Source of the DNA: an uncultured Nitrososphaerota archaeon
GTDB taxonomy: Archaea > Thermoproteota > Nitrososphaeria > Nitrososphaerales > Gagatemarchaeaceae
Direction: 5' to 3'
Length of the DNA stretch: 64,000 bases
Assembly (NCBI GenBank): GCA_963838925.1
Contig: CAWISW010000002.1
Span: 128,001-192,000 of the forward strand
Shown piece by piece: positions 1 to 64,000 of the stretch; the stretch's first letter is position 1, and every line of letters begins with the position of its first letter. Under the pieces are notes generated by a model. The model was given only the letters and a program-made list of their open reading frames with translations, was not told where the DNA came from and ran no database searches. Position numbers and translations under genes: made by a program.

Positions 1-351
1 CAGAAATATCTTAACTTCACGACTACCTCGGAGGTTCTGGCTTTTCAGCTTCAGCAGCTGCTCGCAAAGGTCGGAGTCGTGGCGACCCTCGAGAGGTCAG
101 AGCCGGAGAACAAGCTGCCATCCTATCATGTCGACGTATTCGGAAGATGGGCGATCAAGCTCGCAGCGATGTGGAAGATAGAGCTCGACTATCGCCCCAC
201 CAAACACGCAGACAAGTTCCACATCTCCGAGAACTACGTCTATCTTCCAATCAGGAAGATTGAGACGACTGAAGTGACAAACTACAGAGTGATGGACGTT
301 ACTGTCGATAATGACCACACATTCGCTCCTTTGGGGCTCGCGACCTCTAAC
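1..351 (+). mobile_element. Intein, C-terminal part with LAGLIDADG-type endonuclease remnant, in nuoI
   Basis: FTTTSEVLAFQLQQLLAKVGV resembles a DOD endonuclease block. VMDVTVDNDHTF resembles block F. The intein ends ATSN (349-351) and is followed by Cys+1 (352-354). Confidence 0.88.
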
Positions 352-528
352 TGCGTGGACGCCTGCCCCTTCGACGCCCTGTCGATGAGCAACGACTACG
401 AGCTCTCCGCCTACGACAAGGCCAGCCTGAAGTACACCCCTGACATGCTGATGCTTCCGCCGCCAGCCGAGCTCGGGACTGCCAAGGTCAAGTTCGACCC
501 GAAGAGGGGGACCGTGACCCATGGTTGA
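1..528 (+). CDS. nuoI: NADH-quinone oxidoreductase subunit I, 5'-truncated by the window edge and intein-containing
   Basis: Frame 1 is open from base 1. The C-extein CVDACPFDALSMSNDYEL matches the second 4Fe-4S motif of NuoI. The gene overlaps the nuoJ start. Confidence 0.88.
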   Translation, partial: QKYLNFTTTSEVLAFQLQQLLAKVGVVATLERSEPENKLPSYHVDVFGRWAIKLAAMWKIELDYRPTKHADKFHISENYVYLPIRKIETTEVTNYRVMDVTVDNDHTFAPLGLATSNCVDACPFDALSMSNDYELSAYDKASLKYTPDMLMLPPPAELGTAKVKFDPKRGTVTHG

Positions 529-1075
529 CGCGACGGACGCCGCGTTCATCGCCCTAACGGTAGTCACGCTCGGCGGAGCGATCATGGCCCTCGAGGCCAA
601 GGAGATAATCTATGGGGCTGTGGGCCTCGCGGGCAGCTTCTTCGGCGTCGCCTCGCTCTTCTTCCTCCTCGACTCCCCCTTTGTAGCGGTCTTCCAGATC
701 ACGGTCTACGTGGGGGCGGTCGCAGTCCTGGTCCTCTTCACGGTGATGCTCGTAAGGGAGGGGAGATGGTTCGGCGACTCCATGGGCCCTGCCGCGAGGG
801 TGGCCGCCGTGGTCACCGTCGCCGCCCTGGTGATCTCCCTCGTCTCCAGCTACATAGCCGCGGGCCTCTCGACTGCGAGCGAACAGCCGACCCCGCCCAG
901 CTTCGTGGGCATAGGGCAGCTCCTCACAGGGCAGTACGCCCCGGTCCTCGAGGTGCTCGCGCTCGTCCTGGCGGCCTCCGTCCTCGGTGCCCTCACGCTG
1001 GCCAAGGTCGAGCCTTCGGGCGAAGGCGGCTCGGTCACCAGGGCGCAGGGGCGCGACGAAGGGGAGAGGTCGTAG
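521..1075 (+). CDS. nuoJ: NADH-quinone oxidoreductase subunit J
   Basis: FQITVYVGAVAVLVLFTVML motif; hydrophobic; operon position. Confidence 0.93.
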   Translation: MVDATDAAFIALTVVTLGGAIMALEAKEIIYGAVGLAGSFFGVASLFFLLDSPFVAVFQITVYVGAVAVLVLFTVMLVREGRWFGDSMGPAARVAAVVTVAALVISLVSSYIAAGLSTASEQPTPPSFVGIGQLLTGQYAPVLEVLALVLAASVLGALTLAKVEPSGEGGSVTRAQGRDEGERS

Positions 1076-1081
1076 CGGCGA

Positions 1082-1390
1082 ATGGCGATCGCTCTCTCGG
1101 ACTACCTCATCGTCTCCGCGCTGCTCTTCGCGATCGGGGTCTACGGCCTCTTGACGAAGAGGAACGCCATGCGGCTGGTCTTCGCCGTGGAGATCCTCGT
1201 CAACTCCGCCAACATCAACTTCATCGCGTTCAACAGGTTCCTGTGGCCGGCCGCGGTAGGGCAGACTGCCGTTCTCTTCTCGATCGCCCTGGCGGCGGCC
1301 GAGGCGGCGGTTGTCCTGGCCATCGTCGTCGTCGCCTATAGGATCCACGACGACGTCGACGTCGCCGAGCTGAAGAACCTAAGAGGTTAG
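1082..1390 (+). CDS. nuoK: NADH-quinone oxidoreductase subunit K
   Basis: 102 aa, three TM helices, VEILVNSANIN and AAAEAAV motifs. Confidence 0.95.
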   Translation: MAIALSDYLIVSALLFAIGVYGLLTKRNAMRLVFAVEILVNSANINFIAFNRFLWPAAVGQTAVLFSIALAAAEAAVVLAIVVVAYRIHDDVDVAELKNLRG

Positions 1391-1496
1391 GCCACTTGGA
1401 TATGACGCTAGTTCCCGAATCCTTAGTGTGTGCAGTGGGGGGAGAAAGTTCACAGAGCCCCGTCGTCGGTGATGGAGTGACAAGGTCCTGACCGAG

Positions 1497-3005
1497 GTGC
1501 CCTACGCGCTCCTGCAGGTGGTCCTCGTGCCACTGGTCGCCGCCGTGGCCTCTTTCGCGCTCGGGGGCAGGCTGGGAAGGCACGTGGGCTGGATAGCGTT
1601 CGCGTCCCTGGTGTACTCCTCGCTCCTGCTCCTGTCAGTTGGGGTCGGTCTGTACGGAGGCGGCGCTCCTCTGTCAGAGACCTACACGTGGGCGCCAGCA
1701 GCCGGGCTGAGCTTCGGCTTCCTGGCAGACGGGCTCAGCCTACCCGTGGCCCTCGTCATGTCGCTCGTGTGCGCCGCCACCGCCGTCTACTCGATGCCAT
1801 ACATGCGGCACAGGTTCGAGGACCAAAGCGGCGGGGATGACAAGCGCCGGTTCGGAGTCTACTACCTCAACTTCGTCCTAGTGGTGACAGGGCTCCTCGG
1901 GGTCTCGCTCTCGACCAACCTGATCGAGCTCTACCTCTTCGTGGAGCTTATGCTCATCCCGACTTTCTTCCTCCTCGGCCTCTTCGGCTACGTGCAGAAG
2001 GGAAGGGTCGCGATAATGTACTTCGTCTGGAACCAGCTGGGGGCGTTCATCTTTCTGGTGGGGATACTCGTCGCATACTCGGCGACCGGGAGCTTCGCCG
2101 TGTCCTCGCTCGCGAGCCTGGGGACCGGCTCCTCGCTCGCCTACTGGGTCTTCTTCCTCGTCATGCTGGGGTGGTTCGTCAAGATGGGCGTCTTCGGAGT
2201 GCACATGTGGCTTCCCACTGCCGAGGCCGAGCCCCCGTCCTCCTTCGCCCCGATAATGGCGACGGCGGTGGGCGTCGGGAACTACGTCGTCGCTCGGCTG
2301 CTCGTCCAGTACATGCCCACGGTATTCCAGAGCTTCTCCGTCCCCTTCATGGTCGTCGCGCTCCTGACGATGGTGTTCGGCGGGGCGATGACGCTGGTCC
2401 AGGACGACGTCAAGTACCTCTTCGCCTGGTCCACCATGAGCCAGAACGCGTACTCCCTCCTCGGGATAGGGAGCCTCACGGTCCTCGGCATGTCGGGCGG
2501 CGTCTTCTACTTCCTCAGTCACATCCTCGGAAAGTGCATCCTCTTCTCCGTCGCCGGCATCCTGCTCGTCAGGACCGGGACTCGCGACATGAAGCAGATG
2601 GGGGGGCTCGCAAGCAAGATGCCGGTGACCGCCGCGCTCTGCCTCATAGGCGGGCTCATACTCTCCGCCGTGCCTCCGACGAGCGGCTTCCAGGCAGAGT
2701 GGATAATGTTCGCCGGGATCTTCTTCCAGGGCGCCAATGGCGTCACCACGAACCTCGTCATCGCGTTGCTGGGCATCATCGCCACCGCACTGACCGTCGC
2801 GTACACCTTCTGGCCTGTGAGGAGGATATTCTTCGGGGCCCTTCCCGCGCACCTCCAGGGGGTCACAGAGGCGCCGCTCTCCATGACAGTCCCCCTCCTC
2901 GCGCTCGCCGCGATCTCGATCCTCCTCGGGATCTATCCTGACCTCGTGACCAAGATGCTGGTCAACTTCGCCAGCTCGCTGCCGTTCTTGAAGGGAGGCA
3001 TTTGA
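1497..3005 (+). CDS. nuoM: NADH-quinone oxidoreductase subunit M, copy 1
   Basis: Antiporter-like subunit: LFVELMLIP, VKMGVFGVHMWLP, GFQAEW. Confidence 0.85.
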   Translation: MPYALLQVVLVPLVAAVASFALGGRLGRHVGWIAFASLVYSSLLLLSVGVGLYGGGAPLSETYTWAPAAGLSFGFLADGLSLPVALVMSLVCAATAVYSMPYMRHRFEDQSGGDDKRRFGVYYLNFVLVVTGLLGVSLSTNLIELYLFVELMLIPTFFLLGLFGYVQKGRVAIMYFVWNQLGAFIFLVGILVAYSATGSFAVSSLASLGTGSSLAYWVFFLVMLGWFVKMGVFGVHMWLPTAEAEPPSSFAPIMATAVGVGNYVVARLLVQYMPTVFQSFSVPFMVVALLTMVFGGAMTLVQDDVKYLFAWSTMSQNAYSLLGIGSLTVLGMSGGVFYFLSHILGKCILFSVAGILLVRTGTRDMKQMGGLASKMPVTAALCLIGGLILSAVPPTSGFQAEWIMFAGIFFQGANGVTTNLVIALLGIIATALTVAYTFWPVRRIFFGALPAHLQGVTEAPLSMTVPLLALAAISILLGIYPDLVTKMLVNFASSLPFLKGGI

Positions 3006-3006
3006 G

Positions 3007-5148
3007 ATGGCGCCGGCTACCGCTTCCATCCCCTCGATCTACGTGTGGCTCGTCGTCATCTTCCCGTTCGTGGGCGCCCTCCTCACGCCTCTCCTCGCCA
3101 GGCTCGGCGGCAGGGTGAGGGACTACGCGGCGGTAGCCTTCACCGGCCTCTCCGCGCTCTTCTCCTTCCTGCTGCTCGTACCCGTCCTGCAGGGAGAGAC
3201 CCTCTCGGTCTACAACTCAGTCATCCCGACTTCCGTGCCCTGGATCTCCGAGCTGGGGATCAACATGGGCGTCCTCTACGACCCTTTCACGATAATCATC
3301 GTCAACGTGGTCACCTTGATCGGGTTCCTCATCATGGTCTACAGCCTCGACTACATGAGGGGCGAGCACGGCCTCACCCGCTACTGGTTCTTCATGAACT
3401 TCTTCCTGGGGAACATGCTCCTGATCGTCCTCTCGAACAACCTCCTCTCGCTCTTCATAGGCTGGGAGGGAGTCGGCCTCTGCAGCTACGCGCTGATAGG
3501 CTTCCACTATGGAGACGAGGAGGCCAACTGGGTCGGCACGCCCGGGCAGAAGACCCTCGGGGAGGAGCAGGCCTACTCGCCGTCGCACGCGGGGATGAAG
3601 GCGTTCGTCATGACCAGGATAGGGGACGTGGCCATGCTGGTAGGCCTCTTCCTCGTGTTCATCTACGCTCACACCTTCAGCTTCCAGGCCCTGGCCAGCA
3701 GCAACTCGTGGGCTACCTCCCTCTCCAACGCGGGGTTGCTCGTGCCCGCTGCGCTCCTGCTCTTCGGCGGCGCCATCGGAAAGTCCGCCCAGTTCCCGCT
3801 CCAGGAGTGGCTTCCCGACGCGATGGCAGGCCCTGCGCCGGTCTCCGCGCTCATCCATGCCGCGACGATGGTCAACGCCGGAGTGGTCCTGGTGGCAAGG
3901 ATCGGCCCCATCTTCTACTTCGCGATGGAGGCGAACCCCTCACTCGTGCAGCCGTTCTTCACGACCGTGGCGTGGATGGGGGCGATCACGGCGTTCCTCA
4001 TGGCGACCCAGGGGATGGTGGGGTTCGAGCTCAAGAAGATACTCGCGTACTCGACGGCCTCGCAGATAGGATACATGATAATGGCCCTGGGGATCGCGGG
4101 CCTCTCAACAAACTTCCCCCTGGGCCTCTCCGCGGGACTCTTCCAGCTCATGTCCCACGCCATCTTCAAGGCGTGCCTCTTCATGGCCGCCGGGGTCCTC
4201 ATCCACGTCACGGGGACCAAGTACGTCAGCGGCATGGGAGGCCTCAAGGACAAGATGAAGCTCACGTTCGCGGTCTTCCTCATCGCGGCCGCCTCCCTTT
4301 CAGGCATCCCTCCGTTCGGCGGATTCTGGAGCAAGGAAGAGGTCCTTGAGGCCGCCTGGACCTCGGGGCAGTGGGGGCTCTTCGCGGTCGGCGCGCTGAC
4401 GGCGGGGATAACCGCATTCTACACCTTCAGGATGCTTGGCCTCATCTTCTACGGGAAGGGCAGCGACCACGCCTCCGAGCACGAGCCCCACGAGGTAGGC
4501 CCGCTCGGTTGGGTCCCATACGCGATCCTCGGGGTGATGACGGTGGTCCTAGGAGTGCTCTCGCCCCTGTTGAACATCGACGGGGCGCTGCAGAGCGCCG
4601 CGGTCACATACATCCACGGGCTGTACCCAGGGGCCGCGCTCCCGGGCGTCCCCACCTCCCTGTCTCTCGACCTGGCTTCGACCGGCATCTCCTTCGCGTT
4701 CGTCCTGGTCGGACTCGTGGCGGCCTACACGCTCTACATCGCCAGGCGCGTCGAGCCGAGCAGCCTCGTCGGGCAGACCGGCTTCATGCACGGGATCTAC
4801 AGGTTCCTGGAGAACAGGTGGTACCTGAACGCGATCTACTACAGGGTCTTCGTCGACCCTCTCATCTCCGCCTCGAGGTGGCTCCTCGCAGGCTTCGAGC
4901 TCAACGGGCTCGAGAGGGTCAACTCGGGCACGGCCGCGCTATGGGTCTACATCTCCCGGGCAGGGAACTGGGTCGACGGCAGAGTGATCGACACCTTGGC
5001 GACCGACGTGGCGATCGACGGTGAGGCGATCTCGAGGGCGCTGAGGCGGATCCAGAACGGCGTTCTCGAGAGATACGCGCTCATCTTCTCGATAGGCCTC
5101 GCGACAATCCTCATCCTGTTCATCCTGGCGACGGGGGTCCTGGGCTAG
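3007..5148 (+). CDS. nuoL: NADH-quinone oxidoreductase subunit L
   Basis: GWEGVGLCSYALIG, GKSAQFPLQEWLPDAMAGPAPVSALIHAATMV, HAIFKA; C-terminal amphipathic helix. Confidence 0.96.
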   Translation: MAPATASIPSIYVWLVVIFPFVGALLTPLLARLGGRVRDYAAVAFTGLSALFSFLLLVPVLQGETLSVYNSVIPTSVPWISELGINMGVLYDPFTIIIVNVVTLIGFLIMVYSLDYMRGEHGLTRYWFFMNFFLGNMLLIVLSNNLLSLFIGWEGVGLCSYALIGFHYGDEEANWVGTPGQKTLGEEQAYSPSHAGMKAFVMTRIGDVAMLVGLFLVFIYAHTFSFQALASSNSWATSLSNAGLLVPAALLLFGGAIGKSAQFPLQEWLPDAMAGPAPVSALIHAATMVNAGVVLVARIGPIFYFAMEANPSLVQPFFTTVAWMGAITAFLMATQGMVGFELKKILAYSTASQIGYMIMALGIAGLSTNFPLGLSAGLFQLMSHAIFKACLFMAAGVLIHVTGTKYVSGMGGLKDKMKLTFAVFLIAAASLSGIPPFGGFWSKEEVLEAAWTSGQWGLFAVGALTAGITAFYTFRMLGLIFYGKGSDHASEHEPHEVGPLGWVPYAILGVMTVVLGVLSPLLNIDGALQSAAVTYIHGLYPGAALPGVPTSLSLDLASTGISFAFVLVGLVAAYTLYIARRVEPSSLVGQTGFMHGIYRFLENRWYLNAIYYRVFVDPLISASRWLLAGFELNGLERVNSGTAALWVYISRAGNWVDGRVIDTLATDVAIDGEAISRALRRIQNGVLERYALIFSIGLATILILFILATGVLG

Positions 5149-5150
5149 CG

Positions 5151-6662
5151 ATGAGCTTCGTCCTCTCCCTGCTAATCCTCCTCCCCCTCTTGGGGAGCGC
5201 CGTCACCTACGCTCTCTCCAGCCTCGGGTCGGGAAGGAAGACGGCACCCTACCTCGCGGCTGGGTTCGCCTGCGCGACTCTCCTCATTGCGGGCTACGCC
5301 TTCTGGTCTGTCTACTCGAGCACCCCCGCCCTCGGGCAATACGCACTGACCGAGGACCACCCATGGATCACCCTCCCTGGGTTCGGGGTGGACATACTCC
5401 TCGGGCTCGACGGTCTTAGCGCGCCGCTCGTCCTCGTCTCATCAATCGTCGCGGTACTGTCGATCCTGAGCTCGAGGTCTCTGATAGCCAAGAGGGAGCC
5501 CGCGTACTACGCGCTCCTCCTCCTGGTCGAGGCCTCGGTGATGGGCGCGTTCACGTCTCTCAACCTCATCGTGTTCTACCTATTCTGGGAGCTGACCCTC
5601 ATCCCGATGTTCTTCCTCATCGGGGTGTGGGGAGGCGACAGGAGGAAGTACGCCGCTCTGAAGTTCATCATCTACACGTTCGCAGGGAGCGCAGTGATGC
5701 TCCTCGGGTTCCTCGCCCTTTACTTCGGCGTGTCGCCCTCGACCTTCGACATCCCCAACCTCGTGGGGAAGATACCCGCGGGGCTGCAGTACCTCCCTCT
5801 CCTTGCCGTCTTCGTAGGCTTCGCGGTCGAGCTCCCCGTCTTCCCCTTCCATAGCTGGCAGCCCGACGCATACGAGCAGGCTCCCGCCCCGGTCAACTCG
5901 CTCCTCTCGGGCATCCTTCCAAAGTTCGCGGGGTACGCCGTGATCAGGATCGGTCTCGGCCTCTTCCCGCAGGCCGCCTTCCAGTACGCTTGGGCCTTCA
6001 TCCTGGTGGCTGTGGTCTCCATGTTCTACGGCGCGGTGGTGGCCCTCCTCCAGAGCGACCTGAAGCGGATGTTCGCCTACACCAGCATCAGCCACATGGG
6101 ATTCGTCCTCTTCGGTGCGTTCGCGACCGTCGCCTCCGGCAACCCCCTCGGGATAGAGGGAGCGATCTTCCTCATGTTCACTCACGCCCTGGCGGTCGGC
6201 GGGCTCTTCACCATCTCGGGGTTCGCGGAGAAGCTCTCTGGGAGCAGGGAGATTCCGCTCCTCGGGGGGATGCGGCGCCAGGCTCCCCTGCTCGCCGCCC
6301 TGCTGGCGGTCTCCAGTTGCGCCATGATGGGCATCCCGCCCTTCGCCAGCTTCCTCGCCGAACTGATGGTCATCTCCGGAGGGATCTCCGCCTACTCCTC
6401 GACCGCAATCACGGTCCTGGTGCCTGTGATAACCGGGGGCTACTTCCTCTGGATGCTGAAGCGGGTCGTCGTCGACCCCGCGCCCCAGGCAGCCGAGGGC
6501 GGGAAGGCCGCATCTGACGTCTCGACGGCGGACGCCACGATAATCGCGCTCTACCTCGTCCCCCTGATCCTCCTCACGATCTTCTCCTTCGTCGTTCTCA
6601 CGCCAGCCGCTCCTGTCGCACAGTGGACCGCGAACCTCGTACACGGAACGGTGCACCCATGA
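5151..6662 (+). CDS. nuoM: NADH-quinone oxidoreductase subunit M, copy 2
   Basis: FYLFWELTLIPMFFLIGVWG, YAALKFIIYT, AYTSISHMG, FLAEL. Confidence 0.92.
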   Translation: MSFVLSLLILLPLLGSAVTYALSSLGSGRKTAPYLAAGFACATLLIAGYAFWSVYSSTPALGQYALTEDHPWITLPGFGVDILLGLDGLSAPLVLVSSIVAVLSILSSRSLIAKREPAYYALLLLVEASVMGAFTSLNLIVFYLFWELTLIPMFFLIGVWGGDRRKYAALKFIIYTFAGSAVMLLGFLALYFGVSPSTFDIPNLVGKIPAGLQYLPLLAVFVGFAVELPVFPFHSWQPDAYEQAPAPVNSLLSGILPKFAGYAVIRIGLGLFPQAAFQYAWAFILVAVVSMFYGAVVALLQSDLKRMFAYTSISHMGFVLFGAFATVASGNPLGIEGAIFLMFTHALAVGGLFTISGFAEKLSGSREIPLLGGMRRQAPLLAALLAVSSCAMMGIPPFASFLAELMVISGGISAYSSTAITVLVPVITGGYFLWMLKRVVVDPAPQAAEGGKAASDVSTADATIIALYLVPLILLTIFSFVVLTPAAPVAQWTANLVHGTVHP

Positions 6663-8155
6663 TGGCGGACTACATCCTCTTTGCCGTGGTCTCCCTTTCC
6701 GCCGCGGCTCTCGGAGTCCCGTTCCTCCAGTTCGCTGGCAAGCGGGGGAACCTCCCAGGCTACCTCCTCATCGCCGCGCTCCTCGCGGCCCTCGCGTTCA
6801 CAGTCCTCAACGCGGCCACCGGCTCGACCAGCTCCGCGCCCTTCGGGACGCTCCTCACCTCTGACCAGCTGGGCAACCTGTTCGCGATCCTGACGGTCTT
6901 CGTGACGCTCTTCGTCGCTGCCGCGTCGCTCACGCTGGTCCCCTCGGGCCGCTCGAGCAACACCCCGCTCTACTACTCGCTCCTCTCGTTCGCGGCGCTC
7001 GGGATGCTCCTCATCTCTTACTCAACCGACCTGCTCATGCTCTTCGTCGCCTGGGAGCTCATGAGCATCCCGACCTACGCCCTAGCCGGCTTCCAGAAGG
7101 ACAAGGAGGAGTCCAACGAGGCCGCCGTAAAGTACGCCGTGCTCGGCGCTCTCTCTTCCGCGATCATTCTGTACGCCATCAGCCTCACCTACGGGCTGAC
7201 CGGGACGACAGGTATCGCCGCCGCAGCGGCCTCTCTGGGCTCGCAGCTCACCAACCCCGTCGCAGGCTTGGCCGTGCTGCTGTTCATCGTGGGCTTTGGG
7301 TTCAAGATGTCGATCGTTCCCTTCCACATGTGGGCCCCCGACGCCTACGAGGGCGCCCCCACCCCGATCGCGGCCCTCTTCGCGGCGGGCACGAAGAAGG
7401 CAGGGTTCGTCGCCACGATAAGGGTCGTCCTCGCGATCTCCACGGTCTACTCGCTCGCCCCGCACGGCGGACTCTTCACCATCCCCAACGTCCTCGCCGT
7501 CCTGGCCCTCGCCACCATGACGCTGGGAAACCTCGCCGCGCTCACGCAGAAGAGCATGACACGCCTCCTCGCGTATTCCAGCATTGCCCAGGCGGGCTAC
7601 ATCCTGATCGGCTTCGTGATCTACTCCTACGGACAGGGGGACCCGGCCTTCGCCCAGCAGGCCCAGATAGGGCTCACGGGAGCGCTCTTCCATATCATCA
7701 ACCACTCCGTGATGAAGGGGGCGGCCTTCCTGGGCGCGGGGCTGGTCATACTCAAGCTGGGCAGCGGGAGCGTGGAGACATTCAACGGGCTGGGAAAGAG
7801 GATGCCGGTTACGGCATTCAGCATGGCCGTCGCCTTCCTCGCGCTCGCGGGGGTGCCGCCGTTGAGCGGCTTCTGGAGCAAGCTGCTCCTCTTCACCTCG
7901 GTCCTCAACGGGCCGTACGCGTGGCTGGCGGTCGCCGGCGTCCTGAACAGCGCCCTCAGCATGGGCTACTACGGATGGGCGATCAAGCGGATGTACATGG
8001 ACGAGCCGGACGGCGAGTCCAGCCGCGTCGAGGAGCCGCTCTCGTTCGTCCTGGTGCTTGGCGTCCTGGTGGCCCTCATAATCGCCTTCGGAATATTCCC
8101 GGGGCCGTTGATCTCATTCGCACAGAACGCCGTGCCGGCGCTGGCAGCCCCCTAG
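6659..8155 (+). CDS. nuoN: NADH-quinone oxidoreductase subunit N
   Basis: WELMSIPTY, SNEAAVKY, GFKMSIVPFHMWAPDAYEGAP; ATGA overlap with the nuoM stop places the start at 6659. Confidence 0.94.
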   Translation: MMADYILFAVVSLSAAALGVPFLQFAGKRGNLPGYLLIAALLAALAFTVLNAATGSTSSAPFGTLLTSDQLGNLFAILTVFVTLFVAAASLTLVPSGRSSNTPLYYSLLSFAALGMLLISYSTDLLMLFVAWELMSIPTYALAGFQKDKEESNEAAVKYAVLGALSSAIILYAISLTYGLTGTTGIAAAAASLGSQLTNPVAGLAVLLFIVGFGFKMSIVPFHMWAPDAYEGAPTPIAALFAAGTKKAGFVATIRVVLAISTVYSLAPHGGLFTIPNVLAVLALATMTLGNLAALTQKSMTRLLAYSSIAQAGYILIGFVIYSYGQGDPAFAQQAQIGLTGALFHIINHSVMKGAAFLGAGLVILKLGSGSVETFNGLGKRMPVTAFSMAVAFLALAGVPPLSGFWSKLLLFTSVLNGPYAWLAVAGVLNSALSMGYYGWAIKRMYMDEPDGESSRVEEPLSFVLVLGVLVALIIAFGIFPGPLISFAQNAVPALAAP

Positions 8156-8159
8156 GCGT

Positions 8160-9020
8160 CTAAAAGTCCCGCTTGACTGAAAAGTCTGTGAGCTCCATGA
8201 GGAGCGAGGTGGCGTCGCTCTTCCCGAGCAGGGAGAGCCTGTCCTTCGCCTTCTTCGCGTAGGAGTCGGTCATCGCCTGCAGCCGGTCCAGGAGCGCCCT
8301 CTCGTCGCCCCTCCGCCTCAGCGCCGCCGTGATCTTGTCTTCCGTCCCCCAATCGAGGATGTCGTCGTGGGCCTGGTATGCTATCCCCAAGAACCTGCCG
8401 TATTCTGTGAGCGCTTCCAGCTTCTCCGGCGAAGCCCCGCCTACGAGCGCTCCCAACCTCACCGCGGTCTCGAAGAGCGCCGCGGTCTTCTTGGAGATCA
8501 CCTCCAGGTACTCGTCCCACTCGAGCTTGTAGACCTCAGGGTCGATCGTCAGTTCGGCGTACTCCCCCTCGCACATGTTCATTGCCGCGTTGCTTATCGT
8601 CGTCGCGACCCTCCGGTCGGGATACCTCGCCGCAATCGCGAGTATCATAGCGAACACAAAGTCCGCCGTTAGGAGCGAGGTGCTGTACCCATATCGCACG
8701 TGGAACGCGGCCCTCCCTCTCCTGGAAGCCTCTTGGTCGATTATGTCGTCGTGGATTATCGACTCGGCGTGGAGGAGCTCGACGGCGACCGCGGCGTCAA
8801 GGACCACGTCGTCGTCAGCGTGCCCCACGGCTTCAGCGGCCAGGAGCAGCACAAGAGGCCTGATGCGCTTCCCACCGTCGAGAGCGTACCTCAGCGGCCC
8901 GTGGAACCGGGAGTCCGAGTACCTGCTCAGCTCTCTCTCTATGGCACCGTTGATTCTTTCGAGATGCTGCTTGGTCTTGACCTCTATCCTGTCTAGGAAC
9001 TCTAGGTCTTTCTTGGCCAA
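8160..9020 (-). CDS. Trans-polyprenyl diphosphate synthase
   Basis: GGKRIRP, first Asp-rich motif IHDDIID..RRG, second motif QAHDDILD; probable TTG start at 9020. Confidence 0.92.
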   Translation of the reverse strand: MAKKDLEFLDRIEVKTKQHLERINGAIERELSRYSDSRFHGPLRYALDGGKRIRPLVLLLAAEAVGHADDDVVLDAAVAVELLHAESIIHDDIIDQEASRRGRAAFHVRYGYSTSLLTADFVFAMILAIAARYPDRRVATTISNAAMNMCEGEYAELTIDPEVYKLEWDEYLEVISKKTAALFETAVRLGALVGGASPEKLEALTEYGRFLGIAYQAHDDILDWGTEDKITAALRRRGDERALLDRLQAMTDSYAKKAKDRLSLLGKSDATSLLMELTDFSVKRDF

Positions 9021-9051
9021 TAGTGCGGGACCGGTGCGCAACAGGCCCGCG

Positions 9052-9069
9052 TGATATATATAATATTTT
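9052..9069. promoter_or_regulatory. AT-rich divergent promoter (TATA-like)
   Basis: TGATATATATAATATTTT between divergent genes in a GC-rich background. Confidence 0.55.
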
Positions 9070-9080
9070 GCGGGTTTGTG

Positions 9081-9806
9081 ATGCCGATGCTCCGATTCCG
9101 CCTCCACCAGCTCTACCTGCCCTCGCTTGGTAGGTACCTGCTCCCTCTCCCGAAGCTGACAAGCGCCCAAGTGTCCCTCCTCTCCGCCCATCTGGAAGGA
9201 GAGGGCTTCCGCCTCTCGGTCGGAGCGGATCCCCGCAGGCTGACGGCGATGAAGTACAGGCAGCGCATCACGATCGACGGTGGGCTCGGGCTCGCGTCGT
9301 CCGGCTCTGACGTGCTGGACGCACTCGGCCCTGCAGTCCCTGAGCTGCTCTCCTCTGAAAGGTCGGAGTCTGGCAAAGTGGGCTCAAAGGCCACGGCGTA
9401 CTTCTCGTTGAAGAGGTCTGGGGGTTCGACGGAGCTCCAATTCTTCCCACGGATGGAGTCGCTGAGGACCTGGACTTGCCTGCGCAAGGACGGGTTGTGC
9501 GGGCTCACGCCCGACGAGGCGGTGGTCCTCAACCATCTCTTGGGGAAGGCTTCTGGCACTTCCTCGGTTGAGTGCGTCACCGCAAGGCCGAGGGACGGTT
9601 CGAAGCCTCTCCAGTTCGGCAAGAACGTCTACTACAAGTCGACGGTTCGCGTGAAGGAGTTCCTCTCCTCGCTCAGAACGATCGAATCCGGGGGGGAGCA
9701 ATCCGACTCCTTCCTCCCTAGGGACTCGGTCATGGCCGTGGCGCACGCGCATGTGGAGACTCGCCTAGACAGGGCAGAGCTAGGCGAGTGGTGTTTCTTT
9801 CAGTAG
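9081..9806 (+). CDS. Hypothetical protein
   Basis: Fills the gap between the promoter and tRNA-Glu; no recognised motif. Confidence 0.65.
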   Translation: MPMLRFRLHQLYLPSLGRYLLPLPKLTSAQVSLLSAHLEGEGFRLSVGADPRRLTAMKYRQRITIDGGLGLASSGSDVLDALGPAVPELLSSERSESGKVGSKATAYFSLKRSGGSTELQFFPRMESLRTWTCLRKDGLCGLTPDEAVVLNHLLGKASGTSSVECVTARPRDGSKPLQFGKNVYYKSTVRVKEFLSSLRTIESGGEQSDSFLPRDSVMAVAHAHVETRLDRAELGEWCFFQ

Positions 9807-9864
9807 CCGGCTCCCCGACGCCCAGAAACCTCTAATTGGTGCTCGCGGGAGCCACGAGCCAAGG

Positions 9865-9959
9865 GCCCCGGTAGTATAGTCCGGTCAAACTGAAACGCAG
9901 TATCGAGAGTATGCTGGCCTTTCGAGTCGGCGACGCGGGATCGAATCCCGCCCGGGGCA
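9865..9959 (+). tRNA. tRNA-Glu(TTC) with a 20-nt D-loop intron (about 9888-9907)
   Basis: Acceptor GCCCCGG/CCGGGGC, anticodon arm CTGGC-CTTTCGA-GTCGG, T arm GCGGG-ATCGAAT-CCCGC; BHB formed by CGGT/ATCG helix with CAA and AGA bulges. Confidence 0.93.
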
Positions 9960-10031
9960 CCTTTTACAATAAGCCCTTTTCTCGCTCTATTTGACTAAAT
10001 GAGGCTGAAATGAGCCGACAAGACAATTGCT

Positions 10032-11087
10032 TCAGCCGTCGCTGCGCGAGCGAACGCTCGACCGTTGATGGCGTCCGAACATGCCTTCTACCCCCGTCAA
10101 GACCGCCATCACCCTGACTCCTCCGTGCATGTTCTCCTCAACCCTGGCACCCCAGACGATTCTGACGTCAGGTCTGAGGGTGCCCGTTATTTCGTCGCTC
10201 GCGGCCATGACCTCTTCGAGTGTAACGTCTCCTCCCCCCGTCACGTGCACCAAAACTCCGTAAGACTTTGAAACGTCTCGTAGGTCCAGGAGCCTGCCGT
10301 CTATTGCGTTCTTGGCTGCGTTCCCGACTCTCCTCTTGCCGGAGGATTCTCCCACGCCTATGGCAGCCAACCCCCTTCGCTCCGTTATCGCCTTTAGGTC
10401 AGCGTAGTCTATGTTGATGAGGGACGCCGTGGTTATGGTCTCGGTGATGCCCTTCACGAACTGACACACCAATTCGTTCGCTACCCCCAAACCCTGCTCG
10501 AGAGGTAGGTCACCTGCGACCTTTGAGAGTCTGGAGTTGTCAATCACGACCACCGTGTCGCAGTACTCTCGAAGCTTGTCGAGGCTCTTTCTGGCTTTCT
10601 TGTACCTGTACCTCTCGAAGGAGAAAGGAAGCGTGACGACCCCGATCTTTAGGATACCCTCTCCTGGGAGGGCCTTTGCGAGCACGTTTATCGCACCCGT
10701 ACCGGTCCCTCCCCCCAGACCCGCGCAAAGAAGGAGTATGCTCGACCCCGCAACGGCCTCTCTGAGCTCCTTAAGGCTCTCGTAGGCAGCCTTTTCACCG
10801 ATTTCGGGATGGCCGCCTGCGCCTTGACCATGAGTGATTTTCTCGCCGATGAGAATCCTAATGTCGGCCTTCGTCACGCTCAGGTGCACCGCGTCGGTGT
10901 TCGCGGCGATGAGCTTGCAGCCCTCGATTCCTTTCTCCTTCATCCAAGAAACAATGTTGCTTCCTGCTCCACCGATGCCTACGACGCAGACCCTGGGACG
11001 TGCTGCTGCCACAGCCCCTGCCAACCTGGCAGCCTCCGACAGATCCTGGGACGAAGAATCTCGCTCGATGGTATTCGTTGGCACCAA
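10032..11087 (-). CDS. ftsZ: Cell division GTPase FtsZ, archaeal FtsZ2-like
   Basis: VGIGGAGSN, ANTD, GAGG.PEIG, GLGGGTGTG, LPFSFE, T7 loop NIDYAD; start uncertain. Confidence 0.92.
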   Translation of the reverse strand: MVPTNTIERDSSSQDLSEAARLAGAVAAARPRVCVVGIGGAGSNIVSWMKEKGIEGCKLIAANTDAVHLSVTKADIRILIGEKITHGQGAGGHPEIGEKAAYESLKELREAVAGSSILLLCAGLGGGTGTGAINVLAKALPGEGILKIGVVTLPFSFERYRYKKARKSLDKLREYCDTVVVIDNSRLSKVAGDLPLEQGLGVANELVCQFVKGITETITTASLINIDYADLKAITERRGLAAIGVGESSGKRRVGNAAKNAIDGRLLDLRDVSKSYGVLVHVTGGGDVTLEEVMAASDEITGTLRPDVRIVWGARVEENMHGGVRVMAVLTGVEGMFGRHQRSSVRSRSDG

Positions 11088-11160
11088 AGTCAGTCCTACG
11101 GCTTCTTCTCACCGTCCAGCGCGATTTAAGGCCGACTCTGAAGACTTGCAAGGAGCTCTC

Positions 11161-11316
11161 GGCTCGACGCGATTCGAACTCGAATCGACCGGCTCTAGAC
11201 TGGCACCATCGCCGCCAGGCCTCCAAAGCCGAGGGATTCGACCCAGATGGTCTAACGCCCGCCAGGGGCACATCCATAAATAAGCTTCGTTTTGCGCTCT
11301 ATTTATCAAGAGGAGG
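11161..11316 (+). repeat. tRNA-derived repeat, copy A (about 156 bp)
   Basis: Collinear with 11807-11962; its 3' part also matches the tRNA-Glu 3' end and trailer at 9946-10003. Confidence 0.75.
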
Positions 11317-11423
11317 ATGAATTACGCCATGTTTGGGGCATTGTACCCGTGGGAAAAACGCGGTTCAACGATCCCACGAATGTGATTAAATTATGGGGAG
11401 CTCGATAGCGGTCGGGTGCGGAC

Positions 11424-11783
11424 TTGGCAAGAGAACTCCTTCTTGGTGAGACGATTCTGAACAGAGGTGGAACAATGGTTGTCCCTGAGAAGGTACTTGA
11501 GGGACTGAGGCTTAAGCCGAAGCCGGGCGAGAGGTCCAAGCTACTGTGGACTCTTGAGGGAGGCGAGGTGATTGTCACCAAGGGGACGCCGCAGTCGGAT
11601 TGGAGAAAGACCATGCTCAGGAAGAATGGGACGGCGGCCGTCCCCAGGCACATTCAGCAGGCGCTGAACCTGAGAATCACCTCCAACAGCGAGGAGAAGG
11701 TGCTGTGGATACGGAAGGGGGACCAGATAGTCGTCAGGAAGGGAAAGCGCACACGAGTCCCGCGTGGACGTAACGCACTCTGA
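11424..11783 (+). CDS. Tandem AbrB/SpoVT-domain DNA-binding protein (MraZ-like architecture)
   Basis: Two internal repeats: TILNRGGTMVVPEKVLEGLRL..LLW..GGEVIVTK and TMLRKNGTAAVPRHIQQALNL..VLW..GDQIVVRK. Confidence 0.78.
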   Translation: MARELLLGETILNRGGTMVVPEKVLEGLRLKPKPGERSKLLWTLEGGEVIVTKGTPQSDWRKTMLRKNGTAAVPRHIQQALNLRITSNSEEKVLWIRKGDQIVVRKGKRTRVPRGRNAL

Positions 11784-11806
11784 CGTCAATGCAATTACGA
11801 GCCCGC

Positions 11807-11962
11807 GGGCCTGGCCGGATTCGAACACAAATCAAGTGGCCTTGAAAGGCGGTCTTGACGCTGGGCCCCGAAATGCTCAGGGATTCGAACCAGATGGTTC
11901 AACGCCCGCCCGGGCACCACTTCAAAACAAGTGCGTTCTATGCTCTATATGTCGAAAGGAGG
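11807..11962 (+). repeat. tRNA-derived repeat, copy B
   Basis: GGATTCGAAC...AGGGATTCGAACCAGATGGTTCAACGCCCGCCCGGGCACC...GCTCTATATGTCGAAAGGAGG, collinear with copy A. Confidence 0.75.
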
Positions 11963-12109
11963 CAGAAACGACCGACAGGAGGGGCGTCATGCTCGCCAGG
12001 TTGGGAGCGCCTCGTAGCGGGCCTGCGGGACCCGCCCCTGAGCGGGTTATCAAAGTGGATTCCGTTCAGCACGACTGAGTGAAGTTGGGCGCCTCTCTTC
12101 CCTCTTCCG

Positions 12110-13141
12110 TTAGGACCTCGTCGTGGTAGTCTTGTGAACCATCTCGACGATGCTCCGAAGGTTTTCTGGAGGTGTCTCCTTTAGGACACCGTGGCCAAGA
12201 CTGAAGATGTGCCCCGCCTTGCCTTCCGATTGTCGCAAAATCCTCCCGACCTCCCGCCGCATGGGTTCTCCTCCTGTCAACGCTACGGCCGGGTCGAGGT
12301 TCCCCTGAATGCCGGCGACGTTCCTTGACTTGGCCCAGGCGTCGCTCATCTCTATCCGCCAGTCGACGCTCAGGACGTCGGGACCGGTCTCAATGAACTT
12401 CTCGATGAGAGGTGCGGAGTTCGCGCAGAAATGTATCCGCGGAACCTTTCCGTCGAGTGACTGTAAAACCTCCTTTGTGTACTGGGAGACATACAACTCA
12501 TAGTCCGAGGGCGAGAGGCAGCCTACCCAGCTGTCGAAAAGCTGAATCGCATCGACCCCGTGTGAAATCTGTGATGAGAGGTATGTCTTCACCATCTTGG
12601 TGAGCACGCTCATCAGGCTGTGCCAGGTCTGAGGCTCGCCATACATCATTCTCTTTGTCCTCTCAAGGTCTCTGCTGGGCTGCCCCTCGATTATGTAACC
12701 CGCCAGAGTGAACGGCGCCCCAGAGAACCCAATCAGAGGAACCTGGTCGCCTAGCTTTTGGACGGTCGCGTCGATGCCGTCGAGAACATATCCGACGTCC
12801 TCATCTGGGTTGAGGTCCTTGAGCGAGTTGACTTCATCGGCAGTCCTGATTGGATTGGCCACAACGGGCCCAACGTTCTCTTCTATCTTGAAGCTGACCC
12901 CCATTCCTTCGAGAGGGAGCATGATGTCCGCGAAGACTATCCCCGCGTCCACGCCAAGCGCATTCACAGCGTCTACAACGGCCTGAGACGCCAGGGAAGG
13001 GTCCTTGGCCACTTCCAAGATTGACCTACCGCCCTTCAGTGCGCGGTAGCTTGGCAGGTACCTGCCCGCCTGCCTCATGAACCAGACGGGGGTGTGCGCC
13101 GGCTCCTTCCTGTTGCACGCGTCAATGAACGTCGAGTTCAT
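12110..13141 (-). CDS. hemE: Uroporphyrinogen decarboxylase
   Basis: PVWFMRQAGRYLP, FADIM, GAPFTLAGY, FSLGHG; ATG at 13141 overlaps the hemL stop. Confidence 0.95.
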   Translation of the reverse strand: MNSTFIDACNRKEPAHTPVWFMRQAGRYLPSYRALKGGRSILEVAKDPSLASQAVVDAVNALGVDAGIVFADIMLPLEGMGVSFKIEENVGPVVANPIRTADEVNSLKDLNPDEDVGYVLDGIDATVQKLGDQVPLIGFSGAPFTLAGYIIEGQPSRDLERTKRMMYGEPQTWHSLMSVLTKMVKTYLSSQISHGVDAIQLFDSWVGCLSPSDYELYVSQYTKEVLQSLDGKVPRIHFCANSAPLIEKFIETGPDVLSVDWRIEMSDAWAKSRNVAGIQGNLDPAVALTGGEPMRREVGRILRQSEGKAGHIFSLGHGVLKETPPENLRSIVEMVHKTTTTRS

Positions 13142-14463
13142 CGCATTGGTCTCCTTGCGGCGCACTCCGTGAATGCCCTCCTGCTCGCCTTGATGAATGC
13201 GTCGACGTCCGCAGGGGTGTGGGCGGTGGAAAGGAAGACGGTCTCGAATGCAGATGGAGGAAGATAGATTCCCGCTTCCAGCATTAGGCGATGGAATGTG
13301 GCGTAAAGACTCGTGTTCGAGCGCTTTGCCTCCTCGAAGTTCGTCACCTTCGTTTCGGAGAAAAAGACTCCCAGCATCGAGCCCCTCCTGTTCGTAGAGA
13401 TGGCGACACCCGCCCGGTTGGCTTCCTCTGTGAGTCCGCGCTCGAGCCGAGCCGAGGTCGCTTCCAGCCGGCCGTAGCTTCTGCCCTCCTCCATGATGGA
13501 GATGGTCGCAAGCCCGGCCGCTGTCGCCACCGGGTTCCCTGACAGCGTTCCGGCCTGATAGACCGGCCCCTCTGGCGCGACCAGCTGCATCATTTCGTCT
13601 GCCGCGCCATACGCTCCGACAGGGAATCCTCCTCCTATGACCTTCCCCAAGCAAGTGATGTCCGGTCTTACGTCGAGGAGGGCCTGCGCTCCTCCCAGAG
13701 AGAGTCTAAAGCCCGTAATCACCTCGTCGAAGATGAGCAGGGAGCCGTCGTCGGTGCAAAGCCGGCGGGCCGCCTCTAGGAAGCCGCTCTTCGGCGGGAC
13801 GACCCCCATGTTCCCCGCGACCGGCTCCAAGATGACGGCCGCGAATTCTCCTGGATGGTCGTCGAAGGCCGATTTTAGCGCGTCTGTGTCGTTGTAAGGG
13901 ATTGTGATCGTTTCGGCAGCTACGGCGGCGGGGACGCCGGCAGAGGAGGGAACATCGAGTGTCGCCAAGCCTGACCCGGCGTTGGTTAGGAACGGGTCGG
14001 AGTGCCCATGGTAGCATCCGTCGAACTTCAGCAGCATGTCACGCTTCGTGTACGCCCTCGCAAGCCTGAGTGCGGACATCGTCGCCTCGGTGCCTGAATT
14101 GACTAGCCTGACCTTCTCGACGCTCGGGACTGTTGCGCAGATTTTCTCTCCTAACCTCAACTCGTTTTCGGATGGCGCGCCGAAGCTAGTCCCCTTCCTG
14201 AGGGCCGCGGAGACGGCCCTCATGACCTTTGGGTGGGAGTGGCCTGCTATCAATGGCCCCCAAGAGCAGACATAGTCCGCGTAACTTCGGCCGTCGACGG
14301 ACCAGATACGGGACCCCTTTCCGCGCGCGATGAACACCGGGTTCCCTCCGACGGCGTTGAACGCGCGGACTGGGCTGTTCACTCCGCCCACCATGACCCT
14401 CTGAGCGCGTGCGAAAAGCGCCTCGGACCTCCTTCGCGCCTTCTCCGGAGCTTTCGTCCCCAT
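13138..14463 (-). CDS. hemL: Glutamate-1-semialdehyde 2,1-aminomutase
   Basis: GGVNSPVRAF, NSGTEAT, FDEVITGFR, LGKVIGGG, AGTLSGNP. Confidence 0.97.
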   Translation of the reverse strand: MGTKAPEKARRRSEALFARAQRVMVGGVNSPVRAFNAVGGNPVFIARGKGSRIWSVDGRSYADYVCSWGPLIAGHSHPKVMRAVSAALRKGTSFGAPSENELRLGEKICATVPSVEKVRLVNSGTEATMSALRLARAYTKRDMLLKFDGCYHGHSDPFLTNAGSGLATLDVPSSAGVPAAVAAETITIPYNDTDALKSAFDDHPGEFAAVILEPVAGNMGVVPPKSGFLEAARRLCTDDGSLLIFDEVITGFRLSLGGAQALLDVRPDITCLGKVIGGGFPVGAYGAADEMMQLVAPEGPVYQAGTLSGNPVATAAGLATISIMEEGRSYGRLEATSARLERGLTEEANRAGVAISTNRRGSMLGVFFSETKVTNFEEAKRSNTSLYATFHRLMLEAGIYLPPSAFETVFLSTAHTPADVDAFIKASRRAFTECAARRPMR

Positions 14464-14500
14464 CTCGGTGGTCGCCTTCTCGCTAACAGGACGCCGAATG

Positions 14501-15262
14501 CTAACCGAGCAGCCGGACGAGTTCTGCAGCGTCGGTCCTCACGCAAGTGAAGATGGGCGTCTCCGTTTGCGTGTACGCGCTCGCCTCAGTGCCCCTCAGT
14601 TCTTCGACCAGCGCTAAGAACTCTGCTGGGTCGTCGCCTTCAAACGCGAGAACGAACTCTTGGTCGTCCAGACCGAAGGAGTAGCCTGTGTTTATCTTGA
14701 TTTTGGGATACTTGTGCCCCACCTTGAAGTGCTCAGCCATGATCCTTTGCCGCTCTGTGAAAGGCAACCTATACCACGACCTCTTCTTGACGAACGGGTA
14801 GACGAAGAGGTACTTCGTCTGCTTCTGGTTTTGCCCATCCGCGCTTTCCGTCCCCTCCTGACCGGGGTGCTTGTGTGACCCGAGGTAGTGGGACCGCCGT
14901 GTCATTGCGAGGTAAGAGTAAGGCGTGTCGAGATACCGCCCAATGCTGGTGGCAAGGACCGCTGAGATGAGCTCCTGGAAGGATTCGAGGTTCGAAGAAT
15001 CGGCCAGCATCATGAAATCGGTGTCGCCCCTGATGCCGACTAGTGAGAAGAGCTGAAGTCTCGAGTCGGACTGTCTCGCGAGGAGGCTGGCGAGCTCATC
15101 CCTAGCGGCCTCTCTCTCGGCGTCTGGCAGGGATCTCCATCCCCTTGCGACCTTGAAGAAGGTGTACTTCAGGAACCTCGAGCCCAAGGTTGCTCTTTGA
15201 CCGGTCGCCTCGGTAGTCGGGTTCTCTTCCAACGCTGGTATCACTGCTCCTCTCTCAGCCAT
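14501..15262 (-). CDS. hemQ: Coproheme decarboxylase (chlorite dismutase family)
   Basis: YPFVKKRSWY, IMAEHFKVG (heme His), YSFGLDDQEFV; heme-cluster context. Confidence 0.85.
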   Translation of the reverse strand: MAERGAVIPALEENPTTEATGQRATLGSRFLKYTFFKVARGWRSLPDAEREAARDELASLLARQSDSRLQLFSLVGIRGDTDFMMLADSSNLESFQELISAVLATSIGRYLDTPYSYLAMTRRSHYLGSHKHPGQEGTESADGQNQKQTKYLFVYPFVKKRSWYRLPFTERQRIMAEHFKVGHKYPKIKINTGYSFGLDDQEFVLAFEGDDPAEFLALVEELRGTEASAYTQTETPIFTCVRTDAAELVRLLG

Positions 15263-16233
15263 GCCGCCAGCTGTTCAGCAAAGTACGAGATTATGATGTC
15301 CGCGCCCGCCCTCTTGATTGACAGGGTTGCTTCCATTGCCGCGCCCCTCTCGTCGAGCCACCCTTTCTCGCTTGCCGCTTTGATCATCGAGTACTCACCG
15401 CTCACGCTGTAGGCCGCTATGGGGAGGTCGTATCGCGACCGCGCCTTGCTGATGACGTCGAGGTAGGCTAGGGCGGGCTTGACCATGATGATGTCCGCGC
15501 CCTCCTTGATGTCGGTCCCAATCTCCCTCATCGCCTCTCTGGAATTACCCGGGTTCATCTGGTATCCTCTCCTGTTGCCGAAGGCGGGGGCCGATCCCGC
15601 TGCATCCCGGAAAGGCCCGTAGAAGGACGAAGCGTACTTCGCCGAGTAGCTCATTACAAGCCTGTCTTCGTAGCCCGATTCGTCCAGCGTGCTCCGGATC
15701 GCGAGCACCTGCCCGTCCATCATCGCGCTCGGGCAGACGATGTCCGCTCCAGCGCGGGCGTATTGCAACGCCGCCCTTGCTAGGAGCGGCAGAGTCTTTT
15801 CGTTGCTGACGTCCCCGTCTTCGACGACGCCGCAATGGCCGTGAGACGTGTACTCGCACAGGCATACATCAGCCGCTACAACGAGCGAATCAAAGCGGCT
15901 CTTGAGCTCCCGGATCGCTCTGGGGACGATGCCGTCGTCGGAATACGCCTCGGACCCGGACTCGTCCTTGGAGGCGGGTATACCAAAGAGGAGGACAGAC
16001 CTTATCCCCAGCTCGGCGAGTTTCCCCACGTGGTCAGACATCGTGTCCACCGAATACCGGTTGACTCCAGGCATCGCCTTCACGGGTTGGACGACATTGT
16101 GGCCTTCCTTGACGAAGACGGGGGCCATGATGTTCGAGACGTCCACACGGTTTTCGCTCACAAGCTTCCTGATGGAATCGGTTCTCCTTAGCCTGCGGAG
16201 CCGCGAATCGGCACTGCTCGGCTTCTCAAGCAT
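15241..16233 (-). CDS. hemB: Porphobilinogen synthase
   Basis: DVCLCEYTSHGHCG, YSAKYASSFYGPFRDA, MVKPA, AYSVSGEY. Confidence 0.97.
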   Translation of the reverse strand: MLEKPSSADSRLRRLRRTDSIRKLVSENRVDVSNIMAPVFVKEGHNVVQPVKAMPGVNRYSVDTMSDHVGKLAELGIRSVLLFGIPASKDESGSEAYSDDGIVPRAIRELKSRFDSLVVAADVCLCEYTSHGHCGVVEDGDVSNEKTLPLLARAALQYARAGADIVCPSAMMDGQVLAIRSTLDESGYEDRLVMSYSAKYASSFYGPFRDAAGSAPAFGNRRGYQMNPGNSREAMREIGTDIKEGADIIMVKPALAYLDVISKARSRYDLPIAAYSVSGEYSMIKAASEKGWLDERGAAMEATLSIKRAGADIIISYFAEQLAAWLREEQ

Positions 16234-17020
16234 TCGGGGTCACCATCGACAGCTCTCGCCCCACTTCTTGAAGAAGGGCTTCGAACGTGTGGGCCTTCGG
16301 CGCCACTATCCTCTCGAAACCATGCTCCATGGCAGACTTCGCGGTCACCGGCCCTATGCATCCCGCGAGCTTGCGTTTCATCACTGAGGATCCTTTCCCG
16401 CCGAGCCGCGACGTGAATCCCTCCACGGCTGAAGGACTTGCGAAGAGTATGGCATCGGCCCCTTCAAGCCCCGCAAGGGCGACGCCCCCTGAGCTGAGCG
16501 CTTCCGTCCTGTAGATTGCGTGCTCGACAACTTCGAACCCCCGGCGAGCGAGGACGTCGACCATCTTAGGGTCTCCCATGTCTGCTCGGAGAAGGAGGAC
16601 GCGCTGCCTTTCGATGTTGGTTTCTCCCAAAGGAAGCTCGGAGGCTAGCTTGCGGGTCAAGAACTCGGACGGGACGAACGCGACAGGAACGCCGGACTCG
16701 CGTAGCTCCCTTGCCGTGCCCTCGCCGACGGCGGCCACGGATGGCCTTCCGTGCCACCTTAGGTCGAGGCCGAGGAAGTCCATCCGCTCCCTGAACAAAC
16801 TCGCCCCTCTGCCCGAAGTGAAGACCAGCCAATCGAACGTGCCGATGGCCATGAGAGAAGAGTCAATCGGGCTCCAGTCCCGCGGCGGGAGGAGCTCGAG
16901 GCACTCCACCGAGATAGGCTCGAAGCCTAGAGCTCGCACCTTGGGCGCGAACTCCTCGTTGCCTTCCTTTGTCCTGGTCAACACAACCCTCTTCCTCGCC
17001 GCGTTTCCCGACGACATCAT
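16226..17020 (-). CDS. hemD: Uroporphyrinogen-III synthase
   Basis: VVLTR, DWLVFTS, AVGEGT, FASPSAV, CIGPVTA. Confidence 0.92.
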   Translation of the reverse strand: MMSSGNAARKRVVLTRTKEGNEEFAPKVRALGFEPISVECLELLPPRDWSPIDSSLMAIGTFDWLVFTSGRGASLFRERMDFLGLDLRWHGRPSVAAVGEGTARELRESGVPVAFVPSEFLTRKLASELPLGETNIERQRVLLLRADMGDPKMVDVLARRGFEVVEHAIYRTEALSSGGVALAGLEGADAILFASPSAVEGFTSRLGGKGSSVMKRKLAGCIGPVTAKSAMEHGFERIVAPKAHTFEALLQEVGRELSMVTPNA

Positions 17021-17943
17021 GAGGCAGCTCCCTTCAGTATCTTGGCTCCTCCCGCCCTAAGGAGTCCCTCTGCCAGTCTCCTGCCCAGTTCCGCACCGTC
17101 TGCGGCCGGGCCGCTGAGTTTGCTCCTTACCAAGTCCTTCCCGTCCTCGCTGGCCATCATCCCCACCGCTGTGATTGTCCCTCGGGAGACCTTCGCACAG
17201 CCCCCTATAGGCACGTTGCAGTCTCCTCCAAGAGCTCTTGAAAACGCCCTCTCGCAAGTTGATTCCACTCTGGCGGAGCCGTCCTCGATCCGTGAGAGCA
17301 ACTTGGCTGTCTCTTTGTCTTTCTCCCTCATCTCTACGGCGATGACGCCCTGACAGACGGACGGGATCATCTCGTCGACTGAGAAGACCTGGGATATGCG
17401 GCTCGCCTCGCCGATTCTCTCGAGCCCTGCAACGGCCAGGACTATTGCGTCGTATTCAGAGGCGAGCTTTCTGATCCTTGTGTCGACGTTCCCCGTCAGG
17501 TCGACGACTTCAATATCACCACGCATCCTAAGGAGCTGAGCCTTCCTCCTCAGGCTCCCCGTCCCCACCCTCGATCGTCGGGGGAGCGTAAGGAGAGTGG
17601 CACCACCTTTGGCGAGAAGCCCATCCCGCGGGTCCCCCCTGGGCGGAGTCGCCCCGATTGCCAGGCCGTCGGGAATTTCGTTGGGCAGGTCCTTCATGCT
17701 GTGGACGGCCAGGTCTATATCGCCTTCGAGAAGCCTCGACTCGATCTCACTCGTGAAGGCTCCCTTCGCTCCTCCTGACGCGACCCTGTCCGGGGCTGAC
17801 GAGTCTCCTCTCGTGCTGATGGGAACCAGCTCGAAAGTTATCTCTTTGAAACGGCCCCTCAGCATGTCAGCCACCAGCTTCGTCTGCGCTTGTGAGAGCC
17901 TGCTCGGCCTCGATCCTATCCTGACCACCCTCCGGTTGTTCAC
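17017..17943 (-). CDS. hemC: Hydroxymethylbilane synthase
   Basis: IGSRPSRL, DLAVHSMKD, GNVDTR, LGGDCNVPIG. Confidence 0.96.
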   Translation of the reverse strand: MNNRRVVRIGSRPSRLSQAQTKLVADMLRGRFKEITFELVPISTRGDSSAPDRVASGGAKGAFTSEIESRLLEGDIDLAVHSMKDLPNEIPDGLAIGATPPRGDPRDGLLAKGGATLLTLPRRSRVGTGSLRRKAQLLRMRGDIEVVDLTGNVDTRIRKLASEYDAIVLAVAGLERIGEASRISQVFSVDEMIPSVCQGVIAVEMREKDKETAKLLSRIEDGSARVESTCERAFSRALGGDCNVPIGGCAKVSRGTITAVGMMASEDGKDLVRSKLSGPAADGAELGRRLAEGLLRAGGAKILKGAAS

Positions 17944-19223
17944 GCCTTGCCGCCCCGCCCGAAGACTTGGTGGATTACGTCGAGCCTCTCTTCTTGCGGA
18001 AGTTCAGGAGTCGAGGACTTTGCGAACTTCGTCGGCGAGGCCAGCAGCTTGCTCACGAGCCTCCTGCTCATGACCTCGACCACCATCCTCTCTCTCGTCG
18101 AAAGCCCGGGCATCCTCCTGAGCGCGGCGCCGGTCTCTTCCTTCCTCATCGTCTCGGCCCACTGGTGCAGGTTGGAGAGGGCCGACGTGAGTCTGCTAGC
18201 TACAAGCCACCTTGAGAACCGCTCCGCCTCATCCAAGACGAACTCGTCCGCCCTGTCAGCACCTGCGGCTCTTGGGAGGGCAGCCGCGGCGCTAGCCAAG
18301 TCGTCGAGGTTGTAGACCGCAGTCATGCCTTTGTTTAGAGCAGGGTCGATGTTTCGGGGAAAGGCCAGGTCGAGGATGACCTGACGTTTCCTCGTGCCCA
18401 ATGAGCCTTGCTTTAGCAGATAACCCGAATGCTTCGTGGCCGAGATTATCAGGTCGCAGCGCCTCGCAACCTCCGCCATTTGTAAGCGTGTCAATCGGGT
18501 CACACCAGGGAATTGCGACGCCTTCCTTCTCGTGGCCATGTATACTCTCGAGTCCATCAGTTCTCCTGCAGCAAGCCTGATCGTCTTGCCAGAGCCTATT
18601 AGGAGCACTTTTCTCGGGCGGCTTCCGAGCTTCTCGAGGGCGAAGCTGAGGGCGAAGGCGCTCACCGACCTGCTCCCCTGAGCGGTGCCGAGGGGCTCCC
18701 TGGCTCTTCTTCCGACGCTCCCCGCTATGTCGAAGAGAGAGGAGAGGACTCCTTTCGAAGTTCGTGCGGTCCGAGCTCTTATCCCTGCCTCCCTGACCTG
18801 AGAGAGTATCTGGTCCTCTCCCAGGACCATCGAGTCCAGCCCCGATGCGACCCTGAACAGATGGATTATCGCGCCGACGTCTCTTTGGATGTAGAACGAG
18901 TCTGGGGACGTGTCAACAAACCAGGAGAAGAACGCCTTCTCGGTAATGTCAGGGTCTTTCGTGACGAAGATTAGCTCTATCCTGTTGCAGGTGACGAGTT
19001 CGGCGAACTCCGTCACACCAGGTAGATGCTTGAGCACTTCCGACCCGCTGGATCTTCTCTTGTCTATCCGCTCTCGCACGGCCAATTTTGCGGTCTTGAA
19101 CGAGGTCCCTATGATGATGATTCTTACTGACCCTTCTCGTCTCGAGCGCGCGGCTTCCTTCTCCCTCATCTCTCTGGTAGCGCGCGATGCGGAAGCGACC
19201 GGGGCGATGAGGTTTGACTTCAA
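17940..19223 (-). CDS. hemA: Glutamyl-tRNA reductase
   Basis: TCNRIE, SGLDSMVLGEDQILSQV, DLAFPRNID; true start may be up to about 30 codons downstream. Confidence 0.93.
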   Translation of the reverse strand: MKSNLIAPVASASRATREMREKEAARSRREGSVRIIIIGTSFKTAKLAVRERIDKRRSSGSEVLKHLPGVTEFAELVTCNRIELIFVTKDPDITEKAFFSWFVDTSPDSFYIQRDVGAIIHLFRVASGLDSMVLGEDQILSQVREAGIRARTARTSKGVLSSLFDIAGSVGRRAREPLGTAQGSRSVSAFALSFALEKLGSRPRKVLLIGSGKTIRLAAGELMDSRVYMATRRKASQFPGVTRLTRLQMAEVARRCDLIISATKHSGYLLKQGSLGTRKRQVILDLAFPRNIDPALNKGMTAVYNLDDLASAAAALPRAAGADRADEFVLDEAERFSRWLVASRLTSALSNLHQWAETMRKEETGAALRRMPGLSTRERMVVEVMSRRLVSKLLASPTKFAKSSTPELPQEERLDVIHQVFGRGGKA

Positions 19224-19280
19224 AAAACCGGCGCACCGAATCCGAATATCTTATTTAACGTTTGTTAGGTATTCTCATTA

Positions 19281-19709
19281 TTGAAAATCGCCTTGGACCG
19301 TTTAATATTGCCAGAGCCCGGACTCATCCACCCGATGAGAGGCGCGAAAGGCAATCCGGCCGTGACTCGGATTCAATCGTGGGCGGAGGAGGTCAGAGAG
19401 GAAGAGGCCGACAGGGCACTAAGGCAGCTTCAGACTGTGAGCGCCAAGGACAAGAAGACGCTCAACTCTTTGAGCAAGAGGCTGGTCGACGAGATTCTGA
19501 TCTCTCCCAGCGTCTTCGCGGAAGAGAGCAGCCACGCGTTCCCTAATTCGAGGCGGTTGCCAATTGTCTGCAGGATGTTCGAGAGGCAGGGGGTGAGTTG
19601 TGATGCGTCCCACTGTGTTGCCTGCGACGCGTTCAAGGTCGGCGTTCCTCTCGAAGAGAGTTGCGGGATGATAATGAGTAACGAAAAGAATAGGGGAGCA
19701 TGGCGGTGA
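19281..19709 (+). CDS. Stand-alone GluTR dimerisation-domain paralog with a Cys-rich tail
   Basis: WAEEVREEEADRALR..LSKRLVDEILISP is collinear with the HemA C-terminus; overlaps the hemH start; ATG at 19335 is an alternative start. Confidence 0.72.
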   Translation: MKIALDRLILPEPGLIHPMRGAKGNPAVTRIQSWAEEVREEEADRALRQLQTVSAKDKKTLNSLSKRLVDEILISPSVFAEESSHAFPNSRRLPIVCRMFERQGVSCDASHCVACDAFKVGVPLEESCGMIMSNEKNRGAWR

Positions 19710-20608
19710 AGGGCGTTCTCCTCCTTACCTACGGGACGCCGAGTTCCCTTGACCAGGTCGAGGCGTACTATACACACATCCGCGGGGGCAAGCGACCATC
19801 AGATGCCCAGCTAGCCGACCTTGTCGCGAGGTACAAAGCCATCGGCGGTAGCTCCCCGCTGATACGGATAACCGAAGGCCAAGGAACGAAACTGCAGGCC
19901 AGGCTGAGGAGTGAAGGCTCATCTACCAGAGTCTATTGCGGGATGAAGCACTCGCCCCCCTTCATCGCCGATGTGATGAGGCAGGCATCAGAGGACGGGG
20001 TGAAGGAAATGCTGGCGATTCCTCTCACACCGCACTATTCCAAGATGAACACCGAGACTTACGTGCTGTCTGTCGAGATGGCGAACTACAACTTGACTAA
20101 CAAGATGAAGCTAGACTTCGTGAAGTCCTGGAACACCAACCCGAAGCTCCTAGATGCATGGGCGAAGAGGGTCGAGCAGGCCCAGGCCGGCCTTCCCCGT
20201 GACAATTCTCTCATCTTCTCCGCCCACAGTCTTCCGGAGAGGACTTTGGCAGAGGGAGACGTGTATAGGTCCAGGCTCCTCGAGACATCGGAACTCGTCG
20301 CATCCCGGGTAGGCAGGGAGGATTGGTCATTTGCATTTCAGAGCGCGGGGCACACCGGGGAGCCTTGGCTCGGCCCCGATATCATCGAGCATCTCCAGAG
20401 CCTTTTCGACGGCGGCCAGCGCAGCTTCATCATCGCCCCTATCGGCTTCGTCTCTGACCACCTCGAAGTGCTATACGACATTGACGTGGAGTGCATGGGA
20501 TGGGCACGCGAGCATGGCGCGAGCCTAGTGAGGTGCAAGATGCTCAACGACTCTGATGAGTTTATCGATTGCCTCCACTCCTTGGTCGTCGAGGGGGGTT
20601 TCGCCTGA
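19700..20608 (+). CDS. hemH: Ferrochelatase (coproporphyrin-type, CpfC)
   Basis: LLLTYGTP, YYTHIRGG, FSAHSLP, QSAG..W, GFVSDHLEVLYDID. Confidence 0.94.
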   Translation: MAVKGVLLLTYGTPSSLDQVEAYYTHIRGGKRPSDAQLADLVARYKAIGGSSPLIRITEGQGTKLQARLRSEGSSTRVYCGMKHSPPFIADVMRQASEDGVKEMLAIPLTPHYSKMNTETYVLSVEMANYNLTNKMKLDFVKSWNTNPKLLDAWAKRVEQAQAGLPRDNSLIFSAHSLPERTLAEGDVYRSRLLETSELVASRVGREDWSFAFQSAGHTGEPWLGPDIIEHLQSLFDGGQRSFIIAPIGFVSDHLEVLYDIDVECMGWAREHGASLVRCKMLNDSDEFIDCLHSLVVEGGFA

Positions 20609-21747
20609 TGGCCATGAGGCAGTCACAACTTGTAGGGTCGAGCGTCGAGCGCGCCCAGACGCTCTTCTCTGAGAAGCCCGTGCTCGTGTTCTGGGAGACC
20701 ACTAGGGCCTGCAAACTCTCGTGCGTCCACTGTAGAGCGTCCGCCATAAGGGAGCCACTTCCCGGCCAACTGACGACGGAACAAGGGAGGAAGCTGATCG
20801 AACAAGTGGCGTCCTTCGGCAAGCCAGGACCAACGATGATCTTCACGGGCGGGGACCCCTTGCTCAGGGACGACCTCTTCGAGCTGCTAGGACACGCGAC
20901 AGAGCTTGGCGTCCGCTTCGCGGTTTCGCCCGCCGCCTCTGACCTCCTCACATACGACAAGCTAAGGCGCCTCAAGGAGGCTGGCGCCGTGGCGATTTCC
21001 CTGAGCCTGGATGGGGCTTCAGAAGAGACTCACGACGCTATTCGGCGCGAGGCGGGCACGTTCAGAAGGACCGTCCAAGCGGCGCGGGATGCCGCAAGCC
21101 TGGGATTGAACGCCCAAGTCAACACCACCGTGATGAGTAACAACTTTGGAGAGCTCCCGAAGATCTTCCGCCTTGTCGCGGGCCTAGGCGTGAAGACCTG
21201 GGAAGTCTTCTTCCTGGTGAAGATTGGGAGGGGAACCGGGGTCGACGACCTCTCCCCCGAAGAGTGCGAGAGCGTCTGCAACCTTCTCTACGACGCGTCC
21301 CACCTTGGCATCACAGTGAGGACCGTCGAGGCGCCGTTCGTGAGAAGAGTCGCTCTCCAGAGGTCTAGGTCGCCCGAATACTGGAAAGACGCCACGTACC
21401 AGACCCTCAAGGCCGACCTCCTCCAGGGGAGCGGGGAGGGCACGGGTCACTCTACTCTCAACCCAAGGGGAACTTTGGACGGGGACGGGATAGTCTTCGT
21501 GGGGTTCGATGGCTCGATATCTCCCGGGGGGTTGCTCCCCCTTCATCTGGGGAACGTCAAGGAGCAGAGCTTGAGGGAGGTCTACAGGGAGAACCTGTTT
21601 CTTAGGCAGGTACGGGATCGAACGCTGACCGGGCCCTGCGGCGTCTGCGAGTTCAAGCAGATTTGCGGGGGGAGCAGGGCGAGGGCCTACGCCAAGAGCG
21701 GGGATGCCCTCTCCTCCGATTCGGCGTGCATTCTGGTCAGCCCTTGA
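20608..21747 (+). CDS. Radical SAM/SPASM protein (AhbC/AhbD/NirJ-related)
   Basis: WETTRACKLSCVHCRA, FTGGDPL, C-terminal CGVCEFKQICGGSRARAY; TGATG coupling to hemH. Confidence 0.88.
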   Translation: MAMRQSQLVGSSVERAQTLFSEKPVLVFWETTRACKLSCVHCRASAIREPLPGQLTTEQGRKLIEQVASFGKPGPTMIFTGGDPLLRDDLFELLGHATELGVRFAVSPAASDLLTYDKLRRLKEAGAVAISLSLDGASEETHDAIRREAGTFRRTVQAARDAASLGLNAQVNTTVMSNNFGELPKIFRLVAGLGVKTWEVFFLVKIGRGTGVDDLSPEECESVCNLLYDASHLGITVRTVEAPFVRRVALQRSRSPEYWKDATYQTLKADLLQGSGEGTGHSTLNPRGTLDGDGIVFVGFDGSISPGGLLPLHLGNVKEQSLREVYRENLFLRQVRDRTLTGPCGVCEFKQICGGSRARAYAKSGDALSSDSACILVSP

Positions 21748-22235
21748 CCCCGCTCGTAAATGCCGTCGTGCTCTGGGTGCACCTGTTCAGCGCCGTCCTA
21801 TTCGTCGGCGGGTCGTTCTTCATGTGGATCGTCGTGGTCCCTGCGTCTCACGCCCTAACCGAAAATGAGGCGGAGCGGACCCGAATGGTCGGTAGAATGG
21901 CGAAGCAGTTCGCCAAAATCGTCAACCCAGCGCTTGCGGTCCTCGTCGTGACTGGAATCTACAACGTCACATGGTACCTGCCCTCGGTTGGAAGTCTCTT
22001 CGGCTCCTATGCGGGCCACCTTCTTCTGTTCAAGCTCTCGGCGGTTGTCGCGCTAATCGTGATGATCTACGTCAGCAACGTCTACTTCGGAAGGCGGATC
22101 ATGAGATTTGCGAGGGAAGGGAGGCTCGAGGAGCTGAAGGCCCTGAGAAGGACTAGCAGAGTCATCTCGTTCGCGAACCTGGGGCTGATGGTAATCATCC
22201 TTCTAGTTGTCGTCGTCATGCAGACGACGACGTAG
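21744..22235 (+). CDS. CopD/HemJ-clan four-TM membrane protein
   Basis: LWVHLFSAVLFVGG, VVTGIYN, LLLFKL; TTGA overlap with the radical SAM gene. Confidence 0.7.
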   Translation: MTPLVNAVVLWVHLFSAVLFVGGSFFMWIVVVPASHALTENEAERTRMVGRMAKQFAKIVNPALAVLVVTGIYNVTWYLPSVGSLFGSYAGHLLLFKLSAVVALIVMIYVSNVYFGRRIMRFAREGRLEELKALRRTSRVISFANLGLMVIILLVVVVMQTTT

Positions 22236-22479
22236 ACTGCTGCTGGAAGCTTGCCGACTTACCCAAGAAGACTTGGCCCCATTGGAGACAGCCAATAGAG
22301 AGTAATTCCAGCTCACTCAGACAATATGAGCTTAGAACTGCCTCATGCTTTAGCGGGCCCGACGGGATCCGCCCCTGAACGGGTTCTCGAAGTTGATTCC
22401 ACACGACGATAACGCCCGTTTTTTCAGCGCGGAGTTCTCAAGAATTCATTTATCTGCCGTGGTGAGCGTCCCGACGACC

Positions 22480-22602
22480 ATGACGACTGGCCACGCCAAG
22501 ATACGAGCAGTCATGGTCATGATCGTGATAATGGTCGTTACAGCGGCCCTCGCTCTCTTGAAAGTGGGCGGTTTTCCAAGTGCATCCCAGCCACCGCGCT
22601 AA
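22480..22602 (+). CDS. Possible small single-TM peptide
   Basis: MTTGHAKIRAVMVMIVIMVVTAALALLK hydrophobic stretch. Confidence 0.3.
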   Translation: MTTGHAKIRAVMVMIVIMVVTAALALLKVGGFPSASQPPR

Positions 22603-22665
22603 ACTTTCTGAGGTCAGGATCATTCAGAGGACGCTCAGCCCAGATTCAACGAGGATGGAAGGCGC

Positions 22666-23712
22666 ATGAACCGAAAAGGGGTCTGCTACGACGCCGGCAG
22701 CTATATGGGATTCAACTGGCGCCCGGTCTTCGAACCCAAGGTCGTCCGCCGCGAGCTCGAGATAGTCAGGAAAGACCTTCACTGCAACGCGGTCAGCATC
22801 GGCGCAAGGGACATCGGGCGGCTAGTGACCGCCGCGACTGCCGCGCTCGAGGAGGGACTCGAGGTATGGCTCTCGCCTCTGCTGTGGGACAAGAGCGAAG
22901 ACGAGACCGTCGCGTACTTGGCCAAGGCGGCCGGGCCTCTGGAGGCTCTCCACAAGCAGTGGCCCGACAAGGTGGTTTTGAGCGTCGGCGGCGAGTCCAC
23001 CCTCTTCATGCACGGGATACTCGAGGGGAAGAACATCATCCAGCGGCTCGGGAACCCAAAGGCCAGAGCGCGAATAATGGCCGGCGAGCACAACGGGCCG
23101 CTCAACGCGTTCCTGGCGAGGGCCGTGGCCGCCGTCAGGAAGGAGTTCAAGGGCAAGCTGACGTATCACTCCCTAATCTGGGAGAAGGTCGACTGGAGCC
23201 TCTTCGACTATGTCGGCGTGGACCACTACCGGGCCAAGGACATCGAGGACAGATACGTCGAGATGCTGAAGCCGCTCTTCGACACCGGCAAGCCCGTGGT
23301 CACGGAGTTCGGGTACAATACGTACCAGAGCGACGGGAAGCTCGCCCAGGTCCTCCTGGGAGGAGGGGACGTCGACTCCAAGTCGCAGTTCTTCCACAGC
23401 CTCCCGGTCGTCGGAAGGTTCGTCCGTCCCAAGGTGAGGGTCATCCACCCGCGCGACGAGGCCTGGCAGGCGCGCAAGCTCGTCGAGACCCTGAAGGTCC
23501 TCGACGCCGCGGGCGTGGACGGGGCCTTCGTGTCGCAGTTCGTGTCCCAGACCAACCCCTACGAGGAAGGCCCGAGGTACGACCTGGACACGACGAACCA
23601 GAGCTTGGTGAGATACTACGAGGGCGGGAAGCATGGAACGACCTACCCTGACATGCCGTGGGAGCCGAAGGAATCGTTCATGGCGGTCGCAAGATATTAC
23701 GCCGAGCACTAG
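22666..23712 (+). CDS. Glycoside-hydrolase-like TIM-barrel protein
   Basis: KGVCYD, DLHCNAV, DYVGVDHY, PVVTEFG, WEPKESF; resembles a family common in Actinobacteria. Confidence 0.65.
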   Translation: MNRKGVCYDAGSYMGFNWRPVFEPKVVRRELEIVRKDLHCNAVSIGARDIGRLVTAATAALEEGLEVWLSPLLWDKSEDETVAYLAKAAGPLEALHKQWPDKVVLSVGGESTLFMHGILEGKNIIQRLGNPKARARIMAGEHNGPLNAFLARAVAAVRKEFKGKLTYHSLIWEKVDWSLFDYVGVDHYRAKDIEDRYVEMLKPLFDTGKPVVTEFGYNTYQSDGKLAQVLLGGGDVDSKSQFFHSLPVVGRFVRPKVRVIHPRDEAWQARKLVETLKVLDAAGVDGAFVSQFVSQTNPYEEGPRYDLDTTNQSLVRYYEGGKHGTTYPDMPWEPKESFMAVARYYAEH

Positions 23713-23853
23713 AATCAGCCTCTGAACCTTACTGGACTCGTCGTCTCACACCACGCGCATTGTGATGAACGACCGTCAGGTGGAATAGGGTACCTGGCGA
23801 GGTGACATGGAGCACCCAAACATTGATTTCCGGCGTGCGACGACCGAGGGGAG

Positions 23854-24837
23854 ATGGAGGACATCATCTCAGTCGAGGACCTGGTCGTCGTCTATCAGGA
23901 CGGGACGCGGGCGGTCGACGGCATCTCCTTCGCCGTCAAGAAGGGCGAGTTCTTCGGGTTCCTCGGACCCAACGGAGCGGGCAAGAGCACCGTCATCAAG
24001 ACGCTCACCACCCTTCTCAGGAAGACCTCTGGGAAGGTCTCGGTCGCGGGAGTCGACCTCGACTCTGATCCCGCCGCGATACGCAGGTCAATCGGTGTCC
24101 TCACGCAGGAGTCGAGCCTCGACGTCGACCTCAAGGGAAGGGAGAACCTCAGGCTCCAAGGCCGCCTCCAGCAGATGCACGGGCGCGCCCTAGACGAGAG
24201 GGTCGATGAGCTCCTCAAGCTGGTCGAACTCGACAAGGTCGGGGACAAGGAGGCCGGGCGATACTCAGGTGGGATGAGGAAGCGGCTCGACCTCGCCTGC
24301 GCGCTGGTGCACAGTCCGAGGATACTCTTCCTCGACGAGCCGACCACGGGTCTGGACCCCCAGTCGCGGACCACCATCTGGCAGCACCTAGAGGAGCTGA
24401 GCAGGAATCAGGGCGTCACGATCTTCCTCACAACCCAGTACCTCGAGGAGGCCGACCGGCTCTGCCGCCAGCTTTCGATAATAGATCACGGAAAGCTCAT
24501 AGCCAATGGGAGCCCTTCAGAGCTCAAGGCGAGCATGGGCGGGGACGCCATCGACCTGACGCTCGAGGCTTCTGCGAAGGCGAAGGCAAAAGAGATTCTC
24601 AAGTCGATTCAGGGGATCTCGGGCGTCATGGACTCTGACACCGGGGTGACCGCTTACGCCAAGAACGCGGGGGAGGTCATCACGGAGGTCGTCACTGCCC
24701 TCGACCGGAGCGGCATCCGCCCATCGTTCCTCAGCATCTCTTCTCCAACGCTCGACGACCTCTTCCTCAAGAAGACAGGCAGGCGTATAAGGTCTGACGA
24801 CCTGCAGAGGAAGGAGACAGAGCCGTTCCTGATGTGA
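23854..24837 (+). CDS. ABC exporter ATP-binding subunit (DrrA-like)
   Basis: GPNGAGKS, YSGGM, FLDEPTTGLD. Confidence 0.93.
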   Translation: MEDIISVEDLVVVYQDGTRAVDGISFAVKKGEFFGFLGPNGAGKSTVIKTLTTLLRKTSGKVSVAGVDLDSDPAAIRRSIGVLTQESSLDVDLKGRENLRLQGRLQQMHGRALDERVDELLKLVELDKVGDKEAGRYSGGMRKRLDLACALVHSPRILFLDEPTTGLDPQSRTTIWQHLEELSRNQGVTIFLTTQYLEEADRLCRQLSIIDHGKLIANGSPSELKASMGGDAIDLTLEASAKAKAKEILKSIQGISGVMDSDTGVTAYAKNAGEVITEVVTALDRSGIRPSFLSISSPTLDDLFLKKTGRRIRSDDLQRKETEPFLM

Positions 24838-24847
24838 GGCGGTCGGC

Positions 24848-25615
24848 CTGACCCTGCTCTACGACACCGAGTCACACTTCCGAAGAGGCCTGACGAAGAT
24901 GATCAGGAATCCGACTCTCCTCGTCACATACTTGGTCGAGCCCATCGCCTTCCTCGTCCTCTTCTCCCAGATGTTCACAAGGCTGGGCGACTTCCTTCCT
25001 CCCAACTCGGGAGGGTACGTGGCCTACCTCACGCCCGGGATCCTTGTCTTCTGCGCGCTCATCGGCTCTCCGCAGGGCGGGGTCTCTATCGTGAACGACA
25101 TCAACTCGGGCTTCCTCTCGAAGGTCCTCCTGACCCAGTCCTCGAGGTCCGCAATATTGATCGGGAGGCTCTTTACAGACGTGACCCTCGTCGTAGGAGA
25201 GGCGGTCATCACTATCATAACGGCGGCAGTGATGGGGGTGACCATCTCGTCTGGCCTGCCAGGAATCCTCCTGATCCTCGTGACGATCGCGTTCTTCGAG
25301 ATGGCCCTCTCGGGCATCTTTCTGGCGATAGGCATCGCCACCAGGAAGACGGAGACGCTCTCCGCCGTCTCGGGGTTCCTCTACCTCCCCATGATCTTCC
25401 TCAGCACGTCCATGTTCCCGGCCGCCTTCCTGCCGGGCTGGGCCCAGACGGTATCCAACTACAATCCCGTCACCTACATCTCGAACGTGACGCGTGAGCT
25501 GGTCTCCGGTGGGTTCAACCTCAACACGCTGGTCGAAGGCTATGCCCTGACGGGACTCATAGCCCTCGTGACGCTCGCCGCGACCCTCTACCAGTTCAGA
25601 AGAGTCGTGAGTTAG
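24848..25615 (+). CDS. ABC-2 type permease (DrrB-like)
   Basis: YLTPG, YNPVTY, six TM helices; frame open from CTG 24848, first ATG at 24899. Confidence 0.88.
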   Translation: MTLLYDTESHFRRGLTKMIRNPTLLVTYLVEPIAFLVLFSQMFTRLGDFLPPNSGGYVAYLTPGILVFCALIGSPQGGVSIVNDINSGFLSKVLLTQSSRSAILIGRLFTDVTLVVGEAVITIITAAVMGVTISSGLPGILLILVTIAFFEMALSGIFLAIGIATRKTETLSAVSGFLYLPMIFLSTSMFPAAFLPGWAQTVSNYNPVTYISNVTRELVSGGFNLNTLVEGYALTGLIALVTLAATLYQFRRVVS

Positions 25616-25783
25616 CCGCAAGCCCAGCAAGCCAGTTCGATTCGAGTAGATGCCTAGGGGATTGTTACCAAATGGCCATAATCACGCCCGGCGCATCAAT
25701 CTTAGCCTGCGGGCTCATCGCTCGCGGCAATCGTTAAGAACGAGCACCCGGGTCGAAGTGGGAGCGGCGAGGCGTGTCCTGAA

Positions 25784-26704
25784 ATGATAGAGACGGAGGG
25801 CCTTACGAAGAGGTTCGGCAGCCTTACCGCCGTCGATAGCGTCTCCTTCAAGGTGGAGGAGGGGGAGGTGTTCGGCTTCCTCGGGCCAAACGGGGCAGGC
25901 AAGACAACCACCGTCAGGATGCTCTGCTGCCTAATCTCAAAGACCAGCGGCGAGGCCAGGATCGCGGACTACGACGTCGGCAAGGATTCGGACTCCCTGA
26001 AGATCCGGAAGCTCATAGGCTTGGTCCCCGACAGCGTAGGTCTCTACGACGACCTCACGGCCTACGATAACCTGGAGTTCTACGGCAAGCTCTATGGCTG
26101 CACCGAGGCGCAGAGGAGAGAGAACATAGAGCGCTTCCTCAAGATGCTTGGCCTCTGGGAGAAGAAGGACGTGACGGCGGGGACGTTCTCGAAGGGGATG
26201 AAGCAGAAGCTGGCCATCGCACGGGCGCTCATCCACGACCCCCAAGTGCTCTTCATGGACGAGCCGACGGTCAACCTCGACCCTGAGTCTGCGAAGACTG
26301 TCAGGGACTTCATCCTCGAGCTCAAGAGGGAGAAGAAGACGGTCTTCCTGAACACGCACAACCTCGACGAGGCGCAGAGGATCTGCGACAGGATCGCGAT
26401 ACTCAACACCAAGCTGATGGCCATCGGCACCGCGGAGGAGCTCGAGCGCTCCGTCCGGGGAAGGCAGACGGTCGTGCAGCTCGCGCAGGTGAGCGACGCG
26501 ATCATCGGGGCATTGGGGAGGCTCTCGACCGGGAAGGTGACGAGGGACGGCAACAGCATCACGGTCGACGTGATGAGCCCCGAGAAGGAGAACCCGGAGA
26601 TCGTGCGCGCAATCGTCGGGGCCGGGGGCGACGTCCAATCCGTCTCCATCAGCACCTCGACGCTGGAGGACGCCTACCTGAAGCTGGTGAAGGAGACAAC
26701 ATGA
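25784..26704 (+). CDS. ABC transporter ATP-binding subunit
   Basis: GPNGAGKT, FSKGM, FMDEP, THNL. Confidence 0.93.
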   Translation: MIETEGLTKRFGSLTAVDSVSFKVEEGEVFGFLGPNGAGKTTTVRMLCCLISKTSGEARIADYDVGKDSDSLKIRKLIGLVPDSVGLYDDLTAYDNLEFYGKLYGCTEAQRRENIERFLKMLGLWEKKDVTAGTFSKGMKQKLAIARALIHDPQVLFMDEPTVNLDPESAKTVRDFILELKREKKTVFLNTHNLDEAQRICDRIAILNTKLMAIGTAEELERSVRGRQTVVQLAQVSDAIIGALGRLSTGKVTRDGNSITVDVMSPEKENPEIVRAIVGAGGDVQSVSISTSTLEDAYLKLVKETT

Positions 26705-27438
26705 ACCTATCGAAATCATGGATAATCGCCAGCAAGGATCTGAAGTCGTTCCTCCGCAAGAGGACGGTCCTATACACTGTCGTGGTCCTGCCTCTGATGC
26801 TCTCAGTGCTTTTCCCGCTGGTGGTCGAGATCTCGAAGAGGAAGGGGGGAGGAATCCCTGCAGCCCTCTTGCCGGGTTACCTGGACGCCTTCGCGTTCTT
26901 CTTCGTTATCATCCCGGCGATCGTACCGACCCCCATCGCGTCATACAGCATAGTCGGCGAGAAGATAGAGAAGAGCCTGGAGCCGCTCCTCGCGACTCCC
27001 ACGACTGACGGCGAGATACTTCTAGGAAAGTACCTGGCCGCGTTCCTCCCGGCCATAATAGCCACCTACGCTGGCGCCGCGATTTACATGACGCTAATGG
27101 ACAGCGTCACCTACGGCACGCTCCACCATCTCTTCTATCCAAACTGGGGCTTCGCCCTCATCCTGCTGGTCCTCGCCCCCCTGTCGGCGACGTTAAGCGT
27201 CGAGGCGAGCGTGATCGCCTCGTCGAGGGTCAGCGACGTCCGCTCGGCATCGCAGCTAGGGAGCCTCATGTTCCTCCCCTTCATGGGCATCTACCTAGCC
27301 AGCGAGATCGGCCTGATAACACTCAACACCACCAACCTTCTCATCATCGCCGGCGTGCTCGCACTGGTCGCCCTCGCCCTTTTCCGCGTCAGCACCGCCA
27401 CCTTCCGCAGGGAAGAGATACTCACGAAGTGGAAGTAA
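26701..27438 (+). CDS. ABC-2 type permease
   Basis: SIVGEKIEKSLEPLLATP..ILLGK; ATGA overlap. Confidence 0.9.
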   Translation: MNLSKSWIIASKDLKSFLRKRTVLYTVVVLPLMLSVLFPLVVEISKRKGGGIPAALLPGYLDAFAFFFVIIPAIVPTPIASYSIVGEKIEKSLEPLLATPTTDGEILLGKYLAAFLPAIIATYAGAAIYMTLMDSVTYGTLHHLFYPNWGFALILLVLAPLSATLSVEASVIASSRVSDVRSASQLGSLMFLPFMGIYLASEIGLITLNTTNLLIIAGVLALVALALFRVSTATFRREEILTKWK

Positions 27439-27505
27439 TCTCCGGTTCTCCAAGGAAGGATGGGCGGAGAGCCCGATCGGACTCTCTAGGCGGATGATTG
27501 TTTGC

Positions 27506-27892
27506 TTACATTCGGCCTGCAGGCTGGAATAGGCCTACGACGTTCCCCTCGCTGTCCTTGAAGTACGCCGTGAAGCCCATGTCTCCTATCGCCTGCTTCT
27601 TCGAGACCTTCTTTCCGCCTGCCTTCTCGACCTTCTGAAGCGCCTTGTCGATGTCGGCCACGCTGATGGTCACCACTATCGATTTCAGCGGCCCCTCCCT
27701 CTTCCCCATCCCGCCGTTGATCGACCCGGCGTTCTTCGGCATCCCGTTCTTGTCGCTCTCGGTGGTGCCCAGCATCCAGTACGCCATCGGCCCTTCCCAT
27801 TTCATGATGTTCCATCCGAACGCGTCGCTGTAGAACTTCGAAGCGCGCTCCGGTTTGTCTGCAGGGATCTCAAAGTGAACCACTGAATCCAT
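27506..27892 (-). CDS. VOC/glyoxalase family protein
   Basis: VVHFEIP, FYSDAFGW, INGG, DSEGN. Confidence 0.9.
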   Translation of the reverse strand: MDSVVHFEIPADKPERASKFYSDAFGWNIMKWEGPMAYWMLGTTESDKNGMPKNAGSINGGMGKREGPLKSIVVTISVADIDKALQKVEKAGGKKVSKKQAIGDMGFTAYFKDSEGNVVGLFQPAGRM

Positions 27893-28031
27893 GCCACACC
27901 ATTCTCCGGCGGATATTTAACGACCACAGGGAAAGGATTTCTGTAAAGTCTTTTGCGCCGCTTCTTTGGTTGTGTTAGCCCCCGTCTGCCGGACTCAACT
28001 CAGTTAATTAGCTGGGAATTGCCGCTAGTTC

Positions 28032-28145
28032 TTGGGCTGGTCGCACGAGTTGATAACTACTCAACATATCGTCTTAGTTGTCGTCCTTACTGCAATTGTG
28101 ATAGTCGTGGTTTTCGTACTGAAGAAGGTTTTGAAGAAGGGCTAG
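28032..28145 (+). CDS. Possible 37-aa single-TM peptide
   Basis: MGWSHELITTQHIVLVVVLTAIVIVVVFVLKKVLKKG: TM segment then a basic tail; TTG start. Confidence 0.35.
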   Translation: MGWSHELITTQHIVLVVVLTAIVIVVVFVLKKVLKKG

Positions 28146-28301
28146 GACCCGAGATTCTTCTGAATCTTCTGTTCTTGTTCTTCCTGAGTGATTAGGCATT
28201 TCTCTTCAACAGCCCGGCTAGGGACGTGTCATGTTGTCCAGAACGTCAGCTTCGTCTGCCTTGGCCATCCAGGGAAAGGATGGCGTCGCTCGGGCGGCGC
28301 C

Positions 28302-28898
28302 TCACTGCTTCGCGAATCTCTTCTTCATCAGGTGCCTGAGGGCCCTCTTGTCATACCTGTATTCCCTGTCCGTGTCCAGCTCCCCAAAAAACTGGTCCTC
28401 CGTGACCCTTCGGAACAGGACCCTCGAGATCCACAGAGACGCGTCTCTCGTCTTCCCGAATGGCAGCTCCATCACGTAGAACGGATAGTCGGCGGCCGTA
28501 GGAACCACGCCGACGAAAGGCAGGAAGAGCGTGACCAGCCTGGAGCCCGCCGAAAGCTCTTCCTCGAATCGCTCTACGTCGCCTTCTTGCTCATAGTGGC
28601 CGCAGTAGGCGACCGTCGCGTCGTGGATGTCCGAGTCGGCGAAGTCCTCGTTCCTTATCTCTATTCGGTCGGAGAGGCCGAGGCTCTCGACGTACGCCGC
28701 GGCCTTGGCGGCCCTGCCCGCGTGCATCTCGATCCCGACGGCCTTCTTCACGCCGAACTCCTTCACCGCCACGACGCAGAGCTGGCCTCGGCCGCATCCG
28801 AGGTCGTAGAAGACGTCACTCTTGGTCGTCCGCGCGAGCGTGAGGAGCTTCCGGACATGCCTGTTGCTCTGATAGTCCTCCGGCCCCAACCTGTTCAT
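28302..28898 (-). CDS. Class I SAM-dependent methyltransferase (DOT1-like)
   Basis: VFYDLGCGRG, AVGIE, EDF. Confidence 0.85.
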   Translation of the reverse strand: MNRLGPEDYQSNRHVRKLLTLARTTKSDVFYDLGCGRGQLCVVAVKEFGVKKAVGIEMHAGRAAKAAAYVESLGLSDRIEIRNEDFADSDIHDATVAYCGHYEQEGDVERFEEELSAGSRLVTLFLPFVGVVPTAADYPFYVMELPFGKTRDASLWISRVLFRRVTEDQFFGELDTDREYRYDKRALRHLMKKRFAKQ

Positions 28899-28925
28899 CG
28901 CAAAGAGTCCCCCGGCGCCTCCTGA

Positions 28926-30380
<1,455 letters not shown>

Positions 30381-30434
30381 CCCGAGCAATCGGTCAAGCT
30401 TATCGCCCCGCCCATCGGGGCAAGGGGCAGGTGA

Positions 30435-31622
30435 ATGGGAATCCCGGACGATAGCCTAGGCCTAGTCGAGACCAAGGAATTCACATTCGCATCGCCACCT
30501 CATGAGATGCCCCTCGAGAGCGGGGCGCGGCTCGGCCCGATTTCCCTCGCCTACGAGACCTACGGGGACCTGGACAGAGACAAGTCCAACGCCGTCCTGG
30601 TCCTCCACGCCCTTTCGGGAGACGCCCACGCCGCAGGCTTCCACGAGGGCGACAAGAGCCCTGGCTGGTGGGACAATATGATAGGCCCCGGAAAGGCCTT
30701 CGACACCGACAAGTACTATGTCGTGAGCTCGAACGTCATCGGGGGGTGCAGGGGGTCAACCGGGCCGTCCTCTCCGAACCCGAAGACGGGCAAGCCGTAC
30801 GGGTCTGACTTCCCGATCGTTTCGATAAGAGACATGGTGGACGCCCAGAGGCACCTCCTCGATCACCTCGGCATAGATCGTCTCCTCTCGGTGGCAGGCG
30901 GCTCGATGGGTGGGATGCAGGTCCTCCAGTGGATGGTCTCATACCCCGAGAGGATAAGGTCGGCGATCCCGATCTCGACGGCGCTCAAGCACACGCCTCA
31001 GCAGATAGCCTTCAACGAGGTCGGCAGGCAGGCAATAATGGCTGACCCCAACTGGCGGGACGGGCACTACTACGAGCACTCGCCGCCGTCGAAGGGGCTC
31101 GCCGTGGCAAGGATGGTCGGGCACATCACGTACATGAGCGAGACGTCGATGGCGGAGAAGTTCGGGAGGCGGCTGAAGGAGACGAAGCGGACTTTGAAGT
31201 TCAGCCCTGAGTTCGAGGTCGAGGGCTACCTGGAGAACAGGGGCGAGAACTTCGTCAAGAGGTTCGACGCAAACTCGTACCTCTACATAACAAAGGCGAT
31301 GGACAACTTCGACGCCGTCGGCACGAGGACCCACTCCGAGATCTTCAAGGGGCTCAAGGCCAAGGTCCTGGTCATCGCGTTCAAGTCTGACTGGCTGTAC
31401 CCCGCGCACCAGTCGCAGGAGATTGTCAAGGCCTGCAAGTGGGCGGGCGTGGACGCGACCTACTGCGAGGTCCACTCGACCTATGGACACGACGCCTTCC
31501 TTCTGGAGAAGGAGGAGGAGACCAGGCTCATCAAGCACTTCCTTGGCTCTACCTTAAACCACCGCGACGGCGCCACCGAGAGGGCGACCTCTCATGAGAT
31601 TAGACTACCGGGTCATCGCTGA
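30435..31622 (+). CDS. metX: Homoserine O-acetyltransferase
   Basis: HALSGD, GGSMGGMQ, RFDANSY, GHDAFL. Confidence 0.95.
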   Translation: MGIPDDSLGLVETKEFTFASPPHEMPLESGARLGPISLAYETYGDLDRDKSNAVLVLHALSGDAHAAGFHEGDKSPGWWDNMIGPGKAFDTDKYYVVSSNVIGGCRGSTGPSSPNPKTGKPYGSDFPIVSIRDMVDAQRHLLDHLGIDRLLSVAGGSMGGMQVLQWMVSYPERIRSAIPISTALKHTPQQIAFNEVGRQAIMADPNWRDGHYYEHSPPSKGLAVARMVGHITYMSETSMAEKFGRRLKETKRTLKFSPEFEVEGYLENRGENFVKRFDANSYLYITKAMDNFDAVGTRTHSEIFKGLKAKVLVIAFKSDWLYPAHQSQEIVKACKWAGVDATYCEVHSTYGHDAFLLEKEEETRLIKHFLGSTLNHRDGATERATSHEIRLPGHR

Positions 31623-32172
31623 CTGGATCGGGCAGGAGTCCAGCGTCCTGGACCTGGGGTGCGGCGACGGGGAGCTGCTCTCGATACTCGTAAAGGAGAA
31701 GAACGTTAGGGCGAACGGCATCGAGATCGACGAGCAGGCAATCTACAATTGCGTCGAGAAGGGGTTGAGCGTCTTCCACGAGGACATCGAGGCGGGCCTC
31801 TCCGGCTACCCGGACGAGTCCTTCGACTACGTAATCATGAACAGCAGCCTTCAGCAGGTGAAGGACCCGGACAAGGTCTTCCAGGAAGCGCTGCGCGTGG
31901 GGAAGAAGCTGATTGTGGGCTTCCCGAACTTCCTCCAGTACACTTCGAGGCTTCAGATGCTGTTCTCAGGGAGGGTGCCCGTGACGCCGTCGCTCCCGTA
32001 CGAGTGGTACAACACCCCGAACCTCCACTTCCTCAGCATAGCCGACTTCCAGGACTACTGCAAGCTGAGGGCCCTGCGGATCGAGGCGTCGGCGTACCTC
32101 AGCAAGGACAGGCGGATCGGCATCCTTCCGAACCTTCGAGCCGAGCAAGGGCTGTTCCTGCTCTCCAAGTGA
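31594..32172 (+). CDS. metW: Methionine biosynthesis protein MetW
   Basis: VLDLGCGDG, GFPNF, LPYEWYNTPNLH; follows metX. Confidence 0.93.
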   Translation: MRLDYRVIADWIGQESSVLDLGCGDGELLSILVKEKNVRANGIEIDEQAIYNCVEKGLSVFHEDIEAGLSGYPDESFDYVIMNSSLQQVKDPDKVFQEALRVGKKLIVGFPNFLQYTSRLQMLFSGRVPVTPSLPYEWYNTPNLHFLSIADFQDYCKLRALRIEASAYLSKDRRIGILPNLRAEQGLFLLSK

Positions 32173-32239
32173 CCGCGCGCCCCTGGGCCCAGGGAGCCCT
32201 CCGCTCCCTGAGCCCCCAGTTTGGCTGCCGCGTCGGGTG

Positions 32240-32407
32240 CTACTTGTTCCTGCCCATGAACGCGCCGAGGAGCGCGACGATGAATATCAAGAGGAACAGC
32301 GTGGTAGTTGTCATGTCGTAGACGTTGTCGAGGTCGAACGCCGAGTTGACCACCAGTCCTACCAGAGCCAGTAGGGCTGCGATCAGTACGAAGTTTCTGC
32401 TGTTCAT
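32240..32407 (-). CDS. 55-aa two-TM membrane protein (below the ORF-track cutoff)
   Basis: MNSRNFVLIAALLALVGLVVNSAFDLDNVYDMTTTTLFLLIFIVALLGAFMGRNK with host-like codons. Confidence 0.6.
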   Translation of the reverse strand: MNSRNFVLIAALLALVGLVVNSAFDLDNVYDMTTTTLFLLIFIVALLGAFMGRNK

Positions 32408-32467
32408 TGTTTGTCAGCGGGCCGCTCCGCGAGGCGTATTTACAGGTTGTCCGGAAGGTCAGGCCGT

Positions 32468-32932
32468 CTAGTTGTTGCGCGAGGAGAGCGCGACGTCCTG
32501 CGTGATCCACGGGGTGGGAGCATCCATACCCAGCGCGTCGAGGAGAAGGTACACCGACTCGTAGTTCTTCCGGAATATCTCGACCGCCATCTCGTTTGAG
32601 ATGTCGTTGCCAAGGGCGTGGAAGTCGTTCTTCGGGTTGAACCGTAAGAACCGCACGACGGCTGACCCTCTGACCTTGCAAAGCTGCCCTGAGGAAGGCT
32701 TTCCGAATGAAAAAGCGTACCGAACGTTAAGGCTGTCCTCGGTCCTGGAGGACTCGCTCATGTCGACGTCGAAGTCGAACTGGCCCGCGCTCCGCTCCTT
32801 GGTCGTCCCACCCGAGTTCGTGAGCGATATCTCTTGGATCGCAGACTCCACCGCCAGTATCCTGACCCCCAGGCTGGGAGTGGCGAGCTCCGCGTCTTCC
32901 CTGGGCGTCTGGACCAGAATTGCGGAAGGCAT
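32468..32932 (-). CDS. Hypothetical protein, possibly SecB-like fold
   Basis: Predicted four beta strands then helices ending LG.D.P; coupled to the upstream wHTH gene. Confidence 0.6.
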   Translation of the reverse strand: MPSAILVQTPREDAELATPSLGVRILAVESAIQEISLTNSGGTTKERSAGQFDFDVDMSESSRTEDSLNVRYAFSFGKPSSGQLCKVRGSAVVRFLRFNPKNDFHALGNDISNEMAVEIFRKNYESVYLLLDALGMDAPTPWITQDVALSSRNN

Positions 32933-32933
32933 G

Positions 32934-33245
32934 CTACGCGTGGACCTCCGCCGTGCCCGTCCCCGTCCTATCGATGATGCTAGCGTAGTCGCGAAGGACT
33001 TCCATCCCTCTGTCGGTGATGGCGTACTCCACGCGCGACGACTCGCCGCTCACGCGCATGAACCCCGACGCCACCAGACCCTCGAGGTTCTTCTGCATGA
33101 CCATCCACGACGTGTTGCTGCGATACATGATGTGGGTGGGCTTCGCAGAGCCTGCCGCAGCGACCTTGAGTATGTCCATCCTGATCTCGAAAGCGGACCT
33201 GCGGGATTGAACTGGTCTCGTCTGCGTGTTCAGTACTTGCGCCAT
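32934..33245 (-). CDS. Archaeal winged-helix regulator (HTH_45-like)
   Basis: RRSAFEIRMDIL..KPTHIMYRSN.SW..Y.ITDRG. Confidence 0.85.
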   Translation of the reverse strand: MAQVLNTQTRPVQSRRSAFEIRMDILKVAAAGSAKPTHIMYRSNTSWMVMQKNLEGLVASGFMRVSGESSRVEYAITDRGMEVLRDYASIIDRTGTGTAEVHA

Positions 33246-33346
33246 TTTCTTCGACGTCTCTGTATAGGTGCGTGGCGTTATATAGCACGAAGAAACCAAA
33301 ACCAATACCAACGACATATTGCTATAACATGGAATCCGGTTCTATG

Positions 33347-33362
33347 ATTCCTTGCAAGGAAT
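33347..33362. promoter_or_regulatory. Perfect 16-bp palindrome, candidate operator
   Basis: ATTCCTTGCAAGGAAT upstream of the wHTH gene. Confidence 0.45.
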
Positions 33363-33438
33363 GCAGACTCTAGGACGCTAGTTGCACTATTTGCACAAAT
33401 TTGGCTAACGGGATTTACATCGTTAGAACGTTCTTTCC

Positions 33439-34686
33439 CTACGTCTCTCTCGTCACGGTCAGCCCGGAGCCGTCGTACGAGAGGTGGAGCGCATATAGGC
33501 CCTTTATGAGGCTCACGACCCGCTCGTCCTGTGCGTGGCGTTTCACCACGAAGAGGGCGCTCGAGTTCGCATCCTTTGAGAGCAGCTCCTTCTGCGCCTT
33601 CAGGAAGCCGTAAGACCTTTCGAAGCCAAACGACACTACAAGGTCTGATATGCTGTCGAAGATCATGAGGACCTTCCGGCTGGAGTGCGCCTGAAGGGTC
33701 TTCGCGGTCAGGTCGAGCAGCACGGCCGGATCGTCCTGTGGCACGGAGACCTCGTCTCCCTGCCCGGTGGGCTTAGGGTAGGTCGTCTGCGACGACATGC
33801 TGAATATTTGGACGCCCTCCACCGAAGAGAGCGCGGAGTAGATAGGCCCTCCCTTCCAGGTAAACGCGAAGACGGCGCTCTTCGAGGCCTTGAACGCGTC
33901 TGCGAACTCCTTCACGATGGCCTCGTAGCTCATTCCGGGGTCGACCTCGATGAGCATGCTCTTTCCTGCGAACCGGGCGACGTCCACCTCGCTCCTGGTT
34001 TGACCCTGGCCTCGACCTGGCGGGTCGTCCGGCTCGCCCCAAGGCGTCAGCTCCAGCGAGTATGCCCGGGCGAGCGCGTCGACCTTGGGTGAGAGCTCCC
34101 CGGCGTAGAGCGCGTGGATGCTCAGCTCGGTGTCGAGCTGGGTGACGAAGAGCTTCATTATCTGAGTCTCGTCCACGTCCTGTAGGATGACGTACCCGTG
34201 CTTCGACCCGTCCCTCCTCTGGGAAACCAGTCCCAGTGAGTGCACCGCGCCAGACTTGCCGACCATCTTGGGGCTCAGTATCTTGGCGCCCTCCGCCCTG
34301 ACCCTGGCCTCCAAGCTCAGGTAGAGGTCAGACTCCTGCGAGCCTACCTTGGGGAGGTAGGTCAGGGCCTTCGAGATGCGCTCCTTCGTTATGGTCTCAA
34401 GCTTCAGAGGCGCCGCCTCACGCTTCAGGTTGACGTAATAGTCCAGAAGCCTCGAACCGCTTTCTGTCAGGGAGTACGTCACCCTCTTGCCGTCCACCTG
34501 CCTCGAAAGCAACTGGTTCCTGATTAAGGCCTCAAGGTACATGATGAGGTCGTCCCACGTGACGTTCGCGATCTGCATTATCCTTGTGGGCTTCTCCGTC
34601 CCCTTCGATATCACGCTGAGTATGTCGCAGATTATCTCTAGTTTTGACCGTCTACCTGACGATTTTGGGGTGTCTTCTTCGAACAA
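33439..34686 (-). CDS. wHTH + degenerate restriction-endonuclease-like + DUF835 (KaiC-like) fusion
   Basis: RRSKLEIICDIL; GKSGAVH motif; C-terminal IFDSISDLVVSFGFERSYGFL. Confidence 0.72.
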   Translation of the reverse strand: MFEEDTPKSSGRRSKLEIICDILSVISKGTEKPTRIMQIANVTWDDLIMYLEALIRNQLLSRQVDGKRVTYSLTESGSRLLDYYVNLKREAAPLKLETITKERISKALTYLPKVGSQESDLYLSLEARVRAEGAKILSPKMVGKSGAVHSLGLVSQRRDGSKHGYVILQDVDETQIMKLFVTQLDTELSIHALYAGELSPKVDALARAYSLELTPWGEPDDPPGRGQGQTRSEVDVARFAGKSMLIEVDPGMSYEAIVKEFADAFKASKSAVFAFTWKGGPIYSALSSVEGVQIFSMSSQTTYPKPTGQGDEVSVPQDDPAVLLDLTAKTLQAHSSRKVLMIFDSISDLVVSFGFERSYGFLKAQKELLSKDANSSALFVVKRHAQDERVVSLIKGLYALHLSYDGSGLTVTRET

Positions 34687-34785
34687 GTTTGGCCGTTTTC
34701 CCTATTTTCTTTGGCTTTTCCTATGATATGTAAGTTTTGGCGCCGGGTTGGGACGAGAAATCAGCGACTGCGCATCCTGCAGACC

Positions 34786-35064
34786 TCACTGCTTCTGGCT
34801 CTTCGAGGGAGCGCGTCCACCGCCGTCTGGCTTCCCGCCTGGCGAGCTCCTCCCAGACTCGAGCGCGGCTTTCTCGAGCTTCGAGTTGCTGCGCCATATC
34901 GCCAATATCGCTCCGCCCACCAAGACCGTGACGACGAGGGCGAAAGCTATCCTTGTCAGGTCGGGCGACGCCGAGAGGATTGCCCCGTCTAGGACCGCGA
35001 GCAGCGCGCCCGCGCCGACCATGTTGCGCCTCCACTTCTGCGGCGGCTTCCGCTCGCGTTTCAA
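34786..35064 (-). CDS. Small two-TM membrane protein
   Basis: Two hydrophobic segments after a basic N-terminus. Confidence 0.55.
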   Translation of the reverse strand: MKRERKPPQKWRRNMVGAGALLAVLDGAILSASPDLTRIAFALVVTVLVGGAILAIWRSNSKLEKAALESGRSSPGGKPDGGGRAPSKSQKQ

Positions 35065-35119
35065 GCTTGCGCCGTTAAGGCTTGCAGGCTTTTTAGGGGT
35101 TCCGGGAAGAGGGCGCGCC

Positions 35120-35533
35120 TCATTCAGGATTGCCCTGGAAGAGCATCTGGAGGTTCCCCTCGGAGTCCTTGAAGAACGCGGTGGCGCCCGCGGCGGGGTC
35201 GTAGGTTATCGGCCCCTCGACCCTGCTGCCCTTCCCCATCTTCTCCCCGCGGCCGAACTTCACTCCCTTGCCCTTCAGCTCGCCTACGACCGCCTTGATG
35301 TCTTCGACGACGAACACCGAGTACGCGAGCTCCCTCTTCTCCCACTTCTGCGGCGTGACGAGCCAGAACTCGCAGCCGCTCACCTTGAGGGAGGCCCAAA
35401 AGTCCTTCATGTCTCCCTCCATCCGGTGGAGGACCTTCCCACCGAGGGCAGCGGTGTAGAACTTCACTGCCCTGTCCATGTTCTTGACAGGCACTAGCGT
35501 GGCGTGGCTGCTGGTTTGAGAGAGGGATGCCAT
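35120..35533 (-). CDS. VOC family protein
   Basis: VKNMDRAVKFY..LG; FFKDSEGN. Confidence 0.88.
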   Translation of the reverse strand: MASLSQTSSHATLVPVKNMDRAVKFYTAALGGKVLHRMEGDMKDFWASLKVSGCEFWLVTPQKWEKRELAYSVFVVEDIKAVVGELKGKGVKFGRGEKMGKGSRVEGPITYDPAAGATAFFKDSEGNLQMLFQGNPE

Positions 35534-35612
35534 GTTTCAAGATGCTCGCGCGGCTTATTTAAAGCGGAAAGGGAAATAGCGGATATCGGTCCGGCACTCG
35601 GCCTACTCCTAG

Positions 35613-37043
35613 CTATGATCTGAAGGCGAACGGGTTGACCGGGAAGTAGGCGAAGAAGAAGACTACAGCCGCGACCAACCAGAGCAGGATCAGCAGCCTC
35701 TCGGCCTTCACGCTTCCTCGCGCCAGGAACGTGACCGCCAGCGGGATCCCGAGCGCGAGACCCACGTCGGTGTTGATGAAGTAGAACGCGTACTCCACCC
35801 TGTCGCTGACCAAAGAGATGTAGTATAGGGGGAGATACGTCCCCGCGATGACGCACGCGACCAGCGCGTCGACCGCCTTCGCAGTTCTCCGCACGAGCCT
35901 CCACGCCACTATGGGAACCACCACCCAGATCGAGTACCAGACGACTAGGTTCCCGATCCCCTGCCAGTCTATCGGGTGAGTGATCTCGACCGTCGACGTG
36001 GGCGCACACGTCGACGAGGACACGCATGAGTTGGACGTCACCGTGACCGTCACTGTGCTGACATAGTAGGGTAGCGGGGCGACGTCCCAGGGCAAGATCC
36101 AGTCCCACGGGTAGCAGTTCCACTGGTTCGTGCTCCCGCAGCCCTTCAGCGATGTCTGGTAGGTGAAGTAGTATTCGAAGTTCTGGAGCGGGTTGGTCAC
36201 ACTACCCGACTCCGTCGTCGTGGTCGTCGTCGTCGTGAAGGTCTCGTTGATGAGCTGGTTCACGGTGACCGTAGGCTCGACGACGACCGTCGTCTTGGTG
36301 TACGGGTGGTACGCCGCGTCGTACCCCCAGAGGGGGAGCCCGACCACGAGCGAGACTATGATCGCGAATGCTAGGACCTTCTTCAGGCCGATGGGCGAGC
36401 CCGGCGTCCGCAGGCTCTTCGCGTTGGCCCAGAGGTGGTAGAGCACTAGGGCGAGCAGAAAGAACACTCCGCTCTCCTTGCTGAGCACGCACAGGCCGAA
36501 GGCCAGCGCAGAGAGGTAGTATCTCCTCTTGAAGTAAGCCAGGAACCCCGCGAGCGCGAAGAGGACCGGGGGCCCGTCAAGGAGGAGGAGGGACGTGTGT
36601 ATGAAGAAGAGGTTCTCGAACGCGAGCATCGAGGCGGCGAGGAGGGCGTTCTCCTTCGAGAAGAACTGCCTCGCGAGCTCGTACATCAGCCAGACCGAAA
36701 GGGTGCCGATCAGCGCGTAGAATATCCTCCATCCGAAGAAGTTGTCTCCGAACACCAGGATGCCAAGCGCGCCCCAGATCTTGCCGAAGAAGGGGTGCTC
36801 GAGGTTCGACGCGACCCCGTGGAGCAGGTCGAGCGACGCCTTGACGTAGTATGACTCGTCGAACACCTGGCCCGCTCCGTTGGACGTGTCAGAGGGGAAC
36901 GATAGCGCGAAGAGGTGCAGGGCGAAGATGACCAGGAGCAGGTGACCGATGTTGATGCCCCTCACCGCCTTCTGCAGGTAGTCGATGACCGACCCCTCTT
37001 CGCCGGCGGGCGCCACCTCGGTACTCTCGGCCAAGACGTCCAC
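35613..37043 (-). CDS. GT39/PMT-like glycosyltransferase
   Basis: VFDESYYV, NLEHPFFGK, FGWR, LSKESG, PWDW, GNLVVW. Confidence 0.85.
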   Translation of the reverse strand: MDVLAESTEVAPAGEEGSVIDYLQKAVRGINIGHLLLVIFALHLFALSFPSDTSNGAGQVFDESYYVKASLDLLHGVASNLEHPFFGKIWGALGILVFGDNFFGWRIFYALIGTLSVWLMYELARQFFSKENALLAASMLAFENLFFIHTSLLLLDGPPVLFALAGFLAYFKRRYYLSALAFGLCVLSKESGVFFLLALVLYHLWANAKSLRTPGSPIGLKKVLAFAIIVSLVVGLPLWGYDAAYHPYTKTTVVVEPTVTVNQLINETFTTTTTTTTESGSVTNPLQNFEYYFTYQTSLKGCGSTNQWNCYPWDWILPWDVAPLPYYVSTVTVTVTSNSCVSSSTCAPTSTVEITHPIDWQGIGNLVVWYSIWVVVPIVAWRLVRRTAKAVDALVACVIAGTYLPLYYISLVSDRVEYAFYFINTDVGLALGIPLAVTFLARGSVKAERLLILLWLVAAVVFFFAYFPVNPFAFRS

Positions 37044-37115
37044 CGCTCTCGCTCGGAGATATAACCTTCAAAGGTCTAAATCCCGAGGTGCGAGCCGGTC
37101 CAAGCGTAGACTTCC

Positions 37116-37793
37116 TTGGTCGCCCCCGCCTCCTTTCTTGACAAGCTGGCCGGCAAGGTCGTCTTGGCGTCCTACTTCGCGGCCTTGTTGGTTCTCCTCG
37201 CGTCGGTCGCTCTGACCTTCGAGGGACAGATCTGGGTTGGCCAGGTGGGAGACGTGTCGTCGGTCTCGCTCGCCTCGGTGTCCGTGATCTACGTCCTCGG
37301 CCAGTACCGGTTCAGGAGCGTCGGCTACTCTATCATGAAGTCGGTAGTCCTGGGAGTTCTCCTAGCCAACGCGTTCCTCCAGTGCTACGAGCTCGCCTAC
37401 GGCCTGACTTGGGGCCTCAGCGGCCTCTTATCCGACCCGCCCACGTTGACCGGCACCGACGTCAGGACGTTCCTCCTGTGGGTCGTGATGATATCCCCAA
37501 TACTCTTGGTGCACGAGCACCTGAGGTTCAAGCGGACCAGCGCCCTATTGATCTCCTTGACAGGTGCGGTCTGGGTGGTGTGGATTCTCTACGGCTTTCC
37601 TCAATACTACCTCTCCGGCTACTTCTTCCCCCAAGTACTGAAGACCTCTGACCCGTTCCACCTCAGCCTCTGGCTCAACTTCGGCTCAAAGGCGCTGCTC
37701 GCAGTTTTCTTCGTGTCTTTGCTGGAGCCCCTGAAAGCCCTCAGGAACCTTCGCCACATCCCGGAGCAGGGTACCGAGAGGGGAACGACCTAG
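37116..37793 (+). CDS. Multi-pass membrane protein
   Basis: About six hydrophobic segments. Confidence 0.65.
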   Translation: MVAPASFLDKLAGKVVLASYFAALLVLLASVALTFEGQIWVGQVGDVSSVSLASVSVIYVLGQYRFRSVGYSIMKSVVLGVLLANAFLQCYELAYGLTWGLSGLLSDPPTLTGTDVRTFLLWVVMISPILLVHEHLRFKRTSALLISLTGAVWVVWILYGFPQYYLSGYFFPQVLKTSDPFHLSLWLNFGSKALLAVFFVSLLEPLKALRNLRHIPEQGTERGTT

Positions 37794-38234
37794 TCAGGGC
37801 AAGAGCCCGCCGGCGCCCAGCATCGCCGTCACGGTGGTCCCGTCCGACAGGTCGACCACGACCACGCCGACCGAAGCGGGCCTTTGGCTGGATCCGACGT
37901 CTCCCAGCCCGCGAACCATCGTGATGCCCGGCAGGGTCACCGCTATCGTCACGGCTCCTCCGCTTGCCGTCACCACGGGCTGGGTCACGGTGCCGTTTAT
38001 TGTGACAGACCTTACTTCTGATACGCTTACCAACCCCTGATTCGCGTCGAGGACGATCGTGCAGGAGAACGTGCCGCCGCCCTTGCAAGAGCTCTGGTGC
38101 GGGTCGACGAAGACGTTCGTGCTAGCGGGGGGCGTAGCTGACGAGAACGGAGAGTCAAGAACCAACGCCAGGGAAACAGCGAGTGCAACAAAGAGGACTG
38201 CTGTCCCGATTGCAGCGACCTTCTTCTTCTCCAG
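37794..38234 (-). CDS. Exported or membrane-anchored hypothetical protein
   Basis: Frame extends upstream of the track start to KKKVAAIGTAVLFVALAVSLALVL, a signal or anchor; start uncertain. Confidence 0.55.
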   Translation of the reverse strand: MEKKKVAAIGTAVLFVALAVSLALVLDSPFSSATPPASTNVFVDPHQSSCKGGGTFSCTIVLDANQGLVSVSEVRSVTINGTVTQPVVTASGGAVTIAVTLPGITMVRGLGDVGSSQRPASVGVVVVDLSDGTTVTAMLGAGGLLP

Positions 38235-38351
38235 CCTTGCTCGCCTGGGTGCGTTTCCGTTTCCCTCGACTAATATGGATGACTGACAGCCCTTGAATCA
38301 AGAATTCGCGGTAATTCAGGGGTCTTCTTGGATGTTCCTCGCTCCAGTGAC

Positions 38352-38365
38352 TTGACGTTCGTCAA
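38352..38365. promoter_or_regulatory. Inverted repeat TTGACG-TT-CGTCAA
   Basis: Lies in the divergent intergenic region upstream of the tubulin operon. Confidence 0.35.
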
Positions 38366-38565
38366 CGGAATTACGCTACTTGTCTAGATTTCATGGCACC
38401 GTCGGTAATCTGCCCGGCGGACGATTTCCTAGCGCTGACCCAGCGATGAAGCTATTTCGCTCAACTCACGGAGCAGAATCCGGCGCGAAACACGGGCCCA
38501 TGCGGGAAAAAATCGAGCATTACTTCTTAACGCTTAAATCGAGTGACCGAGTTGGTGTATCAAGT

Positions 38566-39564
38566 TTGAGAAGATCTCTCTCTTTTGCGTCAGTTTTGGC
38601 TTTGCTCGCGGTCATCACGGTTTCGGGGGCGAATTTGGCCCATGCCCAGCCTCAGAATGCCTGGACAGCAAACGGATGGGTCTCCTCTGGAACCATCCAG
38701 GACCTGACGGGCAACTCGAACCTAGCAACGAACTCTCCGCTCATCGCAGGGCACTCTTACAACATGACGCTGCAGATCAACGTCCCCAACACTTCGACGA
38801 GCACCCCGCAGTTCCAAGTGAGCCTCAACACGAGGTTCGGAGCGGCCACAGGGCAGTCTGTGTATTGGGTCGTCCACAACCCAACTTACCCGGGCTATAA
38901 TCGCACGGGATTCACTGGCGGAAGCAAGACTGTGAGCTTCAACTACGTGCAGGGGACTGTCAGGGTCTCGGCTTACTTCCAGATCCCGGTGAACTTCACC
39001 ATTCCGATCGCGAAGTACTCCACTCCCTCGGGCAACGGCACGCTGACGCTGCACCTTCCGCAGGACAACGTGATATTCGTCTCCGTCGTTCCAGTCGGAT
39101 CGACCAGCGCTGGCTCGTTCTTGGCCTCCGTACAGGACCAGACCATCCAGACGTACGCGAACAACTACAACCAGACTTCCAGCTACGTCCCCGCGGGGAA
39201 GATCCCTTCAGCCTACTCGTCTTTGGTCAGCTCGATCATCAATGAGGCGCAAGCCCTCAACAACCTAGGTCTGCCAGACCAGGGCACAGCGCTGCTCAAC
39301 GACCTCGCTCCCTCGGCCTTCCCGGTTCCTCCAAACGGCTCCCTCACGACCTACGCCTTGGTGGGATTGGCAGGCGCGGTGGTCGTCGTCGTCCTACTGG
39401 CCGTCCTAATGCTGCGCAGCAGAGGAAAGAGCGGCTACTCGGTCGGGATAATCAACGACGTCCAGAAGGACCTCGCTGTCCTTGAGGTAACGGCGGCGAA
39501 GTACGACAAGGCGATGGCCGACAAGCTAAAGTCTCTCAGAGACAAGTTGAGCGAGTCAAGTTGA
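38566..39564 (+). CDS. Cell-surface protein: signal peptide, beta-rich ectodomain, C-terminal TM and cytoplasmic helix
   Basis: MRRSLSFASVLALLAVITVSGANLAHA signal; several N-x-S/T sequons; TM ALVGLAGAVVVVVLLAVLML. Confidence 0.8.
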   Translation: MRRSLSFASVLALLAVITVSGANLAHAQPQNAWTANGWVSSGTIQDLTGNSNLATNSPLIAGHSYNMTLQINVPNTSTSTPQFQVSLNTRFGAATGQSVYWVVHNPTYPGYNRTGFTGGSKTVSFNYVQGTVRVSAYFQIPVNFTIPIAKYSTPSGNGTLTLHLPQDNVIFVSVVPVGSTSAGSFLASVQDQTIQTYANNYNQTSSYVPAGKIPSAYSSLVSSIINEAQALNNLGLPDQGTALLNDLAPSAFPVPPNGSLTTYALVGLAGAVVVVVLLAVLMLRSRGKSGYSVGIINDVQKDLAVLEVTAAKYDKAMADKLKSLRDKLSESS

Positions 39565-39594
39565 GCGAGTCAAGTTGAGCGAGTCAAGTTGAGC
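39543..39594 (+). repeat. 14-bp tandem repeat (CAAGTTGAGCGAGT x3.7)
   Basis: Three perfect units plus 10 bp, spanning a stop codon and a start codon. Confidence 0.95.
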
Positions 39595-42267
39595 AAATCC
39601 AACTCCGGCAAGATGTCGTCGTTCGCGAGCATCCACCTGGTGGGGCTGGGCGGCACCGGGACTAACGTGATCCAAGCACTCATCGAGAGCGACCGGTTCT
39701 TCAAGCTGCTTACGGCGGAGGACTTCAACATCGCGTGCCTCTCTATAGACGTTGCAGACGCCGACATCTCCAACCTCGTGAGCTCCTACAAGGCGACCCA
39801 GGCGAAGCTCGAGGCCGCGGGAGTCTCCGTCGACCGCCTGTGGGTCAGGGGCCTCAACATGAAGTTCAACACCCCCGAGTCTCTCTTCGAGTTCATGGGG
39901 AAGTACAACACATATCTCATGAAGGAGGGGATAGTCGCCACCAACTACAAGCCCTGGGTGCAGTCCTCGATGACCATCCCGCCTCTCGCGGGAGGCGTCG
40001 GGAGGATGAGGGCCCTGAGCAAGGCGGTCTATGCCCTGAACTACTACCACTACAGCGAGCTCAACAGCGCCATCTCGGTCTTCAAAGACCGGGTCCTCAC
40101 CTCAAAGTTCCAGCCGATAGTCGTCCTAGTCTTCGGGCTGGGCGGGGGCACAGGCAGCGGGATGGTCTTCGACTTTGCGAGGCACCTCCGCGCCAAGCTG
40201 GGGTCCTCGGTCCCGATAATGGGCCTCGCTATCCTTCCCAGCGCCGCCGACGACCTCTTGGCGAGAGGTCCTGCGCCCTACAACGCGCTGATGGAGGCAG
40301 AGCTCCTCTTCAACAGAAAGCTCAACGAGCAGGTCGCGAAGAAGTACGGGGCGGCATACACCAACCCCTTCAACTCCTTGTTCTTCGTCCCCCTCGACCC
40401 GGTGTACAACAACAGGAACAACCTGGTCACCGCGAAGAAGGAGCTCGACGAGTCTATCATAGACATCCTGAGCATGTTCATGCGTTTCGACCTCGCAGAC
40501 CTCCTCAGCAGGGTCGGGACCAACAACGACTTCGGTGCCAACTGGGCTCACACCCTCGCCTACCTGCGGATCCGGTACCCCGTCCAGGACTACATCGACT
40601 ACATGCACGAGTACCTCAAGCTGCTCGAGACCCTCGGCTCCTTCATGGACTCCAAGAAGGAAGCCCTCGTGACGATCAACGACGCGATGAAGAACAGGTT
40701 CGCCGCGCTCAAGAACCTCTACCGCAAGAACCTCATCCAGACGAACAACTACCGACCCGACTCCTTCGACTCCGAGGTCGAGGAGGTCATCAGGAGGGCG
40801 GGGAAGTTCGAGGCCGAGTTCAAGAAGCAGGTCAGGGGTCTCGAGGACTTCGCTCTGAACTACAACCAGCGGTGGAGCAAGGTGCTCCAGGCGATGGCCT
40901 TCGGGCCGGAGACCGTCGAGTACAGCGTCATCCAGGGTCTGACGCACTGGCACCAACAGATCTCCAACCTCGGAGCGAACTACGAGCAGTTCCTCAAGGA
41001 CATACCGCTCTACACCTCTGAGCTCGAGAACAGCATCACCGCTAGCAAGTTCCTCACGTCTAGCCAGATACGGCAGATCAGGAGCTACGTCAGCTTCGTC
41101 AACCTGGTCGCGGTGTCCCTCGATACGCTCAACCTCTACATCAGGGCGAAGGGCCTGGCCGACGAAGTGGCGGTACTCTACGCGAAGGACGAGAGCAAGG
41201 AGGGCAGGATGGCGGCGGCGAAGGGAGAGACGGACCTGCTGCCCCTGTACAAGGCCGCTGGGTACATCCTCAACCGCCCCGAGACCGAGATAAAGGTCTC
41301 CGACCAGTACATCCCCGGCATCAGGGTCGTCAAGAAGGGCCTGGACGACTCCTACAGGGAGGCCAGCGCCAGCCTGGAGTCGACGGAGAGGCTACTCGCG
41401 CAGAAGGAGCAGGACGTCGCGAGGCTGAGCAAGGAGATCGACAAGATCAAGCTCGACGTCAGCGGGAAGAAGAAGCTGATCAAGCGCACGCTCGACTCGC
41501 TGCAGAACGAGGTGGAGGCGGTGCGCGTCCAGATAGAGGGACAGAGGCAGGACCGCGACAAGCTGAGGGCGGACCTCGACAAGCTCACCGAGCTGGAGAA
41601 GGCCTTGGAGATCACATCGCCGTACAGGAAGATCCTCGCGAACGTCGTGAACAAGACCACGGAGCTCAACACGCTGATGAGCGGGATAACGAACACCGGC
41701 AGCTACTACGAGAGGGTCGTCGAGCTCAGCGAGGTGGAGCAGGTAAAGATAATGGAGAAGATCCTCCGCGAGGACGAGGAGAGCCTGAAGGGCGACTCCA
41801 TCCTGAAGGAGATAGTCGACAGGGAGAGGTTCCGGAGCATAGTCAAGAGCTACATCCGCATATTCAGCGTCCCCAACTACCCGGGGCTCTCAGACACCTA
41901 CCGGTCGGACCTGATATGGGCGACCGTCGGCATCCCGCCCGGCCTGTGGGACCAGGAGCTGCAAGGCGCGCTCTCGAGCACCCTCAACGTGTATTCGAGC
42001 GTCGAGGCCAGCAAGAGCATCTCCCTGCGGCAGATCCCCCAGATGGACCCCTGGACGATCACCTTCCTCGTAATCATGGCCAAGGCGAGGATCGACCAGA
42101 TAGAGAAGTTCCCGTCGATGAAGAACGACATGGAGGGGGTGCAAAAGTCTGAGAGGCTCCTCTTCAGGAGCTTCCTACTCGAGCAGGGACTGGCGAGCCT
42201 CGACGAGCTAATCGCCAAGTTCGAAGAGAGAAGGGCGGCACAGAACACCAAAGAAAGGGAGGTCTGA
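39589..42267 (+). CDS. Large tubulin/FtsZ-superfamily GTPase with coiled-coil insertion
   Basis: LVGLGGTGTN, SIDV, GGVGRMR, GLGGGTGSG (GGGTGSG at 40141), AILP, YNAL, T7-like FDLAD; heptad region at about 41340-41610. Confidence 0.88.
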   Translation: MSKSNSGKMSSFASIHLVGLGGTGTNVIQALIESDRFFKLLTAEDFNIACLSIDVADADISNLVSSYKATQAKLEAAGVSVDRLWVRGLNMKFNTPESLFEFMGKYNTYLMKEGIVATNYKPWVQSSMTIPPLAGGVGRMRALSKAVYALNYYHYSELNSAISVFKDRVLTSKFQPIVVLVFGLGGGTGSGMVFDFARHLRAKLGSSVPIMGLAILPSAADDLLARGPAPYNALMEAELLFNRKLNEQVAKKYGAAYTNPFNSLFFVPLDPVYNNRNNLVTAKKELDESIIDILSMFMRFDLADLLSRVGTNNDFGANWAHTLAYLRIRYPVQDYIDYMHEYLKLLETLGSFMDSKKEALVTINDAMKNRFAALKNLYRKNLIQTNNYRPDSFDSEVEEVIRRAGKFEAEFKKQVRGLEDFALNYNQRWSKVLQAMAFGPETVEYSVIQGLTHWHQQISNLGANYEQFLKDIPLYTSELENSITASKFLTSSQIRQIRSYVSFVNLVAVSLDTLNLYIRAKGLADEVAVLYAKDESKEGRMAAAKGETDLLPLYKAAGYILNRPETEIKVSDQYIPGIRVVKKGLDDSYREASASLESTERLLAQKEQDVARLSKEIDKIKLDVSGKKKLIKRTLDSLQNEVEAVRVQIEGQRQDRDKLRADLDKLTELEKALEITSPYRKILANVVNKTTELNTLMSGITNTGSYYERVVELSEVEQVKIMEKILREDEESLKGDSILKEIVDRERFRSIVKSYIRIFSVPNYPGLSDTYRSDLIWATVGIPPGLWDQELQGALSSTLNVYSSVEASKSISLRQIPQMDPWTITFLVIMAKARIDQIEKFPSMKNDMEGVQKSERLLFRSFLLEQGLASLDELIAKFEERRAAQNTKEREV

Positions 42268-44528
42268 TGGCCCAGGTTGAGAGCAGGTCAAGGGCAAGGG
42301 TCATTGCCTACACCTCCGCACTAATAATCGCAATCGCCTCGTCGGTCTACCTCGCGGTCGTCCCATTCCTGCCCGCGTCTCCCATCGTCCCGCTCCTGGT
42401 GGGCGTGGCGCTCGGCGGCCTCTCGCTGAGGAACAGAGGGATCTCCATCGCCACCCTCTACCTTCTCGTCTACTTCTCAGTCCTCTGGCAGATGATCGGC
42501 TTCGGGTTCTTCCAGCTCCTCTCAGCGGGCGTCGGCGTCTCAGTCCTGCTCGCCATGGCGGTCCCGCTCCTCCCGTTCATGACGAAGAGGGTCGAGCTGA
42601 GCTCCATGGCGCTCGCGGTCCTGGCCGTCGCGCTCATGCTGACCCCCGCGTACTTCGTCTCCATACCGCTCATCGCCGCGGCGGCTCTGACGTTCGGCGG
42701 CCTGGCGAGCCTCGAGGCCCTCGCCACGACCTTCCTCTTCTTCCTCACCCCCTTCATGCTGCTCGAGAACGCCCTCTACTTCACGACGACGAGCGGCGCG
42801 ACCGCACCCATAATCTTCGGGCAGTTCTCCCTCCTCTCTCAGAACATGAGGCCGCCCCTCCCTGGCCTCAACGTGCTTCTCACCGGCCTTCCCGCTAACT
42901 ACCTGTCCCACTACGCCCTGCCCGTCTCGGGCTGGCTCTCGGAGAGCTCGGGCGTCCTGCTCATACCTCTGTTGATCCTCGGGGTGATCCTCGTCGCCTC
43001 CTCTTCCATGGGGGGTCTCACGCGAACCCTGGTCGAAAGGCTCGAGCGGTCGAGGGAGATGACCGGAAGGGTGAGGCTCGTACTGGCGCCCCTCGTGGTG
43101 GCCGTTGTGACCCCCACCGTCTTCATCGTGCTCCTTACCCTGCTGTCTCGCCCCGAGGCGGGCGGCTTCCAGACCTCGCTCACCGACGACCCGTCGCACC
43201 TTCAGGCGTTCTACATGCTCGGCTCCTCCTTCCTGCTGACCACGTCGTTCATCGGGAGGGAGTCCCTGATACTGAGGCTGGAGAGCGTCCAGGTCGGCAC
43301 CGAGGGGCTCGAGGAGCTGATCGGGAGGTGCCTCGGGAAGATGAAGGAGGTCCAGGAGCTGCTAGACCTGGTCTCGCGCCGGGTCCCGTCGATGAGCCTG
43401 AGCGGGGAGAGGCAGTCGCTCTCAGAGTATGCAACTTACATCGCCGACGTCCGAAGGCAGCTCAAGGGGGCGAGCGGCGCCCTGATAGGGCAGTTCCAGA
43501 CCCAGTTGCAGGCGACCGTCCTCCAGCCCCTGACGCAGCTGCCAGACATCGTCAGGCACAGGGTGGCGAACGAGATCAGAGGGCTCATCTCGGCGACCGC
43601 AACCGCCAACAACCACCTCAAGGAGGCCAACGTCCCCCTCGAGTATCCTGACATCCCTGCCCCGGAAGACGGGGCGAGGCTCGACGACCTGATCGGCGCC
43701 TACGAGGCTGCAGCGTCCGCCGTGAAGGAGGTCACGCTGGAGCTCTCAGACGAGTACGGCCGGGAGTCGACCGCCCTCGACGTGCTCATGGGACAGGAGG
43801 AGGTGAGCCCGCCGGTCAGCGCAGCAGTGCTGATGGAGTCGAACGAGCTCGTCGGCGCAATGAGGCTGGTTGCCGAGGAGTACTGGCTCAACTTCCACCT
43901 CCGATGGGCGGAGCAGGTCGACCAGAAGAAAGCCGCCCTCCTGGCTAGGATGAAGGACCTCGAGGACGCCGTGAGCGAGACGGAGCGGCCCCGCATCGAA
44001 GAGATAGAGAAGACCGTGGAGGCCGCGGAGCCCGCGAGGTCTGTCGCGACTCTCAAGGGCCTCTCGCAACTGCGGACAATGCTTGAGGTCATCGTCTCCC
44101 GCACGTCCTCGGGAGCTGACAGGGTCGGTGCGATGCTCGAGTCGCTAGACCTCAAGTCCGTGAGGACGCTCAGGTTCGAGACCGTGAACCGCCTCACCGA
44201 GGTGGTCGAGCTCAAGAAGAGGCTCGATAACGTAGTGGCAAGCTTCGACAGCCTGACAAAGTTCCTCGACAACGCGACTGGCGTCCTCAAGAGCCAGTCC
44301 GCAGCATGGAAGAGCGACCGCGAGAACCTCGTGGCCCTCGCGCAGTACCCGCTCGCCAAGAAGATAATCCGGTCGATGCTGGAGAACCAGACGACGCTCC
44401 CGTTGGCAAAACTGCCTTACCAGAAGAGGGCTGCGGGCCTCTACGCGCAGCTCTACGCGACCGGGAACCCAGGAGTGGAGTACGACGAGGGCGGGGAGAG
44501 CTTGGTGGTGAAGGAAGAGCATGGCTAG
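42267..44528 (+). CDS. Polytopic membrane protein with a long helical/coiled-coil C-terminal domain
   Basis: About 9-10 TM segments in the first ~330 aa, charged helical remainder; TGATG coupling. Confidence 0.8.
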   Translation: MAQVESRSRARVIAYTSALIIAIASSVYLAVVPFLPASPIVPLLVGVALGGLSLRNRGISIATLYLLVYFSVLWQMIGFGFFQLLSAGVGVSVLLAMAVPLLPFMTKRVELSSMALAVLAVALMLTPAYFVSIPLIAAAALTFGGLASLEALATTFLFFLTPFMLLENALYFTTTSGATAPIIFGQFSLLSQNMRPPLPGLNVLLTGLPANYLSHYALPVSGWLSESSGVLLIPLLILGVILVASSSMGGLTRTLVERLERSREMTGRVRLVLAPLVVAVVTPTVFIVLLTLLSRPEAGGFQTSLTDDPSHLQAFYMLGSSFLLTTSFIGRESLILRLESVQVGTEGLEELIGRCLGKMKEVQELLDLVSRRVPSMSLSGERQSLSEYATYIADVRRQLKGASGALIGQFQTQLQATVLQPLTQLPDIVRHRVANEIRGLISATATANNHLKEANVPLEYPDIPAPEDGARLDDLIGAYEAAASAVKEVTLELSDEYGRESTALDVLMGQEEVSPPVSAAVLMESNELVGAMRLVAEEYWLNFHLRWAEQVDQKKAALLARMKDLEDAVSETERPRIEEIEKTVEAAEPARSVATLKGLSQLRTMLEVIVSRTSSGADRVGAMLESLDLKSVRTLRFETVNRLTEVVELKKRLDNVVASFDSLTKFLDNATGVLKSQSAAWKSDRENLVALAQYPLAKKIIRSMLENQTTLPLAKLPYQKRAAGLYAQLYATGNPGVEYDEGGESLVVKEEHG

Positions 44529-45564
44529 GTGCCCCAACGGCCACGAGCAGCGCCTAGGGCTAAAGTGCGCGATGTGCGGAGCGGAGCTCTCATACAGGGA
44601 GTCCGTCACCGAACTTCGGAACCTGCCAAGGGTCGAGCCGGACTACGGCAAGGTCTCGATACTCACAGTAGGGTACCCGAGGCTCTCCCCCTCGGCCTAC
44701 TACGTCGGCGAGGTCTCCACAGGGCCGACTGACGTCAAGACGGCGACGACCTTCCAGGTGGCCAGCATACGGGGCGGCAGCTGGCGCGACCTCCAGAAGA
44801 AGTACCAGGAGGACCTTCGCAGGTGGATGAAGCTCGTAGGCGTCGACAAGTCCACCGACAGGATAGTGGTCGTGGACACGACGAACCCGCTCTCGGTCCT
44901 CGCCGTCTCAGCCCTCCCGAAGCTCGAGCACACCGCGGTGATCGCGGTCGTGGCCGACCGCGACTCGACCCCGCTCGAGCAGAACACGAGCTACGTCGCC
45001 CTCTCGCTCGCCCTCAACAGCGGCCTTCCGGTCATCGTCCTCTCCGAGACGTTCGAAAGAGAGATGCTCTACTTCACCGAAGACAGGGGGTTCGCGACGC
45101 GCGCCGAGGCCATGTCGAGGCTACTGAGTCCCATGCTCGAAGCGGCAGACGATCTCATGGACCTCCTCGAGAGAGACCTGAAGCTGGGCGTGAGGCTTCA
45201 CTGCCTTTCTGCGATAGTGGCGGGCTCAAAGTCCGTGTACGGGATCGCAACCAACGCGTTCATGGCGCAGAGCTACAACCTCTCAGTAGGGTCCATGCCC
45301 GACGATTGTCAGACCGTCCACTCCCTCGTCTTCTCTGGTGAGGAGACGGAAGGCGAGTTCGAGAAGAGCTTCGGCGTCTTCCGCAACAGGAAGTTCAAGG
45401 GAGCGCTCAGCGCCGAGTTCCGCTTCCACGAGTCCAGGTCGGCGCTGTACGACATGGTGACGCTATACGGGATGGGAGCAGACGCATTCCTCCAGGGCCT
45501 TGCGGACGGCTATCAGGCGATTGCGAAGAGCATGCCCGAGCTCAAAGCGGAAGGGGTGTCCTGA
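44521..45564 (+). CDS. Zn-ribbon plus degenerate tubulin-like domain protein
   Basis: CPNGH..CAMCG; AVIAVVAD..PLEQNTSYVAL..VIVLS resembles the tubulin S5-H5-S6 segment; no GGGTG motif. Confidence 0.65.
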   Translation: MARCPNGHEQRLGLKCAMCGAELSYRESVTELRNLPRVEPDYGKVSILTVGYPRLSPSAYYVGEVSTGPTDVKTATTFQVASIRGGSWRDLQKKYQEDLRRWMKLVGVDKSTDRIVVVDTTNPLSVLAVSALPKLEHTAVIAVVADRDSTPLEQNTSYVALSLALNSGLPVIVLSETFEREMLYFTEDRGFATRAEAMSRLLSPMLEAADDLMDLLERDLKLGVRLHCLSAIVAGSKSVYGIATNAFMAQSYNLSVGSMPDDCQTVHSLVFSGEETEGEFEKSFGVFRNRKFKGALSAEFRFHESRSALYDMVTLYGMGADAFLQGLADGYQAIAKSMPELKAEGVS

Positions 45565-45569
45565 AGCCC

Positions 45570-46346
45570 ATGGCCGAACCGCCTCAAGCCGGGACCCCGC
45601 GAGCCTACAAGCTCGTCTCGGCGACATACCGGGACAAGGCCTATCCTGACGGCATCTTCCTCGTGGACGAGAAGCGTGGCGAGATCGAGCTCAGGCAGTG
45701 GGTGGGCAGGCGGAAGAAGGAACAGGCCCCGGTGGCCAGGTTCCGCTTCGAGCCCACCACGGAGGTGCGGGTGGACGGCCCACTTCTCAAGGTCTCTGAC
45801 CTCGCGATAACCCTCGAATCTCCCGAAGAGGCGGCAGAAGTGGCCGGGCTGCTCCGGAGGCCCGCCCGTGAGCGCGAGGCCTCGAGCGTCCTCTCGGACT
45901 CGGAGTCGGCTGTGAGGAGCTTCCTGGAGTCCAGGGGCGAGGCCATGGCCTTCCTCGCCAAGCTGAAGGCGGAGCCGAGGGAAGCGCTCTTGAGCGCAGA
46001 GTCGTCGTGGCCAGCCGATTACTCGGGTGAGCCGATAGACGCCGTGTACTCTACCTATTCCTCGAGCCTCGCCGTGTCGCTTGAGAAGATGACCTCCTCG
46101 CTTGCGGACGCCGAGAAGAGCCTTGGCCCCGGGGTCACCGGGAGGCTCTACGCGGTCGCTTACACCATCGGGGCCGTGCAGAACTCGCTCTTCGAGGGCG
46201 ACTCCGATCTTGCGCAGGAGCTCGCCGCCCTACAGGAGCTCGGCATCTCTTCCACCGCCCAAGAGTTGCGAGCGGAAGACCCCACGGAGAAGCTGCTTCA
46301 GCGCGCCCACGGATCGCTATCGATCCTCGCCAACGCTCCCGCCTGA
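45570..46346 (+). CDS. Hypothetical protein with a PH-like N-domain and helical C-domain
   Basis: Beta-strand run ending in LESPEEAAEVAGLLR helix; last gene of the operon. Confidence 0.65.
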   Translation: MAEPPQAGTPRAYKLVSATYRDKAYPDGIFLVDEKRGEIELRQWVGRRKKEQAPVARFRFEPTTEVRVDGPLLKVSDLAITLESPEEAAEVAGLLRRPAREREASSVLSDSESAVRSFLESRGEAMAFLAKLKAEPREALLSAESSWPADYSGEPIDAVYSTYSSSLAVSLEKMTSSLADAEKSLGPGVTGRLYAVAYTIGAVQNSLFEGDSDLAQELAALQELGISSTAQELRAEDPTEKLLQRAHGSLSILANAPA

Positions 46347-46388
46347 CCGATGCAGCCCGGAGCCTGGGCCGCGACGCATCTGCAGCGA

Positions 46389-47603
46389 CTACAGGGCCGG
46401 CCTTGCGCCCACCGTGACGAGGACTGTCTTCAACGTCGTGCCCCTCATTATGCCGACGCTGAGGGAGTGCCCGGGAACCGCATACTCCTCGAGGTATGAC
46501 GCCAAGGCGTCGTGGTTCTCGATCCTCGTCCCGTTTATCGAGACGATGACGTCCCCGCCAGTGATGTACGTGTTCCCCTCGACGCTCGCCTGCTTGGTCC
46601 CTGCCTGGATGCCCGCGCTGGCTGCCGGACCTCCCGCCACGACGTTCTCGATCAGGACGCCGTAGGTCACGTTGTTGCCGTTGGCCTGGGCCAGCTGGTA
46701 GAACATGTCCGCCGTGCCTATCCCTAGGTACGGGTGCATGCTGAATGTCCCGGTCGTGATCAAGGAGGAGAGCTCCCTTGAAACCGCGTCCGAGGGAATG
46801 GCGAACCCGACCCCCTGGGAGCCGTTGACGGTGGCCGTGGTGAGCCCTATCACTTGCCCGTTCACGTTGAAGAGGGGGCCCCCGGAGTTCCCCGGGTTGA
46901 TGGGCGCGCTGAACTGGATGACGTCAGCAATCGAGTAGTTCCCAGACGTGGTCTCGCTGATGGTCCTCCCCAGCTGGCTGACCACTCCGACCGTGAGCGA
47001 GCCGGAGAGGCCGAAGGGGTTCCCTATCGCCGCGACGGGGTCCCCCACGTGGACCGCAGAGGACGAGGAGAGGGTGAGGGGGTGAAACTCGGACGCGGGT
47101 GCGTTGGGGACCTTGACGACCGCGAGGTCGCTGTAGGGGTCGGTCCCTACCACCGACGCCGGATACGCGTTCCCGTCCCAGAAGATGACCGTCATGTTGG
47201 TCGCGCCATCGACCACGTGGAAGTTGGTCACTACGTAGTCCGCGCCGTTGTAGGTCATGACGAACCCCGACCCGAGGACCTCCTCGGTGACCGGGACGCT
47301 GTAGAACCCGTTGCTCACTGTCGTGGAGACGAACCCGTCCACGGTGACGACGCTCCCGTTCGAGTCCTTGTAGATCTGGACCGCGTCTATCGAGGCAGCG
47401 GTCGACCCGGTGACGGCCGCGCCGCCTCCTGTGACGGTGGTGGTGGAGACAGACGTGGACGTAACCGTGTTGGTGGCCGCGGAGGCCGCGTGTCCTCCCA
47501 CGACGTAGTACGACGCCCCAGCGCCCAGCCCGGCTGCCAGAATCAACAGGATCGCGATTGCGGCGATCCTCTTAGCCCCAAGACCTTGAGAAGGATAATC
47601 CAT
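46389..47603 (-). CDS. HtrA/DegP family serine protease with PDZ domain
   Basis: GSGF, TNFHVV, SDLAV, INPGNSGGPL; N-terminal TM. Confidence 0.94.
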   Translation of the reverse strand: MDYPSQGLGAKRIAAIAILLILAAGLGAGASYYVVGGHAASAATNTVTSTSVSTTTVTGGGAAVTGSTAASIDAVQIYKDSNGSVVTVDGFVSTTVSNGFYSVPVTEEVLGSGFVMTYNGADYVVTNFHVVDGATNMTVIFWDGNAYPASVVGTDPYSDLAVVKVPNAPASEFHPLTLSSSSAVHVGDPVAAIGNPFGLSGSLTVGVVSQLGRTISETTSGNYSIADVIQFSAPINPGNSGGPLFNVNGQVIGLTTATVNGSQGVGFAIPSDAVSRELSSLITTGTFSMHPYLGIGTADMFYQLAQANGNNVTYGVLIENVVAGGPAASAGIQAGTKQASVEGNTYITGGDVIVSINGTRIENHDALASYLEEYAVPGHSLSVGIMRGTTLKTVLVTVGARPAL

Positions 47604-47724
47604 GCTCTACCAGAACCTCTGTGTCTTGGGGCATCTCGCCTCGGGACTTTAATAATCCGATTGGTGCATCTCTCTATCCTACCGGAGCCAGGACTTCACG
47701 CTCGCTAAGAAGAGCCCTCGGGCC

Positions 47725-48123
47725 TTATGCCTCGAGCGGTCCCAGCACCAGTATGGCAAAGAGCAACATCCCGAGCACCAGCAGGGTCACGCCCACGTAC
47801 AGCATGTCCCTCTCCCTGAGAAACAGGATGACCGACGCAGCCACGCGCACGAGCGGCGTCGCGAGGAGGGTCAGGGTGCCGAGCTGTAGTATGCCTACGG
47901 CGCTCCCGTGGGCGATACCCGCTAACCAAGCCGAGGGCGTGAGCGTGGGCCCGCCGAACTTGGCGGCGATCGTCCCTTGGAGGGTGCTGGGCGCCCCCGC
48001 TGGAGGCGCAGCTAACAAGAGAACCAGGCCGATGGCTAAGACCGCCGAGCTCAGGACTATCCCGTACCTCAGAATCTTTCCGATGGTGTCGTTGAGGTCG
48101 TCCTCGGGACGCCTGACCGTCAA
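47725..48123 (-). CDS. DUF1634 family membrane protein
   Basis: ILRYG, LLATPLVRV; adjacent to TauE. Confidence 0.8.
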   Translation of the reverse strand: MTVRRPEDDLNDTIGKILRYGIVLSSAVLAIGLVLLLAAPPAGAPSTLQGTIAAKFGGPTLTPSAWLAGIAHGSAVGILQLGTLTLLATPLVRVAASVILFLRERDMLYVGVTLLVLGMLLFAILVLGPLEA

Positions 48124-48986
48124 TGAGGTATCCCCATGTATATCATCTCGGCCCCGAAGACTAGCAGGATAATGATGAAGAGGACCCGGATTGAGGCCGG
48201 CTTAGACCTCACGAGCACCTTCGTCCCCGAAAGCGAGCCGACCACCACGCCCAGGGCCACGGGTGCCGCCAGGAGGACGTTGATGTACCCGCTGACGTAG
48301 AGGATCCCCGTGCTCGCCGTCGCGGTGACTCCTATCATGAAGTTGCTCGTGGTGGTCGAGACCTTGAAGGGGAGCCTCATCATCGTGTCCATTCCCAGGA
48401 CCTTCAGGACGCCGCCCCCTACCCCCAGGAGCCCGGACATGAGCCCCGCGAAGAAGATCACGACGAATCCGGCGGGGACCCTCGTCGCTATGTAGCTCAC
48501 CTTCTCGTTCAGGGACTTGTCGTCGTACTCCCCGCGGAGCCTGAACCTCTCGGCGAGGGAGTTTGACGCAGTGTTCACCATTGACTCTCCCCTCTGCTCC
48601 ATCCTTGCGTTGACGAGGACGCTGTAGGCCGAGGAGAACAGCACGAGCCCGAAGACTATGAAGATTATCCAGCTCAGGCCGCTCCTGACGAAGTAGATCG
48701 TTGTTACGACCCCGAAGATGGACCCGAGCACCGACCCCATCTCCAAGAACATCCCTATCCGCAGGTTGGTTATCCTGTCCCTCACGTACGCGGATGCCGA
48801 CCCGCTCGACGTCGCGATTGTGGAGATTATACTGGCACCGATGGCGTACTCTATCGGGACGCCGAAGCCTATCGTGAGCGCGGGCACGACGAGGATGCCC
48901 CCGCCGACTCCCACCATCGACCCGATGAGGCCCGCGAGGATCGCGATGAGGAACATCAGGAGGAGGTACTCGTCGATTCCTATCAC
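48120..48986 (-). CDS. TauE/SafE family exporter
   Basis: GVGGGILVVP, ATSSGS, GLLGVGGG, STTTSNFMIGVT. Confidence 0.9.
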   Translation of the reverse strand: MIGIDEYLLLMFLIAILAGLIGSMVGVGGGILVVPALTIGFGVPIEYAIGASIISTIATSSGSASAYVRDRITNLRIGMFLEMGSVLGSIFGVVTTIYFVRSGLSWIIFIVFGLVLFSSAYSVLVNARMEQRGESMVNTASNSLAERFRLRGEYDDKSLNEKVSYIATRVPAGFVVIFFAGLMSGLLGVGGGVLKVLGMDTMMRLPFKVSTTTSNFMIGVTATASTGILYVSGYINVLLAAPVALGVVVGSLSGTKVLVRSKPASIRVLFIIILLVFGAEMIYMGIPH

Positions 48987-49060
48987 GAGAGGTCGTGCTC
49001 ATCTCGGCCTCACCGTAAATAAGCCTGAGCAGGCCGCGCCCCTCCCGAGGCGAGGGCTCT

Positions 49061-49360
49061 CTAGATCACTTCGATCGACGACTCGGAGAAGCCGCGCTTC
49101 ACGAGTATCTCGACGACCCTGTCCCTGTGGTCGCCCTGCAGCAGGACGATGCCGTCCTTGACGGTCCCGCCCGTGGCGAGCATCTTCTTCATCTTGGTCC
49201 CGAGCTCTTGAAGGTCCTTCTCGTTCATCTTGAGGCCCTCGATCACAGTGGTGGGCTTCCTGAACCTGCGCATCTCCATCCTAACCTTGACACGCGCCTC
49301 TTCGCGGTCGAGCTCTGCGACTATGTCGTCAAAGCCCTCTTCTTCGTCCGAGCTACTCAC
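49061..49360 (-). CDS. Translation initiation factor aIF-1 (SUI1)
   Basis: RRFRKPTTVIEG, ATGGTVKDG, LQGDHR. Confidence 0.93.
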   Translation of the reverse strand: MSSSDEEEGFDDIVAELDREEARVKVRMEMRRFRKPTTVIEGLKMNEKDLQELGTKMKKMLATGGTVKDGIVLLQGDHRDRVVEILVKRGFSESSIEVI

Positions 49361-49502
49361 TTGTGAATCACGGTATATCTCATTCTCCTATTAAGACTTA
49401 GCAGTGATCGGTAGCGGACGAGGGCGGTATCGCGGACCGGCCCCAAACGCCTCAGGGACGTTATTCGCTTATTAACGGCAAGTCGGCTCGGTCCTCCGAG
49501 TC

Positions 49503-49614
49503 GGGCCCGTAGCTCAGAGGTTGGAAAACAACTGGGCAGTCTGGTCAGAGCGACCGGCTCATACCAGCAATGGGAGACACCGGTCGGTCGCCGGTCCGAA
49601 TCCGGCCGGGCCCA
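49503..49614 (+). tRNA. tRNA with CAT anticodon (probably Ile2, possibly Met), two introns: 49518-49539 (15/16) and 49564-49578 (37/38)
   Basis: GGGCCCG/CGGGCCC acceptor, ACCGG-CTCATAA-CCGGT after splicing, GCCGG-TCCGAAT-CCGGC. Confidence 0.9.
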
Positions 49615-49796
49615 CTCTTTCTTCATCCCGGAACTGCCGCTTTGAATGTTGCCTCTTGCGCTAGTCTGTCCGAGCGGTGGTCATTGGGCCCATCACACCC
49701 TCCCTCGCACCGTTGTCATCAACGCGTCAAAAGATGAGCTTCCCGGCAAGCAACCGTTTTATCCACTCTGCGCCTCTCGCTGATTCGAAGCCCCAG

Positions 49797-50543
49797 ATGC
49801 GTCCAAAACTGCTCGTGGTCCAAAACGCGGAATGGGAGGGTCCGGGGTTAGTCGGTCTGCACGCACGCGCAGCCGGCGTGGAGATGGTGACGGCCGAGCT
49901 CTTCCGCGGGCCTCCCGGCGCCCACAAGATCCCTTTCGGCGATCTGGAGAGGGGGGCGTACTCCGCGGTCGTCGGCCTCGGGTCTCCTTCCACGGCGTAC
50001 CGTCCGGAGAGCAACCCAAACCACGACGAACTAGTCAGGCTCTTCAAGGTGATTCGGAAGCGCAAGATACCCTCGTTCAACATCTGCTACTCCATGCAGC
50101 TCTTCTCGCTCGTCCACGGCGGCGTGGTCATCAAGAACCCGGCTGGCAAGGAGGTGGGCTTCGGAGAGGTCCGACCGACGCAGGAGGGGAGGTCTGACCC
50201 CGTGGTCGGGCCTATAGGCCCGTACACAACCCTCCAGTGGCACAGCGACATCGTCGAGACGCTGCCCCCGGGCGCCGTGCACATCGCGTCGTCCAGGAAG
50301 ACGAGAAACCAGGTGGCCTCCCTCGATGGGATACACTACCTTGTTCAGGCAGACGGGCAGGCTGCCATCCCCGCGATGGTCAGGAGCTGGCTGAGGCACG
50401 ACTCGAAGTGGGCGACCCAGGGGACGGGCATCAGGGCTGTCGAGCTCATACGCGAGGCCGTCGAGTACGAGGCGTACTTCAGGAACACTTTCCTGAGAAT
50501 CTTCGGAAACTTCCTCGCCCAGGTCCTCCCGCCCCAGCGCTGA
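49797..50543 (+). CDS. Type 1 glutamine amidotransferase-like protein
   Basis: EGPG, ICYSMQL, EVGF, QWHSD; canonical HPE replaced by ADG. Confidence 0.8.
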   Translation: MRPKLLVVQNAEWEGPGLVGLHARAAGVEMVTAELFRGPPGAHKIPFGDLERGAYSAVVGLGSPSTAYRPESNPNHDELVRLFKVIRKRKIPSFNICYSMQLFSLVHGGVVIKNPAGKEVGFGEVRPTQEGRSDPVVGPIGPYTTLQWHSDIVETLPPGAVHIASSRKTRNQVASLDGIHYLVQADGQAAIPAMVRSWLRHDSKWATQGTGIRAVELIREAVEYEAYFRNTFLRIFGNFLAQVLPPQR

Positions 50544-50566
50544 GGCGGAACGCACGAAGGCGGCGG

Positions 50567-51007
50567 CTAGGGCGACTTGTTCAGGTCCTCGAACCGGCTC
50601 ACGTGATGGTGGACTATCTTCCAAACGTCGCCGAACTTGCCGAGGACCATCGTCACCCTCGACCGCCCGCCCACCGTCGAGCCTTCGAAGGAGTAGTCGT
50701 TCACGAAGACACCCTTGTAGCTCAGGTAGAACGTCGCCACCGCCATGAACCCCACGACGTCGATGCGCAGGTCGTCTATCTTGTACTCGTAGTCCGATAT
50801 GTTGGCGAACCTCGCCTGCTCGTACATGAACGCGTCGTCAGAGTTCTGCCGCGTGTAGGGAGGGGACTCGTCGAACTTTGTGAAGTACTGGGACGGGGCA
50901 AAGAACGCAGACAGGTTCGTGATGTCCTTCGTCTTCCCGACCTCGAAGTAGGCCGTTATCAGGGCGGTCACCTCCCTCCTCGCCTGATCTACCTGGCGCG
51001 ACTCCAC
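50567..51007 (-). CDS. NTF2/SnoaL-like protein
   Basis: RVTMVL..WKIVHHHVS. Confidence 0.8.
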   Translation of the reverse strand: MESRQVDQARREVTALITAYFEVGKTKDITNLSAFFAPSQYFTKFDESPPYTRQNSDDAFMYEQARFANISDYEYKIDDLRIDVVGFMAVATFYLSYKGVFVNDYSFEGSTVGGRSRVTMVLGKFGDVWKIVHHHVSRFEDLNKSP

Positions 51008-51061
51008 GGGCGCGCTTTGTCAAGCCATTAGATAAGCTGAGGAATCCCGGCCATGGCCGGC

Positions 51062-51247
51062 CTATTCGCGGCCTAGGAGCTCGAAGAAGGACGGGTGCAG
51101 CCCGATCCTGGCCAACTCCTCCCTCGCCTTGTCGGCGGTTTCGGCGACGACCACTATGGTGAGGGTCTCTGTCAGCTCGCTCCGAAACCTGTATTCAGAG
51201 GTTGCTGCGCGCGGGACAGAAGGGTCTCCCAGCTGGTTCGCTTGCAA
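51062..51247 (-). CDS. Small hypothetical protein
   Basis: 61 aa, co-oriented with its neighbours. Confidence 0.4.
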   Translation of the reverse strand: MQANQLGDPSVPRAATSEYRFRSELTETLTIVVVAETADKAREELARIGLHPSFFELLGRE

Positions 51248-51300
51248 ATGCCTTCCAGCGATGGCCCCGCTCCCGCCGGATATGTGACGCTCCTCACAGG

Positions 51301-51705
51301 TTAGGGATTATCTGCCTTTGGGGCCTCGCGCCTGGCAATCCCGAAGGCGTCACGCGCTCGCAGCACAATCCTCTCTATCATTGGGAGGTTTGCGACCGGG
51401 CCGTGGACCTCGACGAAGCTCCCCTCTCGGAGCTCGTACACGGGAAGGTTCGCGCCTAGCGCGTGCTCGACCTCCTTCCTAACGCCCTCTGTGACGTAGC
51501 CATGTGACCTCGAGAAGACCATGCAGTCGCACCCGTCCAAGACCCCGAGGTAGTACTCTGTCTCTTTCCCGGGCTCGGGATTCGACTGAAGCGCGCTCGG
51601 GTCGACTATCTCGCACCCTGAGAACCGCCTCTCGATGAGGGAGATCTCTCTCCTCTCCGCGGCCGTCCCGTAGAGCTTGATCGGGTGGGAGTAGAAGACC
51701 TTCAA
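51301..51705 (-). CDS. Nucleoside 2-deoxyribosyltransferase-like protein
   Basis: VFYSHP, EIVDP, CDCMVF, GVRKEVEHA..LPVY. Confidence 0.6.
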   Translation of the reverse strand: MKVFYSHPIKLYGTAAERREISLIERRFSGCEIVDPSALQSNPEPGKETEYYLGVLDGCDCMVFSRSHGYVTEGVRKEVEHALGANLPVYELREGSFVEVHGPVANLPMIERIVLRARDAFGIARREAPKADNP

Positions 51706-51727
51706 GCTCGCGACCCATCCTCCAAGG

Positions 51728-52585
51728 TCAATTGAGGGCGACCTGGCCCGGCCTCTGTACTGGAAAGTGCGCCTCGAGCTCAGCCCGTTCGTTCGGAGTG
51801 AGCCGCCAGCCGCTCGCGCCCAGGTTCTCCCTCACGTGTGCGGGATTCGAGGCCCTGGGGATGGGAAAGACGTTGGGCGTGGAGGCCAGCCAGTTGAGCG
51901 AGACCTGGGCGCTGGTCTTCGACGTCTGCCTGCATACCTCCCGCGTCTTCGCCTCCCCTCCTGCGAGCCGCCCGTGCCCAAGCGGGTAGTAAGCGAGCAC
52001 CGCGATGCCGTTCCTCTGACAGTAGGGAACCAGATCATCCTCTGGGCCTCTGTGGACGAGGCTGTAGTTGACCTGGACTGAGGATATCTCGGACCTCTTA
52101 AGGGAGGAGTTCGCCTCGGCGAGCTCCTTCAACGAGAAGTTGCTGACCCCAATCGACAAGATCTTTCCGCTCGCCATCAGCTCCTCCATCGCTCCCATCG
52201 TCTCGGAGATGGGGACGCTCGCGTTCGGAAAGTGCACCTGGTAGAGGTCGACGTAAGAGAGCTCGAGCCTCCTAAGGCTCCTCTCGAGGGCGGCGAGCAG
52301 GTCGTCCCTCCTTAGGTGGTCAAGCCACACCTTCGTTGCGATGAAGAGCTCGTCCCTCCTCCTCCCCTTGATGGCTTTCGCGACCAGGGATTCTGACTCG
52401 TAGGCCTCCGCCGAGTCGATCAAGTTCATGCCTCCCTCCAGCCCCGCGACGAGGGCCCTCACTTTGGTCGAAGCGCCCGCCCTCCATCCGTGCTTTGCGA
52501 GCCGTATCCAAGGCTTGTCGTAGTAGGTGCCCATGCCGATCTCGGAGACTCTCGGACCTGCCTTTCCGAATTGCTTCAGCTCCAA
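51728..52585 (-). CDS. Aldo/keto reductase
   Basis: IDSAEAY, ATKVW, DLYQVHFP, IGVSNF, AYYPL, PIP. Confidence 0.93.
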   Translation of the reverse strand: MELKQFGKAGPRVSEIGMGTYYDKPWIRLAKHGWRAGASTKVRALVAGLEGGMNLIDSAEAYESESLVAKAIKGRRRDELFIATKVWLDHLRRDDLLAALERSLRRLELSYVDLYQVHFPNASVPISETMGAMEELMASGKILSIGVSNFSLKELAEANSSLKRSEISSVQVNYSLVHRGPEDDLVPYCQRNGIAVLAYYPLGHGRLAGGEAKTREVCRQTSKTSAQVSLNWLASTPNVFPIPRASNPAHVRENLGASGWRLTPNERAELEAHFPVQRPGQVALN

Positions 52586-52642
52586 GTTGCTACGCCTCCC
52601 CTAGGCGCCTTGGGGGCATGACGAGGCCGGTTCCGTGGCTCA

Positions 52643-53608
52643 TCATGGCAACTTCAGCGACGCAGGGCCCTTCGACGCGATTACTGCATCCTGGCTCGAG
52701 CCGTGGCTGGGGCTCCCTCCAAGGTGGTACGACTCCAGCTTGTCCGACTCCGGGGTTATCCCTGACCAGGTACCGTGCCTGATAGGCTCGACAATCGACA
52801 GGCCGCTCTTGGCGACGAGGTCTCGCACGTAGCTCTCTGGTTGCGCGATGAAGTGCGCCGGGTCGTCCAGTGTCCGCACCTGAAAATCGCCGTACTGGTA
52901 GACTAGGTTCGGCGTAGTGAGGCCAGCTCGCACCGCGGGGAGGGTGGACTCGCTGAAGAGGCAGAAGGTCGCGAAGGCTATTCCTCCTGGCTTCAGGACG
53001 CGCGCAGTCTCGGACATGTAGTTGGCCGCCTCCGCCGGCAGCATGTGCGTATACACCGACCCGGCGAAGGCAAAGTCGAAGGTGTCGTCATCATACGGGA
53101 ACATCAGCCGGCTCGCGTCGGCACCTCCAGACGGGTTGTACCTCTGGCTGAATGTGCCCGTAGACCTGAAGCGGAAGTTGGGGAACCTCGGAGTGATCGC
53201 CTGCTGGCACCACTCGACCGGCTTCTTCGCCGCGTCGAACCCCTCGTAGGCGGCATTCGGGGATAGATACTTTGTCAGTGCGGCGGCTACCCTTCCGCAG
53301 CCGCAGCCGATGTCGAGGAACTTCGCGTCCTTCTGAAGCCCGGCGAGCTCCCTGAAGGCTGCCACGTTCCTCTCCCCAGTCATCCTGTAGAGCCGGGGGT
53401 CGAGGAACGGGCCGATGTGCAGCCTTATCCTGAGGGGAGGGGTGAGATTGTCCCTGACCCCTGACGCCTTCTCTCCAAGGTTGGTCATTCCGTCAAAGGC
53501 CGACGCCACTGCAGGGACTGCCGACGGCGGGACCATCCTCTTCGCGTAGCCGATCATGTAACCCGCGACCTTCGAGCTGGTCTCAGCGAGGTGTGTGGCA
53601 GACGTCAT
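52643..53608 (-). CDS. Class I SAM methyltransferase
   Basis: LDIGCGCGR, FDFAFAGSVYTHM, RVLKPGG. Confidence 0.88.
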   Translation of the reverse strand: MTSATHLAETSSKVAGYMIGYAKRMVPPSAVPAVASAFDGMTNLGEKASGVRDNLTPPLRIRLHIGPFLDPRLYRMTGERNVAAFRELAGLQKDAKFLDIGCGCGRVAAALTKYLSPNAAYEGFDAAKKPVEWCQQAITPRFPNFRFRSTGTFSQRYNPSGGADASRLMFPYDDDTFDFAFAGSVYTHMLPAEAANYMSETARVLKPGGIAFATFCLFSESTLPAVRAGLTTPNLVYQYGDFQVRTLDDPAHFIAQPESYVRDLVAKSGLSIVEPIRHGTWSGITPESDKLESYHLGGSPSHGSSQDAVIASKGPASLKLP

Positions 53609-54408
53609 CTATCCACCAGGTCTATGATTTGACCGAAGGAACGCCCGCACGCCGCGCATCGCCTTTCGTGAATCTCCCCTCCGCACAAGCATTTCACGTA
53701 AGGCGCGTTCCTCCCTCCGCTCTTCCTGACGCGGTATCGGGCGAACAGCATGGACTTCGCGGGCCACAGGCGTGAAGTCTTGAGGTCTATCGTGGCGAGG
53801 GGCGAGAGCCTCTCGACCTTCCGTCCGAGCCTGTTGTCGAAGGCGCCGACCCCGAGGACCTCCACCCGCTCTAGCCCGGGGTGCCTGTAGCGGCTCAACG
53901 GCGTCGGGTATATCCTGTGGCCCTCGGGGCTGACCTTGACTTGGCCGTTTGCCCCATGGCCTTTGTCAATCTCGTTGGCTACTCCGAGGACAAACGTCCC
54001 TCCGTCCCTCGCGACTCTCACGATCTCGGCGAGGAGCGCGTCGGGGTCGGGTACGTGGTGGATGACCCTGACCAGGGCCACGAAGTCGAAGACGCTGTCG
54101 TCGAACGGTAGCCTCTCCAGGGTGCTCCTGACCAGGGTGGTCCTCTCGAGCCTTGACGAGGCTCTGCGAAGGTTGCTCAGAGAGTAGTCCAACATGAACA
54201 TCTGCCCCACTCGCCTTTCGATTTCCTGGGTGAGCCTCCCGAACCCGCCTCCCAGCTCGACCCCGGTCTCCCCCGCCGCCCAGCGCGACACGATCTCCCT
54301 CTCGGCTCGGTCCTCGATGCTTCTCCCTCGCCAGACGGTGGAGTAGTCGTACCTCTCGTAGTCGGGAATCTCGCTCCTCAGCTCTGTCGCGGCGCCCAAG
54401 GCGAACAC
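53605..54408 (-). CDS. Class I SAM methyltransferase with C-terminal Zn knuckle
   Basis: ELGGGFGR, LPFDDSVFD, VIHHVPD; CLCGG..CAACG. Confidence 0.85.
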   Translation of the reverse strand: MFALGAATELRSEIPDYERYDYSTVWRGRSIEDRAEREIVSRWAAGETGVELGGGFGRLTQEIERRVGQMFMLDYSLSNLRRASSRLERTTLVRSTLERLPFDDSVFDFVALVRVIHHVPDPDALLAEIVRVARDGGTFVLGVANEIDKGHGANGQVKVSPEGHRIYPTPLSRYRHPGLERVEVLGVGAFDNRLGRKVERLSPLATIDLKTSRLWPAKSMLFARYRVRKSGGRNAPYVKCLCGGEIHERRCAACGRSFGQIIDLVDR

Positions 54409-54409
54409 C

Positions 54410-55388
54410 TCAAGCAGACGGGGCGCGCCAGCCGCCCTTCAGCCGCCGATACATACTCCCGAGTTCCAGGTACCTGCGAGAGACGAACTCCAGGTGCCCA
54501 GGCCCCATGTTCGTCAAGAATAGGTCGTCCCGCCTGCCGTCCTTGGCCAGCCTCCTGTTCCGAGCCCATGCCTTGAGCGATACGAATGAACCTAGCGTGA
54601 GGAAGAGCCAGGAGTTCACGACCTTGGATCCCATGTCGGAGTGCAGGTCCCCGCCTTTGTGCGAGCCCGCCTCCCTCAACCTTCTCTCATAGAGGCTCGG
54701 AAAGTACGACTTCATCCACGACGCCCTCTCAAGGATCGGGTAGTAGGCGTCGCCCTCGGAGATCACCTTCGCGGTGAGCGAGTCCCTCGCGAACAGGGCG
54801 TCGTGCGGTCTGGTGAGCGCGTCTTTAGCCATGCGCTCGTCCATCATGAAGCTGAAGCAGAACGGCGCTGCGCGGTTCCTTGTCAAGGAGTAGATCCGGG
54901 CGAGGATGAAGGACTTGAGCATGAACGCCCACATCCCGTTTGTCTTCGTAATGCAGTAGAGGTCGATGTCGTCGTCCTCGGCAGCCGAGAGGTAGGAGCT
55001 AGTCCCGGCCACCGCCACGAAGACGGCGTCCTTGCTCAGCGGTCCGGTGAAGTCCCTCGCTCTCTCGAGGTTTGCTATCGCGCGCCGCCTCCTCCTGCCT
55101 TCCTCCAGGACTGCTTCCGCGCGACTGGCAGGGGCTGAGCCGCGTTGCCTCAGGAGCACAAGGCCTGACTCGACCAAGACCCTGGAGGAGAGCCAGTCGT
55201 CTGAAGAGACTCGCCTCTTCGACTTCCTCCGCGGTCGCGTCGATTGCGAGGAGGTCTACGAGGTCATCCAGGGAGAGCAGGCCGCCTGCTGCCGCTGCAA
55301 TCCTGCAGTATGCGTCCACCGCCTCCCTCTGCTTTTCGTCCAGCGGGGCTGTGGATTGCCGTCCGCTTGACTCTACCAGGGCTGTCAT
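54410..55388 (-). pseudogene. Frameshifted polymerase-beta-type nucleotidyltransferase-like gene
   Basis: N-terminal ORF from 55388 shifts frame near 55211 into the ORF bearing VAGTSSY..DDDIDL. Confidence 0.6.
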
Positions 55389-55527
55389 CCCCGGTTAGAA
55401 ATTATGTTCATAGGATGGATATAACCCAATCCCTTACGGGTTAGGTTGGAGTCTCCCCTCGTCACCGCGTGCGCCGTACCGGCCGAATCGGCCTAAACCT
55501 AAATCCTGACCAATCCACCGCCTGGCG

Positions 55528-56433
55528 ATGATGAACGCAGTCCCTGACGATGCCACGTCTCGCGTCCAGAGGAACACGGCGGTGATGCGCGGGTGGATCG
55601 ACGCGCACAACCGTCAGGACGTGGACGGCGCGCTCGTCTACTTCGACAAAGACATCGAGATCGAGGAGGTCCCGACGGGCGTGAGGTACAGGGGGATCGA
55701 CGCGATCAAGGAGATGGCCAGGGTGGCATACGGAGCTCAGGGTCACAAGGAGATGGTGAACCTGTTTGCGAGCGAGGATTGGGCGTGCGTGGAATACGTC
55801 GCGAAGGCCAAGCTGTCGGGAGCCGCGGGCATCTCCGGGCAGACCATCGTGGGAGATGTGAAGGCAGGCGTGAACGCCGCGTCTGGCAAGCAAGAGGTCG
55901 AGATGAAGGTGTGCTACCTCGCCCACTTCAACGCCGAGGGCAGGATAGACCGCGTCCGTGAGTACTACGACCTGCTGAGCGTGATGACCCAACTTGGAGT
56001 TGATGCGAAGGGCGTCGGTCGCGAGGGGGCTGCCCGCTCCTCAGAGCCAGACGCGCAAGAGTCCGAACGCACGCAGCCGGGAGCCGCGAGAGCGCCAGGG
56101 ACACAGGAGAGCTTCCCACGCTGCATCGAGGATCTCCGCAAGAAGTTCAGCGACCCGGCGGTCAAGGAATCGCTCGAGGGCTTCAGCCAGACCCTGCAGG
56201 TCTCGCTCACCGACCTGGGTGAGAACTATGTCTTCACCATCAAGAACGGGAAGCTGACGAAGGTGGACAAGAGGAACCTCCCTGACGCTGGCATAGTGGT
56301 AACCGTCACCAGCTCGGTGTTCGAGGGCATTCTGAACGGGACCTCGAATCCCATGATGGCCTACCTGAAGGGCAAGTTCAAGATGAAGGGGGCGAGGGAT
56401 GATCTGATGCGGCTGCAGAAGATAATGGGGTGA
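55528..56433 (+). CDS. SnoaL-like plus SCP2 lipid-binding domain fusion
   Basis: N-domain ends GRIDRVREYYD; C-domain NPMMAYLKGKFKMKG. Confidence 0.8.
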   Translation: MMNAVPDDATSRVQRNTAVMRGWIDAHNRQDVDGALVYFDKDIEIEEVPTGVRYRGIDAIKEMARVAYGAQGHKEMVNLFASEDWACVEYVAKAKLSGAAGISGQTIVGDVKAGVNAASGKQEVEMKVCYLAHFNAEGRIDRVREYYDLLSVMTQLGVDAKGVGREGAARSSEPDAQESERTQPGAARAPGTQESFPRCIEDLRKKFSDPAVKESLEGFSQTLQVSLTDLGENYVFTIKNGKLTKVDKRNLPDAGIVVTVTSSVFEGILNGTSNPMMAYLKGKFKMKGARDDLMRLQKIMG

Positions 56434-56452
56434 AGGCGCGCCCAGCTCGGTG

Positions 56453-57406
56453 TCACTCGAGCCGGAGGCGAACGCCCAGGCGCCTTGAGAGGTTCTCGAG
56501 GTCCTGGGCGACGTAGAAGAACGCCATCCAGCTCCACTTGCCCCAGCGCCTGATGCCCTCCTGCTTCACCTTCTCTATCGCTTCCCTCCTGTCCTTGGGC
56601 TGCTTCCCGAAGAAGAGCAGCCCGAAGACGTCGACCGACCACGCGTCGATGGGGAAGCCTCCGTGTGGGTTGATGATGTCGGCGGCGTAGTCCCCTACCC
56701 CAGGCAACTCGACCAGCTTCTCCTTCGCCTTGTCAGGCGGCATCCCCATGATCTCCTGCATGTCAGGAAACCCAGATTCTACCATCTTCGCCGAAGCGAC
56801 GATGTACTTCGCCCTGTATCCTAGCTTGCATCGCTTCGCAAACGATCTGACGTCGAGCTTCGCGATCCTTGTGGCCGTCGGCTGAAGCACGACCTCCTTT
56901 CCGTCGAACCTGATGGTCTCCCCGTACTCTCTGTCGATGGCCTCCATCATCTCGGTGCTCCTCTTCAGCCTCGCCATCTGGAGGCATATGCTCAGGATGA
57001 CCGAGTTGAAGAGAGAGACGGCCTGGGTGTCGTGCATGCCGTACAGGCTCTCGACCACGTGCTTCAGGATCCGGTCCTTCAAGGCGAAGTCGTAGAACTC
57101 CTTCAGGTCTTTGTCTGCTCCGAGACAGACCTTGAGCGTGAGGCGCAGCCTCTCCGCCTCGCTCTCGGAGATCTTTCCCCCTGCATAGGCGCCGACCTGC
57201 ACCCGCGGCCTCTCCAAGGTGCCCATGGACTGAATCTTCAGCCCTACCGGGCTCCCTCCGAAGCGGATGCCCGACCATAGCGTCTCGTCATTGAAGACCT
57301 CATCGGAGGTGAACAAGTCCCAGCCGGCGGGCTTTCTCACCGTGAGGCGGAAGTTAAACGGGGGCACAGGCACTATCTCGAACTCCGCTCTGCGCCGCAG
57401 TTCCAC
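56453..57406 (-). CDS. HhH-GPD DNA glycosylase (AlkA/Ogg-like)
   Basis: LGYRAKY, LVELPGVGDYAAD, FPIDAW. Confidence 0.85.
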   Translation of the reverse strand: MELRRRAEFEIVPVPPFNFRLTVRKPAGWDLFTSDEVFNDETLWSGIRFGGSPVGLKIQSMGTLERPRVQVGAYAGGKISESEAERLRLTLKVCLGADKDLKEFYDFALKDRILKHVVESLYGMHDTQAVSLFNSVILSICLQMARLKRSTEMMEAIDREYGETIRFDGKEVVLQPTATRIAKLDVRSFAKRCKLGYRAKYIVASAKMVESGFPDMQEIMGMPPDKAKEKLVELPGVGDYAADIINPHGGFPIDAWSVDVFGLLFFGKQPKDRREAIEKVKQEGIRRWGKWSWMAFFYVAQDLENLSRRLGVRLRLE

Positions 57407-57472
57407 CGCTAGCTCCTCCCGGGAGACGAGTCCAATGAGACGCGATGCTTGTCAGTTAGAGCTGGCGCAGTC

Positions 57473-57868
57473 CTACTTCTTGCGCTTGGTGGTCCGCCGC
57501 GGGGCCGCCGTGGGCTCAAAGAGCGCGATGAGATTCCCCTCGGGGTCTGCTCCGATATAGGACCACCCTATCGTGGGAATCTCCATTTTCTCCATGATCT
57601 CCCTTCCGCCCGCCTTCTTGAAGGCCACGATGTGCTTGTCGATGTCGTCTACGCCGATGTAGTTCCTCGGAACGTCGGTCGCGCCGGTCCTCTTGTACAT
57701 CCCTCCAGGCACGCTCTTCCCTCTCGGTCCCGTGGAGATGTTCCAATAGTCCATGTCGGAAATCTGGGTCTTCTTGAACTTCCATCCGAAGACGTCCGAG
57801 TAGAACTTCGACAGTTTGCCGAGGTCGTTGGCGGGTATCTCAAAGTGGACAATAGTCTTGATGACCAT
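57473..57868 (-). CDS. VOC family protein
   Basis: IVHFEIPA, FYSDVFGW, DPEGN. Confidence 0.9.
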   Translation of the reverse strand: MVIKTIVHFEIPANDLGKLSKFYSDVFGWKFKKTQISDMDYWNISTGPRGKSVPGGMYKRTGATDVPRNYIGVDDIDKHIVAFKKAGGREIMEKMEIPTIGWSYIGADPEGNLIALFEPTAAPRRTTKRKK

Positions 57869-58005
57869 GAGGACAGGGACTGGGACGCCTTATTTTAGGC
57901 CTCTGAAGGACTGCTCGAGGCGCCCGCGGCGTTTCCGGACTAGGTCAACCGGCCCTCTTTCGCGTCTGGAACCTCTACGCGGCCGTCGGCTTTAGAAAGA
58001 TGAAG

Positions 58006-58123
58006 CGGCGTCGGACCGACTCGAACGGTCGACCAACAGGTGTTTGCAGTGCTTTACGCACTTTAACAGCCTGCTGCTCTACCATGCTGCCCAGTTGTTT
58101 TCCAACTTCTGAGCTACGACGCC
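58006..58123 (-). tRNA. tRNA-Asn(GTT), two introns: 58087-58108 (15/16) and 58042-58063 (37/38)
   Basis: GGCGTCG/CGACGCC acceptor, GCAGG-CTGTTAA-CCTGT after splicing, GACCG-TTCGAGT-CGGTC. Confidence 0.92.
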
Positions 58124-58303
58124 AGACTTCGTGCGCGCCTTCGACGGGCACGCTATATGAAATTAACTATCCTCGATGTGAAAACATAGCAGGGCAGGGA
58201 GGAGCAAGTCGAGGTCCATGGAATACTACAAGTACTTCTGGCCATGGAGCAACTGCCACGCCGTGATGGTCGTGAGAGTCATCGGGGGTTACTTGGTTCA
58301 GAT

Positions 58304-59161
58304 ATGAAAGTCCAAAAAATCTCCGGAAAGGTTCACGCCAGGATAGCCTCAGGCGATTCCATCTACGAAGGGTGGGGAGCAAACCAGGGCTTCGTCACGA
58401 CCAGCGTGGGGGCGGTGGTCATCGACACGGGTTTCACCGCAATCTCCGCAAAGGCCCTCTTGCGGGACATGCGGTCGTCCGGCTCGGCGCCGGTAAGGCT
58501 GATAGTCAACACACACGATCACTCAGACCACGTCTTTGGGAACTCCGTCTTCGACGAGGACTCGCCCTTGATCTTGGCCCATCCCAACTGCAGAGCCAGG
58601 CTCCTAGAACTCGGCAACGAGCGGATTCGCGGATATCGGGCGTTCGACGAGCGGCTGAAGAACGACCTTACCGGACTCCGCCTGACTCCGCCGCAGGTCA
58701 CCTACGAGGACGACCTGGAACTGAGCATCGGGCAGACTACTTTCCGCTTCATCCATCCAAACAAAGGCGCGCACACCAGCGGAGACACGATGGTGCTCCT
58801 GCCTGACGAGAAGGTTCTCTTCGCGGGCGACCTACTCTGGGTGGGCTACCATCCCAATCTCGAGGACGCGGACTTTGACGGCTGGCTGCACGAACTTGAC
58901 GCCATCTCTAGGATGAAGGTCGACCGAATCATCCCCGGCCACGGAAGGGTCGCAGACAAGAGCAGCATCGCTCCGCTGGCCGCATACCTGCGCGAGTTTG
59001 ACGCTAGGCTGGGAAAGCTCGCGCGAGAAGGCGTCCCCAAAGCGAAGGTCGCCCAGCAGATGGAGATTCCAGGGTCGGAGGAGTGGAGCCTGAAGGATTT
59101 CGTACAGCGCAACGTGGAAATCGTCTACGACAGGTATTTGGCACGCGAATCGCCAGCTTGA
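58304..59161 (+). CDS. MBL-fold metallo-hydrolase
   Basis: THDHSDHVFGN, AHTSGD, FAGD, IPGHG. Confidence 0.9.
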   Translation: MKVQKISGKVHARIASGDSIYEGWGANQGFVTTSVGAVVIDTGFTAISAKALLRDMRSSGSAPVRLIVNTHDHSDHVFGNSVFDEDSPLILAHPNCRARLLELGNERIRGYRAFDERLKNDLTGLRLTPPQVTYEDDLELSIGQTTFRFIHPNKGAHTSGDTMVLLPDEKVLFAGDLLWVGYHPNLEDADFDGWLHELDAISRMKVDRIIPGHGRVADKSSIAPLAAYLREFDARLGKLAREGVPKAKVAQQMEIPGSEEWSLKDFVQRNVEIVYDRYLARESPA

Positions 59162-59232
59162 CCAGCCCGAGTTGCGAACCCTGAGCGGGCTGAACTCTCA
59201 GTCTTCGCGATGCGCAGCCGCGCGCGAGTGAA

Positions 59233-60405
59233 TCATCGGCTCAAGCTATTGTCACTGAAGAATTCCTTCAGTCGCCGCGTTCCTTCCACTATGGTCTCCG
59301 GGGGGCTGCCGAAGGATATCCTGAGGTGTCCCTCGCCTGAAAGCCCGAAGATCACTCCCGGTAGGACGGCCACGTTGTGCTCGTTGAGCAGGCGGCGCGC
59401 CAGCTCTCTTGAGCCTGTCCGCGACCTGAAGCTGGGGAACCCGTAGAACGCGCCTTCCACCCTCGCACATTCGAGCGCCGGTATCTCCGAAAGCGATTGC
59501 TCCAGCAGGGCCCTTCTCTTCATGAGCTGGTTTCTGAACCTCATCGTGTAGCTCTCGCAGTTCCTGAGAGCGTACGCAGAGGCCGCCTGTATGAATGGCG
59601 GGAAGCAGGTCATGGTGGTCTCGAGGAACCTGTTGACCATGAGTATCGTCCTCGCGTCCGCGGCCACGTAGCCCGCACGCCAGCCGGTCATTGCGAAGCT
59701 CTTCGAGAGGCTGAAGAGGGAGACGACGGCCTCGGGTTTCCTCTCCATCGACCCGATAGACACATGCTTCTTCTCGTAGACCAGGTCTTCGTAGGCTTCG
59801 TCGCTTATGATCTTGACGCCCCGCTCGAGACAGAGGTCTAGTAGGCCGCGGAGCTCCCTTCGGCCGAACACCTTCCCTGCGGGGTTGGAGGGGGTGTTCA
59901 CGACTATCACCCTCGTCTTGGGTGTGATCCTTGACTTTATCTCGTCGAGGTCGAGGGAAAAGTCGTCTGCGAGCCTGTATCTCACCGGCCTGCCGCCGGA
60001 GAGCAGGACGGGTTCCGAGTAGTAGTAGCCGGGGTCGGGAAGAAGCGCCTCGTATCCTGGCTTCGATACGGTGAGCAGCGACGCGTAGATGGAGAGCTTG
60101 GTCGTCATGAAGATGACGTTCTCCTCCGCGGCCTTGATTCGGTTCTTCGAATTTACCTTCCAGACTATAGCGTCCCTCAGGTCCTCGGTTCCCCGCGAGG
60201 AGGTGTAGTGCCCCCCGCCCTTCCTCATGCTCTCATAGGCTGCCTTCACAATCGGCAGCGGCGTGTCGAACGAGGGCTCGCCGATGGCGAGGGAGAAGAC
60301 CTTCTCGCCCTTCGCCCGCTTCTTCGCAGCGAGGTTGAAGATCTCGAACGCGGGAGAGTCGTGGATCTTCTCGAGAAGCATCTCGAGAGCGGGGAGTTGC
60401 CTCAT
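59233..60405 (-). CDS. PLP-dependent class I/II aminotransferase
   Basis: NTPSNPAG, SDEAY, SLSKSFAMTGWRAG. Confidence 0.93.
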   Translation of the reverse strand: MRQLPALEMLLEKIHDSPAFEIFNLAAKKRAKGEKVFSLAIGEPSFDTPLPIVKAAYESMRKGGGHYTSSRGTEDLRDAIVWKVNSKNRIKAAEENVIFMTTKLSIYASLLTVSKPGYEALLPDPGYYYSEPVLLSGGRPVRYRLADDFSLDLDEIKSRITPKTRVIVVNTPSNPAGKVFGRRELRGLLDLCLERGVKIISDEAYEDLVYEKKHVSIGSMERKPEAVVSLFSLSKSFAMTGWRAGYVAADARTILMVNRFLETTMTCFPPFIQAASAYALRNCESYTMRFRNQLMKRRALLEQSLSEIPALECARVEGAFYGFPSFRSRTGSRELARRLLNEHNVAVLPGVIFGLSGEGHLRISFGSPPETIVEGTRRLKEFFSDNSLSR

Positions 60406-60543
60406 AATTTAAGCGTGCAAGAGGTCTCTCAGCTCCCTCGGGGAACCGAAGATTAGGCCGGCGGCCATCTCAAGAATTAGCAACCGAGGGTCAATTTCTT
60501 CCCGAACGGCTTAAATCAACTGGAGCAGAGAATCGCAGCCACA

Positions 60544-60951
60544 TTGGCAAAGGGAAAGGGAACCAAGGAGAGCCCCTGGGCTCTGAAGACCCCGCCCGGG
60601 ACCTCCGACTTCGAGGCGTACCGAGACGAGTCTTCCGCCCCGCCCGCTCTTGTCGTGCAGGTCGGCAAGACGCAACTGCGATACGACCTGCGGTGCATCA
60701 ACGACCTCCATGCCATGTTGAAGTCAAACGGCGGATGGATGCTTCTTGGAAGCGCGGACGAGCAGAAGCCCGCTGCCGAGGGCACCGTCGAAGCATGAGG
60801 GCGATCGCCAAAGAACCCAGTCGGAGGGTGGTATGGCCTCAAGAAGGGTCTTAGAGGCCGTTTCGCGATGTACGTCCCGCCCGTCCTCGAAGAGCTGAGG
60901 CTTGCGGAGGTCGAACACCTGCCAAAGAACAACCGGATGAAAGGGCTGTAG
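60544..60951 (+). pseudogene. Conserved hypothetical gene (DUF6855-like) with an internal TGA at 60796
   Basis: Frame continues past the TGA: GTVEA*GRSPKNPVGGWYGLKKGLRGRF...NNRMKGL. Confidence 0.7.
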
Positions 60952-61065
60952 GCCCGCCGTTATTCTTACAAATGCACTTGAAGCAGGCTGCATAATGGAC
61001 ATTTGGAAGCTTCCAATCCGGTAAACTTATATCTAATATCCACCTTCTGGTGATGCGTCAGCCAG

Positions 61066-61401
61066 TTGAAAAAGGTCGAAGCCCAGGTAAGAAAAGAGGT
61101 GTTCCCCGAGGTTGATTCCGCTCTTAAGGAAATTGGGGTCCCCGGCCTCACCGTGGTGGACGAGCCGAACGCGGGAAGGGGCTTGTGGTCATACACGGTC
61201 GACAACGCGAAGCACGTGCTCCTAACCGTGGTCGTGGAGGATGACGGAGCCAAGAAGGTCGTCGAATCGATTCGGGCCCACGCGTCCAGGCGCTCGTGGG
61301 GAGACGGAAGGATCGCGGTCACAAGCATCGAGGGAGCGTTTGACATAGGGTCGGGGCGACTGGACCAGAACGAGCTCGCCGCGCCTCTGCTGAGCAGCTG
61401 A
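61066..61401 (+). CDS. P-II family signal protein
   Basis: MKKVEA, GVPGLTV, GDGRIAV; shortened T-loop. Confidence 0.8.
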   Translation: MKKVEAQVRKEVFPEVDSALKEIGVPGLTVVDEPNAGRGLWSYTVDNAKHVLLTVVVEDDGAKKVVESIRAHASRRSWGDGRIAVTSIEGAFDIGSGRLDQNELAAPLLSS

Positions 61402-61426
61402 CAACCTTCCAGAATCAGACGTAGTT

Positions 61427-61669
61427 CTACTGCGGCTTTTGCGTGCCGCTAGGCTTGTACTTGGCCACCAGGGCCACGAATCCCGCGACGATCAGCATGC
61501 TCGAGCACAGGTACAGCACTGGGACGAGCGGAGGCTGAATGACCGCCGCGCCAGTCGCCTGGTAGGTCAGGACTGTCATCCCGACTCCCAAAACGAAAAC
61601 CACGATTCCAACCAGTCTCACTATGACGTTGACCCTGGAGTCGTCGGGGTTGTACGCGGGGTTGCTCAT
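61427..61669 (-). CDS. Small two-TM membrane protein
   Basis: Two hydrophobic helices. Confidence 0.55.
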   Translation of the reverse strand: MSNPAYNPDDSRVNVIVRLVGIVVFVLGVGMTVLTYQATGAAVIQPPLVPVLYLCSSMLIVAGFVALVAKYKPSGTQKPQ

Positions 61670-61750
61670 CTTCGCCTTCTTCCGACCATTGACGGGCGGT
61701 AAATAAGCTATGCACTCCGACGCCTACGGGGCCGGAGCTCCGCTCCTCGC

Positions 61751-62848
61751 CTAGGTGCTCTTGAGCAGCTGGAGCTTGTCGGGAAGGTAGGTGTCCACTA
61801 TGTAGCTGAGGCCGTACCTCGAGAAGGCCTCCTGCTCGCTCTTCCTCTTGTTCTTCAAGAACGTGTCGAGCTCGTCGTGCCAGAGCTTCTCCTTGTATCG
61901 AGGGTCTGCCTTTAGCTCGTATACGCGCTTGATGTCTATCTCGGTGAGCGGGTCCGAGGGCAGCTTGTACTTTTGGATGTCCGATGCCCACACCCCGAGC
62001 CAAACCCCCGACGGCGTCGTCAGGTCCCTGAGGTGGGCGGCGTTGGCCGATCCGCTCTTGATCACCATCGCAATGTGCGCCCCCCACGGGTCAGCGTCGC
62101 ATAGAATCCCGATGGGTAGCTTGAGCTCCGAGTGGAGCCTCCTCAGCAGGTACCGGGTGGCCCTCGGCGGCTGACCCGCCGTGTTGATGAGTATCGCCTT
62201 GTACTTCGCGTGGACCTTCTCCTCGATGAACCTCGTGAAGAGGCCGCCCTTCTCGATCGCGAGTACTATCTCGGCATCTGTGTCCGCGAACTCCGCGGTG
62301 GTCATGGCAGGCCCAATCATCATCCCGTCAGGGTGGGCAGAGAGGTCGAGCTTCTTCCCCTCGTAGCCAGGCACAGTGTATTCTATCGTGAGGTTCCCGA
62401 AGATCGCGCTCCTCTCCTCCGGATAGACGTTGAACTCCTCCCTCGCCCCGCCTAGAAGGACCTCGAGGTCGGTGATCAGCTCGTCCGACTCGGCCTGGTC
62501 CTGAAACTCAACGTCGAAGGCCTGTGCGGAGTAGTAGACGTCCCTGAGCGTGGAGGTCTTCTTCTCATCTACCAGCTTCTTTGTGAAGTAAGCGAGCCAG
62601 AGCAGCTGGGTGAACGGCCTGATGTGCTTGATGTTGCCGGCGGACCTCTTGACGGTCGAGGAGCCTAGGATGAACTGCTGGAGCTTCTTGTCGTAGACGA
62701 TGTTGCTGACCGACCTGCTGGCGAACGTCACCGAGGGGAACCTCGAGCTGTCCAGGTCGTTGTAGACCTTGTGGCCCAGCTCGTTGAGGACCTTCTCCAC
62801 CCGGTCCTTCCTTGCTTCAGCTGTAGTCTTCGATTTTTGCTTGCTCAT
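61751..62848 (-). CDS. top6A: DNA topoisomerase VI subunit A
   Basis: TLRDVYY (catalytic Tyr), AIEK, DADPWG, KSEQEA. Confidence 0.96.
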   Translation of the reverse strand: MSKQKSKTTAEARKDRVEKVLNELGHKVYNDLDSSRFPSVTFASRSVSNIVYDKKLQQFILGSSTVKRSAGNIKHIRPFTQLLWLAYFTKKLVDEKKTSTLRDVYYSAQAFDVEFQDQAESDELITDLEVLLGGAREEFNVYPEERSAIFGNLTIEYTVPGYEGKKLDLSAHPDGMMIGPAMTTAEFADTDAEIVLAIEKGGLFTRFIEEKVHAKYKAILINTAGQPPRATRYLLRRLHSELKLPIGILCDADPWGAHIAMVIKSGSANAAHLRDLTTPSGVWLGVWASDIQKYKLPSDPLTEIDIKRVYELKADPRYKEKLWHDELDTFLKNKRKSEQEAFSRYGLSYIVDTYLPDKLQLLKST

Positions 62849-64000
62849 GTTGACTCTTGACTCCGCCATTGCCTCCGACGTCGACGGTCAGTTCCTGCAC
62901 GGCCTTCTCCTCGCCGTCGACGACCTCCTGCTCGTCGGCAATCAGCTGCTTGTACTTTGGCGGGCGCTTCTCCCCGGCGAGCTCCTGCGAGAACCTGGCG
63001 ATCAGGGGGAGGTACTTGCCGTAGATGTTCATCTTCCGCTGTACCGCCTCCATGCTCCCCTTCTTCGACAGGTAGAGGCTCAGCCTCCTCAGGGCCTCGC
63101 GTACGGCGTTCCTGATCTCGGCCTCGATTTCGGGCCTGTCGGCGATGTACTCCTTCCCGACCGTCTTGTACGGGACCTTGGTCGAGCAGATGTGGGTTAT
63201 GACCGCGACCGGCGCCTCCTCCGGCACGTGGTACCTCCTCCAGTCTATCTCCTCGTTGAGGACCTTGAACGAAACGTCGCTGCTCTCGTCGTAGAGGAGA
63301 GGTATGCGGTTGGCGAACCTGAAGAGCTTCCTCCCGGGCTCCAGCACCTTGCCGCCGTAGACCAGCCCCACCTCCACGAGGAACGGGAAGCCTGAGTAGG
63401 ACGAGGGCGGCCTCACCACCACCGTCGAGAACTCGGGCTCGAGCTCTTTGAGGATCCCAGTGCTGAGGATCACCTCCCCGACAGGAGAGAGGCACGAGGA
63501 GTCGGGCGGCAGGAACTCCGTGAACCGCTGGAGCGCGTCGACTATGGTCACCACCTGCTCGTTGGAGAGCTTCTCGGGCGCGAGCTCGGGCTTCACTCCC
63601 GCGAACTCAAGGAACTTGACGGCCGTCCTGTCGCCTATCCTGTGGAAGTGCGTGGTCATGAAGCGCTTCAGCGTCTTCTCCTCGTTGAGCTTGACCATGC
63701 GCTTGAACGCCTCCACGTCGACCCCGTACGGGTGCGGGAGCGTCTCCTTGGGAGGTGGCGGGAGCGCCTCCGTAGCCCTCTCGTACGTCGAGATCCTCCC
63801 TATCGGGTCGACGAACGTGAGGTTTGCGTAGGAGCCGACCAGGGCTGTCTGCTTGAAGTAATCGTTGATCTTCTGCGCCGAGCGCGTGAAGTCGCCCTCC
63901 AGCATGACGTCGACGCGGGTCCCCGTCTTCCCGTTCGCCTCTTCGGTGTCCCTCCTGAGGATGATGGGCTTGTTCTCGCCGATGTCGATGAGCATCTCGA
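62817..64000 (-). CDS. top6B: DNA topoisomerase VI subunit B, 5'-truncated by the window edge
   Basis: PHPYGVD, RFANRIPLLY, STKVPYKTVGKE. Confidence 0.96.
   Translation of the reverse strand, partial: EMLIDIGENKPIILRRDTEEANGKTGTRVDVMLEGDFTRSAQKINDYFKQTALVGSYANLTFVDPIGRISTYERATEALPPPPKETLPHPYGVDVEAFKRMVKLNEEKTLKRFMTTHFHRIGDRTAVKFLEFAGVKPELAPEKLSNEQVVTIVDALQRFTEFLPPDSSCLSPVGEVILSTGILKELEPEFSTVVVRPPSSYSGFPFLVEVGLVYGGKVLEPGRKLFRFANRIPLLYDESSDVSFKVLNEEIDWRRYHVPEEAPVAVITHICSTKVPYKTVGKEYIADRPEIEAEIRNAVREALRRLSLYLSKKGSMEAVQRKMNIYGKYLPLIARFSQELAGEKRPPKYKQLIADEQEVVDGEEKAVQELTVDVGGNGGVKSQHEQAKIEDYS

Follow-up and report, generated by a model that had tools for sequence, protein, structure and literature searches.

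A candidate split-fold, stalked tubulin GTPase in a putative membrane-tethered gene cassette of an uncultured Nitrososphaerota archaeon

Gene content and distribution of the cassette

The DNA analysed here, referred to as the window, is a stretch of 64,000 nucleotides from an uncultured Nitrososphaerota archaeon. Its forward strand carries a cassette of five co-oriented and tightly packed genes, which encode in this order a single-pass membrane protein (up1), a tubulin-like protein with a long helical arm (the stalked tubulin), a polytopic membrane protein (dn1), a predicted pseudo-tubulin bearing a Zn-ribbon (dn2) and a small soluble protein (dn3). The stalked tubulin gene occupies positions 39589..42267 (+ strand) and specifies 892 amino acids; the reading frame and tubulin motifs that an earlier note had described there are both in place. 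The start codon is TTG, with ATG at the same position in two of five close relatives. At the junction between the up1 stop and the tubulin start, TRF detects a 14-bp tandem repeat without strand assignment (39539..39594; period 14, 4.0 copies, 97% matches). Twenty-eight bases of this repeat are missing from all five close relatives, in which the stop and start codons overlap as TTGA or ATGA.

The up1 gene (38380..39564, + strand) is recognized by its position upstream in related loci and by TM-like segments. Its product is laid out as a hydrophobic N-terminal segment, a beta-rich outer domain, a TM anchor at residues ~327-345 and a cytoplasmic tail (346-394), within which the block 361-380 is the best-conserved part of the protein across 73 homologues. 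Residues 1-60 correspond to gaps in at least 79% of these homologues, and translation probably starts only after some 60 residues of the called reading frame. Of 80 related loci, iterative profile search places an up1 gene directly upstream of the tubulin gene in 76, and single-sequence tblastn does so in 57. On the other side, the start codon of dn1 (42267..44528, + strand; family present in 74/80 loci) overlaps the tubulin stop codon by one base. A crude hydropathy scan places seven TM-like segments within residues 17-289 of dn1, followed by a cytoplasmic helical part of ~420 residues. The dn2 gene (44521..45564, + strand) belongs to a family found in 71 of the 80 loci, and dn3 (45570..46346, + strand), which encodes a soluble protein of 258 amino acids, to a family found in 14.

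The cassette is conserved across Nitrososphaeria, Bathyarchaeia and Chloroflexota; one of the Chloroflexota cases is a Dehalococcoidia scaffold of 1.77 Mb. Searches returned 173 homologues of the stalked tubulin, one of them, at 43% identity, in the cultured Sulfolobus tengchongensis. Within the class, a homologue is present in 5 of 201 sampled genomes and 4 of 58 genera, and the one remaining genome sampled from this archaeon's family, 100% complete, has none. The host genome also contains four PF00091 genes (355-371 aa) of the ordinary FtsZ family.

No Pfam, NCBIfam or PADLOC family matches up1, dn1 or dn3. PADLOC gives no meaningful match for the five cassette proteins, the sole hit, AbiEi at E 0.0049, having no stretch that passes, and Pfam and NCBIfam reveal no effector domain, be it a nuclease, a protease, a pore-forming toxin or any other. 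Neither an integrase nor a mobile-element gene was detected among 16 window reading frames scanned. Prediction of a complex between the full-length stalked tubulin and the up1 tail (343-394) scored 0.00, where the mark is 0.32, and gave no answer.

The two tubulin-like proteins and the helical arm

The Pfam family Tubulin_2 (PF13809) matches residues 17-221 of the stalked tubulin with 58.9 bits (cut-off 27; E 6.8e-16), and the same family is found in 85-100% of the members of its nearest Atlas clusters. Other sequence likenesses are fainter: the Pfam family Tubulin reaches 27.4 bits over residues 177-222, under its cut-off of 33, and nothing in an NCBIfam scan comes near any cut-off, with ftsZ at 17.2 bits against 295.2 and an SMC-related match, confined to the coiled coil, at 17.6 against 300. 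CetZ1 is matched by phmmer at E 0.048, and among PDB sequences the profile of the stalked tubulin finds only CetZ1 (8e-04, in the T4 region) and one coiled-coil protein. By its Tubulin_2 match the stalked tubulin is assigned to the little-studied FtsZl1/Tubulin_2 family.

The GTPase domain spans residues 12-331 (39622..40581, + strand), as delineated by DSSP assignments on the predicted structure, by invariant residues and by motif order. The motifs which the earlier note had called intact are all accounted for: GLGGTGTN at residues 19-26 (T1), GGVG at 135-138 within a T3-like stretch (131-141), GGGTGSG at 185-191 (T4) and the T7-like FDLAD at 300-304. The core helix covers residues 279-297, a further helix 302-309 and strand S7 320-329. 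Hence the protein combines the T1 loop and the GGGTG[ST]G signature by which the superfamily is recognized with a core helix H7 that precedes a T7 loop containing acidic residues. When conservation was scored over 39 homologues of 32-92% identity, G136, G138, F300, D301 and D304 proved invariant, and G19-G22, G24, N26, G135, G185-G187, G189 and G191 at least 90% conserved. The FtsZ paralogues of the host genome, for which a usable reading frame was available at three of the four loci, display GLGGAGSN, GGGTGTG and NIDYAD in the same order, with 100 residues between T4 and NIDYAD as against 115 between T4 and T7 in the stalked tubulin. In the T3-like loop (131-150) the pLDDT of the predicted structure is below 50. 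In FtsZ and tubulin the acidic pair of T7 works across the head-to-tail interface. As the GTP-binding loops are conserved and D301 and D304 invariant, the stalked tubulin most likely binds GTP and would hydrolyse it upon head-to-tail stacking of subunits, in the manner of FtsZ and tubulin.

An AlphaFold2 (AF2) model of the whole protein (pLDDT 86.4, pTM 0.76) indicates that this domain is one of two parts of a tubulin fold. Beyond H8 the N-terminal 330 residues furnish a single strand, S7, and thus do not form a complete tubulin. The strands that the earlier note had proposed near the C-terminus are found in the model at 776-781 (LIWATVG), 811-816 (ISLRQI) and 823-833 (TITFLVIMAKA), and together with S7 they would make up the four-stranded sheet which, with two helices, constitutes the second (activation) domain after H8. 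They lie in a C-terminal block (residues 745-875, 41821..42213, + strand) defined by structural alignment ranges, invariant residues and short homologues, which also comprises a helix at 745-760, another at 789-802 and helices at 841-859 and 871-891. Ten-residue blocks over S7 and over residues 771-840 have mean pLDDT values of at least 87, and W777, P783, W787, I811 and W822 are invariant in the 39 homologues.

Structural comparison with VIA-align, the output of which gives the first and last aligned model residues, carries the case further. CetZ, FtsZ and tubulin chains align over almost their full length at Z 21-26, and the model range involved starts at residue ~12, crosses the arm and ends at 833-875. 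The best match is CetZ 3zid_A (Z 26.3, rmsd 3.4, 319 of 360 residues aligned, model 12..855), and the CetZ matches overall, which include the helix after the last strand, have Z scores of 24.7-26.3. FtsZ chains of 295-315 residues align over 281-292 residues (model ~12..833, 15 rows) and tubulin chains over 341-355 residues (model 12..875). The alignments run out precisely with the last strand or the helices beyond it, the model range ending at 833 for FtsZ, 853-855 for CetZ, TubZ and PhuZ, and 874-879 for tubulins. In an all-against-all search of 48,161 chains, 16 whole-fold representatives of the tubulin family rank on top (Z 17.1-25.1), the best other family reaching Z 12.6. The C-terminal segment therefore does not look like an unrelated fold, nearly whole FtsZ, CetZ and tubulin chains being aligned through its end.

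Natural short relatives of 450-590 amino acids lack the arm altogether and carry the N- and C-terminal blocks separated by just 55-108 residues. They match the profile at ~8-290 and ~750-870, regions which in the profile itself are ~470-490 residues apart. The C-terminal block is detected in these short homologues at E-values of 2e-11 (P0148), 1.8e-14 (P0149), 5e-06 (P0162) and 1.6e-04 (P0151), and eight further proteins from outside the profile build match at 7.6e-15 to 0.008, against 0.024 for the best reversed-sequence control. Because both blocks lie close together in the short forms, the insertion is supported independently of any structural model. At the sequence level the block itself is very divergent: its 193 C-terminal residues give no FtsZ_C or Tubulin_C match in Pfam at E up to 10, there is a sub-threshold match to VMAP-M9, a vWA-MoxR-associated region (E 0.029, 15 bits, cut-off 27), and an hhalign comparison with a family of contiguous tubulin folds is not significant (E 0.13), although the strand register is sensible. 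On the model and the short relatives, it is very probable that a whole tubulin fold is present in split form. Residues 12-331 would provide the nucleotide-binding domain, core helix, T7-like loop and first activation-domain strand S7, and residues ~745-875 the remainder of the activation domain and the helices beyond, with a helical arm of ~410 residues between them. The proposal that the stalk is inserted into the tubulin fold rather than appended to it is thus supported.

The arm (residues 332-744, 40582..41820, + strand) consists entirely of helices in the model, in line with the helical stretch that had been noticed after HTLAYLRIRYP (321-331); nearly all of residues 332-760 is helix. Over residues 332-700 the homologues have a mean identity of 0.42-0.43 to the window protein, compared with 0.64-0.67 in the core and in 701-775; arm residues 701-744 are accordingly conserved to the same degree as the core. 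In the model the arm leaves the fold directly after S7, which, from the order of secondary-structure elements, we take to be the site of the tubulin M-loop, on the protofilament side. Its end forms a hairpin (562-702, 41272..41694, + strand), delimited by the wide VIA search. The strong heptad run reported at 41340-41610 (residues ~585-675) is borne out in part: the run falls on a pair of long helices (564-619 and 627-672) which can be superposed on antiparallel coiled-coil hairpins, whereas its crude heptad score of 0.70-0.77 exceeds the mean of shuffled sequences only modestly (0.59, sd 0.07) and falls inside their range (maximum 0.78). The best structural match of the hairpin is IpaB (Z 12.6, rmsd 1.7, 106 residues aligned, model 571..677), followed by SMC, Rad50, prefoldin, dynein stalk and PspA/Vipp1 at Z 10.3-11.7; all of these fall under the bar of ~13 applied to helical folds and denote likeness of shape only. 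Searched against Pfam, the arm yields just sub-threshold coiled-coil families. As modelled, the hairpin is a generic antiparallel coiled coil, and the dynamin- or SMC-like rod that the earlier note had pictured as projecting from a filament is putative.

The dn2 protein joins a Zn-ribbon (C4, H8, C16, C19) to a second tubulin/CetZ-like fold. Its AF2 model has a pLDDT of 91.2 and a pTM of 0.86; it was built from an alignment that included clearly tubulin-like members and may thereby be biased towards the tubulin fold. In the wide VIA search dn2 aligns with CetZ over 280 residues (Z 22.8, rmsd 3.2, model 42..339; CetZ range 22.4-22.8), and 16 whole-fold tubulin-family representatives score at least Z 16.6, the best other fold reaching 8.1. 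Foldseek places gamma-tubulin (E 1.2e-11) and CetZ2 (1.9e-11) practically level at the top. The family profile matches CetZ2 in the PDB at 1.8e-07, and Pfam Tubulin recognizes 15 of 34 family members. The window dn2 lacks GGGTGSG, and with it the whole T4 loop; GGGTG[SGA]G is kept in 11 of 74 other reading frames of the family. The protein is thus predicted to be a complete tubulin fold that is dead as a GTPase, a pseudo-tubulin.

Relation to described families

Few branches of the tubulin superfamily are as divergent as FtsZl1/Tubulin_2. The FtsZl1 family, equivalent to PF13809, was described by Makarova & Koonin in 2010 (PMC2875224) as having an FtsZ-like domain at the N-terminus, a long coiled coil and a C-terminal domain, an arrangement that the stalked tubulin shares. 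According to the same account, FtsZl1 genes lie beside genes for membrane proteins, a membrane-remodelling role is predicted, and the majority of the operons include a vWA-domain protein, a divergent P-loop GTPase, an OmpA-like protein or kinases. None of these partners, which are typical rather than strictly defining, is found among the five cassette proteins and 11 other window reading frames; a second tubulin-fold protein is encoded instead. The subfamily studied here is also shorter, with 860-920 residues as against ~1050-1150 in the classical proteins, which match only the N-domain of the stalked tubulin profile. Filament formation by FtsZl1 was left open in 2010 because no recognizable C-terminal tubulin domain was described; T6-H7 and the C-domain, not found in that description (PMC2875224), are both placed in the present model. 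The archaeal families A1-A2 of the same paper may overlap with up1 or dn1. Against five classical FtsZl1 proteins of ~1100 residues the C-block profile gives E 0.04-1.3, no better than the reversed-sequence control of 0.024. In all five, despite the weak E-values, the best C-block match is located near the C-terminus.

The split topology is not wholly new. A 2024 preprint on Borgs (bioRxiv 10.1101/2024.11.05.622173) remarks in passing that tubulin/FtsZ-like proteins of ~1057 residues from Borgs and haloarchaea align to CetZ (4b45) only at the start and the ends, which amounts to the same topology as that of the stalked tubulin. The remark takes up one paragraph, concerns longer proteins and does not extend to the insertion site, short forms, the cassette or partners. 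In the published literature searched we found neither the cassette of Nitrososphaeria, Bathyarchaeia and Chloroflexota nor the tubulin fold of dn2, and the main texts, supplements apart, contained no experimental study of any FtsZl1/Tubulin_2 member.

The best structural match of both the stalked tubulin and dn2 is CetZ (PDB 3zid, 4b45, 4b46), a group of archaeal cell-shape proteins. CetZ proteins are contiguous chains of ~330-390 residues, in contrast with the 892 residues and ~410-residue insert of the stalked tubulin, which is not a CetZ. In SMC, Rad50 and dynamin, as here, the chain runs out of a nucleotide-binding head into a long antiparallel helical arm and then comes back to complete that head. 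However, those heads are ABC ATPases or P-loop GTPases, whereas this one is a tubulin fold interrupted only in its second domain, and the resemblance is one of analogy rather than kinship. The co-occurrence of two tubulin-fold paralogues, one unable to hydrolyse, recalls alpha/beta- and gamma-tubulin, although dn2 lacks the whole T4 loop and bears a Zn-ribbon, and its pairing with the stalked tubulin is putative.

Possible roles of the cassette

Taken as a whole, the locus is best explained, with a probability of about 0.6, by a split-fold stalked tubulin GTPase that operates in a membrane-tethered accessory filament cassette. What such a cassette does is a more tentative matter, on which our confidence falls somewhat short of even: it may shape or remodel the membrane or envelope. 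Arms would project sideways from a polymer of the stalked tubulin, the arm and partner proteins would tie the polymer to the membrane, and the GTPase-dead dn2 may serve as cap, nucleator or heterodimer partner. The sporadic occurrence of the cassette (5/201) and the four ordinary FtsZ-family genes in the genome make a membrane-tethered accessory filament likelier than a division protein, which is an unlikely role here.

In place of a filament, the stalked tubulin could form a nucleotide-gated dimer or small oligomer, in which GTP-dependent engagement of the heads moves the arms on a membrane partner, as in SMC/Rad50 or dynamin. The hairpin, which superposes on those of SMC, Rad50, JetABC and the dynein stalk (Z 10.4-11.6), would fit such a device, albeit through shape matches that lie under the helical-fold bar. 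The arm, placed at the lateral-contact side of the fold, may hinder bundling, a GTPase-dead tubulin-fold partner would suit a defined heterodimer, and FtsZl1 without filaments was allowed as the less likely case by Makarova & Koonin (PMC2875224). The invariant T7-like acidic pair, with its head-to-tail role in FtsZ and tubulin, speaks for stacking, although it is also compatible with a dimer, and we consider this account unlikely.

An elaboration of the filament reading, distinctly unlikely in our estimation, is a membrane-spanning machine built of two tubulins. In it the stalked tubulin would polymerize on the inner face, dn2 would cap or nucleate it like gamma-tubulin or pair with it in the manner of alpha/beta-tubulin, and GTP-driven dynamics would be relayed to the envelope. 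The arm would then represent an M-loop enlarged ~twenty-fold that couples subunits to the multi-TM partner, the conserved up1 tail would relay polymer dynamics to the domain outside the cell, and the lineage's ancestral, contiguous form would be that of the arm-less short relatives.

A biological-conflict (anti-virus) cassette, with the tubulin-like NTPase as sensor or switch, is highly unlikely. It would accord with the sporadic distribution in the class, the presence in both archaea and Chloroflexota, the two cassettes at one locus (L010) and the faint VMAP-M9 match; the PADLOC results, the lack of effector domains in Pfam and NCBIfam and that of mobile-element genes among the 16 window reading frames all tell against it. 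Barely credible, and largely refuted by alignments that cross the arm, by the single strand after H8, by the adjacent blocks of the short homologues and by the start-and-end alignment to 4b45 in the Borg preprint (10.1101/2024.11.05.622173), is an appended arm followed by an unrelated, mostly helical C-terminal domain, as FtsZl1 was described in 2010 (PMC2875224), even though that description identified no T6-H7 or C-terminal-domain likeness and the C-block has no significant sequence match to tubulin C-domains.

With the full predicted fold, the entry site of the arm, arm-less relatives and a dead tubulin partner at hand, polymerization, the decoration of one face by arms and the question of whether dn2 is cap or partner become testable for the favoured filament cassette. 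The occurrence of an active tubulin together with an inactive paralogue, in TACK archaea as well as Chloroflexota, adds a case that bears on the origin of heterodimeric tubulins.

Some variation among loci may be recorded. By inspection, the cassette architecture is retained in 10 distant loci. An additional gene, X, is present in distant cassettes (38/80 loci) and has no detectable link to dn3 (0/15) or dn2. One reading frame matches both the dn2 and dn3 profiles, an apparent fusion, in L008 (441 aa) and in L010 (519 aa).

Evidence for a tubulin fold divided by a helical arm

The stalked tubulin is encoded by an open reading frame of 892 residues (39589..42267, +). Its GTPase motifs are intact, as the earlier note had stated: GLGGTGTN (residues 19-26), GGVG (135-138, within PPLAGGVGRMR), GGGTGSG (185-191) and FDLAD (300-304), with HTLAYLRIRYP following at 321-331. 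An alignment of 39 homologues sharing 32-92% identity shows no variation at G136, G138, F300, D301 and D304 and at least 90% conservation of the glycines in the T1 and T4 loops. The FtsZ paralogues of the same genome follow this order with GLGGAGSN, GGGTGTG and NIDYAD (three of four paralogue loci with a usable reading frame), and the T4-T7 distance is 100 residues in these proteins versus 115 in the stalked tubulin. The gene starts with TTG, a position occupied by ATG in two of five close relatives.

An AF2 model based on a 39-sequence alignment (mean pLDDT 86.4, pTM 0.76) opens with seven strands and accompanying helices (13-268), followed by a long helix (279-297), FDLAD, a further helix (302-309) and one strand (320-329). 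Almost unbroken helices occupy residues 332-760. Beyond them lie a strand (776-781), a helix (789-802), two more strands (811-816 and 823-833) and terminal helices (841-849, 853-859 and 871-891). Foldseek ranks CetZ2, CetZ1, FtsZ and TubZ at the top (E 4e-06 to 1e-04). VIA-align, in which model ranges denote the first and last aligned residues and not contact measurements, pairs the model with CetZ 3zid_A (Z 26.3, rmsd 3.4, 319/360 residues, model 12..855), with FtsZ chains in 15 rows (Z 21.3-22.1, rmsd 3.4-3.7, 281-292 residues of chains of 295-315, model ~12..833) and with tubulins (Z 21.3-22.0, rmsd 3.3-3.6, 341-355 residues of chains of 405-433, model 12..875). In an all-against-all comparison with 48,161 representative chains, Z is 17.1-25.1 for 16 whole-fold tubulin-family representatives and at most 12.6 for any other family.

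The structural alignments thus cross the arm and cover nearly all FtsZ residues, as expected of the inserted, rather than appended, stalk that the earlier note had proposed. The 320 residues ahead of the arm hold just one strand after H8 and do not make a complete tubulin; the alignments stop with the final strand (833) or, for families that have them, with later helices. The C-terminal strands are therefore predicted to complete the activation domain, and we place the probability of a split tubulin fold at roughly 85%.

Distant relatives point in the same direction. Some distant hits of the exhaustive profile search described below are proteins of 450-590 amino acids, which in a domain-level search match the family profile in two blocks (~8-290 and ~750-870), spaced by ~470-490 positions in the profile itself. 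The blocks are separated by 108 residues in P0148 (C-terminal block E 2e-11), 93 in P0149 (1.8e-14), 94 in P0162 (5e-06) and 55 in P0151 (1.6e-04). As both halves are adjacent in these natural short proteins, the arm represents an insertion of ~385-415 residues. A C-block profile, built from residues 745-875 and enriched with the same four proteins, matches eight proteins outside its build set (E 7.6e-15, 3e-12, 8e-10, 8.6e-10, 4.4e-09, 1.6e-06, 1.8e-05 and 0.008; best reversed-sequence control 0.024). Even with E values of up to 10 admitted, neither Pfam FtsZ_C nor Tubulin_C matches the C-block. Its hhalign comparison with the contiguous tubulin-fold family A2 brings the strands into a sensible register, at E 0.13, and classical FtsZl1 proteins of ~1100 residues reach E values of only 0.04-1.3 with the C-block profile. 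Regional conservation agrees with an inserted arm: mean identity to the window protein is 0.64 in the GTPase domain and 0.65 from H7 to S7, falls to 0.43 (332-560) and 0.42 (561-700), recovers to 0.64 (701-775) and 0.67 (776-833) and is 0.41 in the tail. The arm-less Tubulin_2-like group of 450-590 residues includes P0148, P0149, P0151, P0153, P0155, P0162, P0168, P0173, P0187, P0195 and P0215, several with termini rich in histidine and aspartate.

Within the arm, residues 332-560 are modelled as helices and 562-702 as an antiparallel two-helix hairpin. The latter superposes on IpaB (Z 12.6, rmsd 1.7, 106 residues) and on hairpins of SMC, Rad50, JetABC, prefoldin, the dynein stalk and PspA/Vipp1 (Z 10.3-11.7). 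All these values lie below the tool's bar of ~13 for helical folds, so they denote shape and not kinship. A strong heptad run had been noticed at 41340-41610 (residues ~585-675): a crude score does peak there, at 0.70-0.77 over residues 601-660, but within the range of shuffled sequences (maximum 0.78). The arm leaves the fold directly past S7. In tubulin, neighbouring protofilaments touch laterally through the M-loop, the loop between S7 and H9; if the arm site is equivalent, the arms would by analogy project from the side of a polymer.

Family relationships and precedent

The stalked tubulin is a member of a known, uncharacterised family. Pfam Tubulin_2 (PF13809) matches residues 17-221 with 58.9 bits (cut-off 27), Pfam Tubulin recognizes the T4 region with a score under its cut-off, and no NCBIfam model scores near its cut-off. 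Among PDB sequences only the T4 region of CetZ1 is matched (E 0.048 with the single sequence, 8e-04 with the profile). PF13809 is the Pfam counterpart of FtsZl1, a family described by Makarova & Koonin 2010 (PMC2875224); in the portions of Santana-Molina et al. 2023 (PMC9871819) that deal with them, Tubulin_2 proteins served solely as outgroup.

A word-indexed search with 8000 candidates scored yielded 173 relatives at E <=0.001. Full-length relatives among the matches listed measure 857-909 residues, with identity from 92% down to 33%, and the named ones belong to Nitrososphaerales, Bathyarchaeia, Sulfolobus tengchongensis (43%) and Dehalococcoidia. When 1.84 billion cluster representatives were searched exhaustively with the profile, only 265 matched at E <=0.001 (120 at 1e-10, 51 at 1e-30), among them ~14 full-length clusters of 858-916 residues: by these counts the family is small. 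One homologue from the same class (G077:C117:1538-4093) contains a single in-frame TGA, which could mean either that the gene is broken or that the base was misread.

The insertion proposed in the earlier note is right, though it has a precedent. A split topology is remarked once, in passing, for longer relatives (~1057 residues) in a passage of the Borg preprint (10.1101/2024.11.05.622173), which adds that a Halorientalis protein looks alike. For the insertion site, the arm-less relatives, the distinct conserved cassette and the accompanying pseudo-tubulin (dn2) no paper was found in open-access PMC and bioRxiv.

The cassette and its partner genes

Iterative profile searches covered 2509 reading frames of >=80 residues in 80 related loci from named genomes of Nitrososphaeria, Bathyarchaeia, other Thermoproteota, Dehalococcoidia and other Chloroflexota, including scaffolds of 1.77 Mb and 0.76 Mb. 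Of the partner genes, up1 is found in at least 76 loci, dn1 in at least 74, dn2 in at least 71, dn3 in at least 14 and up2 in at least 4, counts that are lower bounds because contig ends cut several loci; single-sequence tblastn gave 57, 20, 16, 10 and 4, respectively. The commonest order is up1-TUB-dn1-dn2, TUB being the stalked tubulin (25 loci); another 10 loci show it extended by dn3. At least 22 loci, mostly labelled Bathyarchaeia (L048-L080), show up1-TUB-dn2-dn1 with dn2 on the opposite strand; here the dn2-family gene is often longer (370-658 residues), a Lys/Glu-rich N-terminal extension replacing the Zn-ribbon. Neighbouring cassette genes mostly overlap or abut. In Dehalococcoidia-type loci dn1 and dn2 are separated by a further gene X (~320-350 residues), which the searches did not link to dn3; it is present in 38/80 loci. 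The cassette with gene X (L021-L046, labelled Chloroflexota and in some cases Nitrososphaeria) also occurs on bacterial scaffolds as large as 1.77 Mb (Dehalococcoidia) and 0.76 Mb (Chloroflexia), which suggests transfer between archaea and Chloroflexota.

In the up1 protein (38380..39564, +) a hydrophobic segment near the N terminus precedes an outer domain, a TM anchor and a cytoplasmic tail of ~50 residues; conservation across the protein is highest in block 361-380 of the tail. At least 79% of 73 homologues show gaps over the first ~60 residues of the called frame (TTG start; 38380-38560), and the true start probably falls just before the hydrophobic segment (~66-84). Exactly where the up1 stop meets the start of the tubulin gene (39539-39594), a 14-bp unit, GAGTCAAGTTGAGC, occurs in four tandem copies. 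Twenty-eight bases of the repeat are absent from all five close relatives, where stop and start overlap as TTGA or ATGA; here both frames are intact and the overlap is gone. The repeat may have arisen by genuine slippage or in the assembly. Downstream, dn1 (42267..44528, +) has seven TM-like segments in a crude hydropathy scan, then ~420 cytoplasmic residues. None of the partners matched Pfam, NCBIfam or PADLOC. Family scans detected no vWA, P-loop GTPase, OmpA or kinase gene in the cassette, which therefore differs in its partner genes from the FtsZl1 operons in the main-text description of 2010 (PMC2875224).

The dn2 protein (44521..45564, +; 347 residues) starts with a C-x3-H ... C-x2-C ribbon (C4, H8, C16, C19). 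Alone it matches no family. Of the 34 members of its own family that were aligned, 15 are recognised by Pfam Tubulin (best E 6e-11) and three by Tubulin_2, and among PDB sequences the family profile matches 133 distinct ones of the tubulin superfamily (CetZ2 at 1.8e-07). Chloroflexota members carry FIGIG(T/D)(T/Q)G past the ribbon, and GGGTG[SGA]G is kept in 11 of 74 other family reading frames. In the family alignment the T4 loop is deleted from the window's dn2 and no acidic T7-type residue is conserved. The AF2 model (pLDDT 91.2, pTM 0.86), whose alignment includes clearly tubulin-like members, aligns with CetZ over 280 residues (VIA wide; Z 22.8, rmsd 3.2, model 42..339); 16 whole-fold tubulin-family representatives score at least Z 16.6, the best other fold 8.1, and Foldseek gives E 1.2e-11. 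The window dn2 is thus modelled as a complete tubulin fold. In L008 (6723-8048; 441 residues) and L010 (12888-14447; 519 residues) a single frame matches both the dn2 and dn3 profiles, an apparent fusion that hints that dn2 and dn3 (45570..46346, +) work together. L010 also has a second, inverted dn1-dn2-dn3 copy upstream of the cassette (1-2150), making two cassettes. The cassette is flanked by a PMT_2-type glycosyltransferase with a poly-threonine run (35613-37043, -) and a PDZ-containing, HtrA-like protease (46389-47603, -); each adjoins it in 4/80 loci, all close relatives.

Possible role

The stalked tubulin may assemble, in a GTP-dependent manner, into a membrane-tethered polymer bearing lateral arms, which would organise or remodel membrane or envelope via up1 and dn1, dn2 acting as cap, nucleator or partner. 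As a whole this proposal is tentative, somewhat short of even odds. A nucleotide-gated dimer resembling SMC or dynamin seems unlikely. A conflict system, with PADLOC silent on the partners, is more doubtful still, and it is highly improbable, in view of the alignments that span the arm, that the arm is appended and the C-terminal region folds in an unrelated way.

The source genome (1.84 Mb, 87% complete) contains four PF00091 genes of 355-371 residues besides the stalked tubulin. Of 201 genomes sampled from the class, only 5 have a homologue at E <=1e-20 (4 of 58 genera); none of the 114 from the largest family has one, nor has the one further genome sampled from the source genome's own family (100% complete). 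The four genes and this sporadic distribution argue for an accessory function and not cell division, in agreement with the argument made for FtsZl1 in the relevant part of the 2010 paper (PMC2875224). One of the four PF00091 genes, an ordinary FtsZ/tubulin-family member (~10515-10991, -; E 1.8e-41, open frame of 358 residues), lies ~29 kb upstream of the stalked tubulin.
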